Shown: one piece after another, positions 1 through 64,000 of the stretch | How positions within the stretch are numbered: position 1 is the first letter of the stretch | Layout: each line of letters starts with the position of its first letter | DNA from: an uncultured Gammaproteobacteria bacterium | GTDB taxonomy: Bacteria; Pseudomonadota; Gammaproteobacteria; SG8-11 | Direction of reading: 5' to 3' | Assembly: GCA_964654485.1 (NCBI GenBank) | Contig: CAZZJI010000011.1 | Span: forward strand, 1,256 to 65,255 | DNA length: 64,000 bases | Notes under the pieces: model-generated | Told to the model about the DNA's origin: nothing | Databases searched by the model: none | Seen by the model: only the letters and a program-made list of their open reading frames with translations | Translations under genes and position numbers: made by a program

Positions 1-201
1 GCCTTGTGATTGTCGAAAAATATCTCATACGATGCGCCGGGACAATTCAACTACAGTATTATTCATTCCATCTTCATCCTAAATAAAACCAGGATAAACT
101 CGCCCCGCGGATATTACATGGGAGTAATTACTTTAATTTTCTCGGGCGTCATTATTTTGAATGTTATACTGCAAACCAAGATTCATATACGGGACCCAAC
201 C

Positions 202-1650
202 ATGCCACAAACAGAACATGAACAAATAGTAAATGTATTTAAATCTGTCGTCCCTTCGGTAGATTACTGGTCAATCAGGCTAGTGGATACAGAGTATGAA
301 CACATCTCTGTGCGCCAAAACGTGCTTCAACCACCGCATACCTGTTTTTCAACCGGTGTTTTTATCACAATAATTGTAAAAAACAGCATTGGTTATGCAG
401 CTACGAGCAACATAACGAAAGGCGGACTGCAACAAGCTGCCTTAAAAGCGAAAGACTGGGCGGAAACCTGCGCACCGCATACGCTGGTCGACGCCAACAA
501 ATTTCCAAAAATAGATTACAGCGGACAATATCGCACACCTATTGCGAAGCCATGGAGCGCAACTTGTTTTTCGGACAAATTATCATTCCTCCAAAATGCC
601 TGCCAATCGCTCAAAATCAGTGAAAATATTGTCGATTGGCAATCAACATTGAGTTCGAAGCAAAACCACACACTGCTTGTGACCAGTGCCGGTGGACGAA
701 TTGAACAATTTTTTCAGTACATCACACCCGGCCTTGTCGCGGTCGCAAACAGCGGCGCTGAAACTCAAATACGTACCGGTGGTGGTAACGGCAGTTCTGC
801 CCAGGGCGGCCTCGAGCAACTGGATCGAATGGGCTTTCCTGATGCCGCACCGCAAATAGCGGAGCAAGCGCTTCAATTGCTGGATGCACCCACCTGCCCT
901 ACTGATTCAATGGATTTATTACTGATGCCAGATCAAATGGTGCTTCAAATTCACGAAAGTATCGGTCATCCACTGGAACTGGACAGAATTCTAGGCGATG
1001 AACGAAATTATGCCGGTACCAGTTTTGTTACCTTAGATATGTTCGGGGAATATGAATATGGCTCTGAACTTTTGAATATCACATTTGATCCAAGCCACCC
1101 GGAACAACTTGCCAGTTATGGATTTGACGATGATGGCGCACCTGCTAAACATACCTACATCATTCGCAATGGTCGTCTGGAAACACCCCTGGGTGGACTC
1201 TATTCTCAAGCAAGAACCGATGTTAACGGGGTAGCTAACTCGCGTGCGTGTGACTGGAACAGGCCAACGATTGATCGTATGGCAAATCTTAATCTGGAGA
1301 CGGGTGACAGTAACATGAAAGAATTGGTGTCCAGTATCGAAAACGGCATCTTGATGGAGACCAATCAATCCTGGTCGATAGATGACAGCCGAAATAAATT
1401 TCAATTTGGTTGCGAGTTAGGAAAAATAATCGAACACGGCGAAATTAAAGGTTTGGTTAAAAACCCGAATTACCGCGGCATATCGGCTAATTTCTGGCGA
1501 AACCTGATCAAAGTCGGCGATAAATCAACCTTTGAAATTTCGGGGACACCCAACTGTGGTAAAGGTGAACCAAACCAAGTTATACATGTTGGCCATGCTT
1601 CACCTGCTTGCGTATTTAAAGATGTTGAGGTATTTGGAGGATCAGCATAA
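202..1650 (+). CDS. tldD: TldD-family zinc metalloprotease
   Basis: The translation carries the HExxxH-type motif 'HESIGHPLE' and overall TldD/PmbA-family architecture. The ORF track opens at a TTG (position 10), but the first 64 aa are hydrophobic and low-complexity. The ATG at 202 (MPQTEHEQ...) gives a normal length. The gene is coupled to the next one by a TAATG overlap. Confidence 0.85.
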   Translation: MPQTEHEQIVNVFKSVVPSVDYWSIRLVDTEYEHISVRQNVLQPPHTCFSTGVFITIIVKNSIGYAATSNITKGGLQQAALKAKDWAETCAPHTLVDANKFPKIDYSGQYRTPIAKPWSATCFSDKLSFLQNACQSLKISENIVDWQSTLSSKQNHTLLVTSAGGRIEQFFQYITPGLVAVANSGAETQIRTGGGNGSSAQGGLEQLDRMGFPDAAPQIAEQALQLLDAPTCPTDSMDLLLMPDQMVLQIHESIGHPLELDRILGDERNYAGTSFVTLDMFGEYEYGSELLNITFDPSHPEQLASYGFDDDGAPAKHTYIIRNGRLETPLGGLYSQARTDVNGVANSRACDWNRPTIDRMANLNLETGDSNMKELVSSIENGILMETNQSWSIDDSRNKFQFGCELGKIIEHGEIKGLVKNPNYRGISANFWRNLIKVGDKSTFEISGTPNCGKGEPNQVIHVGHASPACVFKDVEVFGGSA

Positions 1651-2966
1651 TGCAAGATTACTTCTATACACTTTCCGAACGTCTTTTTTCCAATTTAAAA
1701 AACACAGAATTATTACTTTGTAATTTTGAGGGGGAAAACTCCGACTTCGTCAGGTTTAATCATAATAAGGTTAGACAGGCAGGTAATGTTGTTCAACAAA
1801 GCCTGTCCATAAACCTAATTCGGGAGCGTAAACAATCCTCCGGTAGTATTGAATTATCCGGTCATCTCGACAGTGACATTGCAAATGCCAACCGACTTCT
1901 TGATTGTATACGTCTACAGCTAGAATGTTTGCCAGAAGACCCTTATCTGAATTTTGCAGAAAAAATTAATAATACTGAACACAACCATTCTAATAGCCTG
2001 CCAAAAACAACAGAGATGGTGGATCAAATCCTCACATCCGCCATTGATCTCGATCTAGTTGGAATACTGGCAAATGGAGAAATTTATACTGGATTTTCCA
2101 ACTCTATGGGCCAACGCAACTGGCACAGTAGCAACACATTTAACTTTGATTGGAGTTGTTACCTGCAAGCTGATAAAGCGGTAAAAAATAATTACTCCGG
2201 ATTTATCTGGGATAACAAAAAATTATCAACTTATATGGATGAGACGCGGACACAACTTAAAGCCATGTCAAAATCACCTATTATTTTAAAACCCGGTTGC
2301 TACAGAGCTTATATTGCACCTGGCGCCCTGAATGAAATAATAAGCATGATGTCGTGGGGAGGTTTTGGATTAAAAAGCCATCGCACGTCTCGAACACCGC
2401 TAATAAAAATGATCACTGAAAATAAGTCACTCTCTGCGTCGATAACACTGACTGAAGAAAATGACCGTGGATTAATTCCTGACTTTACCGATAATGGGTT
2501 TATCCTGCCCAAGAAAGTATGTTTAATAGATAAAGGTTTTTATAAAAATACTCTGACCAATGCCAGAAGTGCAAAAGAATACAGTGAAAAAACCAATTGC
2601 AGTGATGAATTCCCTCAGTCCATTAATCTTTCTGCAGGGACACTTGCCAGCGATCAAATTCTACAAAAAATAGACAAGGGCCTTTACATTAATAATTTAT
2701 GGTATTGTAATTTTTCTGACCGCAACAATTGTAAAATAACGGGCATGACACGATTTGCCTGTTATTGGGTGCAAAATGGCGAAATACACGCGCCTATTAA
2801 TGTAATGCGATTTGATGATTCCGTGTATGACCTACTTGGGGAAAATCTGATTGAATTAAGCGAAAATAAAGAGCTCTTATTTGACCCATCCAGTTATCAT
2901 AAACGCGCCTCAGCAAGTGCTATTTTACCCGGCGCACTGGTCAGTGACCTCTCACTCACTCTTTAG
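1650..2966 (+). CDS. pmbA: PmbA/TldE-family protein, the non-catalytic partner of TldD
   Basis: A 438-aa ORF whose start overlaps the tldD stop by 1 nt. It has TldD/PmbA-family length and a C-terminal region of that type (…GMTRFACYWVQNGEI…) but no HExxxH motif, as expected for TldE. Confidence 0.75.
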   Translation: MQDYFYTLSERLFSNLKNTELLLCNFEGENSDFVRFNHNKVRQAGNVVQQSLSINLIRERKQSSGSIELSGHLDSDIANANRLLDCIRLQLECLPEDPYLNFAEKINNTEHNHSNSLPKTTEMVDQILTSAIDLDLVGILANGEIYTGFSNSMGQRNWHSSNTFNFDWSCYLQADKAVKNNYSGFIWDNKKLSTYMDETRTQLKAMSKSPIILKPGCYRAYIAPGALNEIISMMSWGGFGLKSHRTSRTPLIKMITENKSLSASITLTEENDRGLIPDFTDNGFILPKKVCLIDKGFYKNTLTNARSAKEYSEKTNCSDEFPQSINLSAGTLASDQILQKIDKGLYINNLWYCNFSDRNNCKITGMTRFACYWVQNGEIHAPINVMRFDDSVYDLLGENLIELSENKELLFDPSSYHKRASASAILPGALVSDLSLTL

Positions 2967-3293
2967 TTAGTTTGTATTTTGCTGACAACGTTGCACAATT
3001 TTGATTTTTATACTTAGCAACTTCCCCATTGTATTCCCTTTATAAAGTGTTGAATAAAGTACTGGATAGAGTAAACATATGACGTGTTATATAATACTTT
3101 TTAATGAACCTGAATATTCAATCGATAATTAAAGTATAAAAATAACAGGAAAAAACATTATATTTATAAAAATAAAGAAAGTACAAATGACTATGTTACC
3201 GTATTCATTATCATTTTTAATCCTCATTAATTTAGTAAACTAATATAAAAAGAATCTATTGTTCACTTTGCAATGTGAATAGTAGTATTAATT

Positions 3294-3313
3294 CAAAGGG
3301 TCACAAAGGGTCA
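3294..3313. repeat. Perfect 10-bp tandem direct repeat CAAAGGGTCA x2 in an AT-rich intergenic region
   Basis: Read directly: ttCAAAGGGTCACAAAGGGTCActt, about 50 nt upstream of the small-ORF pair. Confidence 0.8.
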
Positions 3314-3360
3314 CTTAAGTAATTCTCATAAGTTTTGTTACTTTATGGGAGGGGGTTCGC

Positions 3361-3435
3361 ATGCCTCTCACTATAAACAAAACCTACGTGAATTTACACT
3401 CTAGTTACCTACTCAACAAAACTGAGGAGGTTTAA
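3361..3435 (+). CDS. Candidate 24-aa small ORF (MPLTINKTYVNLHSSYLLNKTEEV)
   Basis: It falls below the ORF-track size cut-off. The ATG is preceded by a very strong SD (tatGGGAGGGGGttcgcATG). Its stop lies 2 nt before the next ATG, and the SD of the next ORF is embedded in its 3' end. Confidence 0.3.
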   Translation: MPLTINKTYVNLHSSYLLNKTEEV

Positions 3436-3437
3436 CA

Positions 3438-3563
3438 ATGGAAACAATAATCACATTAGCATTTTCCATCGTAATAGCCGCTGCGATACTGGGTGTGGTA
3501 GTACTTACAATCGATATTTATCGCGTAGAGTCACAAAACGATAAACATCTGCCACTGCGTTAA
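3438..3563 (+). CDS. Candidate 41-aa single-pass membrane peptide (METIITLAFSIVIAAAILGVVVLTIDIYRVESQNDKHLPLR)
   Basis: It falls below the ORF-track cut-off. A canonical SD precedes the start (GAGGAGGtttaacaATG). A 25-residue hydrophobic helix is followed by a charged tail. Confidence 0.45.
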   Translation: METIITLAFSIVIAAAILGVVVLTIDIYRVESQNDKHLPLR

Positions 3564-3722
3564 ATTAATAAACATTTATTTATATAGAAGGAGCGTTGTT
3601 TATATCTAATGCCAGGGCAAGGTTATTAATATTAACCGTAATTCCTTGCTCTGCTTTTAGGCTCTGAAATTCCGTATTAATGCGCTGCTTCTCTAACAGC
3701 ACAAGCAATAGGGGGATGAAAA

Positions 3723-4313
3723 ATGCAAGGTCACTACAAACCGATCAAATATTCTGAAGTCTCTGCCGAAACACAATTAGCGCAACCTGTACATACCGTC
3801 TTATTAGAAGACCACGCCATAAGTGTAATGACAGATCTTAATAAAATCAGAACTTTTACCATAGAAGCAACGAATACTTTGGAATTTACTATCACTAAAA
3901 TGATTGCATGCGGTGTGCGGCTTCTGTTTGTGATGAATACAGATAACACATTCATCGGCATTGTAACCGCAGACGATTTGCTGGGTGAAAAGCCCATTTT
4001 ACATTTACACAATAATGGTGGAATACGAGAAAACATACTTATTCAAGACTTAATGACACCGTGCAATCAATTAAAAACGTTGCAACTATTCGATGTTTCC
4101 AGGTCCAAAGTAGGTGACATTGTAGAAACAATGAAAGCATTTGGTCGCCAGCATATACTTGTCGTTGATATATTAAAGGAGAACCACAAAGAATATATTT
4201 GTGGCCTGTTTTCCACTACTCAAATTAGCCGACAACTGGGCACTTCCATTGATGTTTTGCCTCGTGCGAATACTTTTGCAGAAGTCGGCAGTGCAATTTC
4301 AGGATCATTTTAG
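3723..4313 (+). CDS. CBS-domain pair protein
   Basis: A 196-aa ORF with SD GGGGGA upstream. Two CBS-like modules are visible (…ISVMTDLNKIRTF…IGIVTADDLL… and …IQDLMTP…HILVVD…CGLFSTTQI). Confidence 0.8.
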   Translation: MQGHYKPIKYSEVSAETQLAQPVHTVLLEDHAISVMTDLNKIRTFTIEATNTLEFTITKMIACGVRLLFVMNTDNTFIGIVTADDLLGEKPILHLHNNGGIRENILIQDLMTPCNQLKTLQLFDVSRSKVGDIVETMKAFGRQHILVVDILKENHKEYICGLFSTTQISRQLGTSIDVLPRANTFAEVGSAISGSF

Positions 4314-4340
4314 TTCTACTGATTTATCTAGCCTAAACAT

Positions 4341-4413
4341 GCTAGCTAATGGCTTTTATGCAGCGCTAATGGCTTATGCGGCGCTAATGACTCATAGCGC
4401 TAATGGCTTTAAT
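4341..4413. repeat. Four tandem copies of a 16-20-nt unit (GCGCTAATGGCTTATGC-like)
   Basis: Read directly: gctagctaatggcttttatgca / gcgctaatggcttatgcg / gcgctaatgactcata / gcgctaatggctttaat. The repeat sits between the convergent CBS and pepN genes and is followed by a 7-bp hairpin (AATCAAT…ATTGATT). Confidence 0.8.
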
Positions 4414-4476
4414 AAAACGCGAATCAATGAAAGCGAGCGATTGATTTCTAACCATCAAATGTGAACCATGAAATGG

Positions 4477-7149
4477 TTAATTCAAACTCTTGGTTACTAT
4501 TTCATAAACATCTTTAGAAAGATGTTCGCTTTCCTTGATTCGAATCAGTTCTGATTTCATTAATTCCTGTCTTTTTTCATCATACCGCCTCCAGAAACTA
4601 AATCCGCCCACCAATCTGGATGCTATCTGCGGGTTAATCTTATCTATTTCGATAACATAATCACTTAAAAATGAATATGCATTTCCGCTTTCGTCATGAA
4701 AATGCAATTGATTACCATGACAAAAAGCACCAATAAGCGATCTGATTTTATTTGGATTTTTAATTGAAAAATCGTTATGTGACGTTAATTTTTTCACATT
4801 TTCCAACGCGCCAGAACATCTTGACGTTGCCTGAATACTAAACCATTTATCGATAACCAGCGCATCCTCTTTCCATTTTTCATAGAAATCACTAATGACA
4901 ACTTTACGCTCATCACATTCGTTGTTCGCTAATGAAATCAGGGCAGCTATTGTATCAGTCATATTTTTTGAATTATTAAATTGATCAACACATTTTTTAG
5001 TTATTTTATTATCATTCAACTCCATCAAATAGCTTAAGCAAACATTCTTAAGATTGCGCTTTCCCACTGATTGCTGATCAAATTTATATTCACCCTCTTC
5101 TTCATTCGCCTTATAAACATTATAAAATGATTTTTCTAGCGTCTGTGCCAATACCGTTCTCAAATATCGACATGCATGATGGATCGCGACAGGATCAATC
5201 ACGTCCATAAATTCCGCTATATACGTTTCCGCGGGTAATATCAAAGACTTGGCAATCAAAGATTTTTCAATTTTAAAATTTTCAATATTTTTTCTGACGG
5301 CTGATATAATTAAATCAGGAACATGAAATGTTTTTCCCAATTTATAATCGTTGATGAGATTCAATATGGTTTTGGTAAACAGCTGTTGACCCGATTCCCA
5401 GCGATTAAACCCATCGCTGTCGTGCGACATGAGAAAACTACGTCGTGAATCAGTTAATTCAATATTTAGTTTTACTGGTGCCGAAAAACCTCTAAGCAAT
5501 GAGGGTACGGGCTCACTTTCTATGTCCAGAAAAGTGAAATTTTCTTCATTTTTAGTAACATTTAATATTCGAGTTCCCTCAACGGGTAATTCCCCTTCCT
5601 CCATTTTAAGAGGTATATCATCGCCATTACTATCGAGCAACCCTACGGCAAGTGGAATAAAGAATGTAGATTTAAATGCTTGTCCTGGTGTGGCCGAACA
5701 ACTTTGTTTTACTTTTAAAGTGTAGGTTTTTTTATCTGCATTGTATTCTGTCTCTACATCCAGCTCTGGTGTGCCTGCTTGACTGTACCAAAAAGCAAAT
5801 TGTTTAAAATCTATATTGTTTGAGCCACTATTCGCATCTTCTAATGCCTTTATAAAATCTTCCGTAGTAACAGCCTGACCATCGTGTCTTTCAAAATACA
5901 GATCCGTACCCTTACGAAACCCCTCCGCCCCTAATAGAACATGCAACATTCGAACAACTTCCGCACCTTTGTTATATACCGTCGCTGTGTAGAAATTATT
6001 TATTTCTAGATACGATCCAGGCCGAACCGGATGCGCCATCGGGCCAGCATCTTCACGAAATTGATGTATTCGTAACAGATTCACATCTTCGATACGTTTT
6101 ACACTTCGAGATGTCATATCCGCACTAAATTCCTGATCCCGAAAAACCGTAAATCCTTCTTTAAGACTGAGCTGGAACCAATCTCGACAAGTTACCCGGT
6201 TACCAGACCAGTTATGAAAATATTCATGCCCAATAACACCTTCTATGTTTTGATAATCACTGTCTGTTGCTGTTTCCGGTTTTGCTAATACATACTTGGA
6301 ATTAAATACATTTAAACCTTTATTTTCCATTGCGCCCATATTAAAATCATCGACTGCAACCACAATATATGTATCGAGATCATATTCTCGCCCATACACT
6401 TGCTCATCCCAACGCATGGAATTTATCAACGATTGCATCGCGTATCTACACTTATCAATATTATGGTGTTCTACGTAAATATACAGATGAATAGTCCGAC
6501 CTGACATCGTGACAAATTTATCTTCGATAAAAGACAAATCACCCGCCACCAATGCGAACAGATAAGAAGGTTTAGGGAAAGGATCCTGGTATTCTATCCA
6601 ATGTTCCAGGTCGTCTATTTCACCTTTATCAATACAATTACCATTTGATAAAAGAACCGGGTATTTTGATTTATTGGCAATTATTTTAGTTGTATAGCAC
6701 GCCATAACATCAGGGCGATCCAGAAAATAAGTAATTTCACGAAAACCTTGCGCTTCACATTGGGTACAAAAATTTCCACTTGATAAATACAAGCCACTTA
6801 GCGACGTGTTTTCTTTTGGATTAATACAGGTCTCTATTTCCAGCGTAAAACTGCTTTCTTGTATTGCATATAATGTTAATGATTCCGCGTCTGCTTTATA
6901 TTGATCTGGTGTCAGCTCTTTATTATTGATCCTCACCGATAATAATTGCAACTCTTCACCATCAAGAACAAGGTCCACGACCTTGCTTGCTGAATAGCAA
7001 TTTTTTTCAATAGTTAATTTTGATTTAACTACTGTTTTAGCTTCGTTTAGCTGAAAGGTTAAATGAACATTTTTAATTAGAAATGCGGAGGGGCAATATT
7101 CATTTAGATATGTTGTTTTTGGAGAAACTTCATTATTCTTATCTTGCAT
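4477..7149 (-). CDS. pepN: Aminopeptidase N (M1 family)
   Basis: Carries the GAMEN exopeptidase motif and the zinc motif HEYFHNWSGNRVT…LKEGFT. Length 890 aa. Confidence 0.95.
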   Translation of the reverse strand: MQDKNNEVSPKTTYLNEYCPSAFLIKNVHLTFQLNEAKTVVKSKLTIEKNCYSASKVVDLVLDGEELQLLSVRINNKELTPDQYKADAESLTLYAIQESSFTLEIETCINPKENTSLSGLYLSSGNFCTQCEAQGFREITYFLDRPDVMACYTTKIIANKSKYPVLLSNGNCIDKGEIDDLEHWIEYQDPFPKPSYLFALVAGDLSFIEDKFVTMSGRTIHLYIYVEHHNIDKCRYAMQSLINSMRWDEQVYGREYDLDTYIVVAVDDFNMGAMENKGLNVFNSKYVLAKPETATDSDYQNIEGVIGHEYFHNWSGNRVTCRDWFQLSLKEGFTVFRDQEFSADMTSRSVKRIEDVNLLRIHQFREDAGPMAHPVRPGSYLEINNFYTATVYNKGAEVVRMLHVLLGAEGFRKGTDLYFERHDGQAVTTEDFIKALEDANSGSNNIDFKQFAFWYSQAGTPELDVETEYNADKKTYTLKVKQSCSATPGQAFKSTFFIPLAVGLLDSNGDDIPLKMEEGELPVEGTRILNVTKNEENFTFLDIESEPVPSLLRGFSAPVKLNIELTDSRRSFLMSHDSDGFNRWESGQQLFTKTILNLINDYKLGKTFHVPDLIISAVRKNIENFKIEKSLIAKSLILPAETYIAEFMDVIDPVAIHHACRYLRTVLAQTLEKSFYNVYKANEEEGEYKFDQQSVGKRNLKNVCLSYLMELNDNKITKKCVDQFNNSKNMTDTIAALISLANNECDERKVVISDFYEKWKEDALVIDKWFSIQATSRCSGALENVKKLTSHNDFSIKNPNKIRSLIGAFCHGNQLHFHDESGNAYSFLSDYVIEIDKINPQIASRLVGGFSFWRRYDEKRQELMKSELIRIKESEHLSKDVYEIVTKSLN

Positions 7150-7169
7150 TCAGGTCATTACCTATTGAA

Positions 7170-8621
7170 TTATTGTATTAACAAAAATATTGCACCATCT
7201 CCACGCTGGATATTCAACAACAATCCACGGCTGGTTCTATTCACTGCCTTTTCCAGCTCCTTGAAATCGCGCACATCCCGTCGATTTACTGATTTAAAAA
7301 TATCTCCTTTACGCAAACCCGCTTGATCTGCTGGACTAGTGGGCTTAATGGCGACGACACGTATGGCTTTGCGTTTTCTATTTTGTTTAGCTGAACCCAG
7401 TGTAATATCAATAATCCCCAATGTCGCACCGTCCAGTAGTTTGGAAATAAATTTCCCTTCTATTCTCTCTTTACTTGCAACGGTGATCTCAGCAGATAAA
7501 TCGAGTGTTTCTCCACCACGTAACGCAAGCAATTTTATTTTTTGACCAACTCGAAGTAATCCTATCATATTTCGTAAATCAGACGCATTTCGCACGCGCC
7601 TGTCGTTTACTGAAACAATGACGTCGCCCGTACTCAGGCCAGCTTTAGCTGCAGGCGAATCTTCCTCTACCCGAGCGACAACCGCCCCTTTTTGGTCAAC
7701 CTTAATTTTAAACGCCTTGGCTAATTCCGGCGTCAAATCCTGAATGGTAATGCCGAGTCGACCACGTGTTATTTCACCAAATTGAATCAATTGTGCTTTG
7801 ATTTCATTCGCCATGTTTACCGGGATAGCAAATCCTATTCCCACATTACCTGCACGACCCGGCGAGAAAATCGCGGTATTGATACCGACTAACTCACCGC
7901 GTAGATTAACTAAAGCGCCACCCGAATTTCCTGGATTAATGGATGCATCAGTCTGAATAAAGTCTTCATAGCCTTCCAGGCCCAATCCACTTCTGCCCAA
8001 CGCACTCACGATTCCTGAGGTCACGGTCTGCCCTAATCCAAATGGATTTCCGATCGCAACAACAAAATCGCCAACGCGCATTTTATCTGAATCAGCTAAA
8101 GGCAGATCCGTTAAATTTTCTGGTGCGACCTGAATAACAGCAATATCGGTATCCGCATCAGTTCCTATTAATTTTGCTGTAAGCTCGCGTTGATCATGTA
8201 AAGTCACCCGAATCTCTGCCGCTTTATCAATGACGTGGTTATTGGTAAGTATATAACCTTTTTTAGCATCAATAATAACACCGGAACCCTGGCTCTGAGT
8301 TCGCCTGGGTTTACTTTGTGGAATATCAAAGAATCGTCTGAAGAAGGGGTCACGCAATAATGGATTCTCTTGTTTGACGCGGCCTAAAGTAGAAATATTA
8401 ACCACAGCAGGCGTAACTTTAGCCAACATGGGGGCAAGAGACGGAATTTTTTGGCCAGTGTCAGCCGACACTGCTGCAATTGCGGACTCCACCGGGATAC
8501 CCGCCGATGACGTGTTAAGGGCGAAGACACCTGACAATACAAACATGATTGTCAGCGTAGATATTGGTTTAAATAGTCTATTACCTGCCACTACGCTGAC
8601 ACCATTTTCTATAGCCAACAC
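7170..8621 (-). CDS. Periplasmic serine endoprotease, DegP/DegQ/MucD (HtrA) family, with two PDZ domains
   Basis: Catalytic triad context is present: TNNHVI, DIAVIQV and GNSGGALVN. Two PDZ-like C-terminal regions follow. The N-terminus looks like a signal peptide. The exact start is uncertain because the ORF opens at a TTG. Confidence 0.9.
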   Translation of the reverse strand: MLAIENGVSVVAGNRLFKPISTLTIMFVLSGVFALNTSSAGIPVESAIAAVSADTGQKIPSLAPMLAKVTPAVVNISTLGRVKQENPLLRDPFFRRFFDIPQSKPRRTQSQGSGVIIDAKKGYILTNNHVIDKAAEIRVTLHDQRELTAKLIGTDADTDIAVIQVAPENLTDLPLADSDKMRVGDFVVAIGNPFGLGQTVTSGIVSALGRSGLGLEGYEDFIQTDASINPGNSGGALVNLRGELVGINTAIFSPGRAGNVGIGFAIPVNMANEIKAQLIQFGEITRGRLGITIQDLTPELAKAFKIKVDQKGAVVARVEEDSPAAKAGLSTGDVIVSVNDRRVRNASDLRNMIGLLRVGQKIKLLALRGGETLDLSAEITVASKERIEGKFISKLLDGATLGIIDITLGSAKQNRKRKAIRVVAIKPTSPADQAGLRKGDIFKSVNRRDVRDFKELEKAVNRTSRGLLLNIQRGDGAIFLLIQ

Positions 8622-8741
8622 AAATATTCCCTATCTAAACAACCTATGCTCATGTTGTTGTGTATTATTGATTTAATAATAGCTGAATAAAGTAGAGTCG
8701 AATGCCTAGATACCTATTGCGTACCTATTGCCGCTCCAGAG

Positions 8742-9200
8742 TCATTCCGTAACTGTAATTTTGCGCGGCAGTGCCTTTTCCGCTTTAGGTATAATCAGCT
8801 CAAGCACACCGTTTTTTCCTTTGGCGCTAATTCTACTCTGATCAACCGCGTCAGGTATACTAAAGCGTCGAATAAATCGGCCTTGAAACCGCTCGACACG
8901 CTGAAACCCATTCTGTTCAAACGATTTATCAAATTCACGCTTTCCCGAAATTGCTAACACGCCTTTATCCAGCGTAATTTCAATGTCTTTTGGATCAATC
9001 CCGGGAATATCGGCTAGTATCAGATATTGATTGGCTTGTTCCTGGATGTCGACTTGCGGCACCCAATCTGTATCATTGGAGTCAACGTTTTTTAAACTGG
9101 GCTTACCCGAAGCTGAAAAATCCTTGAAAAAATCATGATTTAACGCATTAAGGGTTAAATGGTTAAAGAGTCTATTAGAGTCATATCGAGTTAATAACAT
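8742..9200 (-). CDS. Small heat-shock protein (Hsp20/alpha-crystallin family)
   Basis: The alpha-crystallin domain is recognisable (…WVPQVDIQE…ILADIPGIDPKDIEITLDKGVLAISGKRE…GVLELIIPK). SD AGGAG lies upstream of the ATG. Confidence 0.85.
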   Translation of the reverse strand: MLLTRYDSNRLFNHLTLNALNHDFFKDFSASGKPSLKNVDSNDTDWVPQVDIQEQANQYLILADIPGIDPKDIEITLDKGVLAISGKREFDKSFEQNGFQRVERFQGRFIRRFSIPDAVDQSRISAKGKNGVLELIIPKAEKALPRKITVTE

Positions 9201-9235
9201 GTGTCATCTCCTGTTAGTCTAGTTACTTGATGTCA

Positions 9236-9263
9236 ATATTGGGATGATAAAAATAATATCAAC
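9236..9263 (-). promoter_or_regulatory. Possible sigma-32-type heat-shock promoter for the Hsp20 gene
   Basis: The minus strand reads GTTGATA-N13-CCCAATAT, compared with the consensus CTTGAAA-N13-15-CCCCATNT. The -10 element ends about 35 nt before the ATG. This rests on motif resemblance only. Confidence 0.35.
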
Positions 9264-9323
9264 CCTCATATATATTCATCACGATTAGGTATATTTCAGA
9301 ATATGTGGACACACATAAATAAT

Positions 9324-9959
9324 TCAATCAGATTGCTCATTTATTTCTTTTTTATCTTTATCCCTTTCCAGTTCTACTTTTTGTCTTTCCTGTTCACCCT
9401 GCTCACCGTACATCATTGTGTATTCTGCCATCATTTCGGTAGATTTTTTTTTCAATTCATCTAATTCTATAGTCAATTTTTCATTGTCTTCTTTTAACTT
9501 AGTATTTTCTTTGGCTAAATCCGTTACTTGCTCCGATTCTACCTCAATTTCCACATCATCTTCTTCGGTTGAAGATGGATTGCTAATACTGCCTACAGGC
9601 AAACAGCAGCTTTTAATCAATGCTTCTATGTCTTCATCAAACCCAAGCAGTGTCTCTTTTTCCTTGCCAAGGAAAATTTTTATAATTTTCCCGTAAAGCG
9701 ATTTTTCTATTGCCGTAAGCCGTTCAATATAGTTTTGGATTACCTCATCATCTAATTGATACTGTTCCTTCAGCATATCAATTCGAGCTGAATTTCTTTC
9801 GGGTTCTTTCTCTCGCAGTTTTTCAACAAATATTTTCGCCTGTGCATGATCCTTTTTTCGACGTGAAATAACCTTATATATTACCCAAGCAAAAGCCACG
9901 GCTAATACGAATGCAAGTTCTGATACCAGAATTAACGCACTGGCTACAATATCACTCAT
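9324..9959 (-). CDS. Hypothetical N-terminally anchored membrane protein with an acidic coiled-coil region
   Basis: An N-terminal TM helix (IVASALILVSELAFVLAVAFAWVIY) is followed by E/K-rich heptad-like sequence. The start overlaps the stop of the upstream vWA gene by 8 nt. Confidence 0.6.
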   Translation of the reverse strand: MSDIVASALILVSELAFVLAVAFAWVIYKVISRRKKDHAQAKIFVEKLREKEPERNSARIDMLKEQYQLDDEVIQNYIERLTAIEKSLYGKIIKIFLGKEKETLLGFDEDIEALIKSCCLPVGSISNPSSTEEDDVEIEVESEQVTDLAKENTKLKEDNEKLTIELDELKKKSTEMMAEYTMMYGEQGEQERQKVELERDKDKKEINEQSD

Positions 9960-11970
9960 AGGTCACCTCAGCTTCTTCAACCGGGGCCAATTTATCGCGC
10001 CGTTTTTTCCACAAAAAATAGGCGCCCACCCCAATCAAACCCAGCAAGGCATTTACAACTAAGGCAATGGCAACAATCAAAACCCAACGCACACCCTCCT
10101 TCTCTCCCTCTTTATCTTCCGTCTTCTCTTCCTTTTTATCTTCCGCCTTCTCTTCCTCTTTCTCTTTCTTTATTGCTTTTTTCTTTTTAATTAACTTATT
10201 GTCTTGCGGCATGACTTCCGCGGCACCGCTATCGTTTTCCATAGAATTCGACAACTCCTTTATTTCACTCTCATGATCCGACTTAATTGAAACACTCTCT
10301 TCTTTATTTTCTTTATTTTCTTCATTAAGAGCATGAGCATCTGTTTTTTCGGACTCATCAGATACTGGCTGTTCAAGTTTGCCATCTTTTCCTATATACC
10401 CAGGAATTGTTTTTTCAATTTTAAATAATATTTTATCGCGATCCTTTACCCGGGCATAATATTCAATTATTAATGTTTCACCACTGTATTTTTTTGGCAG
10501 ATCAAAAGTCCATGTACTTTTATTTACTTCATTAATTTCTATGGCTAATGTTTCTTTCTCTATTTTTGCGACAAAAGATTTTATTTCCAGGCCTTTCAAT
10601 CGCAATTGATTCACCAAAGAAACTTGATAAACCTGCCCCTTTGCTGCATCCACTTGCGCGATCTCTGCACTTATTGGATCATTATGCACAGTAACAGCAA
10701 AAAACGCTTCTCGTTTAAATGTTGGGCCTTCAGCAATAATCGATATTTGATGCTTCCCTTTGAGCATATTTTTTAGTTTGGCATTATATTCACCATCACC
10801 TGTTTTTTGATCCGTATTCTCCCCATCATCCACTAAGGGTTCAAGTTGAAGCTCATCAGGCGATCCATCGGATGGCTTTGTATGTCTATAATTGAAATCT
10901 ATATGTTGAAGTAGTTTCTTATCATCAATAATTTCATTTTTTTGAATTAATTTGGCGCTTAGTAAAACTTCTTCGCCTTGTAATATATGATTTTCAATTT
11001 TTCTTGTCGACAGTTTTAAATTTGTCACCACCATAACCCGGTTGTCTGGGTCAATTTTCGAATTCATTCTCCAGGCACCCTCTTCCGGGTCATTGATTGT
11101 AATAAGATCGAAACCCTTTTCATGATGCCATTTCACATTTTTTGGGTGCTCGTTATTGCTAAATGATTTACCACCCGGAGTTAAAATACGTGTTTCCTTA
11201 TCTTTATCAGCGCGAAAAACAAGTAATGTCATGTCCTCAATACTTTTGTCTACGCCAAAGACATTATCGGTTAAAGGGAGTGTATCCGTCTGTGATGATT
11301 TTTCAAATAAGCGCAAAAATACACGTTGTAAATTGTTGGTGTCTTCCACTTTTTCATACCAGCCATCTGTTGAAACAGAAATCGTTTTCATTAACTCATG
11401 ATCGGCGTCTGACGACAGGGCAACGGTATGTACAGTGACGTCCGCATTTTTCAAGCGCGGTAAAATGGTTTTTATAATCCGCTCTCTGGATAATTTATTC
11501 AGCGTATTATCGTTCGAAACATCCACCATCCCATCACTAAGAAGAATAATAGTACGTTGAACTTTTGAATCGGGCTTGTTCCAATCAAAGGTGGACAGTC
11601 GTAATGCCTCTTCAATATTAGTAAACAAACCCAACGAATGAATATTGTCGGCTTCCTTTCGCGCTTTTTCGCGCCAGGACGAATTAACAATACCAAGTGG
11701 CACTGCCATGTTGACAAATTTTCCAAAGGTCCAGATACCTGAAGTTGCTGTTTCAGGCAATATACCCACTAACAAGCGTAACGCTGCCGAACGTAAATTA
11801 TCAGGATCTGTTCGCTTCATGCTTCCGGAAACATCAATCAGTACGCGCAAGTCTACCTTCGATTCTGCAGGAGAATCTGCGCTAAAAACCGGACCATTGG
11901 CAATCACCATCAAGAAGAAAAATAACAAACTCTTTGCCAAACAGGACCCTTTTATATAGAGCCTACTCAT
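9952..11970 (-). CDS. Secreted, membrane-anchored von Willebrand factor A (vWA) domain protein
   Basis: It has a signal peptide, the MIDAS motif DVSGSM near the N-terminus, a long beta-rich middle region, a K/E-rich low-complexity segment and a C-terminal TM helix followed by KKRRDK. Confidence 0.8.
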   Translation of the reverse strand: MSRLYIKGSCLAKSLLFFFLMVIANGPVFSADSPAESKVDLRVLIDVSGSMKRTDPDNLRSAALRLLVGILPETATSGIWTFGKFVNMAVPLGIVNSSWREKARKEADNIHSLGLFTNIEEALRLSTFDWNKPDSKVQRTIILLSDGMVDVSNDNTLNKLSRERIIKTILPRLKNADVTVHTVALSSDADHELMKTISVSTDGWYEKVEDTNNLQRVFLRLFEKSSQTDTLPLTDNVFGVDKSIEDMTLLVFRADKDKETRILTPGGKSFSNNEHPKNVKWHHEKGFDLITINDPEEGAWRMNSKIDPDNRVMVVTNLKLSTRKIENHILQGEEVLLSAKLIQKNEIIDDKKLLQHIDFNYRHTKPSDGSPDELQLEPLVDDGENTDQKTGDGEYNAKLKNMLKGKHQISIIAEGPTFKREAFFAVTVHNDPISAEIAQVDAAKGQVYQVSLVNQLRLKGLEIKSFVAKIEKETLAIEINEVNKSTWTFDLPKKYSGETLIIEYYARVKDRDKILFKIEKTIPGYIGKDGKLEQPVSDESEKTDAHALNEENKENKEESVSIKSDHESEIKELSNSMENDSGAAEVMPQDNKLIKKKKAIKKEKEEEKAEDKKEEKTEDKEGEKEGVRWVLIVAIALVVNALLGLIGVGAYFLWKKRRDKLAPVEEAEVTYE

Positions 11971-12066
11971 AACAATTCCTTTAAAGGGATTCTTATGAAA
12001 CTAACGGCAAGTTCTTAGAAATATTTAGATTTTTAGAATCAGACTCTTGTTATAACCGGAGATTTG

Positions 12067-12564
12067 TTAAAATCTACCGCCGCCTACATAACGTTGACGC
12101 CAATAAGGATCGCCCAGTTTAGAGACCATGACTTTTTTACCAGAAGAGGGGGCATGAATAAAACGATCACTGCCCGCGTAGATACCAACATGCGACGTTT
12201 TGCTGCCGGCCAAATTAAAAAACACCAAATCACCTACATATAAATTCGATCTCTTAATACGCTTTGTATTGTTATAAAGTGACAATGCAGTGCGTGGTAC
12301 ATTCATCCCCGCCTTTTTATAGGAATAAAAAATCAAGCCACTGCAATCGAAACCTTTAAGCGTGGAACCGCCATAACGATAAGGTGTACCTATCACATTC
12401 TGCGCAATGCGCGCCGCATCCTGACCCAGGTTTTTACTATAAACCTTGCCAGCAGTTGGCTTGCCCTTGGTATGCCCCGCCGTGCGCTCAGGTGAATTAC
12501 CGCAACCAATAAAAATAATGGTCGTCGCCAGAATTAAACAGACAGAACGTATTGTCCTCATCAT
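12067..12564 (-). CDS. NlpC/P60 (C40) family peptidoglycan endopeptidase lipoprotein
   Basis: A lipobox is present (IFIGC). The catalytic Cys context GFDCSGLIFYSY and the downstream HVGIY motif are both visible. Confidence 0.85.
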   Translation of the reverse strand: MMRTIRSVCLILATTIIFIGCGNSPERTAGHTKGKPTAGKVYSKNLGQDAARIAQNVIGTPYRYGGSTLKGFDCSGLIFYSYKKAGMNVPRTALSLYNNTKRIKRSNLYVGDLVFFNLAGSKTSHVGIYAGSDRFIHAPSSGKKVMVSKLGDPYWRQRYVGGGRF

Positions 12565-12843
12565 CCACCTTGCTGGTTTTTTAACAGTATTTATTATTAT
12601 GCTTGATATCTCCTACTTTATGTCGGCTAAAAAGAATTTTTTTACAGTAAAATAAAACCACTTTTGGTGCGTCATGCCCCTAAAACATTAATTAAATACA
12701 ACAAGTTAAGACAACAATATTTTAAAATACGCAGGCCAATCAATATATCGTTATTGTATAATAATATCTATTTATAGTATTTCACATTATAATAAATATT
12801 GGATATTGTATGTTCACCCCCTTAAGTAAGACCCCTACCCACT

Positions 12844-12870
12844 AACCGCCTTAACCGGCGGTTTTTTTTT
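12844..12870 (+). terminator. Intrinsic terminator-like hairpin plus T9 run (copy 1)
   Basis: AACCGCC-ttaacc-GGCGGTT is followed by TTTTTTT (9 consecutive T counting the stem end). It is preceded by the conserved box CCCCCTTAAGTAAGACCCCTAC. Confidence 0.6.
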
Positions 12871-13016
12871 GCACATGGATGTGCTTATGTCTCGAGAGCA
12901 CATGGACGTGCGAAGAGACTTTGCACAGGGGATGTGCTTATGCCGTGAAGCCCATGGACGGACGAGAACGGCTTTGCACATGGATGTGCTTATGTCTCGA
13001 GAGCACAAAGACGTAA
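12871..13016 (+). repeat. Tandem array 1 of about 26-nt sub-units. Five GGA-loop hairpins with CsrA/RsmA-site character. Candidate regulatory RNA.
   Basis: Hairpins lie at 12871-84, 12898-911, 12923-37, 12950-63 and 12976-89 (GCAC-AUGGAU-GUGC type). The units alternate X-Y-X, each about 52 nt. The last sub-unit is degenerate. Confidence 0.85.
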
Positions 13017-13130
13017 CCCAACCATTATACAAAAATAAAATAATAATATAGATTTTAATTATTTTCCATTATATAAAAATCCCGATATAGTTTACCTACC
13101 CCCTTAAGTAATACCTCTACACCCCACTTT

Positions 13131-13160
13131 AAGCCGCCACCCCCAAGGCGGCTTTTTTTT
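13131..13160 (+). terminator. Intrinsic terminator-like hairpin plus T8 run (copy 2)
   Basis: AAGCCGCC-acccccaa-GGCGGCTT runs into TTTTTTTT. It is preceded by the box CCCCCTTAAGTAATACCTCTAC, homologous to copy 1. Confidence 0.6.
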
Positions 13161-13355
13161 GCACAGGGATGTGCTTATGTCTCGAGAGCACACGGACGTG
13201 CGAAGAGACTTTGCACAGGGATTGTGCTTATGCCGTGAAGCCCATGGACGGGCGAGAACGGCTTTGCACAGGGATTGTGCTTATGTCTCGAGAGCACATG
13301 GACGTGCGAAGAGACTTTGCTCAGAAATTGTGCTTATGCCACGAGCCCACAACCA
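13161..13355 (+). repeat. Tandem array 2 of about 26-nt sub-units. Six GGA-loop hairpins with CsrA/RsmA-site character. Candidate regulatory RNA or leader.
   Basis: Hairpins lie at 13161-74, 13188-201, 13213-27, 13240-53, 13266-80 and 13294-307. The units alternate X-Y-X-Y(degenerate). The array ends about 30 nt before the ATG at 13384. Confidence 0.85.
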
Positions 13356-13383
13356 CCCCAAAATACGTTACAATCCACAAACA

Positions 13384-15195
13384 ATGTATGACCTCTTCAA
13401 AACAACTAAACTTCTTCTACTCACCGTTTTGCTCATCCCACTCTATTCCCATGCCAAAATAATCAACATCCCTAATGATTTCTCAACAATTCAACAAGGG
13501 ATTGATGAAGCAACCGACGGAGATGAAATTGAGATTGAACCAGGCACATACAAAGAAAACCTGACCCTAAAAAGCAACATCGCACTACACGGTCTGGAAA
13601 CAGCCCGAACCATCATCGACGCACCCAACAGTAGCCCGGCGATAAGTATCAATAACTACACCAATGTCACTATTCAAAATCTCACGTTCACCAGTTCAAC
13701 AATCGGCATCCAGATAACCAACAGCACTAGCAACATTATTATTACCAACAACGTGTTTGCGCTGGGAACCCGTGCCACGCCCAATGGCACTGCGATCGAC
13801 GTAACTGACGATATCTCTGATGTCAGTATCTTTTTTAATACCTTTTACGGCAACGATATCGCAATAGACCGTAATTCTAATTTATCTATTGAAAACAATA
13901 TTTTTTCAGACAACACGACAGACATCGAAAGCGGCCTTGAAACCAATATTCATTTCAATTGCTTCGATTCTGCCAAAACGGCAGACAGTAACTTCGGCAG
14001 TAGCTTCGTTGATAACGCAAATATTTCATTTGCTGATGTAGGATTAAAGGATTTTCACTTGCAAGCGCAAGCGGACCCGAACCCGGATCCGGATCCGGAC
14101 CGATCCTGCATTGATCTTAGCAATGCAAGTGGCAAAACTGACATCATCGACAGCACTGTCGCTGACGCCGGCGCCTACGGCGGCGACAACGCAGACCCAC
14201 TTCCGTACCCACCACAAAATATATTATTGACGCTCGGTGGCACAACCCTCGAACCAGAAATCAAAGTTGAGTGGAACGATAACCTGTCCTACCTAATCGG
14301 TGGCTACAAGGTATTTTATGACTCTGATAAGTCTGGTCCACCCTACGATGGCAAAACCAATACCGGAGTCGCCACAGAAAATTCACCAACAGATGTTGCA
14401 CTACCACTGCTGGAGATAGAAAAGGTATTAAAAGATTTAATTGTACCCGCACCCACGATAACGCCGTCTGTTATAAGCGTCTCTCCCAGTTCACAAACGT
14501 TGGATATAAGCTGGACTGCGAACCCGAATGTAACGAGTTATACATTAAATTACGGCATTACCAGTGTAACTGAAAATACGGAGACAGAGATAACAGGAAC
14601 CAATTTTACTATTACAGGTTTAACGAATAATACCGCTTATCAAATCATGGTAACGTCACACTCTCAACCAAAGTTCTATATTGCGGTTAAAACTTACGAC
14701 AATACAACAACGGCGACCGAAAGTAACTTTTCGTTAGAAAAATCCATCAACGTAGGCACCCAAACTGATACACCATCAAGTGTCGTCACCTCAATACCGG
14801 AAGAAGTGGTGGCTTTTCCAAATTTACCGGGCGAAGGCTGCTTTATTGCGACCGCGGCGTTCGGCTATTACTCAGCACCGCAAGTGCAGATATTACGTGA
14901 CTTCCGCGATCAATTCTTACTTAACAACCCGGCAGGTAAAATATTTGTTGATTGGTACTACCGCAATGGCCCCGTCGCCGCACAATATTTACATCGTTAC
15001 CCGGAAATGAAACCTATTGTCAGGGCATTACTATTTCCACTTATTTATTTCGCTAAGTTCTTACTCAACACGGCTATTGCCACACAATTACTGGTCACGT
15101 CGTTATTGATGATTTTAATTATTATTTTCATGCATTCTCAAATTAAAAGCCGAATTAAAAACCGAAGAAGAAATCGCAATGTACATTACAGCTAA
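13384..15195 (+). CDS. Secreted right-handed beta-helix (PbH1) repeat protein with FN3-like domains and a C-terminal Cys-motif and TM module
   Basis: The signal peptide MYDLFKTTKLLLLTVLLIPLYSHA starts at the ATG at 13384. The track's TTG at 13159 reads through the repeats and is rejected. Repeated NxTIxNxxF turns are present (NVTIQNLTF, NIIITNNVF, NLSIENNIF). There is a PNPDPDPD linker and FN3-like segments (…LDISWTANPNVTSYTLNYG…TNNTAYQIMV). The C-terminus reads GEGCFIATAAFGYYSAPQVQILRDFRDQFLL, followed by hydrophobic helices and a basic tail. Confidence 0.8.
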   Translation: MYDLFKTTKLLLLTVLLIPLYSHAKIINIPNDFSTIQQGIDEATDGDEIEIEPGTYKENLTLKSNIALHGLETARTIIDAPNSSPAISINNYTNVTIQNLTFTSSTIGIQITNSTSNIIITNNVFALGTRATPNGTAIDVTDDISDVSIFFNTFYGNDIAIDRNSNLSIENNIFSDNTTDIESGLETNIHFNCFDSAKTADSNFGSSFVDNANISFADVGLKDFHLQAQADPNPDPDPDRSCIDLSNASGKTDIIDSTVADAGAYGGDNADPLPYPPQNILLTLGGTTLEPEIKVEWNDNLSYLIGGYKVFYDSDKSGPPYDGKTNTGVATENSPTDVALPLLEIEKVLKDLIVPAPTITPSVISVSPSSQTLDISWTANPNVTSYTLNYGITSVTENTETEITGTNFTITGLTNNTAYQIMVTSHSQPKFYIAVKTYDNTTTATESNFSLEKSINVGTQTDTPSSVVTSIPEEVVAFPNLPGEGCFIATAAFGYYSAPQVQILRDFRDQFLLNNPAGKIFVDWYYRNGPVAAQYLHRYPEMKPIVRALLFPLIYFAKFLLNTAIATQLLVTSLLMILIIIFMHSQIKSRIKNRRRNRNVHYS

Positions 15196-15856
15196 TAAAT
15201 TAGTCCAGCTCGTCACGCTGATTCTGATATCGGTTTTACAGATAAGCTCCGCCTATGCCAAATCGGCAGACAAAAAAAACGCGATAGCAGAAAAACCAAG
15301 CTGGACACTTGAATTCAAGATCGGGCGCTTTGAGCCAGATATTGATAACTGGGAAACATTTTATGGAAATGATTATACGCATGATTTAGCAGGGGCGTTC
15401 TCATATAAACTGTTAGAGCAGATTGAATTTGGCCTACAAGGTGGCTGGATCAGAGACCGGGGACAAGGCTTTTTACCCAGCAATAATATTGCCGGAGGCA
15501 GAGTAAAATATCAGTTGTTTCCTCTGAATGCATTTGTATTATTCCGCGGGATATATACGCCCAATCAATGGTTCGTGCCGTATATCGGTGGCGGTTTCTC
15601 AAGGACTTATTACAAAATAAATATCGAAAATCAAAGTAGCATTGATGGCGCTGAAAATGGCACACACTATCGCGCTGGTATTCAGTTTTTATTGAACAAT
15701 ATTAATAAAAAAGGCACGCGTAATTTAAGAAAGTCGTATGGCATAATCAATACGTATTTTTTTATTGAAGTCCAGGAACTGAAAGCAGAAGTTGGCTCAT
15801 TAAACCTCGATATTGGCGGAAGAAGCACGATGATGGGTATTTTACTGGAATACTAG
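15179..15856 (+). CDS. Small outer-membrane beta-barrel protein (family unassigned)
   Basis: It has a signal peptide (…ISSAYA/KS) and alternating amphipathic beta-strand pattern with G/Y-rich strands. The C-terminus ends in an aromatic residue (…GILLEY). The start overlaps the upstream gene by 17 nt. Confidence 0.65.
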   Translation: MYITANKLVQLVTLILISVLQISSAYAKSADKKNAIAEKPSWTLEFKIGRFEPDIDNWETFYGNDYTHDLAGAFSYKLLEQIEFGLQGGWIRDRGQGFLPSNNIAGGRVKYQLFPLNAFVLFRGIYTPNQWFVPYIGGGFSRTYYKINIENQSSIDGAENGTHYRAGIQFLLNNINKKGTRNLRKSYGIINTYFFIEVQELKAEVGSLNLDIGGRSTMMGILLEY

Positions 15857-16287
15857 TGTAATGTCCTATACTAGACCCAACGATCAGTCTAGCGTTCCAA
15901 ATAGTTCCGTATCGCGTAAATCTGCATCATCTAGTAAAGTATTATACAAATCAGCACTCCGTCAAGTGAGTACTGGCCTGCCGATGCATTTTTCACTTTC
16001 TACATATCGGCATTATATCGCTTAATCCTGCAATTCATCTACTATCGAAATGTGTTCTGTCTCCTAAGAATTAATAAAGCTAAGGATCACAATAGAAATA
16101 CCAGCAAACCCTTTGTTTTTTTAATATTTTTATAACAGGCCTGGGTATTTTTGCATCATCGCCTACACTTAGAGAGCGACGTTATTTTGCAAAGTACGTC
16201 ATTAACGTTATGTTATATAATATTGGCCAGCAAAAAGCGGTGTTCGAACGGGGATGAAACAAAAACTCACCTTAAGCTGAATACACA

Positions 16288-18837
16288 TTGAAAAAACATT
16301 TTTTTAACAGTTTACGCAATCGATACTTGTCTGCCTCAATCCTTTTGGGGTTAATGGTGCTCACGACCGCGTATTTAACTTATTTGTACGTTAATAACGC
16401 GCGCCAGCAATCTGTTGTTAATCTCGAAACACGCAATCAATTACTTGAACACAGTCGGCTGACACGTAACTCGGTATGGAAAACACGAGAATCACTAGAA
16501 GCATTCTTACTGCAACCAGACAATACCCTTTTTAGAGAAAATGTTTATGAATCAATAAGAGATGCAGCACTGCACTCGCAAGCGCTTACAAAACGATTGC
16601 GGGAAAATGCAGGTGAATATTCGATCGTTTCAAAACAATTACAAAAAACACTAATGGAATTGGAAAAACATGCTGATGTATTGATAGAGACCCATAGTGA
16701 TTCGACAAAACAATACCCCGCCCTGTTTGCCGCAAGAAAATACATGCTCCCTAATCATCGAATATTTTATACCGCTGCATCTCTGGCGCTCGATGAAATA
16801 ATGGAAGAAATTCAGGATAACGAAAATAACGAAAATAATAATGCATATCAAACCTTTGTTGAGGTTCGTCATCTCTGGACGCAGATGATTTCTAATTTTC
16901 GTATGTATCTGGCAAATCGCATGGGGTCGTTTAATAAGGATATTCTGCCGGTACAAGAGAATGAAACAGATATACTCTATGAGGAATTAGTTAATCAATT
17001 GCTCATCCTGAAATCATTGGATGAAGCGGGAGACCTCGGTTTTCAGGCAAGCATATCTCTTGGAGAATTAAACCAGGCCGCGACTGACTGGTATATTGGG
17101 TTTCAGGAAATCAAGCGTATAAATGCATCGGACGAATGGCGTACAGACAGTGCGCTCTTAAGAGAAAACGTACATCCTCTTCTTGAAGCTACTTGGAATT
17201 TATTACTTTCTATTGATATTTCGATCGAAGCATCGGCTAACAATGATGTTAAAAAATTAACTGAAGTAACAAGAAATCAGACACAACTACTGTGGCTCCT
17301 TACAGCACTGGGAATAACTGCCATTATCGCTGGTTTCATATTGCTGGAAAAACAAATTATCAAACCAATTGCAACCGTATCACAAGCATTAAAAGCCAAA
17401 GCCATCGGCGTCGAGGGAACAAACCTACCGGTGACAACGTTACGCGAAACGCAAGATCTGGTTGATGCATACACAGAAATGAATAAACAAGTCAATGCAC
17501 GTCAAGTTGATCTGGAGTATCAGGCGCTTCATGATGATCTTACCGGGCTGCCAAATAGAACATTATTACTTGATCGTCTACAGCAGGCGATTTTTACTTC
17601 GCGGCGCGAACATAACCGTTTGGGGCTGTTAATAATGGATCTTGACGGATTTAAAGAGGTCAATGACACTGTCGGTCATCAGGTTGGCGATGCCTTATTA
17701 AAAGAAGTGGGTGTCAGACTGCTCATGACTATCCGAGAAATGGATACGGTCGCACGTTTAGGGGGTGATGAATTCGCCGTTTTACTGCCTGACTCAGACG
17801 ATGCACGCGCCATGAAAGTCGCAGTAAAAATCAGAGAAGCGTTAGAGGCAGTGTTTGAAATTGATGATTTGCGTTTGTATATCGGCGCCAGCATCGGCGT
17901 TGCCATATACCCTAAAAATGGCACACGCGCTGAAACCTTGATTCAGCGTGCAGACGTCGCCATGTATGTTGCCAAAAGAAATAAATCAGGACAAGCGCTT
18001 TATAATCCCAAAGAAGACCAACATAGTGTGGGACGACTTGCATTGATGAGTGATCTGCGTCATGCCCTGGATCTTGATTCGTTGCAGCTACATTATCAGC
18101 CAAAAATTAATATTAAAACCAACGAAATAGTCGGCGTTGAAGCCCTGCTTCGATGGGATCACCCAAAAATTGGCGCCATTGCCCCAGATGAAATTATTCC
18201 TCTTGCTGAACAAACGGGCCTAATCAAACCACTAACGCTCTGGGTACTTAATCATGCGATCAAGCAAAATAAAACTTGGTTACGCAATAATATTAAGTTT
18301 CGAGTTGCAGTTAATTTATCTGTATATAACCTGCAGGATCAGGAGTTTATAGAGCAATTAAAAACGTCTCTGGATTTATATAACTTATCGCCAGAATTTA
18401 TAAACCTGGAAATAACTGAAAGTACGATGATGGCGAATCCCACTCACGCGGTGGATATTCTGAAACAACTTGAATCCATGGGTGTAAAAATTTCTATTGA
18501 TGATTTTGGTACTGGCTTTTCGTCGTTAGCCTATCTGAAACAATTACCTGTTGAAGAGCTTAAAATTGACAAGTCTTTTGTGATTAATATGACCACAGAT
18601 GACGATGATGCCGTCATCGTTCGTTCAACTATTGATCTAGCTCACAACCTTGGTCTAAAGGTCGTCGCCGAAGGTGTAGAATCAAAAGATGTATACAACT
18701 TACTGAAAATGCTGGGCTGTGATATGGCTCAAGGTACGTATCTCGGCGCACCCATGTCTGCTGCCGCACTTGAAAAGTGGTTAGATAAACGAATCCAGCA
18801 TGATGGAAACCAGAATATAGTGAAAATTATCAAATAA
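16288..18837 (+). CDS. Membrane sensor with GGDEF (diguanylate cyclase) and EAL (phosphodiesterase) domains
   Basis: Two TM helices flank a helical N-terminal region of about 300 aa. The GGDEF motif is intact (RLGGDEFAVLL). EAL signatures are intact (EALLRW, DDFGTGFSSL, EGVE). The start codon is TTG. Confidence 0.9.
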   Translation: MKKHFFNSLRNRYLSASILLGLMVLTTAYLTYLYVNNARQQSVVNLETRNQLLEHSRLTRNSVWKTRESLEAFLLQPDNTLFRENVYESIRDAALHSQALTKRLRENAGEYSIVSKQLQKTLMELEKHADVLIETHSDSTKQYPALFAARKYMLPNHRIFYTAASLALDEIMEEIQDNENNENNNAYQTFVEVRHLWTQMISNFRMYLANRMGSFNKDILPVQENETDILYEELVNQLLILKSLDEAGDLGFQASISLGELNQAATDWYIGFQEIKRINASDEWRTDSALLRENVHPLLEATWNLLLSIDISIEASANNDVKKLTEVTRNQTQLLWLLTALGITAIIAGFILLEKQIIKPIATVSQALKAKAIGVEGTNLPVTTLRETQDLVDAYTEMNKQVNARQVDLEYQALHDDLTGLPNRTLLLDRLQQAIFTSRREHNRLGLLIMDLDGFKEVNDTVGHQVGDALLKEVGVRLLMTIREMDTVARLGGDEFAVLLPDSDDARAMKVAVKIREALEAVFEIDDLRLYIGASIGVAIYPKNGTRAETLIQRADVAMYVAKRNKSGQALYNPKEDQHSVGRLALMSDLRHALDLDSLQLHYQPKINIKTNEIVGVEALLRWDHPKIGAIAPDEIIPLAEQTGLIKPLTLWVLNHAIKQNKTWLRNNIKFRVAVNLSVYNLQDQEFIEQLKTSLDLYNLSPEFINLEITESTMMANPTHAVDILKQLESMGVKISIDDFGTGFSSLAYLKQLPVEELKIDKSFVINMTTDDDDAVIVRSTIDLAHNLGLKVVAEGVESKDVYNLLKMLGCDMAQGTYLGAPMSAAALEKWLDKRIQHDGNQNIVKIIK

Positions 18838-18871
18838 TTACTTTTACCTGTTAAAAATAACTTGTAAAAAA

Positions 18872-21800
18872 CTACCGGTAAATAAGCTGCACGTTGCTTT
18901 TGGTTAAACTATCAGTTGAACTATCGGCCGGGGTATCGTTGTGGCTTGTGCTCAAAAGTTCTTTTAAACGACCCAGTAAAACCTCCGTGGGACTAACACG
19001 CCACTCCTTGCCTAATACCAATGGTGCATCTGCAGAATCACTTTTATATTGAATAACGACCGGACAACGCCCACTACAATGGGGTGTCAAAATATTTTTC
19101 AGCCGACTAACAAAGGATTTATCCATTAACTGGATATTCAGATGAAGAACCAATCTCTTGGCATAGAGCGATAATGCGCTATCGAAGTCATATATATCTT
19201 TTATATTCGCCCTGTATTCACTGGTTCTTCTGTCCTTCCCTACTTCTCCCGTTACCACAATTAGTTTATCTTTTACCAGTAAATCAGAATAAAGTTGGTA
19301 AATCTTCGGTGGCACAGAAAATTCAACTGGCCCACTACGATCGTTCAGCGTAATAAATGCCATTCGATCACCACTTCTCGTACGGATGGTGCTCATCGGA
19401 AAAATCAAACCCGCAACAACGAAACTATACTCACCAGTTAGCTTTAATTCGGCGGTCCGTACGGTAGCTATATTTTCTAATTCAGACTTATAGCGGTTCA
19501 TTGGGTGTCCGGTAAAATAGTAACCTAACGTTTCTTTTTCGCCCGCTAAACGCTCTTCTTCACTCCATTTTGTTTTTTGCGCATAAGGCAATGCCTTATT
19601 CAGTGGTTGCTCCGTTATGGCTGACGCATCTATAACACTACCGAATAAATCATTTTGCCCGCTATCCTGATCACGCGCGCACTTTTCCGCTAACTGGGTA
19701 GCGGTAGATATTGATGCGACCATTGTTGCCCGATTTGCACCCAGCCCATCCAGTGCGCCCGCCCTAATGAGAGCCTCTAATGTACGGCGATTAGTCTTGC
19801 GTAAATCTATGCGCTGACAAAAATCAAAAAGGTGCTTATACGCACCATGCGCGCTGCGTTCATTTACAATATTTTCTATTGCGCCTTCACCTACCCCCTT
19901 AATTGCGCCTAATCCAAAATATATAGTCTTTTCATCTTTTACGGTAAACCGGTAAGCGCAGCTGTTGATATGCGGAATTAATATTTCCAGGCCCATATCA
20001 TTACACTCAGTAAATAGCATGGTCTCCTTGTCTGTGTTGTCCATATCAGATGACAACACTGCAGACATAAACTCAGCAGGATAATGCGCCTTCAACCAGG
20101 CAGTTTGGTACGATACCAACGCATAAGCGGCGGAATGCGATTTATTAAATCCATAGCCTGCAAATTTCTCCATCAAATCGAAAATATATGTCGCTGTTTT
20201 TTCGACGACACCGCGTTCAATTGCGCCTTTGGTAAAAATATCGCGTTGTTTTGCCATCTCTTCCGGTTTTTTCTTACCCATTGCGCGCCGCAACATATCC
20301 GCGGCGCCTAATGTATAACCCGCCAGCAGCTGTGCGATTTGCATAACCTGTTCTTGATAGAGTATGACGCCGTAAGTGGGTTTTAATATGGGTTCAATAT
20401 CGGGATGGGGGTAATCGACTTTGGCGCCGTGTTTTCGATCAATAAAGTCGTCTACCATCCCCGACTGCAATGGCCCAGGCCGGAACAGTGCGACCAACGC
20501 AATAATTTCATCAAATGAGTCGGGTTGCAGCCGCTTAATGAGTTCTTTCATGCCACGCGATTCCAACTGAAACACCGCGGTTGTCGCACATGCCTTTAAT
20601 AAATCAAAAGTTGCTTTGTCATCAAGCTCGATCGCATTGATATCAAGAACAGGCTTAGCGCTTGATTTATTTTTATCGTTAATTATCTGTATTGCCCAGT
20701 CAATAATAGTCAGTGTACGCAAGCCAAGAAAGTCAAACTTGACCAGGCCGACAGATTCCACATCATCTTTATCAAATTGGGTTACCAGCGCACCCCCACC
20801 CTGCTCGCAATACAGCGGTGTAAAATCAGTAAGTTCAGATGGTGCAATCACAACACCACCGGCGTGTTTACCTGCATTACGGGTAATCCCTTCCAATGAT
20901 TTAGCCAGATCAATCAATGTCTGAACATCATCATCCTCGCGGTATCGATCGCGCAGCGCTTCTTCGGTTTCAATTGCTTTATCCAGCGTGATGCCGACCT
21001 CAAACGGGATGAGTTTTGCAATCTGATCAACGAAACCATAAGGGAAGCCTAAAACGCGTCCGACATCGCGCACCACCGCTTTTGCAGCCATGGTGCCGTA
21101 GGTAATAATTTGCGACACTTTTTCGCGGCCATAATGTTCGGCCACATATTCAATGACACGATCACGTCCTTCCATGCAAAAATCCACATCGAAATCCGGC
21201 ATGGAAACACGCTCGGGATTTAGAAATCGTTCGAAAAGCAGTTCGTATTTAATCGGATCCAGATCAGTAATGCCCAACGCGTATGCCACTAGCGAGCCTG
21301 CACCCGAACCACGTCCCGGTCCGACGGGTACACCATTGTCTCTAGCCCACTGAATAAAATCAGCAACGATGAGAAAATAACCGGGGAAACCCATTTTATT
21401 GATAACACCCAATTCCAGCTCCAGGCGTTCGTCGTAACAAACGCGCTGTTGCGCAAAATCTGCGGCAGATATATCAAACAAATAAGCCAAGCGTTTTTCC
21501 AAACCCGCCTGTGAATGTTGTTGTAAATATTGCTCGATTGTCAGACCGTCAGGTACTGGAAAGTCAGGTAAATAATTTTTACCCAAAGATAATTCAAGGC
21601 TACAGCGTTTGGCGATATGCACGGTGTTTTCGATCGCTTCGGGAATATCTTCAAATAAGGCGATCATTTCCTCTGGCGAACGCAAATATTGTTGCTCAGA
21701 AAAAAGCTTGGGGCGACGCGGATCGTCAAGCGTGCGGCCATCGTGAATACACACCCGTGCTTCATGCGCTTCAAAATCATCGCGACTAATAAAATGCACA

Positions 21801-22399
21801 TCATTGGTCGCCACAACTGGCGCGCCTAATTCCGTTGCCAGACCGACGGCAGCATGAATATAAGCTTCTTCATTTTGTCGCCCGGTGCGCTGCAATTCGA
21901 GATAAAATCGATTGGGGAACAAAGCCAACCATTGCGATAATAATTGCCGTGCCTGTGACTGATTATCACTGAGCAAGGCCTGACCCACGTCCCCGGCCAG
22001 CCCGCCGGATAAGGCGATTAAACCCTCACTGGCGCCCTGCAACCAGGATTTTTTCAACATGGGCACACCCAGGTGCTGTCCCTCAATATAGGTACGCGAA
22101 ACCAGGCGAGTGAGGTTCAAATAGCCTTCACGATTCTGGCAAAGTAATAACAAGCGTGTCGGCTGGCTTGGCTGTTGCTCATTGTAAATCTGGAAATCAA
22201 CACCGATAAGCGGCTTAATACCCGCCTGCAACGCCGCACGATAAAATTTCACCATGCCGAACAGATTCGACAAATCTGTCATCGCGATCGCTGGCATCGC
22301 CAAATCAGCCGTTTTTTTCATCAGCGGTTTGACGCGCACAATGCCGTTGGCGATAGAATATTCAGTGTGCAGGTGTAAATGAACAAATGAGGGTGTCAT
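18872..22399 (-). CDS. dnaE: DNA polymerase III alpha subunit
   Basis: 1175 aa with a PHP-domain N-terminus (FVHLHLHTEYS), polymerase core motifs and an OB-fold C-terminus. Confidence 0.97.
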   Translation of the reverse strand: MTPSFVHLHLHTEYSIANGIVRVKPLMKKTADLAMPAIAMTDLSNLFGMVKFYRAALQAGIKPLIGVDFQIYNEQQPSQPTRLLLLCQNREGYLNLTRLVSRTYIEGQHLGVPMLKKSWLQGASEGLIALSGGLAGDVGQALLSDNQSQARQLLSQWLALFPNRFYLELQRTGRQNEEAYIHAAVGLATELGAPVVATNDVHFISRDDFEAHEARVCIHDGRTLDDPRRPKLFSEQQYLRSPEEMIALFEDIPEAIENTVHIAKRCSLELSLGKNYLPDFPVPDGLTIEQYLQQHSQAGLEKRLAYLFDISAADFAQQRVCYDERLELELGVINKMGFPGYFLIVADFIQWARDNGVPVGPGRGSGAGSLVAYALGITDLDPIKYELLFERFLNPERVSMPDFDVDFCMEGRDRVIEYVAEHYGREKVSQIITYGTMAAKAVVRDVGRVLGFPYGFVDQIAKLIPFEVGITLDKAIETEEALRDRYREDDDVQTLIDLAKSLEGITRNAGKHAGGVVIAPSELTDFTPLYCEQGGGALVTQFDKDDVESVGLVKFDFLGLRTLTIIDWAIQIINDKNKSSAKPVLDINAIELDDKATFDLLKACATTAVFQLESRGMKELIKRLQPDSFDEIIALVALFRPGPLQSGMVDDFIDRKHGAKVDYPHPDIEPILKPTYGVILYQEQVMQIAQLLAGYTLGAADMLRRAMGKKKPEEMAKQRDIFTKGAIERGVVEKTATYIFDLMEKFAGYGFNKSHSAAYALVSYQTAWLKAHYPAEFMSAVLSSDMDNTDKETMLFTECNDMGLEILIPHINSCAYRFTVKDEKTIYFGLGAIKGVGEGAIENIVNERSAHGAYKHLFDFCQRIDLRKTNRRTLEALIRAGALDGLGANRATMVASISTATQLAEKCARDQDSGQNDLFGSVIDASAITEQPLNKALPYAQKTKWSEEERLAGEKETLGYYFTGHPMNRYKSELENIATVRTAELKLTGEYSFVVAGLIFPMSTIRTRSGDRMAFITLNDRSGPVEFSVPPKIYQLYSDLLVKDKLIVVTGEVGKDRRTSEYRANIKDIYDFDSALSLYAKRLVLHLNIQLMDKSFVSRLKNILTPHCSGRCPVVIQYKSDSADAPLVLGKEWRVSPTEVLLGRLKELLSTSHNDTPADSSTDSLTKSNVQLIYR

Positions 22400-22526
22400 G
22401 GCGCTAGTTTCAGAGTTTGTCGGGAAACTTGCAAGTACTCAAACCAATTAAAAGCCGCTTGGTGACTAGTTATTCACAAAGTTAGAAATGACTGTAAAAA
22501 AAGACTGTATCTGCCTGGTATTCGAT

Positions 22527-23129
22527 TTAAAAACTATCGGAAATTACAACGTTCTCCAGAGAAAGCTGTCCGGGCCTCGGCCATGCCGCTTTCGTTCCTT
22601 TTCCGATTGCGACAAACATCGCGATGACATGATCTTCCGGTAATTTAATCAGCTTGGCCACTTCATCGAAGTTAAAGCCGTCCATCGGGCAGGAATCATA
22701 TCCCAGTGATTTCGCCGCGAGCATTAAAGTCTGCGCAACAATTCCACAGGATCTCATCGCCTCATCCCGTTGTACCTGCTCCCGGTCACGGTAATAGCTA
22801 TCTATTGCTGGCAGCATAAAATCCTGGATTTCTTTTGGCGCCTGATCCCAATAACGCTCAGGTTGTTTTTCCCACGACTTCAGATCGGCGCAAAGAACAA
22901 TAAATAAAGACGCATCTGTAACCTGCGCCTGATCCCAGGAAACCGCCCGTATTTTTTCTCTCATCCCCGCATCGCGCACCACAACAAAACGCCAATTCTG
23001 TATGTTAAAGGCGGTTGGCGACAAAATTGCCAGCGATAACAGTTCCGTTATTTCGTCTTCTGTCATGCGATGCTGTGGATCGTAATGTTTGACTGCGCGG
23101 CGGGATCTGATTGCTTCTTTAGTGTGCAT
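22527..23129 (-). CDS. Nitroreductase-family oxidoreductase
   Basis: The N-terminal RRAVKHYD motif and nitroreductase-fold length are present. I prefer the ATG at 23129, which has SD GAGGAA 6 nt upstream, over the GTG at 23147. Confidence 0.85.
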   Translation of the reverse strand: MHTKEAIRSRRAVKHYDPQHRMTEDEITELLSLAILSPTAFNIQNWRFVVVRDAGMREKIRAVSWDQAQVTDASLFIVLCADLKSWEKQPERYWDQAPKEIQDFMLPAIDSYYRDREQVQRDEAMRSCGIVAQTLMLAAKSLGYDSCPMDGFNFDEVAKLIKLPEDHVIAMFVAIGKGTKAAWPRPGQLSLENVVISDSF

Positions 23130-23166
23130 ATTTATTCCTCTGTTCACAGAAAATGGCTACTGATGG

Positions 23167-25680
23167 CTACTGTATAAGATTTAACTCGACAATAACAGGA
23201 TCATGATCTGATGCCCGGTAGGCGTCACCGTTGTACAGTTCGCTCAGTTGGTTTGTTGATTTAAACTCCTCGTTATAATCAAGCACACGCGGTTCATCGG
23301 CATTGATATGCCAGTGTGTGGCTGCAGTGACCTGAGCAGTTAAACTCGGACTCGCCAGAACATGATCCAGGGTACCGGATTGCCCGCTGAAGACAAACGA
23401 ATAAGCCCCGCTACCTACCTGTCTGGCAATCAGGTCGCTGAATCCGGCGGCCAGTATGGCGCTGATAGGATCTTCCTTGGCGTAGGCATTAAGATCGCCA
23501 ATGATCAGCACATCGTTGTCGTTGCTAGCGGTTGGATCAGTCGCCAGCCAGTCCATCATCGCCGCGGCGGCGCGAGTGCGCGTCAAATTGCAATTGCCCT
23601 GTCCGTCACCGCCATCCGGATCGCCAATACTGGCGCAACTGGAACCCTTCGATTTCAGATGGTTGACGGCAACCGTCAGGCGACCGCCCGTGGCTATTTC
23701 GACAAAGGTTTGTGCAAGCGTAGGGCGGTTATTCTGATCGTCAAAACGCTTATCGACAGATGAATCCAGTATCGCCGCTATGCCTGTCGCTAAAACCGTC
23801 TCGTTACGATAAATAAAACCGACAGCAATTGCATCCGTACCGATGCGGGATATACCTGGATTAATAAAACGATAACTAGTCCCCGCTGGCGCGACGGCAT
23901 TCAGGCCATTCATCAGGTCCTGGATTGCGCTATTGGCCCGATAACCATCGTTTTCCAATTCCACCAAGCCGATGATATCCGCCTGCATCGCACTGATCGC
24001 CGCGATGATCTTGTTACGTTGACGAGTGAATTCTGCGGCGCTATCCGCGCCGCGTGCTGTTGGATACCCCCCTCCCCGGCCATCACCATTGAAATAGTTC
24101 AACACATTGAAGCTCGCCACACGCAGACTGCCGGTTGCGGGTAATGTGGGTAGCGTCTTACGTGGATTGCTTGCCACAAACAGCGGCGCCTGCGTTGGAT
24201 GTACTCGATAGGCACCGGCTGTATAAGCGACCACACCGGTGACACCACTCACCGTGTCGTTATTGCGTAGGGTATCAAATGCGGTGAGTCTGCTGCCAGG
24301 GTAAACAATCGGATCCGCATTCTGGGATGAATTACCGTCGTCTATTACCAACCGGTTTAAATCATTGGCTGCCTGCATTGCTTTTGCATTGACTCCCGGA
24401 CTCACAATATTGGTCGGTATAAACAAACGACCACTCGATGACACGATCACTTCACCGAAGCGACCAAGATTGAAATTATCCGTCACGGTCAGAGTCTGTG
24501 GCAAATGGATCAACATACCTTCGTAACGCTCCATCGTTGTCTTACTGGCAAAAGGCAAAATAACGTTTGTCGCTGGCAGGTTGACGCCGCTGGCACATAC
24601 CTTAACCGAACTTACGGCGTTGATTTCTGTCAGCCCAAAATGCTCGGCAACCGTGCCGCTAACACGCACCACATCGCCTACGGCGACATTGACACCAAAC
24701 CCCTTGTCGAAAATAAACAATCCTTCCGATGTCATGGCATTTGCATCCGTATCTGCGGTCTCTTCTTGGATAAAAAATCCGGACAGGCCGGTAACAGTAT
24801 CTTGAAAATCACCCACCACCAGCGCCTCGGCAGTTATAATCTGTCCCAGCAGTGGGCTGGTTTCAGTATTTCCCTGGATGGAGTGGATAAAATTAGCAGG
24901 TGATCCACAGGCGGCGTTAAGTACACAGGCATTAGCCTGCCCCGGTGTTGCCGTCCTTTGCTGAAAAGCGCTGCTATTACGCCGCCCACCCGCACCATTT
25001 GCACAACGCTGGTTGGAATGCGCATTCTTGTTGCCGTTAGCATCTTCATTGAGCTGAGGTTCATCGGCATTAAGTAATGTTAACAAACCGGGATCATCTG
25101 CATCATTCGTATCATAGACAACGGCATCAAGTAGGTTCAGCAATGACACAGAACTGCCATTCGGAAAATTAGCCGCATCGGCTTGATAAAGCGCCACCGC
25201 ATCGGCGCCGTTTTGCAACTGACCGTTCGCTATAACCAGATCCACGCCCGCAACGCTGGCGTTGCCTATCACAAAATAACCCGCCGCATTGGTTTGCGAC
25301 CCGTCCAGATCGTAGGCGGCATACACCACATCGCCACTGCCTTTGCCGCTACCGTTATACAGAACGAGTACATAGTCACTGAGATCCTGATTACCGGCAC
25401 CACCATCAAATAATTCGACAAACTCAGCCATATCAGTACCCAGCGAATCGGCATCGACTTCATTTATCACCAATTGCCCGGCAGGCGCAGGAGTACCGCC
25501 ACTGTTGGCAGTATCATTATAAAATTCAAGCGCTTTGTTATAACGACTGCCCTCGACATATTCTGATATATACAAATCATTAGCCACATTAACTTGCGTT
25601 GGCAGGCAGAATAGAAAAAAGACTGTAGAAATAATTTTTGTTATTGTTCGCTTCGTTATTGTTTGCTTCATAGATAGCAT
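23167..25680 (-). CDS. Extracellular nuclease, ExeM/NucH-like (lamin-tail domains plus endonuclease/exonuclease/phosphatase domain)
   Basis: A signal peptide is followed by two LTD-like segments (LYISEYVEGS…, LVINEVDADS…AEFVELFD) and a C-terminal EEP domain ending …YRASDHDPVIVELN. Confidence 0.85.
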   Translation of the reverse strand: MLSMKQTITKRTITKIISTVFFLFCLPTQVNVANDLYISEYVEGSRYNKALEFYNDTANSGGTPAPAGQLVINEVDADSLGTDMAEFVELFDGGAGNQDLSDYVLVLYNGSGKGSGDVVYAAYDLDGSQTNAAGYFVIGNASVAGVDLVIANGQLQNGADAVALYQADAANFPNGSSVSLLNLLDAVVYDTNDADDPGLLTLLNADEPQLNEDANGNKNAHSNQRCANGAGGRRNSSAFQQRTATPGQANACVLNAACGSPANFIHSIQGNTETSPLLGQIITAEALVVGDFQDTVTGLSGFFIQEETADTDANAMTSEGLFIFDKGFGVNVAVGDVVRVSGTVAEHFGLTEINAVSSVKVCASGVNLPATNVILPFASKTTMERYEGMLIHLPQTLTVTDNFNLGRFGEVIVSSSGRLFIPTNIVSPGVNAKAMQAANDLNRLVIDDGNSSQNADPIVYPGSRLTAFDTLRNNDTVSGVTGVVAYTAGAYRVHPTQAPLFVASNPRKTLPTLPATGSLRVASFNVLNYFNGDGRGGGYPTARGADSAAEFTRQRNKIIAAISAMQADIIGLVELENDGYRANSAIQDLMNGLNAVAPAGTSYRFINPGISRIGTDAIAVGFIYRNETVLATGIAAILDSSVDKRFDDQNNRPTLAQTFVEIATGGRLTVAVNHLKSKGSSCASIGDPDGGDGQGNCNLTRTRAAAAMMDWLATDPTASNDNDVLIIGDLNAYAKEDPISAILAAGFSDLIARQVGSGAYSFVFSGQSGTLDHVLASPSLTAQVTAATHWHINADEPRVLDYNEEFKSTNQLSELYNGDAYRASDHDPVIVELNLIQ

Positions 25681-25682
25681 TT

Positions 25683-26276
25683 CTATGTTAAAAGTCGTCT
25701 TACCGGAGCAAATGTACGCCGGTGATGCGGTGTGACACCCAGTTCCGACAGTGCTTTTATATGTTGCTTGGTGGGATAACCTTTGTGTTTTGCTAAACCA
25801 TAACCAGGGAACGATTTATCCATAACGACCATTTCAGCATCGCGAGCGACTTTAGCAATAATAGAAGCCGCACTAATAACCGGCACAGTTAAATCGCCTT
25901 TAATGATCGCTTCTGCAGTACAGGCTAAATTGGGTAATCGGTTTCCATCTACAAGCGCATGGTCTGGTTTTATGGATAAACTCTCGATTGCTCTTTGCAT
26001 GGCAAGCAGACTGGCTTGCAGGATATTAATGTCATCGATTTCATCGACTTCCGCTCGACCCAACGACCAGGCCAACGCGTTTTTCTTGATGAGTGCATTA
26101 AAGTGTTGTCGCTGAGTTTCATTGAGGGCTTTAGAATCGGTCAAACCTTCGATGGGGCACAACGGATCCAGTATAACTGCTGCTGCGACCACTGGCCCGG
26201 CAAGTGGACCACGCCCTACCTCGTCGACACCCGCGATCAGCATTGTTGGCCCACATCTGGAATTTTGTTGAGTCAT
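25683..26276 (-). CDS. rnhB: Ribonuclease HII
   Basis: The [19 protein letters not shown] motif is present. Synteny downstream of lpxB supports the call. Confidence 0.95.
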
Positions 26277-27418
26277 TTTGATGAGTTTATTAGTTGCAAA
26301 ATTGCTTTAGCAGCAGTATCGCTCGCATTTTTTTTCAACATAGAGTGAATTTCTGTAAATTTGACTTTCAATTGCTTTATTTTTTCCGGGTTATCAAATA
26401 ACACCAACAGGTTGCTTGCAATCGCATCGGCAGTAATCTCTTCTTGTATGAGTTCTTTGATCAGGGTTTCGCTGGACAACAAATTCGGTAATGTGAAATT
26501 CTTTACTTTGATCATATTAAACAGGCGCACGATCATTGCGGTGATGGGCGAAACGCGGTAACACGCAACCATGGGTTTTTTTAATAACATCGCTTCAAGT
26601 GCTGCTGTACCAGATGCCAATAGAATGATATCTGCTGCCGCCATCACGCCGTGCGAGTTACCATCAATGATGCTGATGGGAAAATCTACTTTATGTTTTT
26701 CTAATGCCTGTTCAAATAATTTTCTGATCTTGCCATTCACCATCGGCGTGACAAAACGTATGCTGGGTCTTTTTTGATAAAGAAGCTTTGCACCTGCTAT
26801 AAAATCATCGGCCATGTAATGTAATTCTTTTACCCTGCTGCCAGGAAGTATGGCAACGATCTCAGTATCATTAGGTAGATTTAATTTTTCACGGGCGGCA
26901 AGTGTATCAGGGACCAATGGAATAGTATCGGCCGATGTATGGCCAACGAAGGTAACTGGTATATTGTATTTTTTGTAAAAATCGACTTCAAAAGGAAACA
27001 AGACTAACATTAAGTCCATTGATTGAACTATTTTTTTGATCCGGTATTCGCGCCACGCCCAAATCGATGGGCTGACGTAGTGTACTGTTTTTATATTTGC
27101 CTGCTTTAATGCGCGTTCCACAGCAAAATTAAAATCAGGCGCATCTATACCGATAAACACATCCGGCGGATCGTTTATAAAACGCTGGATAATTTGCTTG
27201 CGAATATTGAGTAATTCGCGAAAGCGGCTTAAGGGTTCGATTAAACCCATAACAGACAGACGTTCCATCGGGAAAAATGATTCGCAACCCTGTGCAATCA
27301 TCTTCGGCCCCCCAATACCTTCAAAATGCACATCAGGCTGGTGTTTTTTTAGGGCCTCGATAAGACCGGCTCCTAATAAATCACCCGACGCTTCACCGGC
27401 CACAATGCCTATTCTCAT
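26273..27418 (-). CDS. lpxB: Lipid-A-disaccharide synthase
   Basis: The N-terminus reads [12 protein letters not shown]. Length 381 aa. Synteny lpxA-lpxB-rnhB. Confidence 0.95.
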
Positions 27419-27511
27419 AAACCCGTTTTCATATTGCCTTCTTTATAAATCAAAGGTTATAAATCAATGGTTGTAAATCTATAACTATTAATCTGCAGCT
27501 ATTAATAGGAT

Positions 27512-28282
27512 TTACCTTACCACTCCCCTTTCGCTTTTTTTTAAAAAATCGCCCATTACTTTTACCACATCAAACTGATCGGCCAGTTCGTCTATTTGTG
27601 TTATTGCTTTTTCGAAGGCGAGATTTGAACGATAGAGTATTTTATAGGCTTTTTTAAGGGCATTGATTTCATCTATTGAAAATTCGCGGCGTTTAAGCCC
27701 TTCGGTGTTTAATCCATAGGGTTTAGCCATATGACCAGATACGAGTACATAGGGTGGCACGTCTTTGGATATTGCACTGCCCATCGCCGTGAATGAATGC
27801 ACACCCAATGTGCAAAATTGATGAACCAGTGTAAAACCACCCAAGATAACAAAGTCTTCGATATTTACGTGGCCAGCGAGCGTCGCATTGTTAGCAAAGA
27901 TAGTGTTATTTCCAACCTGGCAATCATGCGCGATGTGTACATAGGCCATGATCCAGTTGTCGTTACCTAATCGCGTAGCACCAATATCCTGAGCTGTTCC
28001 GCGACTAAAAGTACAATATTCGCGAATAACATTGCGATCACCTATCTCCAGCGTAGTGGCTTCACCCTGGTATTTCTTGTCTTGTGGTTCTTCGCCAAGG
28101 GAGGAAAACTGAAATATTTTATTTTCACGGCCGATTTTCGTTGGCCCGTTAATAACGACATGGGGCCCAACCCAGGTATCTTCGCCAATTTCAACATCGG
28201 GGCCAATTATTGAAAAGGGACCAATAGAAACACCGGATGCAATCCTGGCGCTGGGATCAATGATGGCTCGTGAATCGATCAA
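27512..28282 (-). CDS. lpxA: Acyl-ACP--UDP-N-acetylglucosamine O-acyltransferase
   Basis: Hexapeptide-repeat left-handed beta-helix followed by a helical C-terminus. Synteny fabZ-lpxA. Confidence 0.95.
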   Translation of the reverse strand: MIDSRAIIDPSARIASGVSIGPFSIIGPDVEIGEDTWVGPHVVINGPTKIGRENKIFQFSSLGEEPQDKKYQGEATTLEIGDRNVIREYCTFSRGTAQDIGATRLGNDNWIMAYVHIAHDCQVGNNTIFANNATLAGHVNIEDFVILGGFTLVHQFCTLGVHSFTAMGSAISKDVPPYVLVSGHMAKPYGLNTEGLKRREFSIDEINALKKAYKILYRSNLAFEKAITQIDELADQFDVVKVMGDFLKKSERGVVR

Positions 28283-28386
28283 AACTGTTCCGAATAATTC
28301 ATGTCCGAAAAAAATATTCTCTGTAAAACCCTGTCTGTATAAACTATAAATGCTCAGTCTATAAAGGCCAAGTGATTCATTTAGTA

Positions 28387-28848
28387 CTACGCATCCCGTT
28401 CAGCACACATAATTTCAGCTGAACATACGACATTTTCATCAACTTTTGCGGTGGCTTCAAACTTCCATATACCGCGCTTCGCTTTCTTAAAAACGACATC
28501 CAGAATGAGTTGATCACCCGGCACCACGGGTTGTTTAAATCGTGCGTTATCAACACCCACAAAATAATACAAGCGACCATCTTCTGGCGGATGCCCTACT
28601 GTTTGAAAGGCGAGAATACCGGACGCCTGTGCCATGGCCTCTAAAATGAGTACACCTGGAAAGACTTTGTACTTAGGAAAATGGCCGGTAAAATAGGGTT
28701 CGTTATAGGAGATATTTTTTAATGCAATGATGGATTCGCCTGGTTTGCATTCCAGAATTCGATCCAATAATAAAAAAGGATATCGATGAGGCAGGTTTTC
28801 TAGAATTCCATTGATATCTAACCTACATTCCTCGTTCTTTGATTCCAC
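28387..28848 (-). CDS. fabZ: 3-hydroxyacyl-ACP dehydratase
   Basis: Motifs [12 protein letters not shown] and FTGHFP…[11 protein letters not shown] are present. Confidence 0.95.
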
Positions 28849-28974
28849 TCGCTTTGGCCCTTTTTATCATTCTGATACGATTAAAAATCCAGTTCGATAC
28901 CTAATTCAAGATTAGGACTAGTACTCCGTTAAGCGAGTATTTATCGAGTATATTGAATCACACTTACGTTTTGC

Positions 28975-30018
28975 TTAGCGCGCTATGCTGCCCTTTGCTG
29001 CCCTTTGCTTAGAGTCCAGTTCATTAATTTTTCGCGCAATTTTATCCAACTGCTTAATTCGCACTGCATTTTTTTGCCAGGCACTGTTTTTTTCCAACAA
29101 TGTGCCTGACGAATAGACCCCAGGTTCAGTAATCGAATGAGTCACCATTGACATCGCGGTAACCGTCACATTATCGGTTATCTCAATGTGCCCCACAATG
29201 CCCACCGCACCCGCGATCCTGCAATTTTTTCCGATTTTAGCGCTACCCGCTATCGCAGAGCATGCTACAACCACGGTATGCTGGCCGATGTGAACATTAT
29301 GTGCTACTTGGATCAGGTTATCTAACTTAACACCATCTCCAATAACCGTATCTTCAAGGGCTCCCCGGTCAATCGTCGTATTTGCACCTATTTCAACGTC
29401 GTCGCCGATACACACCCGGCCTAACTGGGGTACTTTTATCCATTGGTCATTTTTCTGTTTAGCGATACCGAATCCGTCCGCACCGATAACAACACCAGGG
29501 TGGATCAGCGCCCGTTTGCCGATCTGTGTATCATGCCAGATTGTCACATTCGCATCCAATCGACAGCCCTCTCCCAACGTAGAATGCTTACCAATTAAGC
29601 AACCTGGTCCTATTATTGTGCCAGAATGTAACGTGACATCATCTTCAACCACGCACTGCGGGCCAATCCAGACTTGATCATGAATATTCGCCGAATCACT
29701 GACAACCGCGCTCGGATGGATGCCGGTCTGTTCAGATAACAGCGGCGGATTTAAATAGGTCGCAATGATTGCGTAAGCGACATAGGGGTCATCCACGACA
29801 ATAGCGTTGACCAGGCAACCCACTTTGTCCGCCTCATTTATAATGACTGCAGATGCTTTGGTATTTTTAAGATGCTTTCGGTATTTGGAATTCGATAAAA
29901 AAGCGATTTGACCTGCGCGCGCGCGCTCAAGAGTAGCTACGCGATTAATTACACACTGCGAATCTCCAATGACTTGTCCGTTTACCTGTTTTGCGAGTTC
30001 ATTAAGTGTAAACGTCAT
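28975..30018 (-). CDS. lpxD: UDP-3-O-acylglucosamine N-acyltransferase
   Basis: Hexapeptide repeats, 347 aa. Synteny skp-lpxD-fabZ. Confidence 0.95.
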   Translation of the reverse strand: MTFTLNELAKQVNGQVIGDSQCVINRVATLERARAGQIAFLSNSKYRKHLKNTKASAVIINEADKVGCLVNAIVVDDPYVAYAIIATYLNPPLLSEQTGIHPSAVVSDSANIHDQVWIGPQCVVEDDVTLHSGTIIGPGCLIGKHSTLGEGCRLDANVTIWHDTQIGKRALIHPGVVIGADGFGIAKQKNDQWIKVPQLGRVCIGDDVEIGANTTIDRGALEDTVIGDGVKLDNLIQVAHNVHIGQHTVVVACSAIAGSAKIGKNCRIAGAVGIVGHIEITDNVTVTAMSMVTHSITEPGVYSSGTLLEKNSAWQKNAVRIKQLDKIARKINELDSKQRAAKGSIAR

Positions 30019-30039
30019 TTGAGTAATTCAATCTGCAAA

Positions 30040-30630
30040 TTATTTTTTTGATTTATTAGAACGTTTATCCATCAATTTTAGGCGTTGAACGACCTTATCC
30101 GTTATATCAACATTGTCACTCGCATAGATAACACCATCGGTTAATATTAAATCGTATTTCCCTTCTTTTGCGATAGAAACGATAACTTCCGATACGCGTT
30201 TCTGAAGTTTTCCAAATTCTTCATTTCGCCTTAAATTCAAGTCTTCACGAAACTCATCCTGACCACGTTTAAAATCACGCTTTAGCGAAACAATGTCGCG
30301 CTCCAGTTTTCGACGCGTTGATTCGCTCATGATGGCGCTATCACGTTCCAAGTCACCTTCCAGTGAGCGCAACTTTTTTTGTATTTCCAGAAGTTTTTTG
30401 TCTCTAGGTGCAAACTCTTGCTCAAGTTTCTTGCGAGCCGCATCTGCCTGCGGTGCATCCTCTATTACTTTAGCGGCGTTTACCACCCCGACTTTTAAGC
30501 TAGCTGCGTAGGTTGTTGACAATGGTATCAGTGCGAGCAATACGCATGACAGAAAGTGAGTACTCCATTTTAACTTAGACACTGTCAACTTAGACATAGT
30601 CAACTTGCTCATATAATAATCAATCTTCAC
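30040..30630 (-). CDS. skp: Periplasmic chaperone Skp (OmpH family)
   Basis: A coiled-coil-rich OmpH-like sequence downstream of bamA. The N-terminus contains a duplicated MSKLT/VSKL segment, so the start is uncertain. The GTG at 30630 has SD GAGAAGG. Confidence 0.85.
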   Translation of the reverse strand: MKIDYYMSKLTMSKLTVSKLKWSTHFLSCVLLALIPLSTTYAASLKVGVVNAAKVIEDAPQADAARKKLEQEFAPRDKKLLEIQKKLRSLEGDLERDSAIMSESTRRKLERDIVSLKRDFKRGQDEFREDLNLRRNEEFGKLQKRVSEVIVSIAKEGKYDLILTDGVIYASDNVDITDKVVQRLKLMDKRSNKSKK

Positions 30631-30737
30631 AATAACCTTCTCTTATATTTACAGTTCTTAAACAACATGTTGCTATAGGTATAACTAACTAATAGCTCTG
30701 AACAATAACTCCGAACAACAGCAACTAAAAGATGCTA

Positions 30738-30770
30738 TAAAATGATCACCTAAAATGATCACCTAAAATG
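30738..30770. repeat. 13-nt tandem duplication TAAAATGATCACC x2.5 spanning the bamA stop codon
   Basis: Read directly: TAAAATGATCACC TAAAATGATCACC TAAAATG. Confidence 0.8.
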
Positions 30771-33105
30771 GCGCTCCAATCGTAAACTGGAATAACTCTG
30801 TTTCATCTTCCTTTTCTTCGTTAATCGGAAATCCCCAGTTAAAGGATAGCACGCCTACTGGCGTAACCCACAGTGCAAAAAGACCGTACGAGGCGCGTAA
30901 ATCCCTGGATTCATAAGAGTCTACGTCCAAAAACACGTTACCAGCATCTACAAAGGTACCCATCCTGAAAGATCTGCTATTTTCAACGAAAGGTAAGGGG
31001 AAAATCAACTCGATATTACCGACTACTTTTAGTACACCCCCGATGATGTCGTTTGTCGCCTCTGGATCGCCAGGAAATACATCGTTATCTCTAGGTCCAA
31101 GTCTATTTGCTTTGAATCCTCGCACTGAGCGACTCCCCCCCGCATAAAAACGCTTGAAAAAAGGGTATTCACGAGTGTCGCCAAACGCGTCTCCAAAAGA
31201 TAGTATCCCCTTTAAACGCAAGGTAAAACCTTTTCCCAAACCCCAATTCGAATCCTGATTTAATGTGAATTGGTAGTATTCCAGACCAGCGCCCGGTAAC
31301 GTAAATTCGGTATTAAACCGCGTTAAGTGCCCGTCATCTGCGAGAAAAGTGCGATCTCGGGTATCGTGGACCCACCCCGCAGTGACAGATAAGGTATTAA
31401 AATCGCTACCGTGACCTTTAACGTTCCCTTCTCCTGGAATTTCACCACCGTCAACCCAGGTGCGAAAAAATTTAGCCGTATCTAACTGCAAATTGATATC
31501 TGTATTCTGAGCCGCCACACCGAGGCGTGCTGTCATGAATTCGTTTATCGGAAAGCCGTAATTTACTCTCACGCCTCTGTCATCCAGATTAAAAGCCGCG
31601 ACGTTGGATCTGCTCGCATCCGTTTTGCGCAAGAACAAACTGAGACGACGACTGATACCGCTTTCTGTATAATAGGGATTGCTATAGGAAAAACTATAGA
31701 TCGTGTTAAAAGCATCATTACTGGCTTCAAAACTAACCAGCTTGCCCGTGCCAACAAAATTATTCAGCGATACTTTGGCATTAAATAATATGCCACGTGG
31801 TTCACCGTAACCGACACCACCTTGTACAGTCCCGGTCGAACCCTCTACAACTTTCAGATTTATGTCTACCTGATCGCTGGTCCCCGGTACCTGTGGTGTT
31901 TCAATATTGATGTCTTCAAAAAATCCCAGGCGCTGAAGTCGTGTTCGCGTGCGACTCAGCTTCTTCGGTTCATACCATGATCCTTCCAACTGGCGAAATT
32001 CACGCCGAATAACTTCGTCATCAGTTTTATCATTACCGGTCACGTTAATTCGCCGTACATAAACCCGTTTTCCTGGATCAATGAAGAAAGTAAGTGATAC
32101 TTTCTTTTTATCATCATCAACATCCGGAATTGCATTAACATTGGTAAACGCGTATCCCTCATCACCAAGAAGCTCAGTGATACTGTTGCTTATTAGCGAA
32201 ATTTTTTGTCTGGAAAAAACATCGCCCTTTAATATTTTTATCTGTTTAAGCAACTCCTCTCTGGGAATAACCATTTCACCCGCCAGACTCACTTCATCAA
32301 CGAAATATTTATCACCCTCGGCAACGTTAATAGTAACGAAAATATCTTTTTTATTTGGCGATATAGTCACTTGTGTTGACAATATTTTGAAATTTATAAA
32401 CCCTCTATCCAAATAATAGGAACGCAGTGTTTCCAGATCTGCCCTTAATTTCGGCTGGGAATATTTATCAGCATCGCTAAAGAACGAAGTATCTTCTGAT
32501 TCTGCTAACTCAAAAGAATTAATTAACTGCTCATCGTCAAACACATCGTTGCCAACAATATTAATTCGGCGAATTTGTGCGGCTTGTCCTTCAAATATTT
32601 GTATGGAAATATCAACTCGATTCCTCGCTTTTGAGACAACTTTTGTAACGATTTTCATTCCATACTTGCCCCTGCTGAAATATTGCTGGCGTAGGCTTTG
32701 CTCTACATTATCAAGCAGGGAACGATTGAAAATCTGGCTTTCGGCAAGACCGAGTTTTTTAAGTTCAGTTTTAAGCGTATCGGAATCAATATCCTTGTTT
32801 CCAGACATTGAAATGCTGGCGATGGCAGGACGCTCTTCAATATTGACTATTAATACGCCACCATCACGCTCAAGCGATATATCCTTATAAAAACCTGATT
32901 TGAATAGAGAGCGAATTACTTCAGCAGAACGCTTATGATCTATAGTTTCACCTACTTTGATCGTTAATCCATTGAGAACAGCGCCCAATGAGATCCTTTG
33001 AAGGCCGTTGACCTTTATGTCTTTAACGACAAAAGGTTCAAATGCCCAGCTATGGGACGGAAGAAAAAACGTTATTATTAGAATTAGCAGTAATTTATTT
33101 TTCAA
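30763..33105 (-). CDS. bamA: Outer-membrane protein assembly factor BamA
   Basis: POTRA repeats plus a C-terminal beta-barrel ending …FQFTIGAPF. Length 780 aa. The start codon is TTG. Confidence 0.95.
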   Translation of the reverse strand: MKNKLLLILIITFFLPSHSWAFEPFVVKDIKVNGLQRISLGAVLNGLTIKVGETIDHKRSAEVIRSLFKSGFYKDISLERDGGVLIVNIEERPAIASISMSGNKDIDSDTLKTELKKLGLAESQIFNRSLLDNVEQSLRQQYFSRGKYGMKIVTKVVSKARNRVDISIQIFEGQAAQIRRINIVGNDVFDDEQLINSFELAESEDTSFFSDADKYSQPKLRADLETLRSYYLDRGFINFKILSTQVTISPNKKDIFVTINVAEGDKYFVDEVSLAGEMVIPREELLKQIKILKGDVFSRQKISLISNSITELLGDEGYAFTNVNAIPDVDDDKKKVSLTFFIDPGKRVYVRRINVTGNDKTDDEVIRREFRQLEGSWYEPKKLSRTRTRLQRLGFFEDINIETPQVPGTSDQVDINLKVVEGSTGTVQGGVGYGEPRGILFNAKVSLNNFVGTGKLVSFEASNDAFNTIYSFSYSNPYYTESGISRRLSLFLRKTDASRSNVAAFNLDDRGVRVNYGFPINEFMTARLGVAAQNTDINLQLDTAKFFRTWVDGGEIPGEGNVKGHGSDFNTLSVTAGWVHDTRDRTFLADDGHLTRFNTEFTLPGAGLEYYQFTLNQDSNWGLGKGFTLRLKGILSFGDAFGDTREYPFFKRFYAGGSRSVRGFKANRLGPRDNDVFPGDPEATNDIIGGVLKVVGNIELIFPLPFVENSRSFRMGTFVDAGNVFLDVDSYESRDLRASYGLFALWVTPVGVLSFNWGFPINEEKEDETELFQFTIGAPF

Positions 33106-33202
33106 TGTTACTTTCGCTTGTAGTGACTTCTTTCGCTTACAGTTACCTATAGTTATTTACTATTTATCTACTTACTTATTTATTCACTTATGATAGTTAC
33201 AG

Positions 33203-34567
33203 CTAACTAAAAATGCGCGCAAAATCATTATAAATAGCGACAGACATAAGAAGGAATAAAAACACCATACCCACCCGTTGAAACATTAGTTCAATATTCT
33301 CAGCCAATGGGCTACCTTTAATCAATTCAATAATATAAAACATCAGGTGCCCGCCATCCAGCAGCGGGATAGGTAATAAGTTAAGAACCCCCAGGCTAAT
33401 GCTGACTATGGCTAAAAATAACAAAAAAGCATCCCATCCAATACTCGCAGTTTGACCCGCATAATCAGCAATAGTAAGTGGCCCACTTAAGTTATCTAAC
33501 GATATTTCTCCAAACAACATTTTTCCTATCATACGAAGTGTCAAAACGGACATATCCCATGTTTTTTCACCCGCTGCGATCAACGCCTTACCGGGAGAAT
33601 ACTTCTCTAATACACGAAGCTCGGAGGTTAACCCGGAAACATCAGGCGCAGCACCTATGCGTCCTATTTCTTCGCCATTCTTTGTTACTATGCGCGCCGG
33701 AATTATTTGCAGATTAGTACGTACTCCCTGCCGTTCCACTTCTATTGAAATGCGTTTTTCTGGCCGTGCCTGTACATATTTGACCCAGGCATCCCAGTCA
33801 TCCATCTGTTGATTGTCTGCAAATAAAATGGTATCACCCACTTTCAAGCCAGCGTCGAGCGCTCGACCATTTTCGATCAATTTACCAATGACAACGGGTA
33901 TTTTTGGATGGTATTGTGAAATACCCAATTCTTCAAGAATGCGGCCATCTTTTATTTCTGACATGATTAAACGCATATCCAGGTCGACAATCCGGGAACG
34001 TCTGTCCTGATCCTCTACCTGAAGCTCCACGACTGATTTATCCAGTGACTTCGCTATCAACGTCATCCTGGCACTACCCCACGACGTTGTATTATCACCA
34101 TCAATGGAAATAATTTGATCTGCAAACTTTAGCCCGGCGCGTTGCGCAATGGATCCTTCCTCAACTTCACCAATAATAGGTTTAATACCCGGCACGCCCA
34201 TCACGAACATGACCCAATAAGCAAAAATAGCAAAAATAAAATTAAACAAAGGACCAGCAAAAACAATTGCAAATCGTTTGCCAAGCGACTGCCGATTAAA
34301 TGCGCGCGGCAAATCCTCCTCCGCTACATTACCCTCTCGTTCATCGAGCATTTTTACGTAACCGCCCAACGGAATGGCAGCGATGACATATTCTGTTTGG
34401 TCGGCGCCAGCCACCCGTTTCCACAAGGGTCGGCCAAAACCAACAGAGAATCGCAATACTTTTACACCCGCTCGGCGTGCAACCCAGTAATGACCAAACT
34501 CATGTATGGTGATCAATATTCCCAGAGCGAAAATAAAGGCTGCGATTGAAAATAAAATATGACCCAT
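33203..34567 (-). CDS. rseP: RIP zinc metalloprotease RseP
   Basis: HEFGH lies 21 residues after the Met of MGHILFS, matching the spacing in E. coli RseP. PDZ domains are present. The ATG at 34567 overlaps the dxr stop (TGATG). The track's longer start at 34600 is less likely. Confidence 0.9.
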   Translation of the reverse strand: MGHILFSIAAFIFALGILITIHEFGHYWVARRAGVKVLRFSVGFGRPLWKRVAGADQTEYVIAAIPLGGYVKMLDEREGNVAEEDLPRAFNRQSLGKRFAIVFAGPLFNFIFAIFAYWVMFVMGVPGIKPIIGEVEEGSIAQRAGLKFADQIISIDGDNTTSWGSARMTLIAKSLDKSVVELQVEDQDRRSRIVDLDMRLIMSEIKDGRILEELGISQYHPKIPVVIGKLIENGRALDAGLKVGDTILFADNQQMDDWDAWVKYVQARPEKRISIEVERQGVRTNLQIIPARIVTKNGEEIGRIGAAPDVSGLTSELRVLEKYSPGKALIAAGEKTWDMSVLTLRMIGKMLFGEISLDNLSGPLTIADYAGQTASIGWDAFLLFLAIVSISLGVLNLLPIPLLDGGHLMFYIIELIKGSPLAENIELMFQRVGMVFLFLLMSVAIYNDFARIFS

Positions 34568-35874
34568 CAGTGAACCCGTATCGACATTGTTTTGATACAC
34601 TCTTGCGTCACTGCTCGCGCCTGCTCATCAACACGCAATACTGTTTCCAGCGTATCTACCTCTGTATAAGTCATGTTCTCCAGAGTTCTTTCAACGACGC
34701 TAGCGATATCAACAAAAGCTAACCTCTCATTTAAAAAGGCATCTACGGCAACTTCATTTGCTGCATTTAAAATCGCCGGTGCTGTACCACCTGTTTTACT
34801 CACTTCTATTGCCAATTTCAAACAGGGAAATCGTGCCAAATCCGGTTTTTCAAATTCTAAAAGGGCGATGTCAAATATGTCTAATCGTTGCACACCAGAA
34901 TCGATACGCTCGGGCCAAGCCAGCGCATGGGCGATCGGCGTACGCATGTCTGGATTGCCGAGTTGCGCCAATATAGATCCATCTATATATTCCACCATTG
35001 AATGAATCACGCTCTGCGGATGAATCACCACTTGAATAGATTCCGCGTTTGTATTAAACAACCAGCAGGCTTCGATCACTTCAAGGCCTTTATTCATCAT
35101 CGTGGCACAATCCACCGATATTTTTTTACCCATAGACCAAACAGGATGGGCGCACGCTTGCGCGGGTGTAATATTGTTGATTTCATCCAGAGGTGTATCT
35201 TTAAATGGACCACCTGATGCGGTTAACAAAATTCGACTTATTCCCATTTCTGCCAAATTATGTGGCAACGTCTGATTAGTAGCTAATTGATCGTTAGCGC
35301 TATTGTCTGTGTTACAGTGTACTTGCCGTGGCATACACTGAAAAATAGCATTGTGCTCGCTATCGATAGGCAATAGTGTCACATTATTCTCCCGCACAGC
35401 ATCCATAAAAATCGATCCTGACATCACCAACGCTTCTTTATTAGCCAACAATATCCGTTTACCTGCCTTTGCCGCAGCCAACGTCGGTACCAAACCCGCC
35501 GCACCTACTATCGCCGCCATCACACAGGATACTTGTGGTAAACCCGCCACTTTTTCCAAACCAGATACACCACTCAATATTTCTATCTGCAACCCCATTT
35601 GAGTCTTCAACCTCATTTGAGTCACAGCAGCGCTTAAAAGTTCCGCCGCATCTTCATCGACCATAACGACATAGTCCGGCCGATGGTCTTTACATAATTG
35701 CGTCATTCTCTCGACTTGTGAATAACCGGTAAGTGCAACAACACGAAATTTATCAGGGTAGCGTGAAACAACATCTAAGGTATTAATCCCTATTGAACCT
35801 GTAGCACCGAGTATTGCCAGCCCAATCGGTTGGGAATCTTCCTGCCGCGATCGCCCCTTTTTTGTTGTTGTCAT
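34567..35874 (-). CDS. dxr: 1-deoxy-D-xylulose-5-phosphate reductoisomerase
   Basis: NADPH-binding motif ILGATGSIG and the motifs DSEHNAIFQ and SGGPF are present. Confidence 0.95.
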   Translation of the reverse strand: MTTTKKGRSRQEDSQPIGLAILGATGSIGINTLDVVSRYPDKFRVVALTGYSQVERMTQLCKDHRPDYVVMVDEDAAELLSAAVTQMRLKTQMGLQIEILSGVSGLEKVAGLPQVSCVMAAIVGAAGLVPTLAAAKAGKRILLANKEALVMSGSIFMDAVRENNVTLLPIDSEHNAIFQCMPRQVHCNTDNSANDQLATNQTLPHNLAEMGISRILLTASGGPFKDTPLDEINNITPAQACAHPVWSMGKKISVDCATMMNKGLEVIEACWLFNTNAESIQVVIHPQSVIHSMVEYIDGSILAQLGNPDMRTPIAHALAWPERIDSGVQRLDIFDIALLEFEKPDLARFPCLKLAIEVSKTGGTAPAILNAANEVAVDAFLNERLAFVDIASVVERTLENMTYTEVDTLETVLRVDEQARAVTQECIKTMSIRVH

Positions 35875-36704
35875 TTAATCATATCCTGTAACAACAACCC
35901 GGCAACAAATACTGGCGCGGCAGCCGTAAGGCTATCAATACGGTCGAGCATTCCCCCGTGTCCGGGAAATATACGACCGCTGTCTTTTACCTGTGCTTTT
36001 CGCTTAATCATACTTTCAAACAAGTCACCCAGAACAGAAAAGAATAATATCATGATACAAAAGGGTACAAATATCAAAAGTTGAATGATGGTTAATTTAA
36101 ATATGAAAGCCCCAAAAACAGCGGATAAAAGCGCGACAACAATTGCAGCCCCCCATAAACCTTCCCAAGTTTTGGCCGGGCTAATATTCGGTGATAATTT
36201 TCTGGATCCCCAACGTCGGCCAGCAAAAAAAGCACCCGAATCGGCAAACGAATTCATTAATATTATAAAAAATACAAAAAGTGGCCCGTACACTTTATTT
36301 GCGTGCAAGCTCACCAACGCTAACCAAGTCGGCACCAGAACAATTAAGCCAATCAGCACAATCAATAAATAGGGCCGGTGCCGAATATTAAATCCCTGTG
36401 ACTTACCAAACAACAATACAGCACACAGTAACCACCAGATAACTGCACTAAATAAAATCACATCTATTAGCTGCGAGTCTACTGCAAGCAAAAACCACAA
36501 CCCCGCCATAACAGACAATAGCAGAAATAAAAAAAACCCCCGTTGCCAAAGTGCTTCCATGTCAGTCAATTGAGTCCATTCAACGCCCGCGACCACCATA
36601 CATACGCCTATCAACGCAGCAAAATAAGCGCTGTTTAAACCAAAGATAGCCCACACTATAAAACCAGTTAGAAAGATGGTGGTGATCCAACGTTGCTTAA
36701 GCAC
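35871..36704 (-). CDS. cdsA: Phosphatidate cytidylyltransferase
   Basis: A multi-pass membrane protein with the C-terminal signature …GDLFESMIKRKAQVKDSG…PGHGGMLDRIDS. Confidence 0.9.
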   Translation of the reverse strand: MLKQRWITTIFLTGFIVWAIFGLNSAYFAALIGVCMVVAGVEWTQLTDMEALWQRGFFLFLLLSVMAGLWFLLAVDSQLIDVILFSAVIWWLLCAVLLFGKSQGFNIRHRPYLLIVLIGLIVLVPTWLALVSLHANKVYGPLFVFFIILMNSFADSGAFFAGRRWGSRKLSPNISPAKTWEGLWGAAIVVALLSAVFGAFIFKLTIIQLLIFVPFCIMILFFSVLGDLFESMIKRKAQVKDSGRIFPGHGGMLDRIDSLTAAAPVFVAGLLLQDMIK

Positions 36705-37470
36705 GTTCTAACAACTCCACCTGTTCACCGGTTTGTCCAAATCGTCGCTGTCTTCCTGCAAAGGACTCAAGCGCATCTGCGAGCGCCTGTTTATCGAAGT
36801 CTGGCCACAAAGTATCTGTAAAATACATCTCAGTGTAAGCAAGCTGCCACAATAAAAAGTTGCTTATACGTTGTTCCCCGCCGGTGCGTATAAAAAAATC
36901 CGGCTCTGGAAATTCTGTTAATGAAAGATAAGAATCCAGAAGCTCAGAAGTAATATCAGACGCATTTATTTTGCCCGCAGCGACTTGTTCACCCATTTTT
37001 TTTGCCGCTTGTGTAATGTCCCAACGACCACCGTAATTTGCAGCTATAACAACCACTAAACCGGTGTTATCTTCTGTTAGTCTTTCCGCTTCGGCTACTT
37101 TATTTTGCAAGCGGCGATTAAAACTCGATCTATCCCCAATAACTTTTAATTTCACATTGTTCTTATGAAGTTTTCTAACCTCGCGACCTAGCGCAGTGAC
37201 AAACAATTCCATAAGTAAACTGACTTCTTTTTCGGGCCGCCGCCAGTTCTCACTACTAAAAGCAAACAGGGTCAACACTTCAATTTCTTTTTTCGCACAC
37301 AATTCAACCACTCCGCGCACTGTTTCAACACCTGCTTTATGCCCGGCAATGCGTGGCAAACGCCGCTTTAAAGCCCAACGACCATTGCCATCCATTATCA
37401 TCGCGACATGGCGAGGTAAATTTTGAGGTACGGGTATTTTATTTTCGGTATGATTGTTGTTTGCTAACAT
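36697..37470 (-). CDS. uppS: Undecaprenyl-diphosphate synthase
   Basis: Motifs HVAMIMDGNGRWA and FSSENWRRP are present. Confidence 0.95.
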   Translation of the reverse strand: MLANNNHTENKIPVPQNLPRHVAMIMDGNGRWALKRRLPRIAGHKAGVETVRGVVELCAKKEIEVLTLFAFSSENWRRPEKEVSLLMELFVTALGREVRKLHKNNVKLKVIGDRSSFNRRLQNKVAEAERLTEDNTGLVVVIAANYGGRWDITQAAKKMGEQVAAGKINASDITSELLDSYLSLTEFPEPDFFIRTGGEQRISNFLLWQLAYTEMYFTDTLWPDFDKQALADALESFAGRQRRFGQTGEQVELLERA

Positions 37471-37512
37471 TTGAGAAGACTTTTCATAACTGATTTTTTT
37501 ATTGCTAACTTT

Positions 37513-37546
37513 ATTATGACTAAAAAGGATTATGACTAAAAAGGAT
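37513..37546. repeat. 16-nt tandem duplication ATTATGACTAAAAAGG x2 in the frr-uppS intergenic region
   Basis: Read directly. A second nearby direct repeat, CATAGTTAT(T/C)AC x2, lies around 37594-37622. Confidence 0.8.
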
Positions 37547-37697
37547 AGCTGCCTGTTTCTGGCTGACGTCTGTCTATTAGACTTTCTTTACTGCATAGTT
37601 ATTACAACCATAGTTATCACGTAGAACTCAACCGTTAGTGGGAATATTGTTATAAGTTAAGGCACTACATTAATTAATATTGGAAATATGAAAATTA

Positions 37698-38255
37698 TTA
37701 TATTTCCATTAGATCTTTTTCTTTTTCTAGCAATAATTTTTCTACTTCTGCAACACATTTATCAGTAATTTTTTGAACACCGTCTTGTGCCTGCCTTTCT
37801 TCATCTTCGGTAATCTCTTTTTCTTTTAGCAACTCCTTAAAATCATGATTTGCATCTCGACGAATATTGCGAATCGCAACGCGTGCTGCTTCGCCTTCTG
37901 AACGTACAAGCTTTATCATGTCACGACGCCGCTCCTCGGTTAACGCAGGCAGTGGGACTCGAATAACGTCTCCCGCAGCAGCCGGATTCAAACCCAGATC
38001 AGAATTTCTAATTGCCTTCTCAACATCCTGCGCCACACCTTTTTCCCATGGCGTAACGGTTAGCATACGCGCATCCGCCACAGAAATGTTAGCTACCTGG
38101 CTTATCGGCACATCGCTTCCATAATAAGATACCATGACGTGATCAAGCAGGCTGGGATTAGCTCTACCTGTGCGCAGCTTACTCAGATCATTCTTTAGTG
38201 CGTCAATGCTCTTACCCATGCGTTTCTCTGCATCCTGTTTAATGGCGCCAATCAT
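37698..38255 (-). CDS. frr: Ribosome recycling factor
   Basis: 185 aa with typical RRF sequence (…[12 protein letters not shown]…). Synteny pyrH-frr. Confidence 0.95.
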
Positions 38256-38258
38256 CGC

Positions 38259-38990
38259 TCAACCTCGCTCTATTAACGTACCTTCGTCTTCACCCATAAT
38301 AATGCGCATCAATGAACCTGGCGTATTACCATTAAATACCCGCAGTGGCATATTATAATCGCGGCACAATGCTATTGCGGTGGCATCCATCACCATCAGC
38401 TTACGTTCCAGAGCTTCATCATAAGTAATTCGTGTATAGCGCTTGGCGCTTGGATCTTTCATCGGATCTGCGGAATACACACCATCTACTTTAGTTGCTT
38501 TTAGAACGATTTCGGCACTAATCTCAATTCCGCGCAAACTCGCCGCTGAATCTGTTGTAAAAAAGGGGTTTCCGGTACCTGCGGCAAAAATGACTATGCG
38601 CCCTTTATCCAGGTGTCGGATTGCCTTACGACGTATATAACCTTCGCACACCTGATTAATCGTTAACGCTGACATAACCCGAGCTGAAAGTTTCTGCTTT
38701 TCCAGGGCATCCTGAAATGACAGCGCATTCATTACAGTTGCTAACATGCCCATGTAATCCGCTGTTGCTCTATCCATACCATTTTCAGCCAGGCCGGCAC
38801 CACGAAAAATATTTCCACCGCCAACAACAAGCCCGATCTGTACACCCGCCTGAACAACGTCATTAATTTCGCTTGCCAAGCGATTAATAACGGCTGGATC
38901 AATGCCAAAATTGTGATCACCCATTAGTGCTTCGCCACTTAATTTAAGCAGTACGCGCTTAAAAACCGGGCTGGATGATTTTTTTTGCAT
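38259..38990 (-). CDS. pyrH: UMP kinase
   Basis: Motifs [12 protein letters not shown] and [10 protein letters not shown] are present. Confidence 0.95.
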
Positions 38991-39067
38991 TAAATGAGTT
39001 CCCTTTGCTCGTTTATTACTTATACTACTTATAAAGAAACAACAACAAATAGCTTATTGATAAATAG

Positions 39068-39955
39068 TTAGCTGCTTTGCACCTGCGCCATTACTTCATC
39101 AGCAAAATTATCTTCTTTCTTTTCGATACCTTCGCCTACCTCAAAACGCGTAAAGCGGCTAACGGTAGCACCGGCATCTTTCAATAACTTTTCAATACTT
39201 GTGTCAGGGTCCTTAACAAATGGCTGACCGAGCAACGTAATTTCTTTTAAGTATTTTTTAATTCGACCGCCCACCATTTTTTCAATAATTTCTGGTGGCT
39301 TGCCACTCTCAGCGGCTTGCGCAGAAAATATTTCTTTTTCCTTATCAATTATTTCTTGCGACACATCGCTCGGTGACACACACTGGGGATTCGTTGCCGC
39401 AACATGCATCGCAATATCTCGGGCCAAACCAGCATCACCGCCTTGCAATTCCACTAATACGCCTATTCGTACACCATGCAAATAACTCGCGGATATATTA
39501 TTACCCACGTCCATCAAATCAAATCGGCGCAGCGTAATGTTTTCACCTATTTTGGCGACTAATGCTGCACGTGCTTCTTCGATTGTTGTGGAATCATCAT
39601 CTGCAACGGACAGCCCAGCTAACTCTTCGAGATTTCCAGGCTTATTGTCGAGTATGCGCCTCGCCGCTGCGGTTGAAAAATTTACAAAGCTGTCATCGCT
39701 AGCTACAAAATCAGTTTCACTGTTCACTTCCAGCATAACAAGTTGTTTTCCATCACCGCTTTGTTCAATCACTATACGCCCTTCAGCTGCGGTACGTCCC
39801 GCTTTTTTGTCGGCTTTGGCTGCACCGGATTTTCTTAACGCTTCAACCGCAGCATCTATATCTCCACCAGTTTCCACCAACGCCTTTTTACATTCCATCA
39901 TTCCAGAACCCGTGCGTTCACGAAGTTCCTTTACTAACGCAGCAGTAATTGCCAT
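39068..39955 (-). CDS. tsf: Elongation factor Ts
   Basis: The N-terminus reads [24 protein letters not shown]. Synteny rpsB-tsf. Confidence 0.95.
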
Positions 39956-40040
39956 GTTTTTATCCTCTCAATATTACCTTACTTTAACCTGAACTAATGT
40001 TTACCTAAGCTAAGGTCTACTTACTAATCGGTGATTGACC

Positions 40041-41180
40041 TTATTTCTTAGTTGTCGCTTTTTTAACAGCAGTCTTTTTTACAGCGGCCTTCTTGGCAAC
40101 CACTTTATTAGCGACTACTTTTGCTTTTTTTTCAACGACTTTTTTGGTAACCGTCTTTGTAACCGTTTTAGACTTCGGCTTTGCTTCAGCAGAAAGCGCC
40201 TTATTATCGGAAGTTACTTCATTTACTGAGGAAACTGCTGTTTGATTGCTCTCATCGTGCTGTTCAACTTCTTGTGCCGCCGCATCACCGTCAGCGGCTA
40301 GATTTTCAACAGCATCGGTCTCTGTATCGCTATCTTTCAAATCACCTTCATCTAACAACAGGGATTTAACATCTACTTTTGATCGTTTAACTGCTGTCTT
40401 TTTCGCCGCCGAATCATCAATCGCTACCACAGCGGTTTTTCCATTTTCGTCCAGTTCGACAAAGTCGTCTGCACTACCAGCAGCGCTCACCAATGATTCA
40501 CGACCTTCCAGTATTGCATCCGCTATATTCTTTGAATAGAGGCGAACTGCCCGGATAGCATCGTCATTACCCGGAATAACGTAATCGATCCCCATCGGAC
40601 TATTGTTAGTATCAACAACCCCAATGACAGGAATGCCTAATTTTTTAGCCTCGCTTACCGCAATTTTTTCATGGCCGACATCAATAACAAAAATCGCTGA
40701 GGGTATGTTTGGCATATTTTTAATACCGCCCAAAGTACGTTCAAGTTTTTCGATTTCACGGGTTCGTTGCAACGCTTCTTTTTTGCCTATACCAGCAAAA
40801 TTGCCGTCTTCATCACGCATTTGTTCAAGGTCTTTTAATCTTTTGATCGATTGCTTGACAGTCTTGAAATTAGTCAGCATACCACCCAACCAGCGGTGGT
40901 TTACAAAGGGCATACCGCAACGTGTCGCTTCTTCGCGAACCGCATCACTCGCGGCGCGCTTGGTTCCCACGAAAAGAATGGTACCGCCACGCTTGCTGGC
41001 AACTTTACCAACAAAATTAAACGCGTCTTTAAATAGAGGGAGCGTATATTCGAGATTTATAATATGAATTTTTTGACGGTCACCAAAGATATATTGCCCC
41101 ATCTTTGGGTTCCAAAACCGGGTCTGATGTCCAAAATGAACGCCCGCTTCTAACATTTCACGCATAGATACAGTGGTCAT
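40041..41180 (-). CDS. rpsB: 30S ribosomal protein S2 with a C-terminal extension of about 135 aa
   Basis: The S2 core spans residues 1 to about 244 ([19 protein letters not shown]…). An acidic segment and then a K/A/V-rich tail follow. SD AAGGAG. Confidence 0.95.
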
Positions 41181-41363
41181 AAAACTACTCCTTATCAGGG
41201 TTAGGCCTCCATATATCCCATGTACTAACCTTTGCCGATTATTTGCACAACACAGTTGTACAAATTCAGTAAGGCACCCTAGCCCATGTGTCGATATATG
41301 TGCGTAATTAAGGAACTATTTACTCTCTTTCACTCTTCTCGACCCAGCTCTCTCTCACCTTAC

Positions 41364-41445
41364 CAAGCAAGAAAGCGCATAAAATAGAGATAAGAACCGC
41401 TTGTGCCAATAAAAAAAGAACAACAAGCGAGAAAGCGCAATAAAA
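41364..41445. repeat. Direct repeat pair CAAGC(A/G)AGAAAGCGCA(A)TAAAA spaced about 60 nt apart in the rpsB-map divergent intergenic region
   Basis: The copies at 41364-41384 and 41424-41445 were read directly. Confidence 0.7.
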
Positions 41446-41609
41446 AGCCCCGTGAATAATTGAGTTAATAACTCAGGTTTTTGTTTGCGTAATTCGCGGG
41501 CGCTTTATACCATAAACAAAGGTAAGCCACAATATAGCCCAACAATATTAAGGATTTAGTAGCGATTTTGTCCTACAATCCCAAACAACAAAGAGGACTG
41601 CTCTGAAAT

Positions 41610-42377
41610 ATGGCCGTGACGATTAAAACACCCGATGAGATAGATAAAATGCGTACTGCAGGCAAACTGGCCGCAGATGTGCTGATTATGATTGCACCCT
41701 ATATCAAACCCGGCATTTCAACCAATGAACTTGATAGAATCTGCCACGATTATATGGTCAGCGAACAAAAAACGATTCCCGCACCGCTTAATTATAATGG
41801 ATTTCCGAAATCAATCTGTACATCAGTAAACCATCAGGTTTGTCATGGAATTCCCAGCGATCGTATTTTGAAAAATGGTGATATTATCAACATCGATATC
41901 ACGGTCATCAAGGATGAATATCACGGCGACACCAGTCAGATGTTCTTCGTCGGCGAACCTTCTATCCTTGCCAAACGTGTTACAGAGGTATGTCAGGAAG
42001 GCCTCTACATCGGTATCAACGAAGTCAAACCCGGCGCCAGGCTCGGCGATATTGGGCATGCTATACAAAAATTTGCCGAATCAAACCATTATTCGATCGT
42101 CAGAGAATATTGTGGCCATGGTATCGGAAAGGTATTTCATGAAGAACCTCAAGTATTACACTACGGCGAAAAAAACACAGGATTGATTCTTGAACCCGGC
42201 ATGACCTTTACCATCGAACCGATGGTCAACACCGGCAAGCGTCATGTTAAGTTGTTGCCAGATAAATGGACGGTTATTACAAAAGATCGCGGTTTATCCG
42301 CCCAATGGGAACACACTATTCTAACAACCGAGACCGGCTACGAAGTACTGACCAAACGCCCCGGTGAAACCATTTAA
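41610..42377 (+). CDS. map: Methionine aminopeptidase, type I
   Basis: 255 aa with metal-ligand contexts (…DIINIDITV…, …CGHGIG…, …EPMV…, …WEHT…). Confidence 0.95.
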   Translation: MAVTIKTPDEIDKMRTAGKLAADVLIMIAPYIKPGISTNELDRICHDYMVSEQKTIPAPLNYNGFPKSICTSVNHQVCHGIPSDRILKNGDIINIDITVIKDEYHGDTSQMFFVGEPSILAKRVTEVCQEGLYIGINEVKPGARLGDIGHAIQKFAESNHYSIVREYCGHGIGKVFHEEPQVLHYGEKNTGLILEPGMTFTIEPMVNTGKRHVKLLPDKWTVITKDRGLSAQWEHTILTTETGYEVLTKRPGETI

Positions 42378-45091
42378 TGCAACTCCCTGCAGCACTTTTT
42401 GACGCAAACGCGCTTGATCGTTCTCTGAGCGAGAACAAGCAGCCGCCCCTTCCGCTATTTCAACGCAGCTTAAAAAAGGCCAAATCCATCTTAAAAGAAA
42501 GATTTGAACAGGGTGAGGACGTGAAACAACTGATCTACCTACATACTGAGGTCATCGATCAATTATTATCACGCGCGTATTCCCTATTCATAAAACACAA
42601 TGATATCGCGCTGATCGCAGTGGGTGGATATGGACGCGGAGAACTCCACCCAGGCTCTGATACGGATATTTTAATACTGCTGCCAACCCGCGACCTTGAG
42701 TCCAAGGATAAGGAGGCAACACACGAAGAAGTGGAATTACTGCTTACTTTTCTTTGGGATCTGGGTATGGAAGTGGGCCACAGCGTGCGCACCGTTGACG
42801 AGTGTCAGGAACAGGCAAGACAGGATATCACTGTTATCACAAATTTGCTGGAATCAAGATTAGTCTGCGGCCCACAAGCACTATTTACAAAAATGCAAAA
42901 AATCATCGCACCGGAACACATATGGCCGAGCAGTGATTTTTTCGAAGCCAAACTTAAAGAACAAGCCACTCGCCATCATAAATTTTTCGATACCGCCTAT
43001 AAATTGGAGCCAAATGTAAAAGAAGGGCCAGGCGGGTTACGCGATATTCATATGATCGGCTGGGTCGCGAAACGGCACTTTGATTCTTCCACATTACATG
43101 AGCTTGTCGATAAAAATTTTCTTACGGCATCCGAATATGATTTATTGATGGCCGGGCAGAATTTCATCTGGAAAGTACGTTTCGGTTTACACTTAATAAC
43201 AGGACGACACGAAGATCGTCTGCTTTTTGATCACCAACGTAAATTGGCGGAACAGTTTGGTTATAAGGATGATGAACACCGTCTTGCGGTAGAACGTTTT
43301 ATGAAACAATACTATCGCACCGTCATGGACATAAGCCGTCTGAATGAAATGCTATTGCAACTGTTTCAAGAAGCCATTCTGCCTATACCAAACAATGAGA
43401 AACCCCAATATATTAACAAACGTTTCCAGGCACGAAACGGCTATGTGGAAGTAACCAACCCGGATGTATTCAAGAAAGCGCCCTCGGCATTACTGGAAAT
43501 ATTCTTGATACTCGCCAAGCATCCTGAATACAAAGGCGTGCGGGCAAGCACCATTAGATTGATACGAGACCATCGCTATTTGATAGATGATAGGTTTCGC
43601 AACGACATGCGTTGCCGTAGTTTATTCATGAAATTTTTCAGACAACCCAGAGGCGTCACTCATGAACTGCGGCATATGAATCATTATGGCGTATTGGCAG
43701 AGTATCTTCCGGTTTTCAAAAATATTGTCGGACAAATGCAGCATGATCTTTTTCACCATTATACCGTCGATGAACACACCATTTTCGTGATTAGAAACCT
43801 GCGACGCTTTACTGTACCGGAATTTTTTAGCGAATTTCCGCTTTGCAGTAAAATCATTCAACGCATTCCAAAGCTGGAAATACTTTACCTTGCGGGTCTT
43901 TTTCATGATATTGCTAAAGGGCGTAGCGGCAATCATTCCGAACTTGGTGCACAAGACGCTATCGCATTTTGTCGACATCACGGCCTCAGGCAATACGACG
44001 CAAAATTGGTGGCATGGTTAGTCTCGAACCATTTGATCATGTCGATAACGGCACAACGTAAAGATATCAGCGACCCCGAGGTAATAACCGCATTCGCCCA
44101 ACAAGTCGACAATCAATTACAACTTGATCACCTGTTGCTGCTGACGGTAGCCGACATCAGGGCGACAAACCCGACATTATGGAATTCATGGAAAGATTCT
44201 CTGCTGACTCAACTTTACATGTCAACAACACGATTGTTACGTCAGGGTCTCAAAAATCTGGAAGATCAACACAGTCAAGCCAACGAAACAAAAGCAAGTG
44301 CACGACAATTGCTGGAAACAAGGAGCGGGCTGACCTTTCACAGCATTGAACAACTATGGGAAAATTTTACTGATGATTATTTTCTGCGACACTCTGCTGA
44401 TCGTGTTGCCTGGCACACCGAAGCCATATTGAAAGAAAAAGCCAAAAACAATGACGCCACAATTCCCTTGAAAGAAGCACCTTTGAAAGAAGACCCTTTG
44501 ATACTGGTCTATCCCGAAGAGGAAATTCGAGAAGGCTGTCTGGAAATTTTTGTATATACAAAAGACCATGACAATCTGTTTTCAATTATTACCCACTCTC
44601 TGGACCAACTTGGACTCAACATCGTCGATGCCAGAATTATCACTGCAACAAACGGTTATACACTTGACACATATATTGTTCTTGAAGAACCCAATAATTG
44701 CATTGATAGACAAACCAGAGTTAATGAAATTTACAACAACCTAAAGAATAATATTTTGCACCCAGAGTCAGCGCCAAAAACAACTCAGCGCCATTTGTCT
44801 CGACAATTGAAGTATTTCCCCATCTCTGCAGTGGTTACTTTCCGGCCTGACCCCAATTATGCGCGCACCGTCATGGAAGTGATTGCGGCCGATCGTCCCG
44901 GCTTGTTGGCTCAAATAAGTATGGCGCTGACCGCATGTGGGATACGGTTACAAAATGCCAAAATTGCAACATTCGGTGAGCGAGCCGAGGATATATTTTT
45001 TATTACTGATAAAAATAATCGGCCTGTGGTTGATAACAGCATGCAAAATTGCCTACGAGTGCACATTACTGACTCACTAAATAGCCTATGA
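42377..45091 (+). CDS. glnD: [Protein-PII] uridylyltransferase/uridylyl-removing enzyme
   Basis: 904 aa with a nucleotidyltransferase N-terminus (GGYGRGELHPGSDTDIL), an HD domain (LFHDIAKG) and two C-terminal ACT domains. The start overlaps the map stop (TAATG). Confidence 0.95.
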   Translation: MQLPAALFDANALDRSLSENKQPPLPLFQRSLKKAKSILKERFEQGEDVKQLIYLHTEVIDQLLSRAYSLFIKHNDIALIAVGGYGRGELHPGSDTDILILLPTRDLESKDKEATHEEVELLLTFLWDLGMEVGHSVRTVDECQEQARQDITVITNLLESRLVCGPQALFTKMQKIIAPEHIWPSSDFFEAKLKEQATRHHKFFDTAYKLEPNVKEGPGGLRDIHMIGWVAKRHFDSSTLHELVDKNFLTASEYDLLMAGQNFIWKVRFGLHLITGRHEDRLLFDHQRKLAEQFGYKDDEHRLAVERFMKQYYRTVMDISRLNEMLLQLFQEAILPIPNNEKPQYINKRFQARNGYVEVTNPDVFKKAPSALLEIFLILAKHPEYKGVRASTIRLIRDHRYLIDDRFRNDMRCRSLFMKFFRQPRGVTHELRHMNHYGVLAEYLPVFKNIVGQMQHDLFHHYTVDEHTIFVIRNLRRFTVPEFFSEFPLCSKIIQRIPKLEILYLAGLFHDIAKGRSGNHSELGAQDAIAFCRHHGLRQYDAKLVAWLVSNHLIMSITAQRKDISDPEVITAFAQQVDNQLQLDHLLLLTVADIRATNPTLWNSWKDSLLTQLYMSTTRLLRQGLKNLEDQHSQANETKASARQLLETRSGLTFHSIEQLWENFTDDYFLRHSADRVAWHTEAILKEKAKNNDATIPLKEAPLKEDPLILVYPEEEIREGCLEIFVYTKDHDNLFSIITHSLDQLGLNIVDARIITATNGYTLDTYIVLEEPNNCIDRQTRVNEIYNNLKNNILHPESAPKTTQRHLSRQLKYFPISAVVTFRPDPNYARTVMEVIAADRPGLLAQISMALTACGIRLQNAKIATFGERAEDIFFITDKNNRPVVDNSMQNCLRVHITDSLNSL

Positions 45092-45259
45092 TAACAAAAG
45101 CTTAACTATCGATAGAACATCGATAGCACTATTTTCCCTAATACTTCCCAAATAATTGGCGATATAGTTGAAAACACTTATTTTAAACACACAAAATGAT
45201 ATAACTATACTTGTTTTTCTATACTATAGTTATAAAAAAAGGATATAAGTTAACAGCTA

Positions 45260-46180
45260 ATGAAATTACGACAACTGGAATATATCGTCGAAGTTGCAAG
45301 ACGCGGCTTGAATGTCTCCAACGTGGCTGAATTGCTGCATACGGCCCAACCGGGAATAAGTACCCAAATTCGCCTACTGGAAGAAGAACTCAATATCCAG
45401 ATATTTGAGCGCAATGGAAAACGCCTGGTGGGAATTACCCAGCCCGGTCAAACCATTGTGGCCATGGCGGAAAAAATTCTGCGTGAAATCGAAGATATCA
45501 AACAAGTTGGATCTGAGTTTTCACAAGAAGATGCCGGCACTTTTTCTATCGCGACCACACACACACAAGCCCGTTATGCGTTACCTAACGCGATTAAGGC
45601 ATTCAAGAAAGATTACCCCAACGTACGTTTGCGCATTCACCTGGGTAATCCAACCCAAGTTTCTGAAATGGCGATGTCGGGTGTTGCCGACATCGCCATA
45701 ACCAGTGAAACTGCACAAGTGCATAAAGCGCTCATTACTATGCCGTGCTATAGCTGGGATTTTTGCGTCATCACACCCTCGGGACACCCGTTATTAAACG
45801 AAGAACTAACATTACAAAAGTTATCTGAATATCCGCTGGTCACCTATGATTACGCATTTACCGGCCGTTCAATTATAAACAAAGCATTCACTGACCAAGG
45901 TCTGATGACAAATATGGCGCTCACTGCTATGGATTCGGATGTTATAAAAAGTTATGTAGAACTGGGTTTAGGTGTCGGCATACTTGCCAAAATGGCATAT
46001 AACGAGGAACGAGATGCGAATCTGATATCCCTCGATGCCAGTCATCTGTTTGCATCAAATACCACCCATCTTGGTATTACAAAAGGTAAATATCTTCGAC
46101 AATACATGTATGCGTTTATTGGTTTATTCTCTCCGCACCTTACAAAAGAGGCCATTGATGGTGAATTAAATAACGAATAA
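45260..46180 (+). CDS. cysB: LysR-family transcriptional regulator, CysB-like
   Basis: The N-terminal wHTH MKLRQLEYIVEVARRGLNVSNVAELLHTAQPGISTQIRLLEEELNIQIFERNGKR closely parallels E. coli CysB. Confidence 0.85.
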   Translation: MKLRQLEYIVEVARRGLNVSNVAELLHTAQPGISTQIRLLEEELNIQIFERNGKRLVGITQPGQTIVAMAEKILREIEDIKQVGSEFSQEDAGTFSIATTHTQARYALPNAIKAFKKDYPNVRLRIHLGNPTQVSEMAMSGVADIAITSETAQVHKALITMPCYSWDFCVITPSGHPLLNEELTLQKLSEYPLVTYDYAFTGRSIINKAFTDQGLMTNMALTAMDSDVIKSYVELGLGVGILAKMAYNEERDANLISLDASHLFASNTTHLGITKGKYLRQYMYAFIGLFSPHLTKEAIDGELNNE

Positions 46181-46244
46181 TAATCACTTTATTTATTATC
46201 TCCTATTCGAGACTTTGTTTTTTGCTCCATACTTTACTCAAGAA

Positions 46245-47138
46245 TTAGTTATTTGATCGCAGATGAATCCTCGCGGAGAAATAAGCGGCGATAACGATCA
46301 ACCCACCTCCAAGCCATTCTTTTACCAGTACAATTTCGTCCGTCAACAATTGTGATGATATGGCACCCGCGACTATTTCAAAAATAAGTATCACCGATGA
46401 ACGATAAACAGGCATATGTGTCACACCATACTGCACCGCCCATGTCATACACATGATCCCGAATAATCCCAGCGCAATAGAACCCGTAAGGGTTGTCATT
46501 GTTAATTGCGGCGCGGGTAATTGCGCAAAAAAAACCCAGATGAGGGCAACAACGACTACGCCTATCCAACTGACCAGCGTTTTAATACGTATCGAAATTG
46601 ATTGCGCCTTGCGGGTAAACACATTCGCCAACGCAAAGCTAAAACCAGAAGATATAGCCAACCAGTCAGCCCCTGATTGCGGCCATGGATAGCCTAACGT
46701 ACTATCCCATAACATAATGACCGCACCCGCCATCGCCACCAGCAGCACACCTAAAGAGGCATTAGACGCCCTTTCCTTTAACAAAAACCAGCCTAACAAC
46801 GTCGCCCAGAGTGGCGATAAATAAAAGAGCAACAATACACGCACAACATTGCCATCGATAACCGCAACAATAAAAGCAACATTGCACCAACCCGAAGTCA
46901 CCGCCAACGCCAGCAATAAACCCGGTCGACTAGCCAGTTCATTGAAGCGGCCGATTGTGGGAATAGCGCCTACCAACAAGGCAACCAGATAAATCAATAA
47001 TGTTGTCCATAAACCCTGCAAACCCGCCTCTTCCAATAAACGTAACGGGTACCACAGCAAACCCCACATAGTTGCACTGAAAAGCAAGGCCAGGACAGGC
47101 AGCAGTGCTTGCATGGATTTGACCGATTTGGATGACAT
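46245..47138 (-). CDS. EamA/DMT-family transporter
   Basis: About ten predicted TM helices, 297 aa, with the duplicated EamA-type architecture. Confidence 0.8.
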   Translation of the reverse strand: MSSKSVKSMQALLPVLALLFSATMWGLLWYPLRLLEEAGLQGLWTTLLIYLVALLVGAIPTIGRFNELASRPGLLLALAVTSGWCNVAFIVAVIDGNVVRVLLLFYLSPLWATLLGWFLLKERASNASLGVLLVAMAGAVIMLWDSTLGYPWPQSGADWLAISSGFSFALANVFTRKAQSISIRIKTLVSWIGVVVVALIWVFFAQLPAPQLTMTTLTGSIALGLFGIMCMTWAVQYGVTHMPVYRSSVILIFEIVAGAISSQLLTDEIVLVKEWLGGGLIVIAAYFSARIHLRSNN

Positions 47139-47208
47139 GGCGTATTACCCTATAATAGGCAGCTGGATTAAAAGGCAGCTTGATTAAACCCGACGATAAA
47201 TTAGATAT

Positions 47209-48411
47209 ATGAACCCAAATATTGAAAAACTCAAACCCTACCCGTTTGAGCGATTAAAGGAACTCAAAGCTGGTATTACGCCCGAGACTGAAAAGCACCC
47301 TATTGCATTGTCGATAGGTGAGCCTAAACACACACCGCCACAATTTATTTATGATGAGCTGACTGCACAGCAAGCAAAAATCGGAGCCTACCCACCCACA
47401 AACGGCCTGCCAGAGTTACGTAACTCGATCGCAAACTGGTTAATCAATCGTTTTCAGTTAAACGAATCATCGATTGACCCGGAACGCAATATACTGCCCG
47501 TAAGTGGTACACGTGAAGCATTATTTTCCATTGCACAAGCCGTCGTAGACAGAAAAACGGACCCCATTGTCATCATGCCTAATCCATTTTATCAAATTTA
47601 CGAGGGTGCTGCTCTGCTAGCGGGTGCACAACCCTGGTATCAAAACACAACAGAGGAAACCGCCTATTTACCTGACTTTGACGCAGTGCCTGAATCTGTC
47701 TGGTCACGTTGCCAGTTAATTTATATATGTTCACCGGGTAATCCGACCGGTGCCGTTATTGATGCACTCGCATTGACAAAGCTGCTTTCGCTTGCCGAAA
47801 AATATAATTTTATTATTGCATCTGATGAATGTTATTCAGAGATATATTCTGATGAACAGAACCCGCCTGTCGGACTACTGCAAGTCGCACAGCAAATAGG
47901 CGTAAAAGACTACAAACGCTGCGTCGTGTTTCATAGTTTGTCTAAGCGTTCAAATGTGCCGGGTATGCGATCGGGCTTTGTAGCGGGCGATGCATGCTTT
48001 CTTGACAAGTTTCTGCTCTACCGCACCTATCACGGATGCGGCACACCGTCATTTATTCAATTAGCGAGTAAACTGGCATGGCAAGACGAATTCCACGTTA
48101 TTGAAAACCGGGCGCTATATCGCAAGAAATTTAGCGCTGTTCTTGATATTCTGCAACCCGTATTAGATGTCAAACAACCTGAAGCGGGCTTCTATCTTTG
48201 GCCAAAAACACCCATAAATGATACTGTGTTCGCCCGTGATCTTTTTGCCCAGCAAAATGTCACCGTGTTACCCGGCAGCTACCTCTCAAGGGAAGCACAT
48301 GGTCTAAACCCAGGAAAAGGATACCTGCGTATTGCACTTGTCGCCTCATTAGAAGAGTGCATTGACGCCGCAGAGCGTATTCGGTCGTTTGTCAGCACAC
48401 TGAGCCATTAA
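47209..48411 (+). CDS. dapC: Succinyldiaminopimelate transaminase
   Basis: A class I aminotransferase with the PLP-lysine context HSLSKRSNVPGMRSGF. It lies immediately upstream of dapD and dapE. Confidence 0.85.
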   Translation: MNPNIEKLKPYPFERLKELKAGITPETEKHPIALSIGEPKHTPPQFIYDELTAQQAKIGAYPPTNGLPELRNSIANWLINRFQLNESSIDPERNILPVSGTREALFSIAQAVVDRKTDPIVIMPNPFYQIYEGAALLAGAQPWYQNTTEETAYLPDFDAVPESVWSRCQLIYICSPGNPTGAVIDALALTKLLSLAEKYNFIIASDECYSEIYSDEQNPPVGLLQVAQQIGVKDYKRCVVFHSLSKRSNVPGMRSGFVAGDACFLDKFLLYRTYHGCGTPSFIQLASKLAWQDEFHVIENRALYRKKFSAVLDILQPVLDVKQPEAGFYLWPKTPINDTVFARDLFAQQNVTVLPGSYLSREAHGLNPGKGYLRIALVASLEECIDAAERIRSFVSTLSH

Positions 48412-48466
48412 GTGACAATAAATACGGCAACTCATTTCTACTTACAACGCATTGGAGAATTAAAGC

Positions 48467-49291
48467 ATGTCAGAGTTACAAACTGTTATAGAAAACGCAT
48501 TTGAACATCGCGCAGATATCACACCGCGCAGTGTCGAAACGCGCGTTAAAGAAGCCGTCGTCGAAGCGATCGAATTACTCGATTCTGGAAAAATGCGCGT
48601 CGCGGAAAAAATAGAGGGTAAATGGGAAGTCAATCAATGGTTAAAAAAAGCGGTGTTGCTCTCATTTCGTATAGAAGATAATAATTTTATGAAAGGTGGC
48701 TTTACAAACTATTTTGATAAAGTTCAACCTAAATACGCAGACTATAACTACCGCGAATTTAAAAAAGAAGGTGTTCGAATAGTACCGCCCGCCACCGTAC
48801 GCAAGGGCGTCTATCTTGCACCCAGCGTCGTACTAATGCCTTCTTACGTTAACATCGGCGCTTATGTTGACAGTGGCACCATGGTAGATACCTGGGCCAC
48901 CGTTGGTTCATGTGCGCAAATCGGTAAAAATGTGCACCTCTCCGGTGGTGTCGGCATCGGCGGCGTATTGGAACCTTTACAAGCTAATCCAACGATTATT
49001 GAAGATAACTGTTTTATTGGTGCGCGTTCAGAAGTTGTTGAAGGTGTCATCGTCGAACAAGGGTCTGTTATTTCTATGGGTGTCTACATAGGACAAAGTA
49101 CCCGCATTTACGATCGTGAGAAAGATGAAATTACCTATGGACGCATTCCCGCCGGCTCTGTTGTTGTTTCCGGTAATTTACCCTCCAAAAATGGTAAATA
49201 CAGTCTTTATTGCGCCGTCATCGTTAAACAAGTGGATGAAAAGACACGTAGCAAAGTCGGTATCAATGAATTACTCAGAAACATTGATTAA
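48467..49291 (+). CDS. dapD: 2,3,4,5-tetrahydropyridine-2,6-dicarboxylate N-succinyltransferase
   Basis: 274 aa with a hexapeptide-repeat core and a typical DapD N-terminal domain. Confidence 0.95.
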
Positions 49292-49312
49292 GCACGCGAG
49301 CTCGTATAACAA

Positions 49313-50440
49313 ATGACCCCGACACTCAAACTTGCAATTGACTTAATAAACCGCCGTTCTGTTACACCGCAAGATGCCGGTTGTCAGGCACTAATATCTT
49401 CCCGCTTGGAAAAAATCGGATTTAAAATCGAGCACCTGCCATTCGACGATGTAAAAAATATTTGGGCACGCCGTGGTTCTGATGGACCTGTGTTTGCGTT
49501 TGCGGGCCATACAGATGTTGTACCCACAGGCCCGCTTGAAAATTGGCAATCAGATCCATTTAAGTCCGATATTCGTGACGGATACCTGTATGGGCGGGGG
49601 GCTGCCGATATGAAAGGGTCACTCGCCGCGATGGTAACCGCGTGTGAATGTTTTATTGAATCTCATCCTGATTCAACGGCCAATATTGCATTCCTGATTA
49701 CCAGTGATGAAGAAGGCCCAAGTATTAATGGCACAGTAAAAGTCATCGAGCACCTACAAAATCGTGGCGAGAAAATTGATTGGTGCCTGGTGGGCGAACC
49801 GTCCAGTGTGGAAAAACTCGCTGACACTGTTAAAAACGGACGCAGAGGATCGTTAAACGGCAAACTGACTGTTAAGGGCGTACAGGGACACATTGCCTAC
49901 CCGCATCTTGCGAAAAACCCTATTCATTGTGCATTGCCTGCCCTCAGTGAATTGACTAACACACAGTGGGACAATGGAAATGAGTTTTTCCCGCCAACCT
50001 CCTTTCAAATCTCTAATATGCAGGCAGGCACCGGCGCGACCAATGTGATTCCGGGGGTACTTGAGCTGCTTTTTAATTTCCGCTTTTCAACAGAAGTCAC
50101 GGCAGATCAACTAAAACAACAAGTGGAAAGTTGCCTGCAAAAAAACAATGTGGATTTTTCAATTGAGTGGACACTCTCTGGAAATCCCTTTTTGACCCGC
50201 AAGGGAAAATTGATCGAAGCGACAAGCAGTGCAATAAAACAGATAACAGGTATTGATACAATCATATCAACATCCGGTGGCACATCCGATGGGCGCTTTA
50301 TTGCCCCTACGGGTACTCAAGTCGTTGAATTAGGACCCGTCAATAAAACAATTCATAAAATTGATGAATGTGTCAAAACCGACGATCTGGATACGTTGTC
50401 CAAAATCTATCAAACGATTCTGGAAAAACTTTTCATATAA
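49313..50440 (+). CDS. dapE: Succinyl-diaminopimelate desuccinylase
   Basis: M20 peptidase motifs are present ([23 protein letters not shown]). Confidence 0.95.
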
Positions 50441-50589
50441 CGATGCGTCATCGTGCGACTATACATTACGTAACATAAGTTAATTGCCTTCGCCGAACAC
50501 TTTGCCGAATAAAGATCAAACTGGCTTATCCGTATATATTGACTAATATAGTTATAAACCTAACACATCAGTCAAAGTGAGTGACAATC

Positions 50590-50955
50590 ATGAATGAAAA
50601 ACGGCACTTTAAACGTATCGAATTTGACTCTACCGCACATATTTTTAGTGATAACAGATCCTGGGAAACACCTCTTATTGATATCTGTCTGAAAGGGTTA
50701 TTGACTAAAAAACCGGCTAAATTTAATGCGGTCGTCGGCGATCATTTTATTGTTGAAGTGCAACTCACCAGCAGTGATAGTGTTATCAAGATGAATGCAA
50801 AAATCGCACATATCGAAGATAATGGCGTTGGCTTCGAATGTGAAAACATTGATATTGACAGTGTCACCCATCTAAGGCGCTTGGTAGAACTTAACCTGGG
50901 CGATACCATGTTGCTGGATAGAGAATTGTCTGAATTGGTTGCCTATGACAAATAA
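50590..50955 (+). CDS. Stand-alone PilZ-domain protein (putative c-di-GMP receptor)
   Basis: It carries an RxxxR-like element (KRHFKRIEF) and a downstream D-x-x-x-x-G element (DICLKGLL) in a protein of about 120 aa. I prefer the ATG at 50590 over the GTG at 50581. Confidence 0.7.
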   Translation: MNEKRHFKRIEFDSTAHIFSDNRSWETPLIDICLKGLLTKKPAKFNAVVGDHFIVEVQLTSSDSVIKMNAKIAHIEDNGVGFECENIDIDSVTHLRRLVELNLGDTMLLDRELSELVAYDK

Positions 50956-50974
50956 TTATTTTAGCAGGCGCTGA

Positions 50975-52339
50975 TTAGCTTGAATAATTCACCGCGTCAG
51001 AAAGCCGTTTGACGGCGAGGATATTTAAGCCATCAATTTTTTCTTTCGGCATGTTGGCCGCAGGGATTATTGCATTTTGAAATCCATGTTTTGCCGCTTC
51101 CCGTAACCGATCCTGGCCATTTTGTATTGGCCGAATCTCACCGGCCAATCCTATCTCACCGAATACGACCAAACCCTTTGGCAACGGTCGATCTCTCAAA
51201 CTGGAAATGATTGACAACAATGTCGGTAAATCAGCTGCAGGCTCGGAGATGCGCATTCCACCAACGACGTTAACAAACACATCCTGATTGTAAGTCGATA
51301 TACCGCCGTGTCGATGCAGCACGGCTAATAACATTGTTAAGCGATTTTGCTCCAATCCCACGGTAACACGTCGCGGATTCGGCAATGGGCTCTCATCGAC
51401 CAAAGACTGTACTTCAACTAATATCGGTCGACTGCCTTCTTTGGTAACGGTAATAACACTACCAGACACACTCGAATCATGCCGCGACAGAAAGATAGCC
51501 GATGGGTTAGACACCGCATGCAGACCGTCTTCCATCATCGCAAACATGCCCAACTCATTGACCGCCCCAAACCGATTTTTGGTCGCCCGCAATACCCGGT
51601 ATTGACTGGTATTGTCACCTTCAAAATACAGCACAGTGTCTACCATGTGCTCCAACACCCGCGGGCCAGCGAGGGTCCCCTCTTTTGTTACATGCCCGAC
51701 AAGTAACAAGGAAGTCCCGGTCTGTTTGGCATAACGTACCAACATGGCGGTACTTTCCCGTAACTGTGCAACATTGCCCGGCGCCGACTGTAATATCTCA
51801 GTGTAAATAGTTTGCACCGAATCGATAACAATCACATTGGGGTGTTCTTTTTGCGCAAGTTTGATTATGCGTTCAACATTGGTTTCAGCCAACAAACGAA
51901 TTTGCTGACCATCGAGACCCAAGCGTCGTGCACGTAAGCTGATTTGTTGTGGTGATTCTTCACCGGTGACATAAAGCGAAGGCACTGACTCAGAGACCGA
52001 GGCCAGCGCCTGTAAAAGCAGTGTCGATTTTCCTATACCCGGGTCACCGCCAATCATCACAACGGAGCCTTTCACCAAACCGCCGCCCAGTACACGATCC
52101 AGCTCACTCAGTCGAGTTGAAAAACGATGCTCGGCATCGATTTCAACGTCATTCAGGTTCTGTATCAGGGCTTCGCCAGCATAACCACTAAAACGAGGGT
52201 GTTTATCGGCGGCTTTGGCAGAAAGAGACACGGTCTCAGTCAATGTATTCCAGGATTTGCATTCACCACATTGCCCCGCCCACTGTGGAAACTGGGCGCC
52301 GCATGAATTACAACTGAAAATATTTTTTACTTTGGCCAA
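50975..52339 (-). CDS. radA: DNA repair protein RadA
   Basis: It has an N-terminal zinc ribbon (CNSCGAQFPQWAGQCGECKSWNT), Walker A (GGDPGIGKST), KNRFG and a Lon-like C-terminus. TTG start with SD AAGAGG. Confidence 0.95.
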   Translation of the reverse strand: MAKVKNIFSCNSCGAQFPQWAGQCGECKSWNTLTETVSLSAKAADKHPRFSGYAGEALIQNLNDVEIDAEHRFSTRLSELDRVLGGGLVKGSVVMIGGDPGIGKSTLLLQALASVSESVPSLYVTGEESPQQISLRARRLGLDGQQIRLLAETNVERIIKLAQKEHPNVIVIDSVQTIYTEILQSAPGNVAQLRESTAMLVRYAKQTGTSLLLVGHVTKEGTLAGPRVLEHMVDTVLYFEGDNTSQYRVLRATKNRFGAVNELGMFAMMEDGLHAVSNPSAIFLSRHDSSVSGSVITVTKEGSRPILVEVQSLVDESPLPNPRRVTVGLEQNRLTMLLAVLHRHGGISTYNQDVFVNVVGGMRISEPAADLPTLLSIISSLRDRPLPKGLVVFGEIGLAGEIRPIQNGQDRLREAAKHGFQNAIIPAANMPKEKIDGLNILAVKRLSDAVNYSS

Positions 52340-52382
52340 ACAGTAACCTCTTTTAACTTGGCAACCTTTGATTTATTTAGGA

Positions 52383-53495
52383 TTAAGTTTCAACAAACCT
52401 GACGCGTTGCGTAATGCCGCACACTAACTCATAGGCAATAGTTGTGGCGAATTGCGCGACCTTTTCAATGGGCAAATTTTTTCCCCACAGTTCAACTTCA
52501 TCACCCACCATCGCCTGTTTATCTGCAGTTAAATCAACGGTAATCATATCCATCGACACACACCCAACTAATGGCGCTATTTTATTATTGACTAACACAG
52601 GCGTGCCGTTAGCTGCGTGACGCGGATAACCATCCCCATAACCAAATGCAACAACACCGACCCGTGCAGTCTGCGGACAGACCCAGCGAGCACCATATCC
52701 AACCGCCTCACCTTTGGCTAATTTCTTAATCTCTATAAGTTTTGACTTCACACTCATCACCGGTTTTAAATCAAAATTATTGGCGACTTTGTCACGAAAA
52801 GGAGAAATACCGTAAAGCATGATACCTGGCCTGACCCAATTAACGTGCGACTCGGGAGAGGACAAGAGCGCGGCGGAATTGGCGATACTTTTTTCCACTG
52901 AATCCATAGAAAGTGCTAAACAACGAATAGCCGAATTAAAACAGGCCAGTTGTTTAACATTGGCTAAATTATCAGTTTCATCTGCATTTGCTAAATGTGT
53001 CATCAGAATCACAGGTTGTCTGACAATAGATAATTCTTGCAATTGATTTATGACAGAAACAATCTCGTCAGGCGCAATGCCTAATCGATGCATGCCGGTA
53101 TCGATTTTTAACCAAACAGAAATTTTGCAAGAAACGGTTATTGAAGGCGCTACCTCCACATACTTTTTTAAAAGTGATATTTGCGTCTGACTATGCAGTA
53201 CCAAATCAAGATCGTGTTCAACAACTAATTTTATTTCGTTAGCTTCAAACATTCCCCCTAACAAAACAATGCGCTGTTTAATACCGGCTTCACGTAGCTG
53301 TATCGCTTCATCAACACTTGCCACAGCAAATGCATCTGCATCGGACAGCGCGTTAGCAGTACGAATTATTCCGTGACCATAACCATTTGCTTTGATAACT
53401 GCGACAACTCGGCTGGAAGGTGCAGCACGTCGAACGACCTGAAGATTATGATGAAAAGCGTTTAGATCAATTTCTGCCCATGCGGGACGGCTCAC
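52383..53495 (-). CDS. alr: Alanine racemase
   Basis: The PLP-lysine motif VIKANGYGHG is present. Length 370 aa. Synteny dnaB-alr. Confidence 0.93.
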   Translation of the reverse strand: MSRPAWAEIDLNAFHHNLQVVRRAAPSSRVVAVIKANGYGHGIIRTANALSDADAFAVASVDEAIQLREAGIKQRIVLLGGMFEANEIKLVVEHDLDLVLHSQTQISLLKKYVEVAPSITVSCKISVWLKIDTGMHRLGIAPDEIVSVINQLQELSIVRQPVILMTHLANADETDNLANVKQLACFNSAIRCLALSMDSVEKSIANSAALLSSPESHVNWVRPGIMLYGISPFRDKVANNFDLKPVMSVKSKLIEIKKLAKGEAVGYGARWVCPQTARVGVVAFGYGDGYPRHAANGTPVLVNNKIAPLVGCVSMDMITVDLTADKQAMVGDEVELWGKNLPIEKVAQFATTIAYELVCGITQRVRFVET

Positions 53496-54886
53496 GAAAA
53501 ACCCTCGTTGCTATAAACATCTTGCATAAAATTTTCAAAACGTGTGTATTGACCAAGAAATGTTAATCGATCGTAACCGATAGGACCGTTTCGATGCTTG
53601 GCTATAATTATTTCTGCCATGCCTTTATCCGGCGTGTCTTCATTATAAACTTCATCGCGATAGATAAACGCAATGATATCGGCATCCTGCTCTATCGCAC
53701 CTGATTCCCTCAAATCAGACATGATCGGTCTTTTATTGGGTCTTTGCTCTAAACTACGATTAAGTTGGGATAAGGCAATAACCGGTACGTTGAGTTCTTT
53801 GGCAAGCGCTTTTAGTGAACGTGAGATTTCGCTAATTTCATTTACACGATTCTCAGATGTGCCAGAGACTTGCATCAGTTGCAAATAATCAATCACAATC
53901 AAACCCAGATTGTGTTCTCGTTTTAATCTACGCGCACGTGCGCGTAACTCATTGGGCGACAACGCCGGCGTATCGTCGATAAAAATGGGCGCTTCCGATA
54001 ACATGCTAACCGCATGTGTTAATCGCGGCCAATCATTATCATCCAGCTTGCCTGAACGTACTTTTGATTGATCGATTCGACCGAGCGACGACATCATTCT
54101 CATCGCAAGTTGCTCGCTGGACATTTCCATACTAAACACGGCCGTCGTCACGCCGCCTTTTATCGTGGCATGCTCAACAATGTTCATTGCAAACGAGGTT
54201 TTCCCCATCGAGGGTCGACCAGCGACGATGATAAGATCTGAATTCTGTAAGCCGGAAGTCCTATTATCAATATCAGTCCAACCCGTTGCAATGCCCGTTA
54301 GCATGTCCGTTGAATGATAAAGTGTATCTATTCTTTCTACCGCCGTGGCCAACAATTCTTTTATCGGCGCAAATCCGCCACGACTACGTGCGCCCCTGTC
54401 CGCTATTTTGAATACCAGTTTTTCCGCATTATCCAGTAATTCAGCGCTGCTACGGCCTTCACGACTATAAACGGAAGTACACACTTCTGTTCCCACCTGC
54501 ACGAGTTGCCGCAAGATGGAGCGTTCGCGCACTATTTCGGCATAGGCTTTTATGTTCGCGGCCGAAGGGGTGTTTTGTACAAGCGAACTCAGGTAGGCCA
54601 AACCGCCTGCATTTTCCAGTTGTTCGAGATTGTCTAATCGTTCTGACAAGGTGATAACATCGAAGGGGCTAGACTGATTTGATAAATCAGCAATGGCACG
54701 AAATATCAGACTATGATCACGCCGGTAGAAATCAACTTCTGTAATAATATCAGCAATTTTATCAAATGACTCATTCGCTAACATGAGTCCTCCGAGAACG
54801 GATTGCTCGGATTCTATAGACTGCGGAGGAACCTTGAGCGCTGCTTCACCTGTAATCCCTTCCATCACCTGGGTAAGTTCTTGCAT
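53492..54886 (-). CDS. dnaB: Replicative DNA helicase
   Basis: Walker A motif GRPSMGKTSF and the motifs …IVIDYLQLM… and …SQLNRSLEQR… are present. Confidence 0.95.
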   Translation of the reverse strand: MQELTQVMEGITGEAALKVPPQSIESEQSVLGGLMLANESFDKIADIITEVDFYRRDHSLIFRAIADLSNQSSPFDVITLSERLDNLEQLENAGGLAYLSSLVQNTPSAANIKAYAEIVRERSILRQLVQVGTEVCTSVYSREGRSSAELLDNAEKLVFKIADRGARSRGGFAPIKELLATAVERIDTLYHSTDMLTGIATGWTDIDNRTSGLQNSDLIIVAGRPSMGKTSFAMNIVEHATIKGGVTTAVFSMEMSSEQLAMRMMSSLGRIDQSKVRSGKLDDNDWPRLTHAVSMLSEAPIFIDDTPALSPNELRARARRLKREHNLGLIVIDYLQLMQVSGTSENRVNEISEISRSLKALAKELNVPVIALSQLNRSLEQRPNKRPIMSDLRESGAIEQDADIIAFIYRDEVYNEDTPDKGMAEIIIAKHRNGPIGYDRLTFLGQYTRFENFMQDVYSNEGFS

Positions 54887-54991
54887 AGTACCTTCTTGCC
54901 TTCTTGCATAGTACCTCTAACTCAAGCAGCTCCAACTCAAATATGTCCAACTTTACTGAAGGAATCGAAATAGTAGCTTAGCTATTCATAA

Positions 54992-55438
54992 CTATTCTGC
55001 TACTACGGAGACTTGTACAGTCACATTTATGTCAGTGTGTAGATGTATGACGATATCAAAATCACCGACTTCACGAATTGCGCCTTGAGGTAATCGAATT
55101 TCCTGTTTTTCTATCGGTGCGCCTGCATCAGTGAACGCTTTGGCAATATCTACCGTACCCACCGAACCAAACAGTTTACCTTCTTCACCCGCTTTTTGCG
55201 CCACAATCACTTTCTTGCCAGCTAAGGCATCTGCTCGCGCTTGTGCTGCGGCAACCACATCTGCGGCTGCTTTTTCAAACTCAGCTCGTCTAGCTTCAAA
55301 TTTAGAAAGATTTTCCTTGGTTGCAGGCACCGCGATGCCTTTCGGAATTAAAAAATTTCGGCCATAACCGGGACGTACGTTAACTGCATCACCCAAATCA
55401 CCCAAGTTTTGAATCTTTTCCAGTAAAATAATTTGCAT
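54992..55438 (-). CDS. rplI: 50S ribosomal protein L9
   Basis: The N-terminus reads MQIILLEKIQNLGDLGD…VRPGYGRNFLIP. Length 148 aa. Confidence 0.95.
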   Translation of the reverse strand: MQIILLEKIQNLGDLGDAVNVRPGYGRNFLIPKGIAVPATKENLSKFEARRAEFEKAAADVVAAAQARADALAGKKVIVAQKAGEEGKLFGSVGTVDIAKAFTDAGAPIEKQEIRLPQGAIREVGDFDIVIHLHTDINVTVQVSVVAE

Positions 55439-55474
55439 TTCTAAACCCCAATAATTAAATGAATATCCGATTCA

Positions 55475-56389
55475 CTACACTGATGTCTTTTTATTAAAAT
55501 AATCTCTTAAGTCCAACCAGTTATCCAACAGCCCTATCAATGCGATAAATTGACCAAATAAAATAAATACTATGTATACCGCAACCAACCAAGGTGTTGA
55601 TACTGACAACTTTCCTGTAACCGTATGCGCAATTGCCAACCCTTGTAATGCAAACAAGGCAAAAGCGACAACGGCAAAATGGCCCGCAATTGTCGATATT
55701 CCACCCGTTGCCAACAAAGCCACGACGGCGAAACCTGCCATGATCAACGTTAATGGCTTACCTAATTTCAAAGAACAAAATTCGCTGCGAAACCCCCCTG
55801 GATTATACAACATTGACTGCCACCAACGCGCAATAATTAACATGAGCAGGTGGAAATACATTATAAAAACAGCCAAAAAACCGGTCATTTTTCCGGCCGA
55901 TTCGCTCATGTAGGTCTGTAACAGTTTACGCTGATCTTCTTCGACACCCGGCTGATCCATTACCGGCGTAAACATAGGTTCTAATACTGATTCATACCAC
56001 CATGCGGCAGGATCATCCAACACCGCATGCGTTACCAGGATTGTCAACCAACCTAAAATAACACCCAATAATAGCGTTTTTTGTAACGACAAGGTAAAAC
56101 GCAACACACCTGCAAGCAGCCAAATGGGAACCCAGACAAGCGCTGCAAAACCTATCGCAAAAAAAGGCTGACCCAGAGAAATAAACGCAATGACAGCCGT
56201 AATAACAATAGCGCTGACGGTGACAATCGCACCCTGTTTTAACCCTTGTCGTAATGTAACTAAACCGATCGCTGTTCCACTTAACAGACTAAAAGGAAAC
56301 ATAATCAAGGAAAGCACCCCGAATACAACAGTGACGAGCACCGCTTGCATCGGGCCACGCATCACATACGAAGCTAGCGAACGCATCAC
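55475..56389 (-). CDS. Multi-pass inner-membrane protein of unknown function (the conserved 'rpsR-X-rplI' gene)
   Basis: About 8 hydrophobic helices with no recognisable catalytic motif. It occupies the same position as the hypothetical membrane gene between rpsR and rplI in Pseudomonas-type operons. Confidence 0.7.
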   Translation of the reverse strand: MMRSLASYVMRGPMQAVLVTVVFGVLSLIMFPFSLLSGTAIGLVTLRQGLKQGAIVTVSAIVITAVIAFISLGQPFFAIGFAALVWVPIWLLAGVLRFTLSLQKTLLLGVILGWLTILVTHAVLDDPAAWWYESVLEPMFTPVMDQPGVEEDQRKLLQTYMSESAGKMTGFLAVFIMYFHLLMLIIARWWQSMLYNPGGFRSEFCSLKLGKPLTLIMAGFAVVALLATGGISTIAGHFAVVAFALFALQGLAIAHTVTGKLSVSTPWLVAVYIVFILFGQFIALIGLLDNWLDLRDYFNKKTSV

Positions 56390-56474
56390 GATAAAACCCT
56401 ATTTATTCTATCCGGTCCGCAACAAGGGACCCATCTCCCTTTCATAGAGCAGGTATTTATTAATGGCGCAACAA

Positions 56475-56699
56475 TTAATGCGCGTCGCAATAAGGTAACA
56501 ATGCTAGGTAACGTGCTCTTTTAATCGACGTCGCCAATTGCCGTTGATACTTAGCCTTTGTTCCGGTAATTCGACTGGGAACAATTTTTCCGCTCTCGGA
56601 AACAAAGCCTTTTAATAATTGTATATCCTTGTAATCGATTTCAGTGATGCCTTCGGCAGTAAATCGACAAAACTTTTTACGACGAAAATAACGAGCCAT
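56475..56699 (-). CDS. rpsR: 30S ribosomal protein S18
   Basis: A 74-aa protein starting [13 protein letters not shown]… and containing …[14 protein letters not shown]. Confidence 0.95.
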
Positions 56700-56798
56700 A
56701 CTTATTCCTCTTCCTCAATTTGATATAAATATCTATTAATTAGTGTTCTAGCAACCTGGAATTCTGTGCAATAGAAAGTCTGCAATAGACAATCTGCA

Positions 56799-57320
56799 TC
56801 AGGAATGCAACGCTTCCACTTTCTCGGCAGGTTTATCTGGCGCCACTTCCTCGGCAGGTTTATCTGACGCCACTTCTTCCGCGGGAGCAGAATCAACAGA
56901 TGGCGCTTCGTTGGGCGTCGAATCAACGCCCGTTGCATCAGTCGCCGCAACACCAGGAGCCACGACACTTGGCGGCGCTGGTGTTTCAGCAGTATTCGAC
57001 TCTACTGGTTTTACCAGCGGAGATGCTTCCGTTACCGCACGTTTCATGACTAGAACCAAATTACGTATCACGGCATCATTAAAACGGAACGCATTTTCCA
57101 ACTCTTCCAATGCATCTTTACCACACTCAATATTCATGAGTACATAATGGGCTTTATGAATTTTGTTGATAGGATAAGTAAGTTGGCGCCGACCCCAGTC
57201 TTCCAGTCGATGAATCGCGCCTTTTTTGGATTCGATGATACTGCGATAACGCTCTATCATTGAGGGTACTTGTTCGCTCTGGTCAGGATGGACCAGAAAC
57301 ACTATTTCATAATGTCGCAT
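56799..57320 (-). CDS. rpsF: 30S ribosomal protein S6 with a P/A/E-rich C-terminal extension
   Basis: The core starts [18 protein letters not shown]. The extension of about 70 aa ends with the repeat [33 protein letters not shown]. Confidence 0.93.
56816..56885. repeat. 27-nt tandem repeat (about 2.5 copies) inside the 3' end of rpsF
   Basis: CCACTTTCTCGGCAGGTTTATCTGGCG / CCACTTCCTCGGCAGGTTTATCTGACG / CCACTTCTTCCGCGGG… The repeat is in frame (9 codons per unit). Confidence 0.85.
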
Positions 57321-57539
57321 ATATAATGCTCCTTATGGTTTATGAGCTTCCTACAACATCTTGTATTGAACGCTAAATACATGACGACTTACAGCAGTAA
57401 AGCAAGGAGTTAACCAGGCAATCCTGGCGAGCCGGATATTCTACTTCAGACTCAATTGCGATGCAATTTGATAAATAAACGCTTTAACTTTTTGATATTA
57501 TTAATTATTTAACTCAGCACAGGTCATATTGCCGTTGAT

Positions 57540-58286
57540 TTAATCTAATCTTCTCTGACGTAGCGCCTCAAAAAGACATATGCCCGTCGCAACGGACACA
57601 TTTAAACTTTCCACAACACCTGCCATTGGAATAGACGCAAGAAAATCACAACACTGCGCAGTCAAACGACGCATTCCCTTGCCCTCGCCGCCCAACACAA
57701 TAGCAAGAGGCCCTTTTAAATCAAGCTCATATAGACTTTTCCTCGAATTACCCGAGGCACCAACGAGCCAAATACCTTTATCCTTTAACTGACGCAATAC
57801 ACGGGCAAGGTTGGTCACCTGAATAAAGGGAACGTGTTCCACCGCCCCCGAGGCCACTTTGCGAACCGCACCCGTTATTGATGCTGAATTGTCCCTGGGT
57901 ACGATGATCGCCTGCACACCGGCGGCATCAGCAGAACGCAAACACGCGCCCAAATTATGTGGGTCCTGTACACCATCGAGCACCAATAGAAATGGAGGTG
58001 TTTCGGTAGATTCAATCAATTGCATCAAGTCAGCCTCGGTATGAACAACCGCAGGATAACAACTGGCAAGCACCCCTTGATGTTTTACACCGGCTATTCT
58101 GCTTTCAATGTCCTGAACAGAAACAAGCTGAAAATTGACTGCGTTCTTTCTGGCCAGATCAACGAGTTGCCTTAAGCGCTGATCATGACGTTTTTGATCT
58201 ATCCATATCGTATCCAGGCTAGTGGGATTAAGTTCAATCGCCTTGGTGACGGCATGCAGACCATAAATAAGATCGTCTTTAGCCAT
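57540..58286 (-). CDS. rlmB: 23S rRNA (guanosine-2'-O)-methyltransferase RlmB (SpoU/TrmH family)
   Basis: A SpoU methylase C-terminal domain is present (…GGEGKGMRRLT…IPMAGVVESLNVSVATGI). I prefer the ATG at 58286 (MAKDDLIYGLHAV), 1 nt past the rnr stop. The track's longer N-terminus overlaps rnr. Confidence 0.9.
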   Translation of the reverse strand: MAKDDLIYGLHAVTKAIELNPTSLDTIWIDQKRHDQRLRQLVDLARKNAVNFQLVSVQDIESRIAGVKHQGVLASCYPAVVHTEADLMQLIESTETPPFLLVLDGVQDPHNLGACLRSADAAGVQAIIVPRDNSASITGAVRKVASGAVEHVPFIQVTNLARVLRQLKDKGIWLVGASGNSRKSLYELDLKGPLAIVLGGEGKGMRRLTAQCCDFLASIPMAGVVESLNVSVATGICLFEALRQRRLD

Positions 58287-58287
58287 G

Positions 58288-60558
58288 TTACTTTTTGTTT
58301 CGTTTGTTTGACTTGTTACCTGTTTTGTTTTTACTGGAGCGCTGTTTATCAGAAGATTTTTTATTCGAAGACTTTTTGCCTGAACCAACTAATTCAAAAT
58401 CAATTTTCCGATCATCCAGGTCGACACGCACCACTTTTACACGTAATTTATCCGCCAATCGATAAATCTGACGCGTACGCTCGCCATATAAACGATGATT
58501 TGCATGATCAAAATGGAAATAGTCTTCCCCTAACCCGGTGACGTGTACCAAACCCTCAACATATACCTCGGCCAGTTCCACGAACACACCAAAACTGGTC
58601 ACACCGGTAATAATGCCGTCGAATTCTTCATCGATTTTATCTTGCATGTATTCACATTTAAGCCAATCGATCGCATCACGGGTGGCTTCGTCAGCACGCC
58701 GTTCGGTGCTCGAACAATGCTTGCCAAAATAATCCATGTCATCGATGGCATAGTTAAAGGAACCTACCTTCTTACCCTGACACAGATGGCGCAATGCCCG
58801 ATGCACGAGTAAATCAGGATATCGACGAATCGGGGAAGTAAAATGCAGGTATTCTTCAAAAGCCAAACCAAAATGACCAATATTATCCGGTGTATATACT
58901 GCGCGGCTTAAACTGCGCAACAATACCGTTTGTATAAGATGATAGTCAACACGGTCTTTAGTCGCTTCGATGAGTTCCGCATAGTGGCCTGGCTGAGGAT
59001 CTTGCGCACCTTTAAGACTAAGCCCTAAACTACTGAGAAAATCGCGTAAATCCGCCAATTTTTCACTATTTGGCCCTTCATGCGTACGGAACAAGGTTGG
59101 AAAATCATGTTTGATTAAATAATTCGCCGCACAGACATTGGCCGCTATCATCATTTCCTCAATTAATTTATGCGCATCATTTCGTACCGTTGGAATAATA
59201 CATTCAATTTTTTTGTCTTCGCTGAAAATAATCTGCGTTTCCTGCGTATCGAAATCGATCGCGCCGCGCATGTCGCGTTGTTTTCTTAACGCTAGATATA
59301 ATTTATGTAATTGCTCAACTTGCGGTACCAATGCCTTATATTCTGTGCGCAACGATGCATCACCCTCAATAATCGCAGCGACTTTGGTGTAGGTAAAACG
59401 CGCATGCGACCGCATCAGGCCTTCAAAAAAACGATATTCAGTCACTTCCCCGGCTGCATTAATTTGCATTTCACACACCATGCATAATCGATCCACACCC
59501 GGGTTGATTGAACACAAACCATTGGAAAGAATTTCCGGTAACATCGGTATGACCCGGTTCGGAAAATAAACTGAATTTCCACGTTCGATAGCAGATTTGT
59601 CCAGGGCGCTGCCTGGCTTTACGTAATGCGATACATCCGCGATGGCAACCAGTAATTTCCAGCCATTGCCCTGTTTTTCACAATACTGTTCTTCACAATA
59701 CACGGCATCATCAAAATCCCTGGCATCCTCACCATCGATAGTGATTAACGGTAAATCTCGAATATCTTCCCGACCTTGTTTGGCGGAATCAGGTACCTCT
59801 GCCGTTTTAAACGACGTTAATTCTTTTTCGACGGCTTTGGGCCACGTTTGTGGTAAATCGTGATTCCGGATAGCAATATCGATTTCCATTCCAGGCGCCA
59901 TTCGGTCACCCAGTATTTCAACAATTTTACCAACAGGCTGGCGGTGGCGTGTCGGTGGATCAACTATTTCAACCGAAACGATCTGCCCTGATTTGGCCTT
60001 GCCAATGGCGTCCTGTGGCACCAGTATTTCCTGGGAGATGCGTTTATTCTCTGGAATAACAAATGCGATACCACTGTCAATATAGAAATGCCCCACAATT
60101 TGGGTTTTCGCGTGTTCAAGCACTTCAACAATGGCGCCTTCGCGACGGCCTTTGCGATCAATACCGGACACACGTGCAACGACGCGATCGCCATCCATGA
60201 CCGTCCTCATTTCGCGTGCGGAAATAAATAAATCGCTATCGCCATCATCCGGCACGAGAAAACCAAACCCATCAGGATGGCCGATGATCCGTCCATGTAC
60301 CAGATCCATTTTACTGACAACCCCATAACCATTACGCCGATTACGGATTAATTGCCCGTCCCGTTCCATTGCCCTTAGACGGTGCCGTAATGCTGTTAGC
60401 TCATTTTTTTCGCTAATATTAAGCGTTTGCTCCAGCTGTTTTGACGTCATCGGCGCACCATGTTCATCCAATACCTGCATGATGAGTTCACGGCTGGCGA
60501 TAGGGCTGTCGTATTTTTCGGCTTCCCGTTGCTCAAAAGGGTCTTTATACTTCTTCAT
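58288..60558 (-). CDS. rnr: Ribonuclease R
   Basis: It has an RNB catalytic domain, cold-shock-like N-terminal domains, an S1 domain and a basic K/S/N-rich tail. Length 756 aa. Confidence 0.95.
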   Translation of the reverse strand: MKKYKDPFEQREAEKYDSPIASRELIMQVLDEHGAPMTSKQLEQTLNISEKNELTALRHRLRAMERDGQLIRNRRNGYGVVSKMDLVHGRIIGHPDGFGFLVPDDGDSDLFISAREMRTVMDGDRVVARVSGIDRKGRREGAIVEVLEHAKTQIVGHFYIDSGIAFVIPENKRISQEILVPQDAIGKAKSGQIVSVEIVDPPTRHRQPVGKIVEILGDRMAPGMEIDIAIRNHDLPQTWPKAVEKELTSFKTAEVPDSAKQGREDIRDLPLITIDGEDARDFDDAVYCEEQYCEKQGNGWKLLVAIADVSHYVKPGSALDKSAIERGNSVYFPNRVIPMLPEILSNGLCSINPGVDRLCMVCEMQINAAGEVTEYRFFEGLMRSHARFTYTKVAAIIEGDASLRTEYKALVPQVEQLHKLYLALRKQRDMRGAIDFDTQETQIIFSEDKKIECIIPTVRNDAHKLIEEMMIAANVCAANYLIKHDFPTLFRTHEGPNSEKLADLRDFLSSLGLSLKGAQDPQPGHYAELIEATKDRVDYHLIQTVLLRSLSRAVYTPDNIGHFGLAFEEYLHFTSPIRRYPDLLVHRALRHLCQGKKVGSFNYAIDDMDYFGKHCSSTERRADEATRDAIDWLKCEYMQDKIDEEFDGIITGVTSFGVFVELAEVYVEGLVHVTGLGEDYFHFDHANHRLYGERTRQIYRLADKLRVKVVRVDLDDRKIDFELVGSGKKSSNKKSSDKQRSSKNKTGNKSNKRNKK

Positions 60559-60624
60559 AGAATGATTTATGTCGTGGAAAATTAGCGGATTATACAGAAA
60601 TACAGCACTAATTCTTCAATAACA

Positions 60625-60653
60625 TTGACTTTATTTAATCCACTAGGTAAATT
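60625..60653 (+). promoter_or_regulatory. Possible sigma-70 promoter of tRNA-Leu
   Basis: TTGACT-N17-TAAATT is followed by a GC-rich discriminator (tccgcg) about 35 nt upstream of the tRNA 5' end. This rests on motif resemblance only. Confidence 0.35.
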
Positions 60654-60692
60654 TCCGCGTTCCAGGTGTCAAAACCCGACTACCTGTGAATT

Positions 60693-60778
60693 GCCGAGGT
60701 GGTGAAATTGGTAGACACGCATGCTTCAGGTGCATGTGAGCTTTGCTCATGGAGGTTCAAGTCCTCTCCTCGGCACCA
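60693..60778 (+). tRNA. tRNA-Leu (anticodon CAG), class II with a long variable arm and encoded CCA
   Basis: The acceptor stem GCCGAGG/CCTCGGC is followed by A and CCA. The anticodon stem CATGC/GCATG carries the loop TTCAGGT, giving anticodon CAG. The variable arm is TGAGCTTTGCTCA and the T-loop is GGTTCAAGTCC. Confidence 0.9.
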
Positions 60779-60856
60779 TTTCAGCCCGCATGAACAGGCG
60801 ATCACGCAGACAATCCGTCCAAATCCATGAAAGGATACGAATCTTAACGCAGTAAT

Positions 60857-60888
60857 ATAAACAGCACTTTTGGAAAAGTGCTGTTTAT
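60857..60888. terminator. Perfect 15-bp inverted repeat, probably a bidirectional terminator between tRNA-Leu (+) and the minus-strand genes
   Basis: ATAAACAGCACTTTT-gg-AAAAGTGCTGTTTAT. The U-rich flanks lie within or next to the stem on both strands. Confidence 0.6.
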
Positions 60889-61163
60889 CCACTACCGAAT
60901 ATAACGGGAGAACCGCTGTACGTTAGCTCAAAACTACGAAGCTAAAGAGGTTAGTTTTACCCTGCTGGTTTAAGGTCATCGCGAATACAAAACCAAACTG
61001 TTTTATAGCCGACAACGAAGAGGCCATTATTATCGTAAATGGGCATCTCAAAGGGTGATAGAGAAGTACCTTCAGGACATGGGGCAACAATTTCGTCCAT
61101 TATACGTCTATTATAAGAGCGCGTGGCGCAGTTCTCCCATCAGCCAATTTAAGGGCCAGTTGC

Positions 61164-61919
61164 TTAGTCTCCACGTCCGTCATTATAGGTAAAATCATCG
61201 ACGAAATCGTCAAATTTAGATTTGACAGGGTCGCCATACAGCGCATACGAAAGATCCAATTTAGTGCCGAATACCTCTTCGCTTGGTGAGATAGATCCCT
61301 GGCCAAAGTGGGTCCACGTCGGTTCATGCGAAATATCTCGTCGACCGAGAAACCTAAAATCTTCGTGACCGTACTGGTTGTGAACAGTGAGTTCAATCCA
61401 GTAATATCGTTGTCCCTTAAGATAGGTCCTGTCGAAATCCACTGTGATTTTAATCTCTTCTCGATCGAAAAATATGCGGCCTGTTGGCGTTACCTCAACC
61501 TTAATTCCCTTGAGAACGTCTGTAATATCACCATTTGGTTCATTTTCTGCCATATCGTGCGCCCAGATTACAATTTCAACATCATCCTTCGAAACCGTGG
61601 CAGACTGGTTAACGAAAACACCAATAGTTTCAACTCGATTGATCCACCAGCCTCCCCCTGGAACATAAAAATCATCGAGGGTTGAGGAGTATTGTCCCCA
61701 GCCCAATGTTGCACTGCCATCCGTATCCCCATTGTTCCATAATTGATCAGCTCTGGCGCTGGAAGTACTAAAAACCAGCGTTAGTAGAGCCAGCAAGATT
61801 GTGAACATTATTTTTTGGGTTGTTTGAGTTAAGCCTCTATTTGCGGGTACTGGTGGTGCGAATATGGCCTGCAGTCGTGATGCCATCGGTATTATTTTAA
61901 TTTGGGGGTTTGTTCTCAT
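61164..61919 (-). CDS. Secreted hypothetical protein (beta-rich, unknown family)
   Basis: A strong SD (AAGGAG, 7 nt) precedes the ATG at 61919. The hydrophobic signal-like segment MFTILLALLTLVFSTSSARA starts at residue 38, so the start may instead be 61808. I recognise no motif. The protein ends …NDGRGD. Confidence 0.65.
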   Translation of the reverse strand: MRTNPQIKIIPMASRLQAIFAPPVPANRGLTQTTQKIMFTILLALLTLVFSTSSARADQLWNNGDTDGSATLGWGQYSSTLDDFYVPGGGWWINRVETIGVFVNQSATVSKDDVEIVIWAHDMAENEPNGDITDVLKGIKVEVTPTGRIFFDREEIKITVDFDRTYLKGQRYYWIELTVHNQYGHEDFRFLGRRDISHEPTWTHFGQGSISPSEEVFGTKLDLSYALYGDPVKSKFDDFVDDFTYNDGRGD

Positions 61920-62088
61920 TCTAAAGCTCCTTTATGTTTGAGTTTTTCTAAATTCGATAGCAGTGTAAACAACAACACCTTACAAATTGTTTGCAAAAAC
62001 GGATTCATATAATAAATTACGTAAAGCTATAAGATGTGCGGAGAAATGCGCTGTTATTGCAACATGGCATATAAATGGAGCAATAGAA

Positions 62089-64000
62089 TTACTTGGTCAC
62101 TTTTTCATCAGTTATTAGTATTCTTTCTTTGTGGATTTCATCTCCCAACAAGCTTGACAAGCTTGCGGAAGGCATTACTCCCATAACCCGGGATAACAAA
62201 CTACGGCATTCGTTATACACAGCAATTGCTTCCGGGTATCGCTTGAGTGAAATTAATAGCCTGATTTGCTCCTGATATATCTCTTCATCCAGCATATCTA
62301 GTTGAGTTGTTCTTTTCAGTAACACCAACGCCTTTTCATATTGCTGCTGTTCACAGAGATAACTGGCGCATAGCTTTAGACTGGCGAGTATTTTATTGTG
62401 CAACTCTCTGCTGTACTGGAAACACCAAACGTCATCTTGTTCATTTTCTAGAAATTTTCCGGTATATAAATTTAGCAAATTGTTTGCCCATTTCGATTGT
62501 TTTTGAGGCGCCCGTTTTTTGTGAATGGTATCCATAATTTTCGCGACATAGTATTTTGCAAGTCCGACATCGACCCAGACTACTTCAGGGTTTAATCCTA
62601 CATAACCATCTTTGACCCAGATGGATTTTGCACCGAGTAAATGTCTTAACCTATGTACATTAGTGTAAAGCGCTTGTAGCGATTCTGGACCATCCGCGTC
62701 CGGCCACAATTTCTCAGCCAAGCGGCGTTGGCTGATACGCCATATCCCAAAGGATAAAATGGCTCTTAATAGAACTAAGGGTTTGCGCTGGGATTTTCCG
62801 GTAAGAGGTAACGAGATGTGATTGATGACGATGCGAAAACTACTGAAAGTATGAATTTTTACTGGCCAATCCCAGTTTTCATATTCAATCAAATTGATGT
62901 TTACTTGTAGATTACGTTTTTTTATACAGTGGATGACATAGTTCGTGTTAATATTTTCTCTGAGCGCAAATTCATACAATAAAGAAATATTTTTCGCGTT
63001 CCACCAGGGATGACTTTCGAATCCTCTGAATTTTGCTAAATCTGTTGCTGTTTTCATACATTTTTTTGCTTCAGCATTATCGCCAATTTCAAGCGCGAGT
63101 TGGGATTCAAGCAAACTGCAACGATACAGATAGATATCGCTCTGCATTTTTTCACATTCTTTACGCGATAGTCTTAAATTGTCTTTCGCTTGTTTATGTT
63201 CTCCACGTGCGATCTGGATTTCCGCCAAGCCAAGTCGGTAGCCTGGAATGGCATAGGGCATGGTCATTTTGTTAATTTCAATCATGCAGAGTTTTTTGTT
63301 TTCAAGGGCGTCATCGAGATCTCCCTGAAAATATTCCAATTGACTGTACACATCATAATACATTGAAGCAATGAGTTGAGAGTCAGCGCCATTACGATGT
63401 GCAACGGTAGCTAACAAATTGTGTGTTTCCTCCAGCTCCATGTTGATAAGACAGGCATATGCTTTTTGTAAAAAAAGCAGATTGCACCAAAAATAAATAC
63501 CGCTGTCTTCAGCAATTTTCAACCCAGCATCAGCGGCTTGTTTCGCTTTGTCTGCATTACCATTCATCCAAGCGTTTAACGAGACCATGACATACCATGC
63601 ACCCTGACTGACCGGATTAGTTGCGCCGTTGAAGCCATCAATTTTAGTCACTTTAAGTATTTTTTCAGCCTTCTGTTTCTCTCCACTCCATAAGTATTGA
63701 TAAAATAAATTGACACCGACCAATACACGATGGTCATTGTTAAGTGTGATTTTTAAAATTTTCATAAGGTAACAGACATTTTTTTTCCACTTTTCAAGAT
63801 TTTTATGTGCTGGATTACTAAAAAGCAACGCCGTGTGCATGTTTGCTGACAATCTTGCTAACAACTCAATATTTTTTGGCTTAACATTCATGCTGTATTT
63901 TTCGGTCACTATATCAATCCAAGGGATCAATCTGTCGTAATAGTTGAAGCTGAAAATAATCGATTCCAGTATGCCGCAAATTGCACGATATTCGCCATTA
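62089..64000 (-). CDS. Large regulator, 5'-truncated by the window edge: TPR-like helical repeats followed by a C-terminal SARP-type winged-helix plus BTAD domain
   Basis: The reading frame stays open from the track's TTG (63930) to position 64000, so the N-terminus lies outside the window. The C-terminal part reads …RKPLVLLRAILSFGIWRISQRRLAEKLWPDADGPESLQALYTNVHRLRHLLG… (OmpR/SARP wHTH), then …LYTGKFLENEQDDVWCFQYSRELHNK…QYEKALVLLKRTTQLDMLDEEIYQEQIRLL…AIAVYNECRSLLSRVMGVMPS (BTAD). Confidence 0.75.
   Translation of the reverse strand, partial: NGEYRAICGILESIIFSFNYYDRLIPWIDIVTEKYSMNVKPKNIELLARLSANMHTALLFSNPAHKNLEKWKKNVCYLMKILKITLNNDHRVLVGVNLFYQYLWSGEKQKAEKILKVTKIDGFNGATNPVSQGAWYVMVSLNAWMNGNADKAKQAADAGLKIAEDSGIYFWCNLLFLQKAYACLINMELEETHNLLATVAHRNGADSQLIASMYYDVYSQLEYFQGDLDDALENKKLCMIEINKMTMPYAIPGYRLGLAEIQIARGEHKQAKDNLRLSRKECEKMQSDIYLYRCSLLESQLALEIGDNAEAKKCMKTATDLAKFRGFESHPWWNAKNISLLYEFALRENINTNYVIHCIKKRNLQVNINLIEYENWDWPVKIHTFSSFRIVINHISLPLTGKSQRKPLVLLRAILSFGIWRISQRRLAEKLWPDADGPESLQALYTNVHRLRHLLGAKSIWVKDGYVGLNPEVVWVDVGLAKYYVAKIMDTIHKKRAPQKQSKWANNLLNLYTGKFLENEQDDVWCFQYSRELHNKILASLKLCASYLCEQQQYEKALVLLKRTTQLDMLDEEIYQEQIRLLISLKRYPEAIAVYNECRSLLSRVMGVMPSASLSSLLGDEIHKERILITDEKVTK

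Follow-up and report, generated by a model that had tools for sequence, protein, structure and literature searches.

The two tandem repeat arrays located on the + strand at positions 12868-13016 and 13158-13346 of the 64-kb stretch of DNA analyzed here (hereafter, the window) belong to a widespread family of repeats that is absent from curated libraries. The members of this family start flush in the U/T-tract of a terminator, spread as a unit of approximately 53 nt and contain covarying stems with A(N)GGAN loops; in the lineage of the window, the repeat is kept behind the terminators of two paralogous, strongly promoted genes for short C-rich RNAs. These arrays are not canonical Csr/Rsm sRNA genes. 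The explanation that we favor, albeit tentatively, is that they represent a domesticated repeat that would be expressed by terminator read-through and would bind CsrA, where expression, binding and titration are all predicted from the sequence.

Altogether, the arrays comprise 7 units of 52-53 nt each, with 11 local hairpins containing A(N)GGAN loops. Array 1 (12868..13016, 5 GGAs in loops) consists of unit 1 (12868-12919), unit 2 (12920-12972) and a partial, degenerate unit 3 (12973-13012) in which AAAGAC takes the place of GGA; the first two units each contain an X and a Y hairpin, with Y outer stems GUCUC/GAGAC and GCCGU/ACGGC, respectively. Array 2 (13158..13346, 6 GGAs in loops) includes units at 13158-13209, 13210-13262, 13263-13315 and, on the same + strand, a degenerate unit at 13316-13346; the last unit of both arrays lacks its GGA. 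A near-identical marine metagenome contig (L001) carries a single unit at the position of array 1. Tandem Repeats Finder delineated 12868-13007 as 2.7 copies with a period of 52 and 13158-13345 as 3.6 copies with a period of 53. The unit covariance model, run on both strands of the whole window with filters off, recovered the 7 units (4 of which belong to its training set), all on the + strand and all at the array locus, and no match better than E=1.2 was obtained elsewhere in the window on either strand. Together with local folding, these results confirm the two arrays and 11 GGA hairpins reported in the first-pass annotation. The arrays have no match elsewhere in the 64 kb.

Successive GGAs in the arrays are spaced by 25-28 nt. 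The 337 nt of the arrays contain 12 GGA and 0 TCC (the whole window has 9 GGA per kb), so the strand asymmetry is real inside the arrays; the earlier claim of a strand-specific signal holds there, and 2 TCC are present in the AT-rich spacer between the arrays. A search with GCACANGGAYGTGC allowing up to 2 mismatches gave 11 matches against 1.7 expected, a number reached in none of 100 shuffles, and a strict scan for a 4-bp stem with an A(N)GGAN loop found 7 hairpins in the 485 nt of 12871-13355, with a background of about 7 per 64 kb per strand. The SELEX consensus RUACARGGAUGU is matched by GCACAGGGAUGU at 11 of the 12 positions.

Each unit is organized, in the 5' to 3' direction, as UUU, the X hairpin G(C/U)AC-A-N-GGA-N-GU(G/A)C (in short, GCAC-ANGGAN-GUGC), the linker UUAU and a Y hairpin of two tiers, in which a 5-bp outer stem and a purine-rich internal loop are followed by a 4-bp inner stem closing the C-ANGGAN-G loop. 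When the pair span was restricted to 40 nt or less, 5 + 6 = 11 GGAs were placed in hairpin loops and the 12th in a stem. The row of hairpins was returned only under this limit and not by global minimum-free-energy folding, where the unrestricted optimum nests pairs between units and exceeds the local row in stability by 7-10 kcal/mol.

For the family as a whole, 39 units from more than 30 loci were aligned with manual registration. In this alignment, 96.5% of the pairing cells are paired, compared to 22-48% in slid controls, a percentage that is inflated because the family members were chosen partly on their ability to fold. Double-sided substitutions occur in 11 of the 14 pairs, and the covariation score is 0.561 vs 0.179 in shuffles, with none of 500 shuffles reaching 0.561. 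The GGA is retained in 37 of the 39 Y loops, even though the Y hairpin was absent from the search pattern, and the C-A...G flanks of this loop are found in at least 38 units. The stems covary across the family (GCAC, GCGC, GGCC, GCCC, GUAC and UACC) and the loop motif is conserved. Given the excess of G.U over A.C pairs in the Y helices (9 vs 2), the GGA strand appears to be the one that folds. The hairpins all have a U-rich stretch on their 3' side, and the terminator scan scored the X hairpins as terminator-like.

Both arrays begin inside the T-tract of an intrinsic terminator that belongs to a compact promoter-leader-terminator module. Module 1 includes a predicted sigma-70-type promoter at 12781..12809 on the + strand (-35 TTCACA, 17-nt spacer, -10 TATTGT; predicted start at about 12816) and a short RNA at 12816..12870 (+), in which the G-poor leader ACCCCCUUAAGUAAGACCCCUACCCACUAA precedes an intrinsic terminator (stem 12844-12863, T9 at 12862-12870, + strand; terminator scan). 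Module 2 has the same layout: a predicted sigma-70-type promoter at 13063..13091 (+; -35 TTTCCA, -10 TATAGT; predicted start at about 13098) and a short RNA at 13098..13160 (+), with the leader ACCCCCUUAAGUAAUACCUCUACACCCCACUUU and a terminator (stem 13131-13154, T8 at 13153-13160, +). The terminators have 7-8 bp stems and U8-U9 tracts, and both promoters are near consensus and conserved across orthologs; the promoter blocks are common to the two paralogous modules and to L123, L124 and L126 in the alignment, and to L144, L146 and L147 by eye. The leader motif CCCCTTAAGTAA is confined, in the window, to the two modules and is kept in orthologs with 54-100% NlpC/P60 identity; no target complementary to the C-rich leader was found within the window beyond chance expectation. 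The promoter scan detected no promoter between terminator and array in either case, and promoter-like sites on the + strand were found only upstream of the terminators. A good intrinsic terminator precedes each array and neither array has a dedicated promoter, so their expression would depend on read-through.

The arrays lie just upstream of a gene cluster that encodes a secreted beta-helix/fn3 protein of 603 aa (13384..15195, +), an outer-membrane beta-barrel protein (15179-15856) and a GGDEF-EAL protein (16288-18837), all assigned by Pfam scan; orthologs of the 603-aa protein have Beta_helix/NosD matches, and an exact look-up of the protein itself returned no record. Array 1 is not followed by a coding sequence of its own; between array 2 and the ATG at 13384 there is no terminator, in the window or in any ortholog. 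A candidate leaderless-type promoter of the downstream gene is located at 13369..13386 (+; TACAAT, 9 nt, ATG, with no Shine-Dalgarno sequence); TACAATCCACAAA(C/T)AATG is kept in L124, L126 and L147, and TACAAT-N9-ATG in L146. The TACAAT site looks like a separate promoter for the downstream gene and, if it functions as such, array 2 lies between terminator 2 and a downstream promoter.

The divergent NlpC/P60 peptidase gene (12067..12564, - strand; Pfam scan) served as the synteny anchor for the identification of orthologous loci. Among seven related lineages, six possess an array at this locus behind the conserved module of promoter, C-rich leader and terminator: in L123, L124, L126, L144/L145 and L147 (63-86% NlpC/P60 identity), the module is followed by the array. 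In L146, the module is present and the array is absent, so the array is dispensable. Identity to the window is 85-91% for the ortholog arrays and 84% for the flanking coding DNA; the arrays are conserved at least as well as the flanking genes. Several of the changes are compensatory: L124 has GCGC..GCGC vs GCAC..GUGC in the window, and AUCUC/GAGAU with ACAC/GUGU in L124 correspond to GUCUC/GAGAC with GCAC/GUGC in the window. The X stems of L147 are GGCC/GCC, and in L126 the outer stems are lost in places where the GGA heads are retained. A scan of JGI metagenome contigs guided by the NlpC/P60 protein yielded no orthologous loci, only relatives with at most 45% identity.

Under the favored explanation, the majority of the transcripts from both strong promoters would end at the terminators, and the read-through fraction would carry 5-6 co-transcriptionally folded GGA hairpins, 25-28 nt apart, to which CsrA dimers would bind by bridging adjacent heads; the read-through RNA would then titrate CsrA or, in the case of array 2, the downstream operon might instead be brought under CsrA control. 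High-affinity CsrA/RsmE sites are hexaloop hairpins with at most 4 stem pairs in which ACA and GGA are invariant and GU follows, and a CsrA dimer bridges sites 10-63 nt apart (PMC7652899). The hairpins in the window match all these features (ACA, GGA, GU, hexaloop and no more than 4 stem pairs), and the 25-28 nt spacing falls within the bridgeable range, in agreement with the first-pass annotation on both counts (PMC7652899). As in sponge RNAs, multiple loop GGAs are displayed on one strand, namely, 11 within 337 nt. On this reading, the element acts like a Csr/Rsm sponge, yet it lies outside the CsrB/RsmXYZ families and is no stand-alone sRNA gene. The behavior of the repeat as a mobile element elsewhere, the many single units behind ordinary genes, the L146 locus without an array, the nested optimum fold, the terminator in front of each array and the lack of a Csr/Rsm match in Rfam, of a nearby GacA/UvrY box and of a csrA gene in the window all count against this explanation, as does the array of the cultured Thalassotalea litorea MCCC 1K03283 (NZ_VCBC01000012, L093), whose units are recent, almost identical copies with a disrupted X stem.

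The main rival is a REP-like selfish repeat. In this case, the unit would be a REP/BIME-like or PATE-like single-stranded DNA hairpin element that would be transposed by an enzyme, which might be a HuH or an IS110-type one, and would insert, with no duplication of the target, at T-runs adjacent to a hairpin, as found in terminators; arrays would grow and shrink by unequal recombination between similar heads, the loops and covarying stems would serve for recognition by the enzyme, and the likeness to CsrA sites would be coincidental or secondary. We consider this possible but somewhat unlikely. The family is dispersed in many Gammaproteobacteria and in Riflebacteria. In favor of such an element, multiple copies are present in several MAGs: in Algicola, the unit is found on at least 6 contigs; in Lysobacterales, at least 4 loci with about 95% identity lie within a 165-nt composite; at least 4 loci were found in CSMAG_2548 and at least 8 in Riflebacteria, where both orientations occur with respect to neighboring ORFs. 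In the lineage of the window, copy numbers appear to be low, with one locus in the 64 kb of the window, which speaks against a selfish repeat; the closest MAG carries at least 2 loci (L103 and L123). The first-pass annotation had proposed that units scattered over the genome would indicate a REP-like repeat; such scatter was indeed observed in other genomes, with at least 4-8 loci in individual MAGs of several lineages, but not in the window and its lineage, where the arrays are locus-specific and conserved across relatives.

One sign of mobility is a 53-nt unit that precisely splits a RAYT-type transposase gene (L112). When this unit was removed, the frame was restored along with a contiguous Y1_Tnp / REP_Tyr_transpos match, and the intact homologs read MPRANRYFIPGHIWHITHRCHQKEF; given this precise interruption, the unit is or was mobile. 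A second unit is located inside a REP-like hairpin, an unoccupied copy of which is present in the same locus. Both insertions fit a selfish repeat, as does the absence of a target-site duplication at either of these two junctions, for which an unoccupied reference site is available. A choice of target is suggested by the association with terminators: among the matches listed, a terminator T-tract is adjoined at 21 of 37 family loci, compared to 0 of 60 for the control hits; all family loci have a T-rich 5' flank, and all 37 are intergenic. The decay of terminal units and the difference in unit copy number between near-identical strains are also expected of such an element.

Several observations are harder to reconcile with a selfish repeat. 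No transposase associated with the unit, including TnpA, was found at the listed loci. The only RAYT among the listed matches (L112) belongs to a family flanked by GGGTCNGACCC-ACGYAAGT repeats, and the covariance model detected no unit in the flanks of its homologs; RAYT was rejected as the enzyme moving the unit on account of these different flanking repeats and the lack of units beside the homologs. All heads point in the same direction in every array examined, without the alternating orientation or the GTAG/CGTC tags of REP/BIME. At orthologous loci, the arrays are as conserved as the neighboring coding DNA or more so, with compensatory changes in place, and GGA heads survive where the integrity of the unit is lost, a pattern that is unexpected for dead copies. 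Finally, a selfish origin would leave chance as the only explanation for both heads matching the CsrA consensus exactly. In other searches, BLASTN of array 2 against 72,556 plasmids found no match, a scan of viral contigs for the X motif gave 6 matches, none of which has a Y hairpin, and no published repeat that adjoins terminators or binds CsrA was found in the literature searched.

It is improbable, in our assessment, that the hairpins are cis-acting elements that affect only their own transcript rather than a sponge, be it array 2 as a CsrA-responsive leader or, in other forms, 3'-end stabilizers or back-up terminators and insulators behind strongly expressed genes. The terminator-free path from array 2 to the ATG at 13384 in all orthologs is compatible with a leader, and so is the biofilm and c-di-GMP character of the downstream genes, a type of gene that is commonly under CsrA control (PMC7652899). 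The downstream gene, however, has its own conserved TACAAT-N9-ATG start region, and in the absence of a Shine-Dalgarno sequence a long leader would be poorly translated; nor does such a role extend to array 1, with no coding sequence of its own downstream. The U-rich stretches after each hairpin, the terminator-like scores of X hairpins and the units that follow other genes elsewhere (porin, peroxiredoxin, FKBP, H+-PPase and gyrB genes, as identified by eye) could point to a stabilizer or terminator, but such a role alone leaves the invariant A(N)GGAN loops unexplained.

The proposal of the first-pass annotation that the locus encodes Csr/Rsm decoy RNAs as stand-alone genes, that is, a new family of canonical sRNA genes each with its own promoter and terminator, did not stand up and now appears very improbable. 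The dense consensus GGA hairpins and the conservation of the arrays in the lineage are in its favor. However, promoter-like sites on the + strand lie only upstream of the terminators, and there is no space for a promoter because the T-tract runs straight into the first hairpin; the terminator is thus located 5' of the array, and array 2 lacks one at its 3' end. No Csr/Rsm family of Rfam was detected at the gathering score over the window, or at E-values up to 10 over 12400-13600, or at the gathering score in 18 related loci; the only Rfam matches overall were t44, tRNAs and AsdA, none of them at the repeat. A GacA/UvrY box is common, but not universal, in sponge sRNA genes. No such box (TGTAAGN6CTTACA, up to 3 mismatches) was found in the 12.0-13.4 kb region, and the whole window contains 17 matches vs 26 expected. 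The frequent position of the family behind terminators of ordinary coding genes is likewise unexpected for stand-alone decoys. Given that the repeats sit directly behind terminators, the arrays are not a classic decoy-RNA gene and would take up CsrA only on read-through. No csrA gene was found in the 64-kb window by tblastn.

Features of other kinds (a transcription factor operator array, a CRISPR- or TIGR-like guide array, or a coding sequence) are extremely improbable: the heads are DNA palindromes (GCACAT..ATGTGC) upstream of a promoter and the arrays are regular, but the stems covary freely, which is incompatible with a fixed DNA operator sequence, the Y segments are repeated hairpins rather than unique spacers with no cas or tas genes nearby, and the 52-53 nt period is not a multiple of 3, such that successive units are in different reading frames.

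In many bacteria, CsrA/RsmA controls virulence and decides between a motile and a biofilm lifestyle; the lack of sequence conservation among its decoy RNAs makes these difficult to detect. The outcome of this analysis is a structured, covarying repeat with a working covariance model and consensus CsrA sites that is absent from Rfam and occurs in several gammaproteobacterial orders as well as outside the class. Should CsrA bind the unit, decoy sites would be able to spread in modular form, the Csr network would receive terminator read-through as an input, and searches with the unit might uncover antagonists of Csr in uncultured marine lineages. We further consider, as a doubtful but consequential possibility, that the 52-nt unit is a terminator-targeted mobile cassette that installs high-affinity CsrA sites and was domesticated here into two read-through sponge arrays coupled to a pair of strongly expressed C-rich small RNAs; this would be a new route to build or rewire the CsrA network and its decoys, and the repeat would be a candidate antagonist of CsrA/RsmA for those gammaproteobacterial lineages in which no Csr sRNA is known, such as that of the Lysobacterales MAG L022, which has a GGA-rich array. 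If CsrA does not bind, the unit would still be a new terminator-associated extragenic repeat and a warning that the density of GGA hairpins alone leads to false predictions of Csr sRNAs.

Among the known systems, the closest in appearance are the sponge RNAs CsrB, CsrC, RsmX, RsmY and RsmZ and the lineage-specific Pf1-3 of Pseudoalteromonas (PMC11882849). The arrays share with these many GGAs on one strand in short hairpin loops, heads that fit ANGGAN / RUACARGGAUGU, dimer-bridging spacing, occurrence in tandem copies and poor sequence conservation between lineages. Unlike the sponge RNAs, the arrays match no covariance model and have neither a promoter of their own nor a GacA/UvrY box, the terminator is 5' rather than 3', the period is strict with conserved two-hairpin units, and the unit is dispersed and inserted at unrelated loci in many taxa.

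Similarly to REP/BIME/REPIN, the units are short imperfect extragenic palindromes, often at 3' ends of genes, and are arranged in tandem mosaics; their copy number varies, their stems carry compensatory changes, there is evidence of insertion, and some genomes contain multiple copies. They differ from these repeats in having one direction, with no alternation, no inverted REP pair and no GTAG or CGTC tag, in that no cognate RAYT was found (the only RAYT among the listed matches has other repeats), in their apparently very low copy number in the lineage of the window, in the CsrA-type loops and in the flush start at terminator T-tracts. PATEs, which are derived from IS200/IS605, have same-strand hairpins near both ends and insert beside a short specific sequence without target duplication. 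The unit is compatible with a PATE in its pair of similar same-strand hairpins near the ends, the lack of a duplication at two junctions and the potential to form head-to-tail arrays. It differs in its length of only 52 nt and in a left hairpin placed just 3 nt from the terminus; a TnpA partner was not found, and the target seems to be a T-run behind a hairpin.

RsmW of P. aeruginosa is derived from a 3'-UTR. The arrays would resemble titrators of this type, given predicted CsrA binding, as RNAs with CsrA sites that are tied to the transcription of an upstream gene and have no dedicated promoter. RsmW is listed among the CsrA/RsmA-titrating RNAs (PMC11882849). Titrators of the RsmW type, however, are located ahead of the terminator and are set free by RNA processing, whereas the sites of the arrays lie beyond the terminator.

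The two arrays (12868-13016 and 13158-13346, plus strand) consist of tandem units of 52-53 nt, each comprising UUU, an X hairpin (GCAC-ANGGAN-GUGC), the linker UUAU and a Y hairpin, the latter with a 5-bp outer stem, a purine-rich asymmetric internal loop (variants GAGA/GAA, GAA/GAGA, GA/AGGA and GGGA/GGA), a 4-bp inner stem and an A(N)GGAN loop. The Y stems differ between neighboring units of the window (GUCUC..GAGAC with GCAC/GUGC versus GCCGU..ACGGC with GCCC/GGGC), which accounts for the higher-order period of 105 nt; the final unit is degenerate in both arrays. When folding is limited to local pairs, 5 GGA triplets in array 1 and 6 in array 2 are located in loops, spaced 25-28 nt, a row of hairpins that depends on this restriction because the unrestricted minimum-energy fold consists of inter-unit pairing. 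The arrays contain 12 GGA and no TCC, the GCACANGGAYGTGC motif occurs 11 times compared to 1.7 expected, and the array locus shows a several hundred-fold enrichment of generic hairpins that combine a 4-bp stem with an A(N)GGAN loop. Thus, the first-pass annotation, which described 11 regularly spaced, strand-specific GGA hairpins, was accurate in this respect. A covariance model of the X-Y unit built in this work (hereafter unit model) identified seven units in the window, all on the plus strand and all at the array locus; nothing else in the 64 kb scored below E=1.2 with filters off and both strands searched. Two other tandem repeats in the window, 10096-10169 (period 24 nt, 2.9 copies) and 56816-56876 (27 nt, 2.3 copies), lie inside ORF coordinates, the former in a minus-strand gene for a VWA-domain protein.

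The arrays are located in the intergenic region 12565-13383, flanked on one side by a divergent NlpC/P60 gene on the minus strand (12067-12564) and on the other by a plus-strand gene (13384-15195) encoding a secreted beta-helix/fn3 protein. This region is a tandem duplication of a module of ~290 nt, with the order promoter, leader, intrinsic terminator and repeat array. The promoter scan detected AT-rich, sigma-70-type promoters at 12781-12809 and 13063-13091 (plus strand), a G-poor leader opening with ACCCCCUUAAGUAA starts 7 nt past the promoter in each module, and the terminator scan placed terminator stems at 12844-12863 (followed by T9) and 13131-13154 (followed by T8) on the same strand; in both modules the array starts within the terminator T-tract. 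The segments 12781-12870 and 13063-13160 (plus strand) resemble two paralogous small RNA genes, each with a near-consensus sigma-70 promoter, the leader ACCCCCUUAAGUAA(G/U)ACC.. and an intrinsic terminator. Within the window, the leader motif is confined to these two modules, and it is kept in orthologs down to 54% NlpC/P60 identity, including one that has no array (L146). Neither small-RNA-like gene matches an Rfam family, and no target for the C-rich leader was found within the window. The Rfam matches in the window include a t44 RNA (41200-41322, minus strand, 74 bits) and a tRNA (60693-60775, plus strand), consistent with a gammaproteobacterial origin.

A search for the X motif, with each species represented by one genome, yielded matches of which, among those listed, approximately half are chance singletons in unrelated taxa and at least about 50 are loci with the X hairpin, UUAU and the Y hairpin. 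The hosts include Sedimenticola, Arenicella, Ectothiorhodospiraceae, a Solemya symbiont, Marinobacterium, Shewanella, Thalassotalea, Colwelliaceae, Algicola and Lysobacterales, along with many gammaproteobacterial metagenome-assembled genomes (MAGs) and Riflebacteria. Across 39 units aligned with manual registration, 96.5% of the cells are paired, compared to 22-48% in slid controls, a percentage that is somewhat inflated because the members were picked partly on folding; the double substitutions, which are unaffected by this choice, comprise two-sided changes at 11 of the 14 pairs. The covariation score is 0.561 versus 0.179 in shuffles, with none of 500 shuffles reaching the observed value. 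Although the Y hairpin was absent from the search pattern, GGA is present in 37 of the 39 Y loops, preceded by C-A and followed by N-G. The excess of G.U over A.C in Y (9 versus 2) is a weak indication that folding occurs on the GGA strand. No Rfam family was detected at any of the repeat loci scanned (the window and 18 related loci), and no description of the X-Y unit was found in Rfam or the searchable literature.

In the cultured Thalassotalea litorea MCCC 1K03283 (L093, 6199-6640, minus strand), at least 8 near-identical tandem units with about three GGAs each come after a 46-codon ORF and its terminator, with more GGA hairpin repeats beyond; units 2-8 have a disrupted X stem (GCUAA..UGUGC). 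A Lysobacterales MAG carries an array (L022, 5607-5720) built from 29-nt repeats, each made up of X plus a linker and containing two GGAs, as well as a 165-nt composite repeat that combines the X-Y unit with other hairpins and is found at no fewer than three loci with ~95% identity (L022; L042, L091, L111). At L091, an ORF resembling an IS110-family transposase (..GVDVSKDHLDV..) begins 330 nt downstream.

Orthologous loci were located via homologs of the NlpC/P60 neighbor, the identity of which is indicated here for each. Two modules, each with an array, are present in L124 (85%), L123 (86%, same MAG as L103) and L126 (68%), and one module with an array in L147 (68%) and L144/L145 (63%), whereas L146 (54%) keeps the module with only a remnant at the array position. 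The unit model, which had none of these loci among its training sequences, detects units in all of them except L146. Nucleotide identity to the window is 84% for the flanking genes, 89% for promoter and leader, and 85-91% for the arrays, so the arrays have not drifted as neutral DNA would, and at this locus they are old and constrained. Compensatory pairs are found in L124 (X GCGC..GCGC, Y outer stem AUCUC/GAGAU, inner stem ACAC/GUGU) and in L147 (X GGCC or GCC); in L126, many units are reduced to a head and GAAGAGAC, with the outer stem gone and the GGA hairpin kept. In a near-identical contig from a marine metagenome (L001, ERZ909563, 945-1040, minus strand), array 1 contains one unit against three in the window, a 105-nt difference that reflects either strain-level copy-number variation or assembly collapse. 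Together, the differences in copy number and the kept heads imply rapid turnover of units behind these terminators, with the GGA heads retained.

The proximity to terminators extends across the family: at 21 of 37 independent loci, a canonical intrinsic terminator immediately precedes the first unit, compared to 0 of 60 pattern matches outside the family. At the junction, the T-run follows a GC-rich hairpin without a gap and continues into the UUUGCAC of the unit, and the terminators at different loci are unrelated in sequence. About 13 of them lie directly 3' of a coding gene, among which genes for porin, H+-pyrophosphatase, gyrB, peroxiredoxin and FKBP were recognized by eye; others are orphans, as in the window. 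Therefore, the arrays have no dedicated promoter, and any role at the RNA level depends on read-through. In two MAGs (L027, 2536; L034, 5087), a unit directly follows the terminator of a gene identified by eye as H+-translocating pyrophosphatase, a possible case of one insertion preserved at orthologous positions. In Sedimenticola (L068, ~720-740, minus strand), a near-consensus sigma-54 promoter (TGGCAC-N5-GTGCA) lies ~130 nt upstream of the orphan terminator preceding the units, an arrangement suggestive of a further small RNA gene that is followed by units.

The X-Y unit has been mobile at least in the past. In L112, a gene for a RAYT-type Y1 transposase is interrupted by a single X-Y unit on the opposite strand, exactly 53 nt long; in silico excision restores the reading frame, and the protein so repaired matches both Y1_Tnp (residues 13-122) and NCBIfam REP_Tyr_transpos (residues 4-138) contiguously. 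Intact RAYT homologs read MPRANRYFIPGHIWHITHRCHQKEF across this junction. A second unit in L112 is located inside a REP-like hairpin, with an unoccupied copy of this hairpin close by; there is no target-site duplication at either junction. In several MAGs the unit is present at many loci, some inside larger composite repeats, and in Riflebacteria both orientations relative to neighboring ORFs are seen. The 64-kb window contains neither a transposase gene nor a csrA gene.

The RAYT itself was rejected as the mover of the unit, given that the flanking repeats of its family differ (GGGTCNGACCC-ACGYAAGT) and that the unit model finds no unit beside its homologs. Inverted GGGTCNGACCC-ACG(C/T)AAGTTATTGAA copies border this family (L127, 330-360 and 650-680; L132, 2800-2830; L112, ~2335) and are presumed to be the REP or terminal repeats cognate to it; in L112, an X-Y unit interrupts one of these copies. 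Within this large family of RAYT-type genes, the 5' UTR contains a conserved hairpin, CAUUUC-AUGGAU-GAAAUG, ~12 nt upstream of the AAGGAGGA Shine-Dalgarno sequence (L112, 2196-2250; L127, 700-770; L130, 1950-2000; L132, 1950-2000), an instance of the classic two-site layout of CsrA-repressed leaders, here on a transposase gene.

In the CsrA SELEX consensus, RUACARGGAUGU, ACA and GGA do not vary and GU hardly does; the ligands are mostly hexaloop hairpins with four or fewer stem pairs and AC paired with GU, RsmE recognizes an ANGGAN loop, and one CsrA dimer bridges sites 10-63 nt apart (PMC7652899). The X heads and the Y heads of the window (GC-AC-ANGGAN-GU-GC) conform to all these rules, and their spacing of 25-28 nt falls within the bridging range, as the first-pass annotation had noted. 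A chance match of two independent hairpins per unit, kept while the stems change, seems unlikely. The X-Y unit is real, well defined and widespread, and the unit model makes the finding testable; for its function, we infer CsrA binding by the arrays, a role ranked first mainly because both hairpins match the CsrA rules while the stems change. Our tentative preference, held at somewhat below even confidence, is for a domesticated repeat, mobile at least formerly, whose read-through RNA with CsrA-type hairpins would titrate CsrA. The strong conserved promoters would produce short C-rich RNAs ending at the terminators, and the read-through molecules, carrying 5-6 CsrA-type hairpins, would titrate CsrA; those started at promoter 1 would stop at terminator 2, and those from promoter 2 would continue into the beta-helix gene.

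An ordinary selfish-repeat explanation is quite possible, if less probable than titration: the unit would be a hairpin element of the REP or PATE type, directed to T-runs that follow hairpins, with loops that serve a putative enzyme. A purely cis role, as a CsrA-responsive leader for the downstream cluster, a 3'-end stabilizer or an insulator, appears improbable; the leader version is at odds with the beta-helix gene having its own conserved start region (13369-13386, plus strand; TACAAT, 9 nt, ATG, without a Shine-Dalgarno sequence; conserved in L124, L126, L146 and L147), which points to an mRNA that is leaderless, or nearly so, and is transcribed from its own promoter. The stand-alone Csr/Rsm decoy sRNA gene proposed in the first-pass annotation is contradicted by the layout, with arrays starting in the terminator T-tract, and we consider it very improbable. 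An operator array, a guide array or a coding sequence, the least credible readings, are excluded by the covariation, the lack of unique spacers and the repeat period.

Compared to known systems, the arrays under the preferred titration scenario are similar in function to the Csr/Rsm sponges but differ from these in that they match none of the Csr/Rsm covariance models of Rfam over the array locus, are not organized as genes in their own right and lack a GacA box. Conversely, although they lack the alternating orientation, the tag and the RAYT of REP/BIME elements, the arrays resemble these elements in structure and genome dynamics.

Follow-up and report, generated by a model that had tools for sequence, protein, structure and literature searches.

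Tandem GGA-loop hairpin arrays behind a conserved promoter-leader-terminator core: a candidate Csr/Rsm-type sponge RNA of an uncultured gammaproteobacterial lineage

The window analyzed here, a 64,000-nt stretch of DNA with a G+C content of 42.8%, is a segment of a gammaproteobacterial chromosome carrying dnaE, a bamA-lpx cluster, and rpsB with t44 RNA. The lineage has no cultured close relative, and its EF-Ts is at most 70% identical to the named matches. Two arrays of repeats lie in an 820-bp intergenic gap between an NlpC/P60 peptidase gene and an ORF starting at position 13384, which encodes a secreted fn3/beta-helix protein and is followed by an outer-membrane beta-barrel gene and then by a GGDEF-EAL gene (Table 1). 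The NlpC/P60 gene has a conserved promoter block of its own, close to the gene start. The ORF at 13384 lacks a Shine-Dalgarno sequence, and the sequence TACAAT is conserved before its ATG in the eight loci compared, at a distance of 6–9 nt in seven of them and of 30 nt in the related locus L136. No csrA gene was found in the 64-kb window; CsrA is near-universal in Gammaproteobacteria.

Table 1. Positions of the genes, core elements, repeat units, and hairpins in and around the intergenic gap
Feature	Position	Strand	Description and basis
NlpC/P60 peptidase gene	12067-12564	-	
Promoter 1	12781-12809	+	sigma70-like, TTCACA-17-nt spacer-TATTGT; promoter scan
Leader 1	12814-12843	+	C-rich, G-poor (UCACCCCCUUAAGUAAGACCCCUACCCACU); predicted unstructured
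Terminator-like hairpin 1	12844-12870	+	AACCGCC-uuaacc-GGCGGUU + 9 U; terminator scan
Array 1	12868 to ~13014	+	X unit, Y unit, decayed third unit (X)
Units of array 1	X 12868-12919; Y 12920-12972; decayed X 12973 to ~13014	+	
GGA-loop hairpins of array 1	12871-12884, 12898-12911, 12923-12937, 12951-12964, 12976-12989	+	
Covariance-model matches (hairpin B) in array 1	12889-12919 and 12942-12972	+	enclose the hairpins 12898-12911 and 12951-12964, respectively
Promoter 2	13063-13091	+	sigma70-like, TTTCCA-17-nt spacer-TATAGT; promoter scan
Leader 2	13096-13130	+	C-rich (CUACCCCCUUAAGUAAUACCUCUACACCCCACUUU)
Terminator-like hairpin 2	13131-13160	+	AAGCCGCC-acccccaa-GGCGGCUU + 8 U; terminator scan
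Array 2	13158 to ~13350	+	units X, Y, X, decayed Y
Units of array 2	X 13158-13209; Y 13210-13262; X 13263-13315; decayed Y 13316 to ~13350	+	
GGA-loop hairpins of array 2	13161-13174, 13188-13201, 13213-13227, 13240-13253, 13266-13280, 13294-13307	+	
Nested B hairpins of array 2	13179-13209, 13232-13262, 13285-13315	+	
Secreted fn3/beta-helix protein gene	ATG at 13384	+	
Operon downstream of the arrays	13384-15856		secreted beta-helix/fn3 protein and outer-membrane beta-barrel protein

Tandem Repeats Finder returned repeat periods of 52 and 53, and each unit of 52–53 nt is composed, in order, of UUU, a hairpin (A), UUAU, and a nested hairpin (B). In the window, hairpin A has the form GCAC-A(U/G)GGAU(U)-GUGC, and in hairpin B an outer stem of 5 bp and an inner stem of 4 bp are separated by an internal loop that is rich in purines (G...A / G...A). 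On the 5' side of this internal loop, a G stands beside the outer stem and an A beside the inner stem, and on the 3' side a G stands beside the inner stem; among the 18 distinct units aligned below, the internal-loop purine G6 is present in 17 and G24 is invariant. A K-turn identity was rejected for this loop because its strand arrangement is unsuited, and it is instead a purine loop closed by G.A pairs. Hairpin B occurs in two versions: type X is GUCUC-gaga-GCAC-auggac-GUGC-gaa-GAGAC (e.g., 12889-12919), and type Y is GCCGU-gaa-GCCC-auggac-GGGC-gaga-ACGGC (e.g., 13232-13262). The first-pass annotation of this DNA had proposed that X and Y share one nested hairpin, and inspection of the sequence bears this out: three of the five outer pairs and one of the four inner pairs are changed on both sides, and the Y copy of array 1 has GGAC instead of GGGC, the single uncompensated change that had been described, which results in a C.A mismatch. 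The AUGGAC loop, which had been called invariant, is not quite constant: the hairpin at 13179-13209 has ACGGAC, and the decayed third unit of array 1 has AAAGAC. When the units were folded, four of the five complete units gave the proposed structure as both the minimum-free-energy and the centroid fold. The z-scores for the folds of single units ranged from -1.4 to -3.5, and the folds of the whole arrays likewise surpassed those of shuffles (z-scores, -3.5 and -3.0). The sequence GCACAKGGAYGTGC is present six times, against an expectation of 0.05. Neither the rest of the 64-kb window nor the flanks of related loci contained further copies of the repeat, and none were found in collections of plasmid, phage, and viral contigs.

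A genome scan anchored on NlpC/P60 gave one relevant locus (L001), and the other orthologues were collected via NlpC/P60 homologues and their contigs. The intergenic module is common to 17 loci, comprising the window and 16 related metagenomic loci, and is missing from two further NlpC clades. When metagenomes were scanned with the leader motif CCCCTTAAGTAMKACC, all of the 119 loci among the matches listed were attributable to chance. Across the loci, the stems of hairpin A read GCAC/GUGC, GCGC/GCGC, UGCC/GGCA, or GGCC/GGCC; the outer stems of hairpin B read GUCUC/GAGAC, GCCGU/ACGGC, AUCUC/GAGAU, GUCAU/AUGAC, GUCGC/GCGAC, or GCCGU/GCGGC, and its inner stems GCAC/GUGC, GCCC/GGGC, ACAC/GUGU, or GGGC/GCCC. 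The number of different stem versions is thus large despite the kinship of the units. In an alignment of 18 distinct hairpin B units, in which N pads the internal-loop sides of 3 nt or 4 nt, 95.1% of cells were paired and seven of the nine pairs were changed on both sides (32 compensated cells), whereas slid controls were only 20–46% paired. The covariation score was 0.537 versus 0.198 in shuffles and was reached by none of 500 shuffles; for hairpin A, with 96.4% of cells paired and 10 compensated cells, the result was likewise matched by 0 of 500 shuffles, although these shuffle counts are not probabilities, as the aligned units were chosen and padded by structure and are paralogues or orthologues of one another. 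A covariance model of hairpin B matched the arrays only, and on the expected strand only, in a search of both strands of 144 kb. Uncompensated stem changes in orthologous loci had been named in the first-pass annotation as the observation that would speak against a conserved fold; they were few (8 of the 162 cells of hairpin B), and the unpaired cells occurred where a unit was terminal or decaying or looked like a chimera of two unit types (GCAC...GCCC in L133 and GGAC...GUGC in L135). The covariation of both hairpins across related loci therefore supports its proposal that selection acts on a folded nucleic acid.

The same comparison bears on whether the repeats act as DNA, in the manner of REP/BIME-like elements, iterons, or protein-binding dyads, or are simply coding sequence. 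Tandem repeats with dyad symmetry would suit the former, and the latter could appeal to the ORF 13159-15195, which is open through array 2. However, stems of differing sequence within one genome still pair, which a single DNA-binding protein would not need and which agrees with the earlier exclusion of a simple protein-binding dyad; moreover, copies are lacking elsewhere in the 64 kb and in plasmids, phages, and viral contigs. A coding role had also been dismissed, and rightly so, because the period of 52–53 nt is no multiple of 3 and the frame through array 2 is unconserved, extending over 92 codons in the window but closing after 13 in L004 and 12 in L006. We consider a DNA-level or coding explanation hardly credible and hold with high confidence that the repeats are an RNA structure under selection.

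Each array is preceded by a core consisting of a promoter, a leader, and a terminator-like hairpin. The first-pass annotation, whose account of the repeats themselves stands, had not noticed that they are placed directly after a terminator. The transcription start for promoter 1 probably lies at approximately 12815, just 5' of ACCCCC. The stem of terminator hairpin 1 (-11.0 kcal/mol) directly adjoins the first hairpin of array 1, and that of hairpin 2 (-14.3 kcal/mol) adjoins array 2. In every copy of the core, the -35 element (TTTACA-like), the 17-nt spacer, and the -10 element are conserved in position, and promoter 2 is kept in L001, L004, and L007, in the second copy of each. The leader is C-rich, G-poor, and approximately 30–35 nt long; its motif CCCC(C)UUAAGUA...CCUACACCC is kept in at least 20 copies from 17 loci, and the C-rich stretch ACCCCUUAAGUA...CCUACACCC is a candidate seed. 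A terminator before the array was found in all loci, with a 7–8-bp stem of -11 to -16.5 kcal/mol followed by U8-10, for which termination is predicted. The core is better conserved than the arrays and looks like the gene for a small RNA of approximately 60 nt. This RNA would have a long U tail, as Hfq-binding small RNAs typically do.

The conserved -35, -10, leader, and U-run all lie on the + strand in all loci, and we assigned the repeats to this strand. The units themselves fold equally well on both strands, and a strand call from the wobble cells of hairpin B was uninformative, as it ended in a tie of 3 G.U versus 3 A.C. Given this tie and stems that are nearly all Watson-Crick, the functional RNA might be sought on the - strand, for example as an NlpC/P60 antisense RNA or upstream leader with UCC-containing loops. 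On that strand, however, there is neither a terminator nor a conserved promoter, the conserved promoter and U-run being on the opposite one, and only when read on the + strand does the loop motif considered below have a known meaning. Furthermore, a long antisense leader would be superfluous for the NlpC/P60 gene, which carries a conserved promoter block of its own near its start. A - strand RNA is therefore very improbable.

How the arrays themselves might be transcribed was considered from both ends. No separate promoter able to drive them was found. A sigma54 promoter across the terminator (GG-N10-GC) was rejected because the spacing ranged from N8 to N10, inconsistently among the loci, and a sigma70 promoter within the leader or the U-run was rejected as well, for want of an acceptable -10. 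The GacA/UvrY box (TGTAAG-N6-CTTACA, with up to 3 mismatches) had no match in 12565-13160; the sequence upstream of the arrays is conserved yet unlike this box. On the 3' side, the only terminator downstream of array 1 is terminator hairpin 2, 120 nt beyond the array and past promoter 2, and there is none 3' of array 2 before the ORF. The sequence 3' of the arrays is C/A-rich and G-poor, and a role for it in Rho-dependent termination is speculation. We found no conserved antiterminator: the candidate given by RNAalifold, a pairing of the leader CCCC with the 3' arm GGCGG, has 4 pairs and a mismatch, against a perfect terminator stem of 7–8 bp. The possibility that the array serves as a sponge for the C-rich core RNA was likewise discarded, since the duplex energies did not improve on those of shuffled sequences.

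Two copies of the whole module are present in the window, L001, L004, and L007. The leaders within one genome are 67.5–68% identical to each other versus 87–92% identical to their orthologues (window and L004), and since they are closer to their orthologues than to each other, the module duplication is old. Arrays 1 and 2 of the window, by contrast, are 93.9% identical, compared with 67.5% for the window leaders and approximately 80% for orthologous arrays. That the arrays are alike within a genome and less so across loci shows that they are homogenized within the genome and turn over quickly. The unit number and the stem sequences vary between loci, and of five arrays, three have alternating stem versions. 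The loci that are most distant (L137, L138, and L140, with NlpC proteins 50–54% identical) have an intact core followed only by decayed traces of a unit; for example, L140 retains the trace GUGAAGCCGCCAGGAUACAAAGAAC, compared with the Y sequence GUGAAGCCCAUGGACGGGCGAGAAC. These decayed traces suggest that at least one unit is ancestral to the clade. Many metagenome contigs end exactly at the module (L005, L008-L011, and L013), as expected for a variable repeat.

What stays constant through this turnover lies in and around the loops. In the 18 units of hairpin B, the invariant columns are C13, A14, G16, G17, A18, and G20; in hairpin A, they are C7, A8, G10, and G15, with G11 and A12 near-invariant. 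Taken together, the invariant letters of the two hairpins spell C-A-n-G-G-A-n-G, while the stems vary. This corresponds to the CANGGAYG consensus that RsmA and RsmF recognize in a stem-loop (bioRxiv 10.1101/315341) and also matches the SELEX consensus of CsrA, RUACARGGAUGU, whose ACA and GGA show full conservation, with GGA placed in the loop of a hairpin (PMC4347634). Of the 13 exact CANGGAYG matches on both strands of the window, eight fall within the 480 nt occupied by the arrays, every one of them on the + strand, and the remaining 127 kb (both strands) contain the other 5; three further array hairpins depart from the consensus by one inserted base. In total, the two arrays carry 11 GGA-loop hairpins in approximately 340 nt. 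CsrA is a dimer, and its sites are hence usually paired (PMC4333381). Counted from the coordinates, successive GGA motifs in the arrays are 25–27 nt apart. One CsrA dimer reportedly binds two sites 10–63 nt apart (Mercante et al. 2009), a range into which this spacing falls. The first-pass annotation had named no function for the arrays; the loop motif indicates CsrA/RsmA binding, and judging from the sequence, the array hairpins probably bind a protein of the CsrA family. Retention of the motif despite fast turnover is what would be expected of a sponge RNA.

An alternative is that the likeness to CsrA sites is coincidental, and that the structured RNA has another partner or mode of action, such as a different protein that binds AYGGAY loops or processing of the repeat RNA. 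The TwoAYGGAY RNA, which is similar in its features, is likewise of unproven function (PMC4333381). The present element matches no Csr/Rsm family model and has no GacA box, and its conserved purine internal loop is not needed by CsrA. Nevertheless, the invariant letters equal CANGGAYG position by position in two hairpins with different stems. We know of no other bacterial protein with CANGGAYG specificity, and we regard such a different partner or mode as improbable.

Overall, the repeats can be read with fair likelihood as a + strand sponge RNA of the Csr/Rsm type that constitutes a new sequence family. In such a mechanism, one CsrA dimer would bridge two neighboring hairpins, whose GGA motifs are 25–27 nt apart, so that the 11 hairpins of both arrays could hold approximately 5 dimers, and the array RNA, like CsrB/CsrC and RsmX/Y/Z, would draw CsrA off the mRNAs that it targets. 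Because X and Y stems alternate, pairing between neighboring units may be prevented. The arrays would be transcribed from the conserved sigma70-type promoter approximately 55–65 nt upstream via terminator read-through, and a single promoter would thus yield two RNAs, one short and terminated, the other longer and able to bind CsrA. The arrays have no promoter of their own, and read-through from the upstream promoter is the only simple route to their expression. It is also the weakest link of the argument, as the hairpin and U8-9 before the arrays look like an efficient terminator, which counts against array expression. For a trans-acting sponge made specifically by read-through, we therefore put the chances at roughly even.

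The position of the module before an operon raises another explanation, in which the promoter, the leader-terminator (as an attenuator), and the GGA hairpins together form the 5' UTR of the 13384-15856 operon, and CsrA binding controls the transcription or translation of this operon in cis with no titration. The same ORF comes after the array in the window, L004, L006, L007, and L136, and no terminator intervenes; the leader-terminator of L137, L138, and L140 lies 60–70 nt 5' of that ORF; and the ORF has no Shine-Dalgarno sequence. Against this, the ORF has its own conserved TACAAT near the ATG, and the GGA sites are at least 40 nt from the start codon and do not overlap any ribosome-binding site. 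In the two-copy loci, moreover, array 1 precedes the second promoter and terminator rather than the ORF. Finally, in L012, the array lies beside a convergent MFS gene with no beta-helix ORF, which indicates that the module is independent of the downstream gene. We judge control of the operon in cis to be rather unlikely.

Returning to the sponge RNA, a more elaborate version is that the module is an RNA gene with two outputs, namely a terminated Hfq-type small RNA and, on read-through, a tandem-hairpin CsrA sponge. This proposal is tentative, and we consider it doubtful rather than probable. If it were true, the efficiency of termination, and not a GacA/UvrY-activated promoter, would set CsrA activity, and two post-transcriptional regulons would be coupled by a module that is maintained across an uncultured gammaproteobacterial clade while its array expands, homogenizes, and decays. 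Read-through, if it occurs, would provide a natural system in which termination efficiency is a regulatory input to CsrA. More generally, if the sponge interpretation is correct, the arrays would represent a Csr/Rsm antagonist RNA for an uncultured gammaproteobacterial lineage and a family missing from Rfam. They would also illustrate how a protein-sponge RNA can grow, with a two-hairpin module duplicating in tandem, the arrays homogenizing within the genome, and alternating stem sequences keeping the units folding independently. The classic predictor of Csr small RNAs drops intergenic regions with repeats (PMC1488887), so such arrays may be missed systematically.

Like the arrays, the CsrB/CsrC RNAs of Enterobacteria and Vibrio and the RsmX/RsmY/RsmZ/RsmV/RsmW RNAs of Pseudomonas are intergenic and non-coding and contain many GGA-loop hairpins (PMC4347634; bioRxiv 10.1101/315341). 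They also share with the present element sites spaced for dimer bridging, fast sequence evolution, and frequent gene duplication, the Rsm small RNA genes having been amplified in this way (PMC7911923). In contrast to these RNAs, the arrays repeat a 52-nt module strictly in tandem, in two stem versions that alternate, their terminator is 5' rather than 3' of the GGA hairpins, and no GacA/UvrY box is present. None of the Rfam models for CsrB, CsrC, RsmX, RsmY, PrrB_RsmZ, RsmV, and TwoAYGGAY reached its gathering score; the best Csr/Rsm match was a local match of RsmV to a single hairpin, with 6.7 bits against a threshold of 100, and covariance searches over the locus and the orthologous loci gave only noise at E ≤ 10 or E ≤ 5. 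Among the features used by Kulkarni 2006 (PMC1488887) to predict CsrA-regulating small RNAs, the locus has the intergenic location, the motif density, and GGA in loops, and lacks the 3' rho-independent terminator and the upstream GacA/UvrY site, the latter being a defining criterion in that scheme. Since the Rfam models are unmatched and these two features are missing, we place the element in no existing family.

The TwoAYGGAY RNA (RF01731), which has AYGGAY terminal loops and tandem G.A pairs, is a predicted CsrA binder with Gammaproteobacteria among its hosts (PMC4333381, PMC2864571). Hairpin B resembles it in its loops, which read AUGGAC or AUGGAU, and in the G...A / G...A flanks of its internal loop, whereas the loops of hairpin A are often AGGGAU, which is not AYGGAY, and the units form a tandem array after a terminator. 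The RF01731 model found no match in the 196 nt searched, even at E ≤ 10.

The placement of the arrays has a counterpart in the E. coli RNAs RrA/B/F, which are located beyond a first intrinsic terminator, arise when it is read through, and bind CsrA and Hfq in vitro (PMC8144298). Similarly, array 1 lies between two terminators (12844-12870 and 13131-13160). RrA/B/F differ from the arrays in that they are located at the ends of rRNA operons, have no repeats, and are directly followed by the second terminator; in the present module, a short C-rich leader that has a promoter of its own forms the upstream unit, and array 2 lacks a second terminator. CsrA is also bound by Hfq-type small RNAs such as McaS, which have a single-stranded seed and a terminator with a long U tail. 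As with McaS (cf. PMC10729762), one locus would here provide an Hfq-type base-pairing module together with CsrA sites. The GGA sites of McaS, however, are inside the terminated RNA, whereas those of the arrays are beyond the terminator, so that the two activities would reside on different isoforms. Tandem structured RNA repeats near a terminator are also known from ToxI of type III toxin-antitoxin systems, in the order promoter, repeats, terminator, and toxin gene. In the present module, the terminator comes before the array and the loops carry GGA, and no ToxN-like gene was found among the neighbors (NlpC/P60, fn3/beta-helix, and outer-membrane beta-barrel). Measured against these systems, the element is most likely, on the basis of its sequence and organization, both a new sequence family and an architectural variant of the CsrA-decoy kind of RNA.

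Each of the two GGA-hairpin arrays directly follows the terminator of a module whose order is conserved and gene-like, with a sigma70-type promoter, a leader of 30–35 nt, and a GC hairpin followed by U8–10. The leader is C-rich and G-poor, of the form ACCCCUUAAGUA..CCUACACCC. The module was kept in three related metagenomic loci (L137, L138, and L140) in which the GGA arrays have decayed. The promoter-leader-terminator module looks like a small RNA of approximately 60 nt in its own right. Rfam contained no family that matched the module, and the hits to mmgR, BjrC1505, and isrD were weak and below the threshold.

When the two copies in the window were compared, the arrays together with the final bases of the terminators (positions 12857–12985 and 13147–13275) were 94–95% identical, whereas the promoters and leaders preceding them shared only 67.5% identity. 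Such a difference suggests that arrays in the same genome have undergone gene conversion or that one was recently copied from the other. Six independent contigs assembled from metagenomes of related organisms (L005, L008–L011, and L013) stop inside or just 5′ of the array, leader, or terminator, a pattern compatible with a variable repeat having interrupted the assembly.

No Shine-Dalgarno sequence was present before the downstream ORF, which encodes the secreted fn3/beta-helix protein, in the window or in the related loci compared. A conserved G(G/T)TACAAT lies upstream of the ORF. Its distance from the ATG is 30 nt in L136 and 6–9 nt in the remaining seven loci of the eight compared. The absence of a Shine-Dalgarno sequence, together with the conserved element near the ATG, suggests that the mRNA may be leaderless or near-leaderless, with its own −10 element. 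In the window, the frame of this gene is also open backwards (positions 13159–13383), across the whole of array 2, beginning at a TTG at 13159, 92 codons 5′ of the ATG, and gene callers could therefore extend the ORF wrongly. Neither L004 nor L006 keeps this frame open.

Coordinates of the modules, the ORF 5′ region, and other features of the window
Feature	Location	Strand	Remark
Promoter-leader-terminator module, two copies	window 12781–12870 and 13063–13160		
Same module in relatives	L137 714–774; L138 2702–2766; L140 2701–2765	−	
ORF 5′ region	window 13367–13386; equivalent site in L004, L006, L007, L136–L138, L140		
t44 RNA (RF00127, 74 bits)	window 41200–41322	−	upstream of rpsB
83-nt tRNA	window 60693–60775	+	long variable arm
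CTCTTT/CTTCTCTTCC-type short tandem repeat	window 10096–10188	−	inside VWA-domain gene
CGGACC hexamer, five repeats	window 14072–14101		inside beta-helix/fn3 gene

Elsewhere in the window, the terminal loop of the t44 RNA carries a 33-nt insertion, and the two in-gene repeats are probably low-complexity linkers.

A different form of the array was observed in L136 (positions 1420–2210, − strand), with a single hairpin A at its start and four hairpin-B units at a period of approximately 95 nt, between which lie C/A-rich spacers (..AACAAAACCNCCAAACCAGCAAACUAGCAC..). These spacers show a possible resemblance to motifs of the Hfq or Crc type, which are A-rich (ARN-like).
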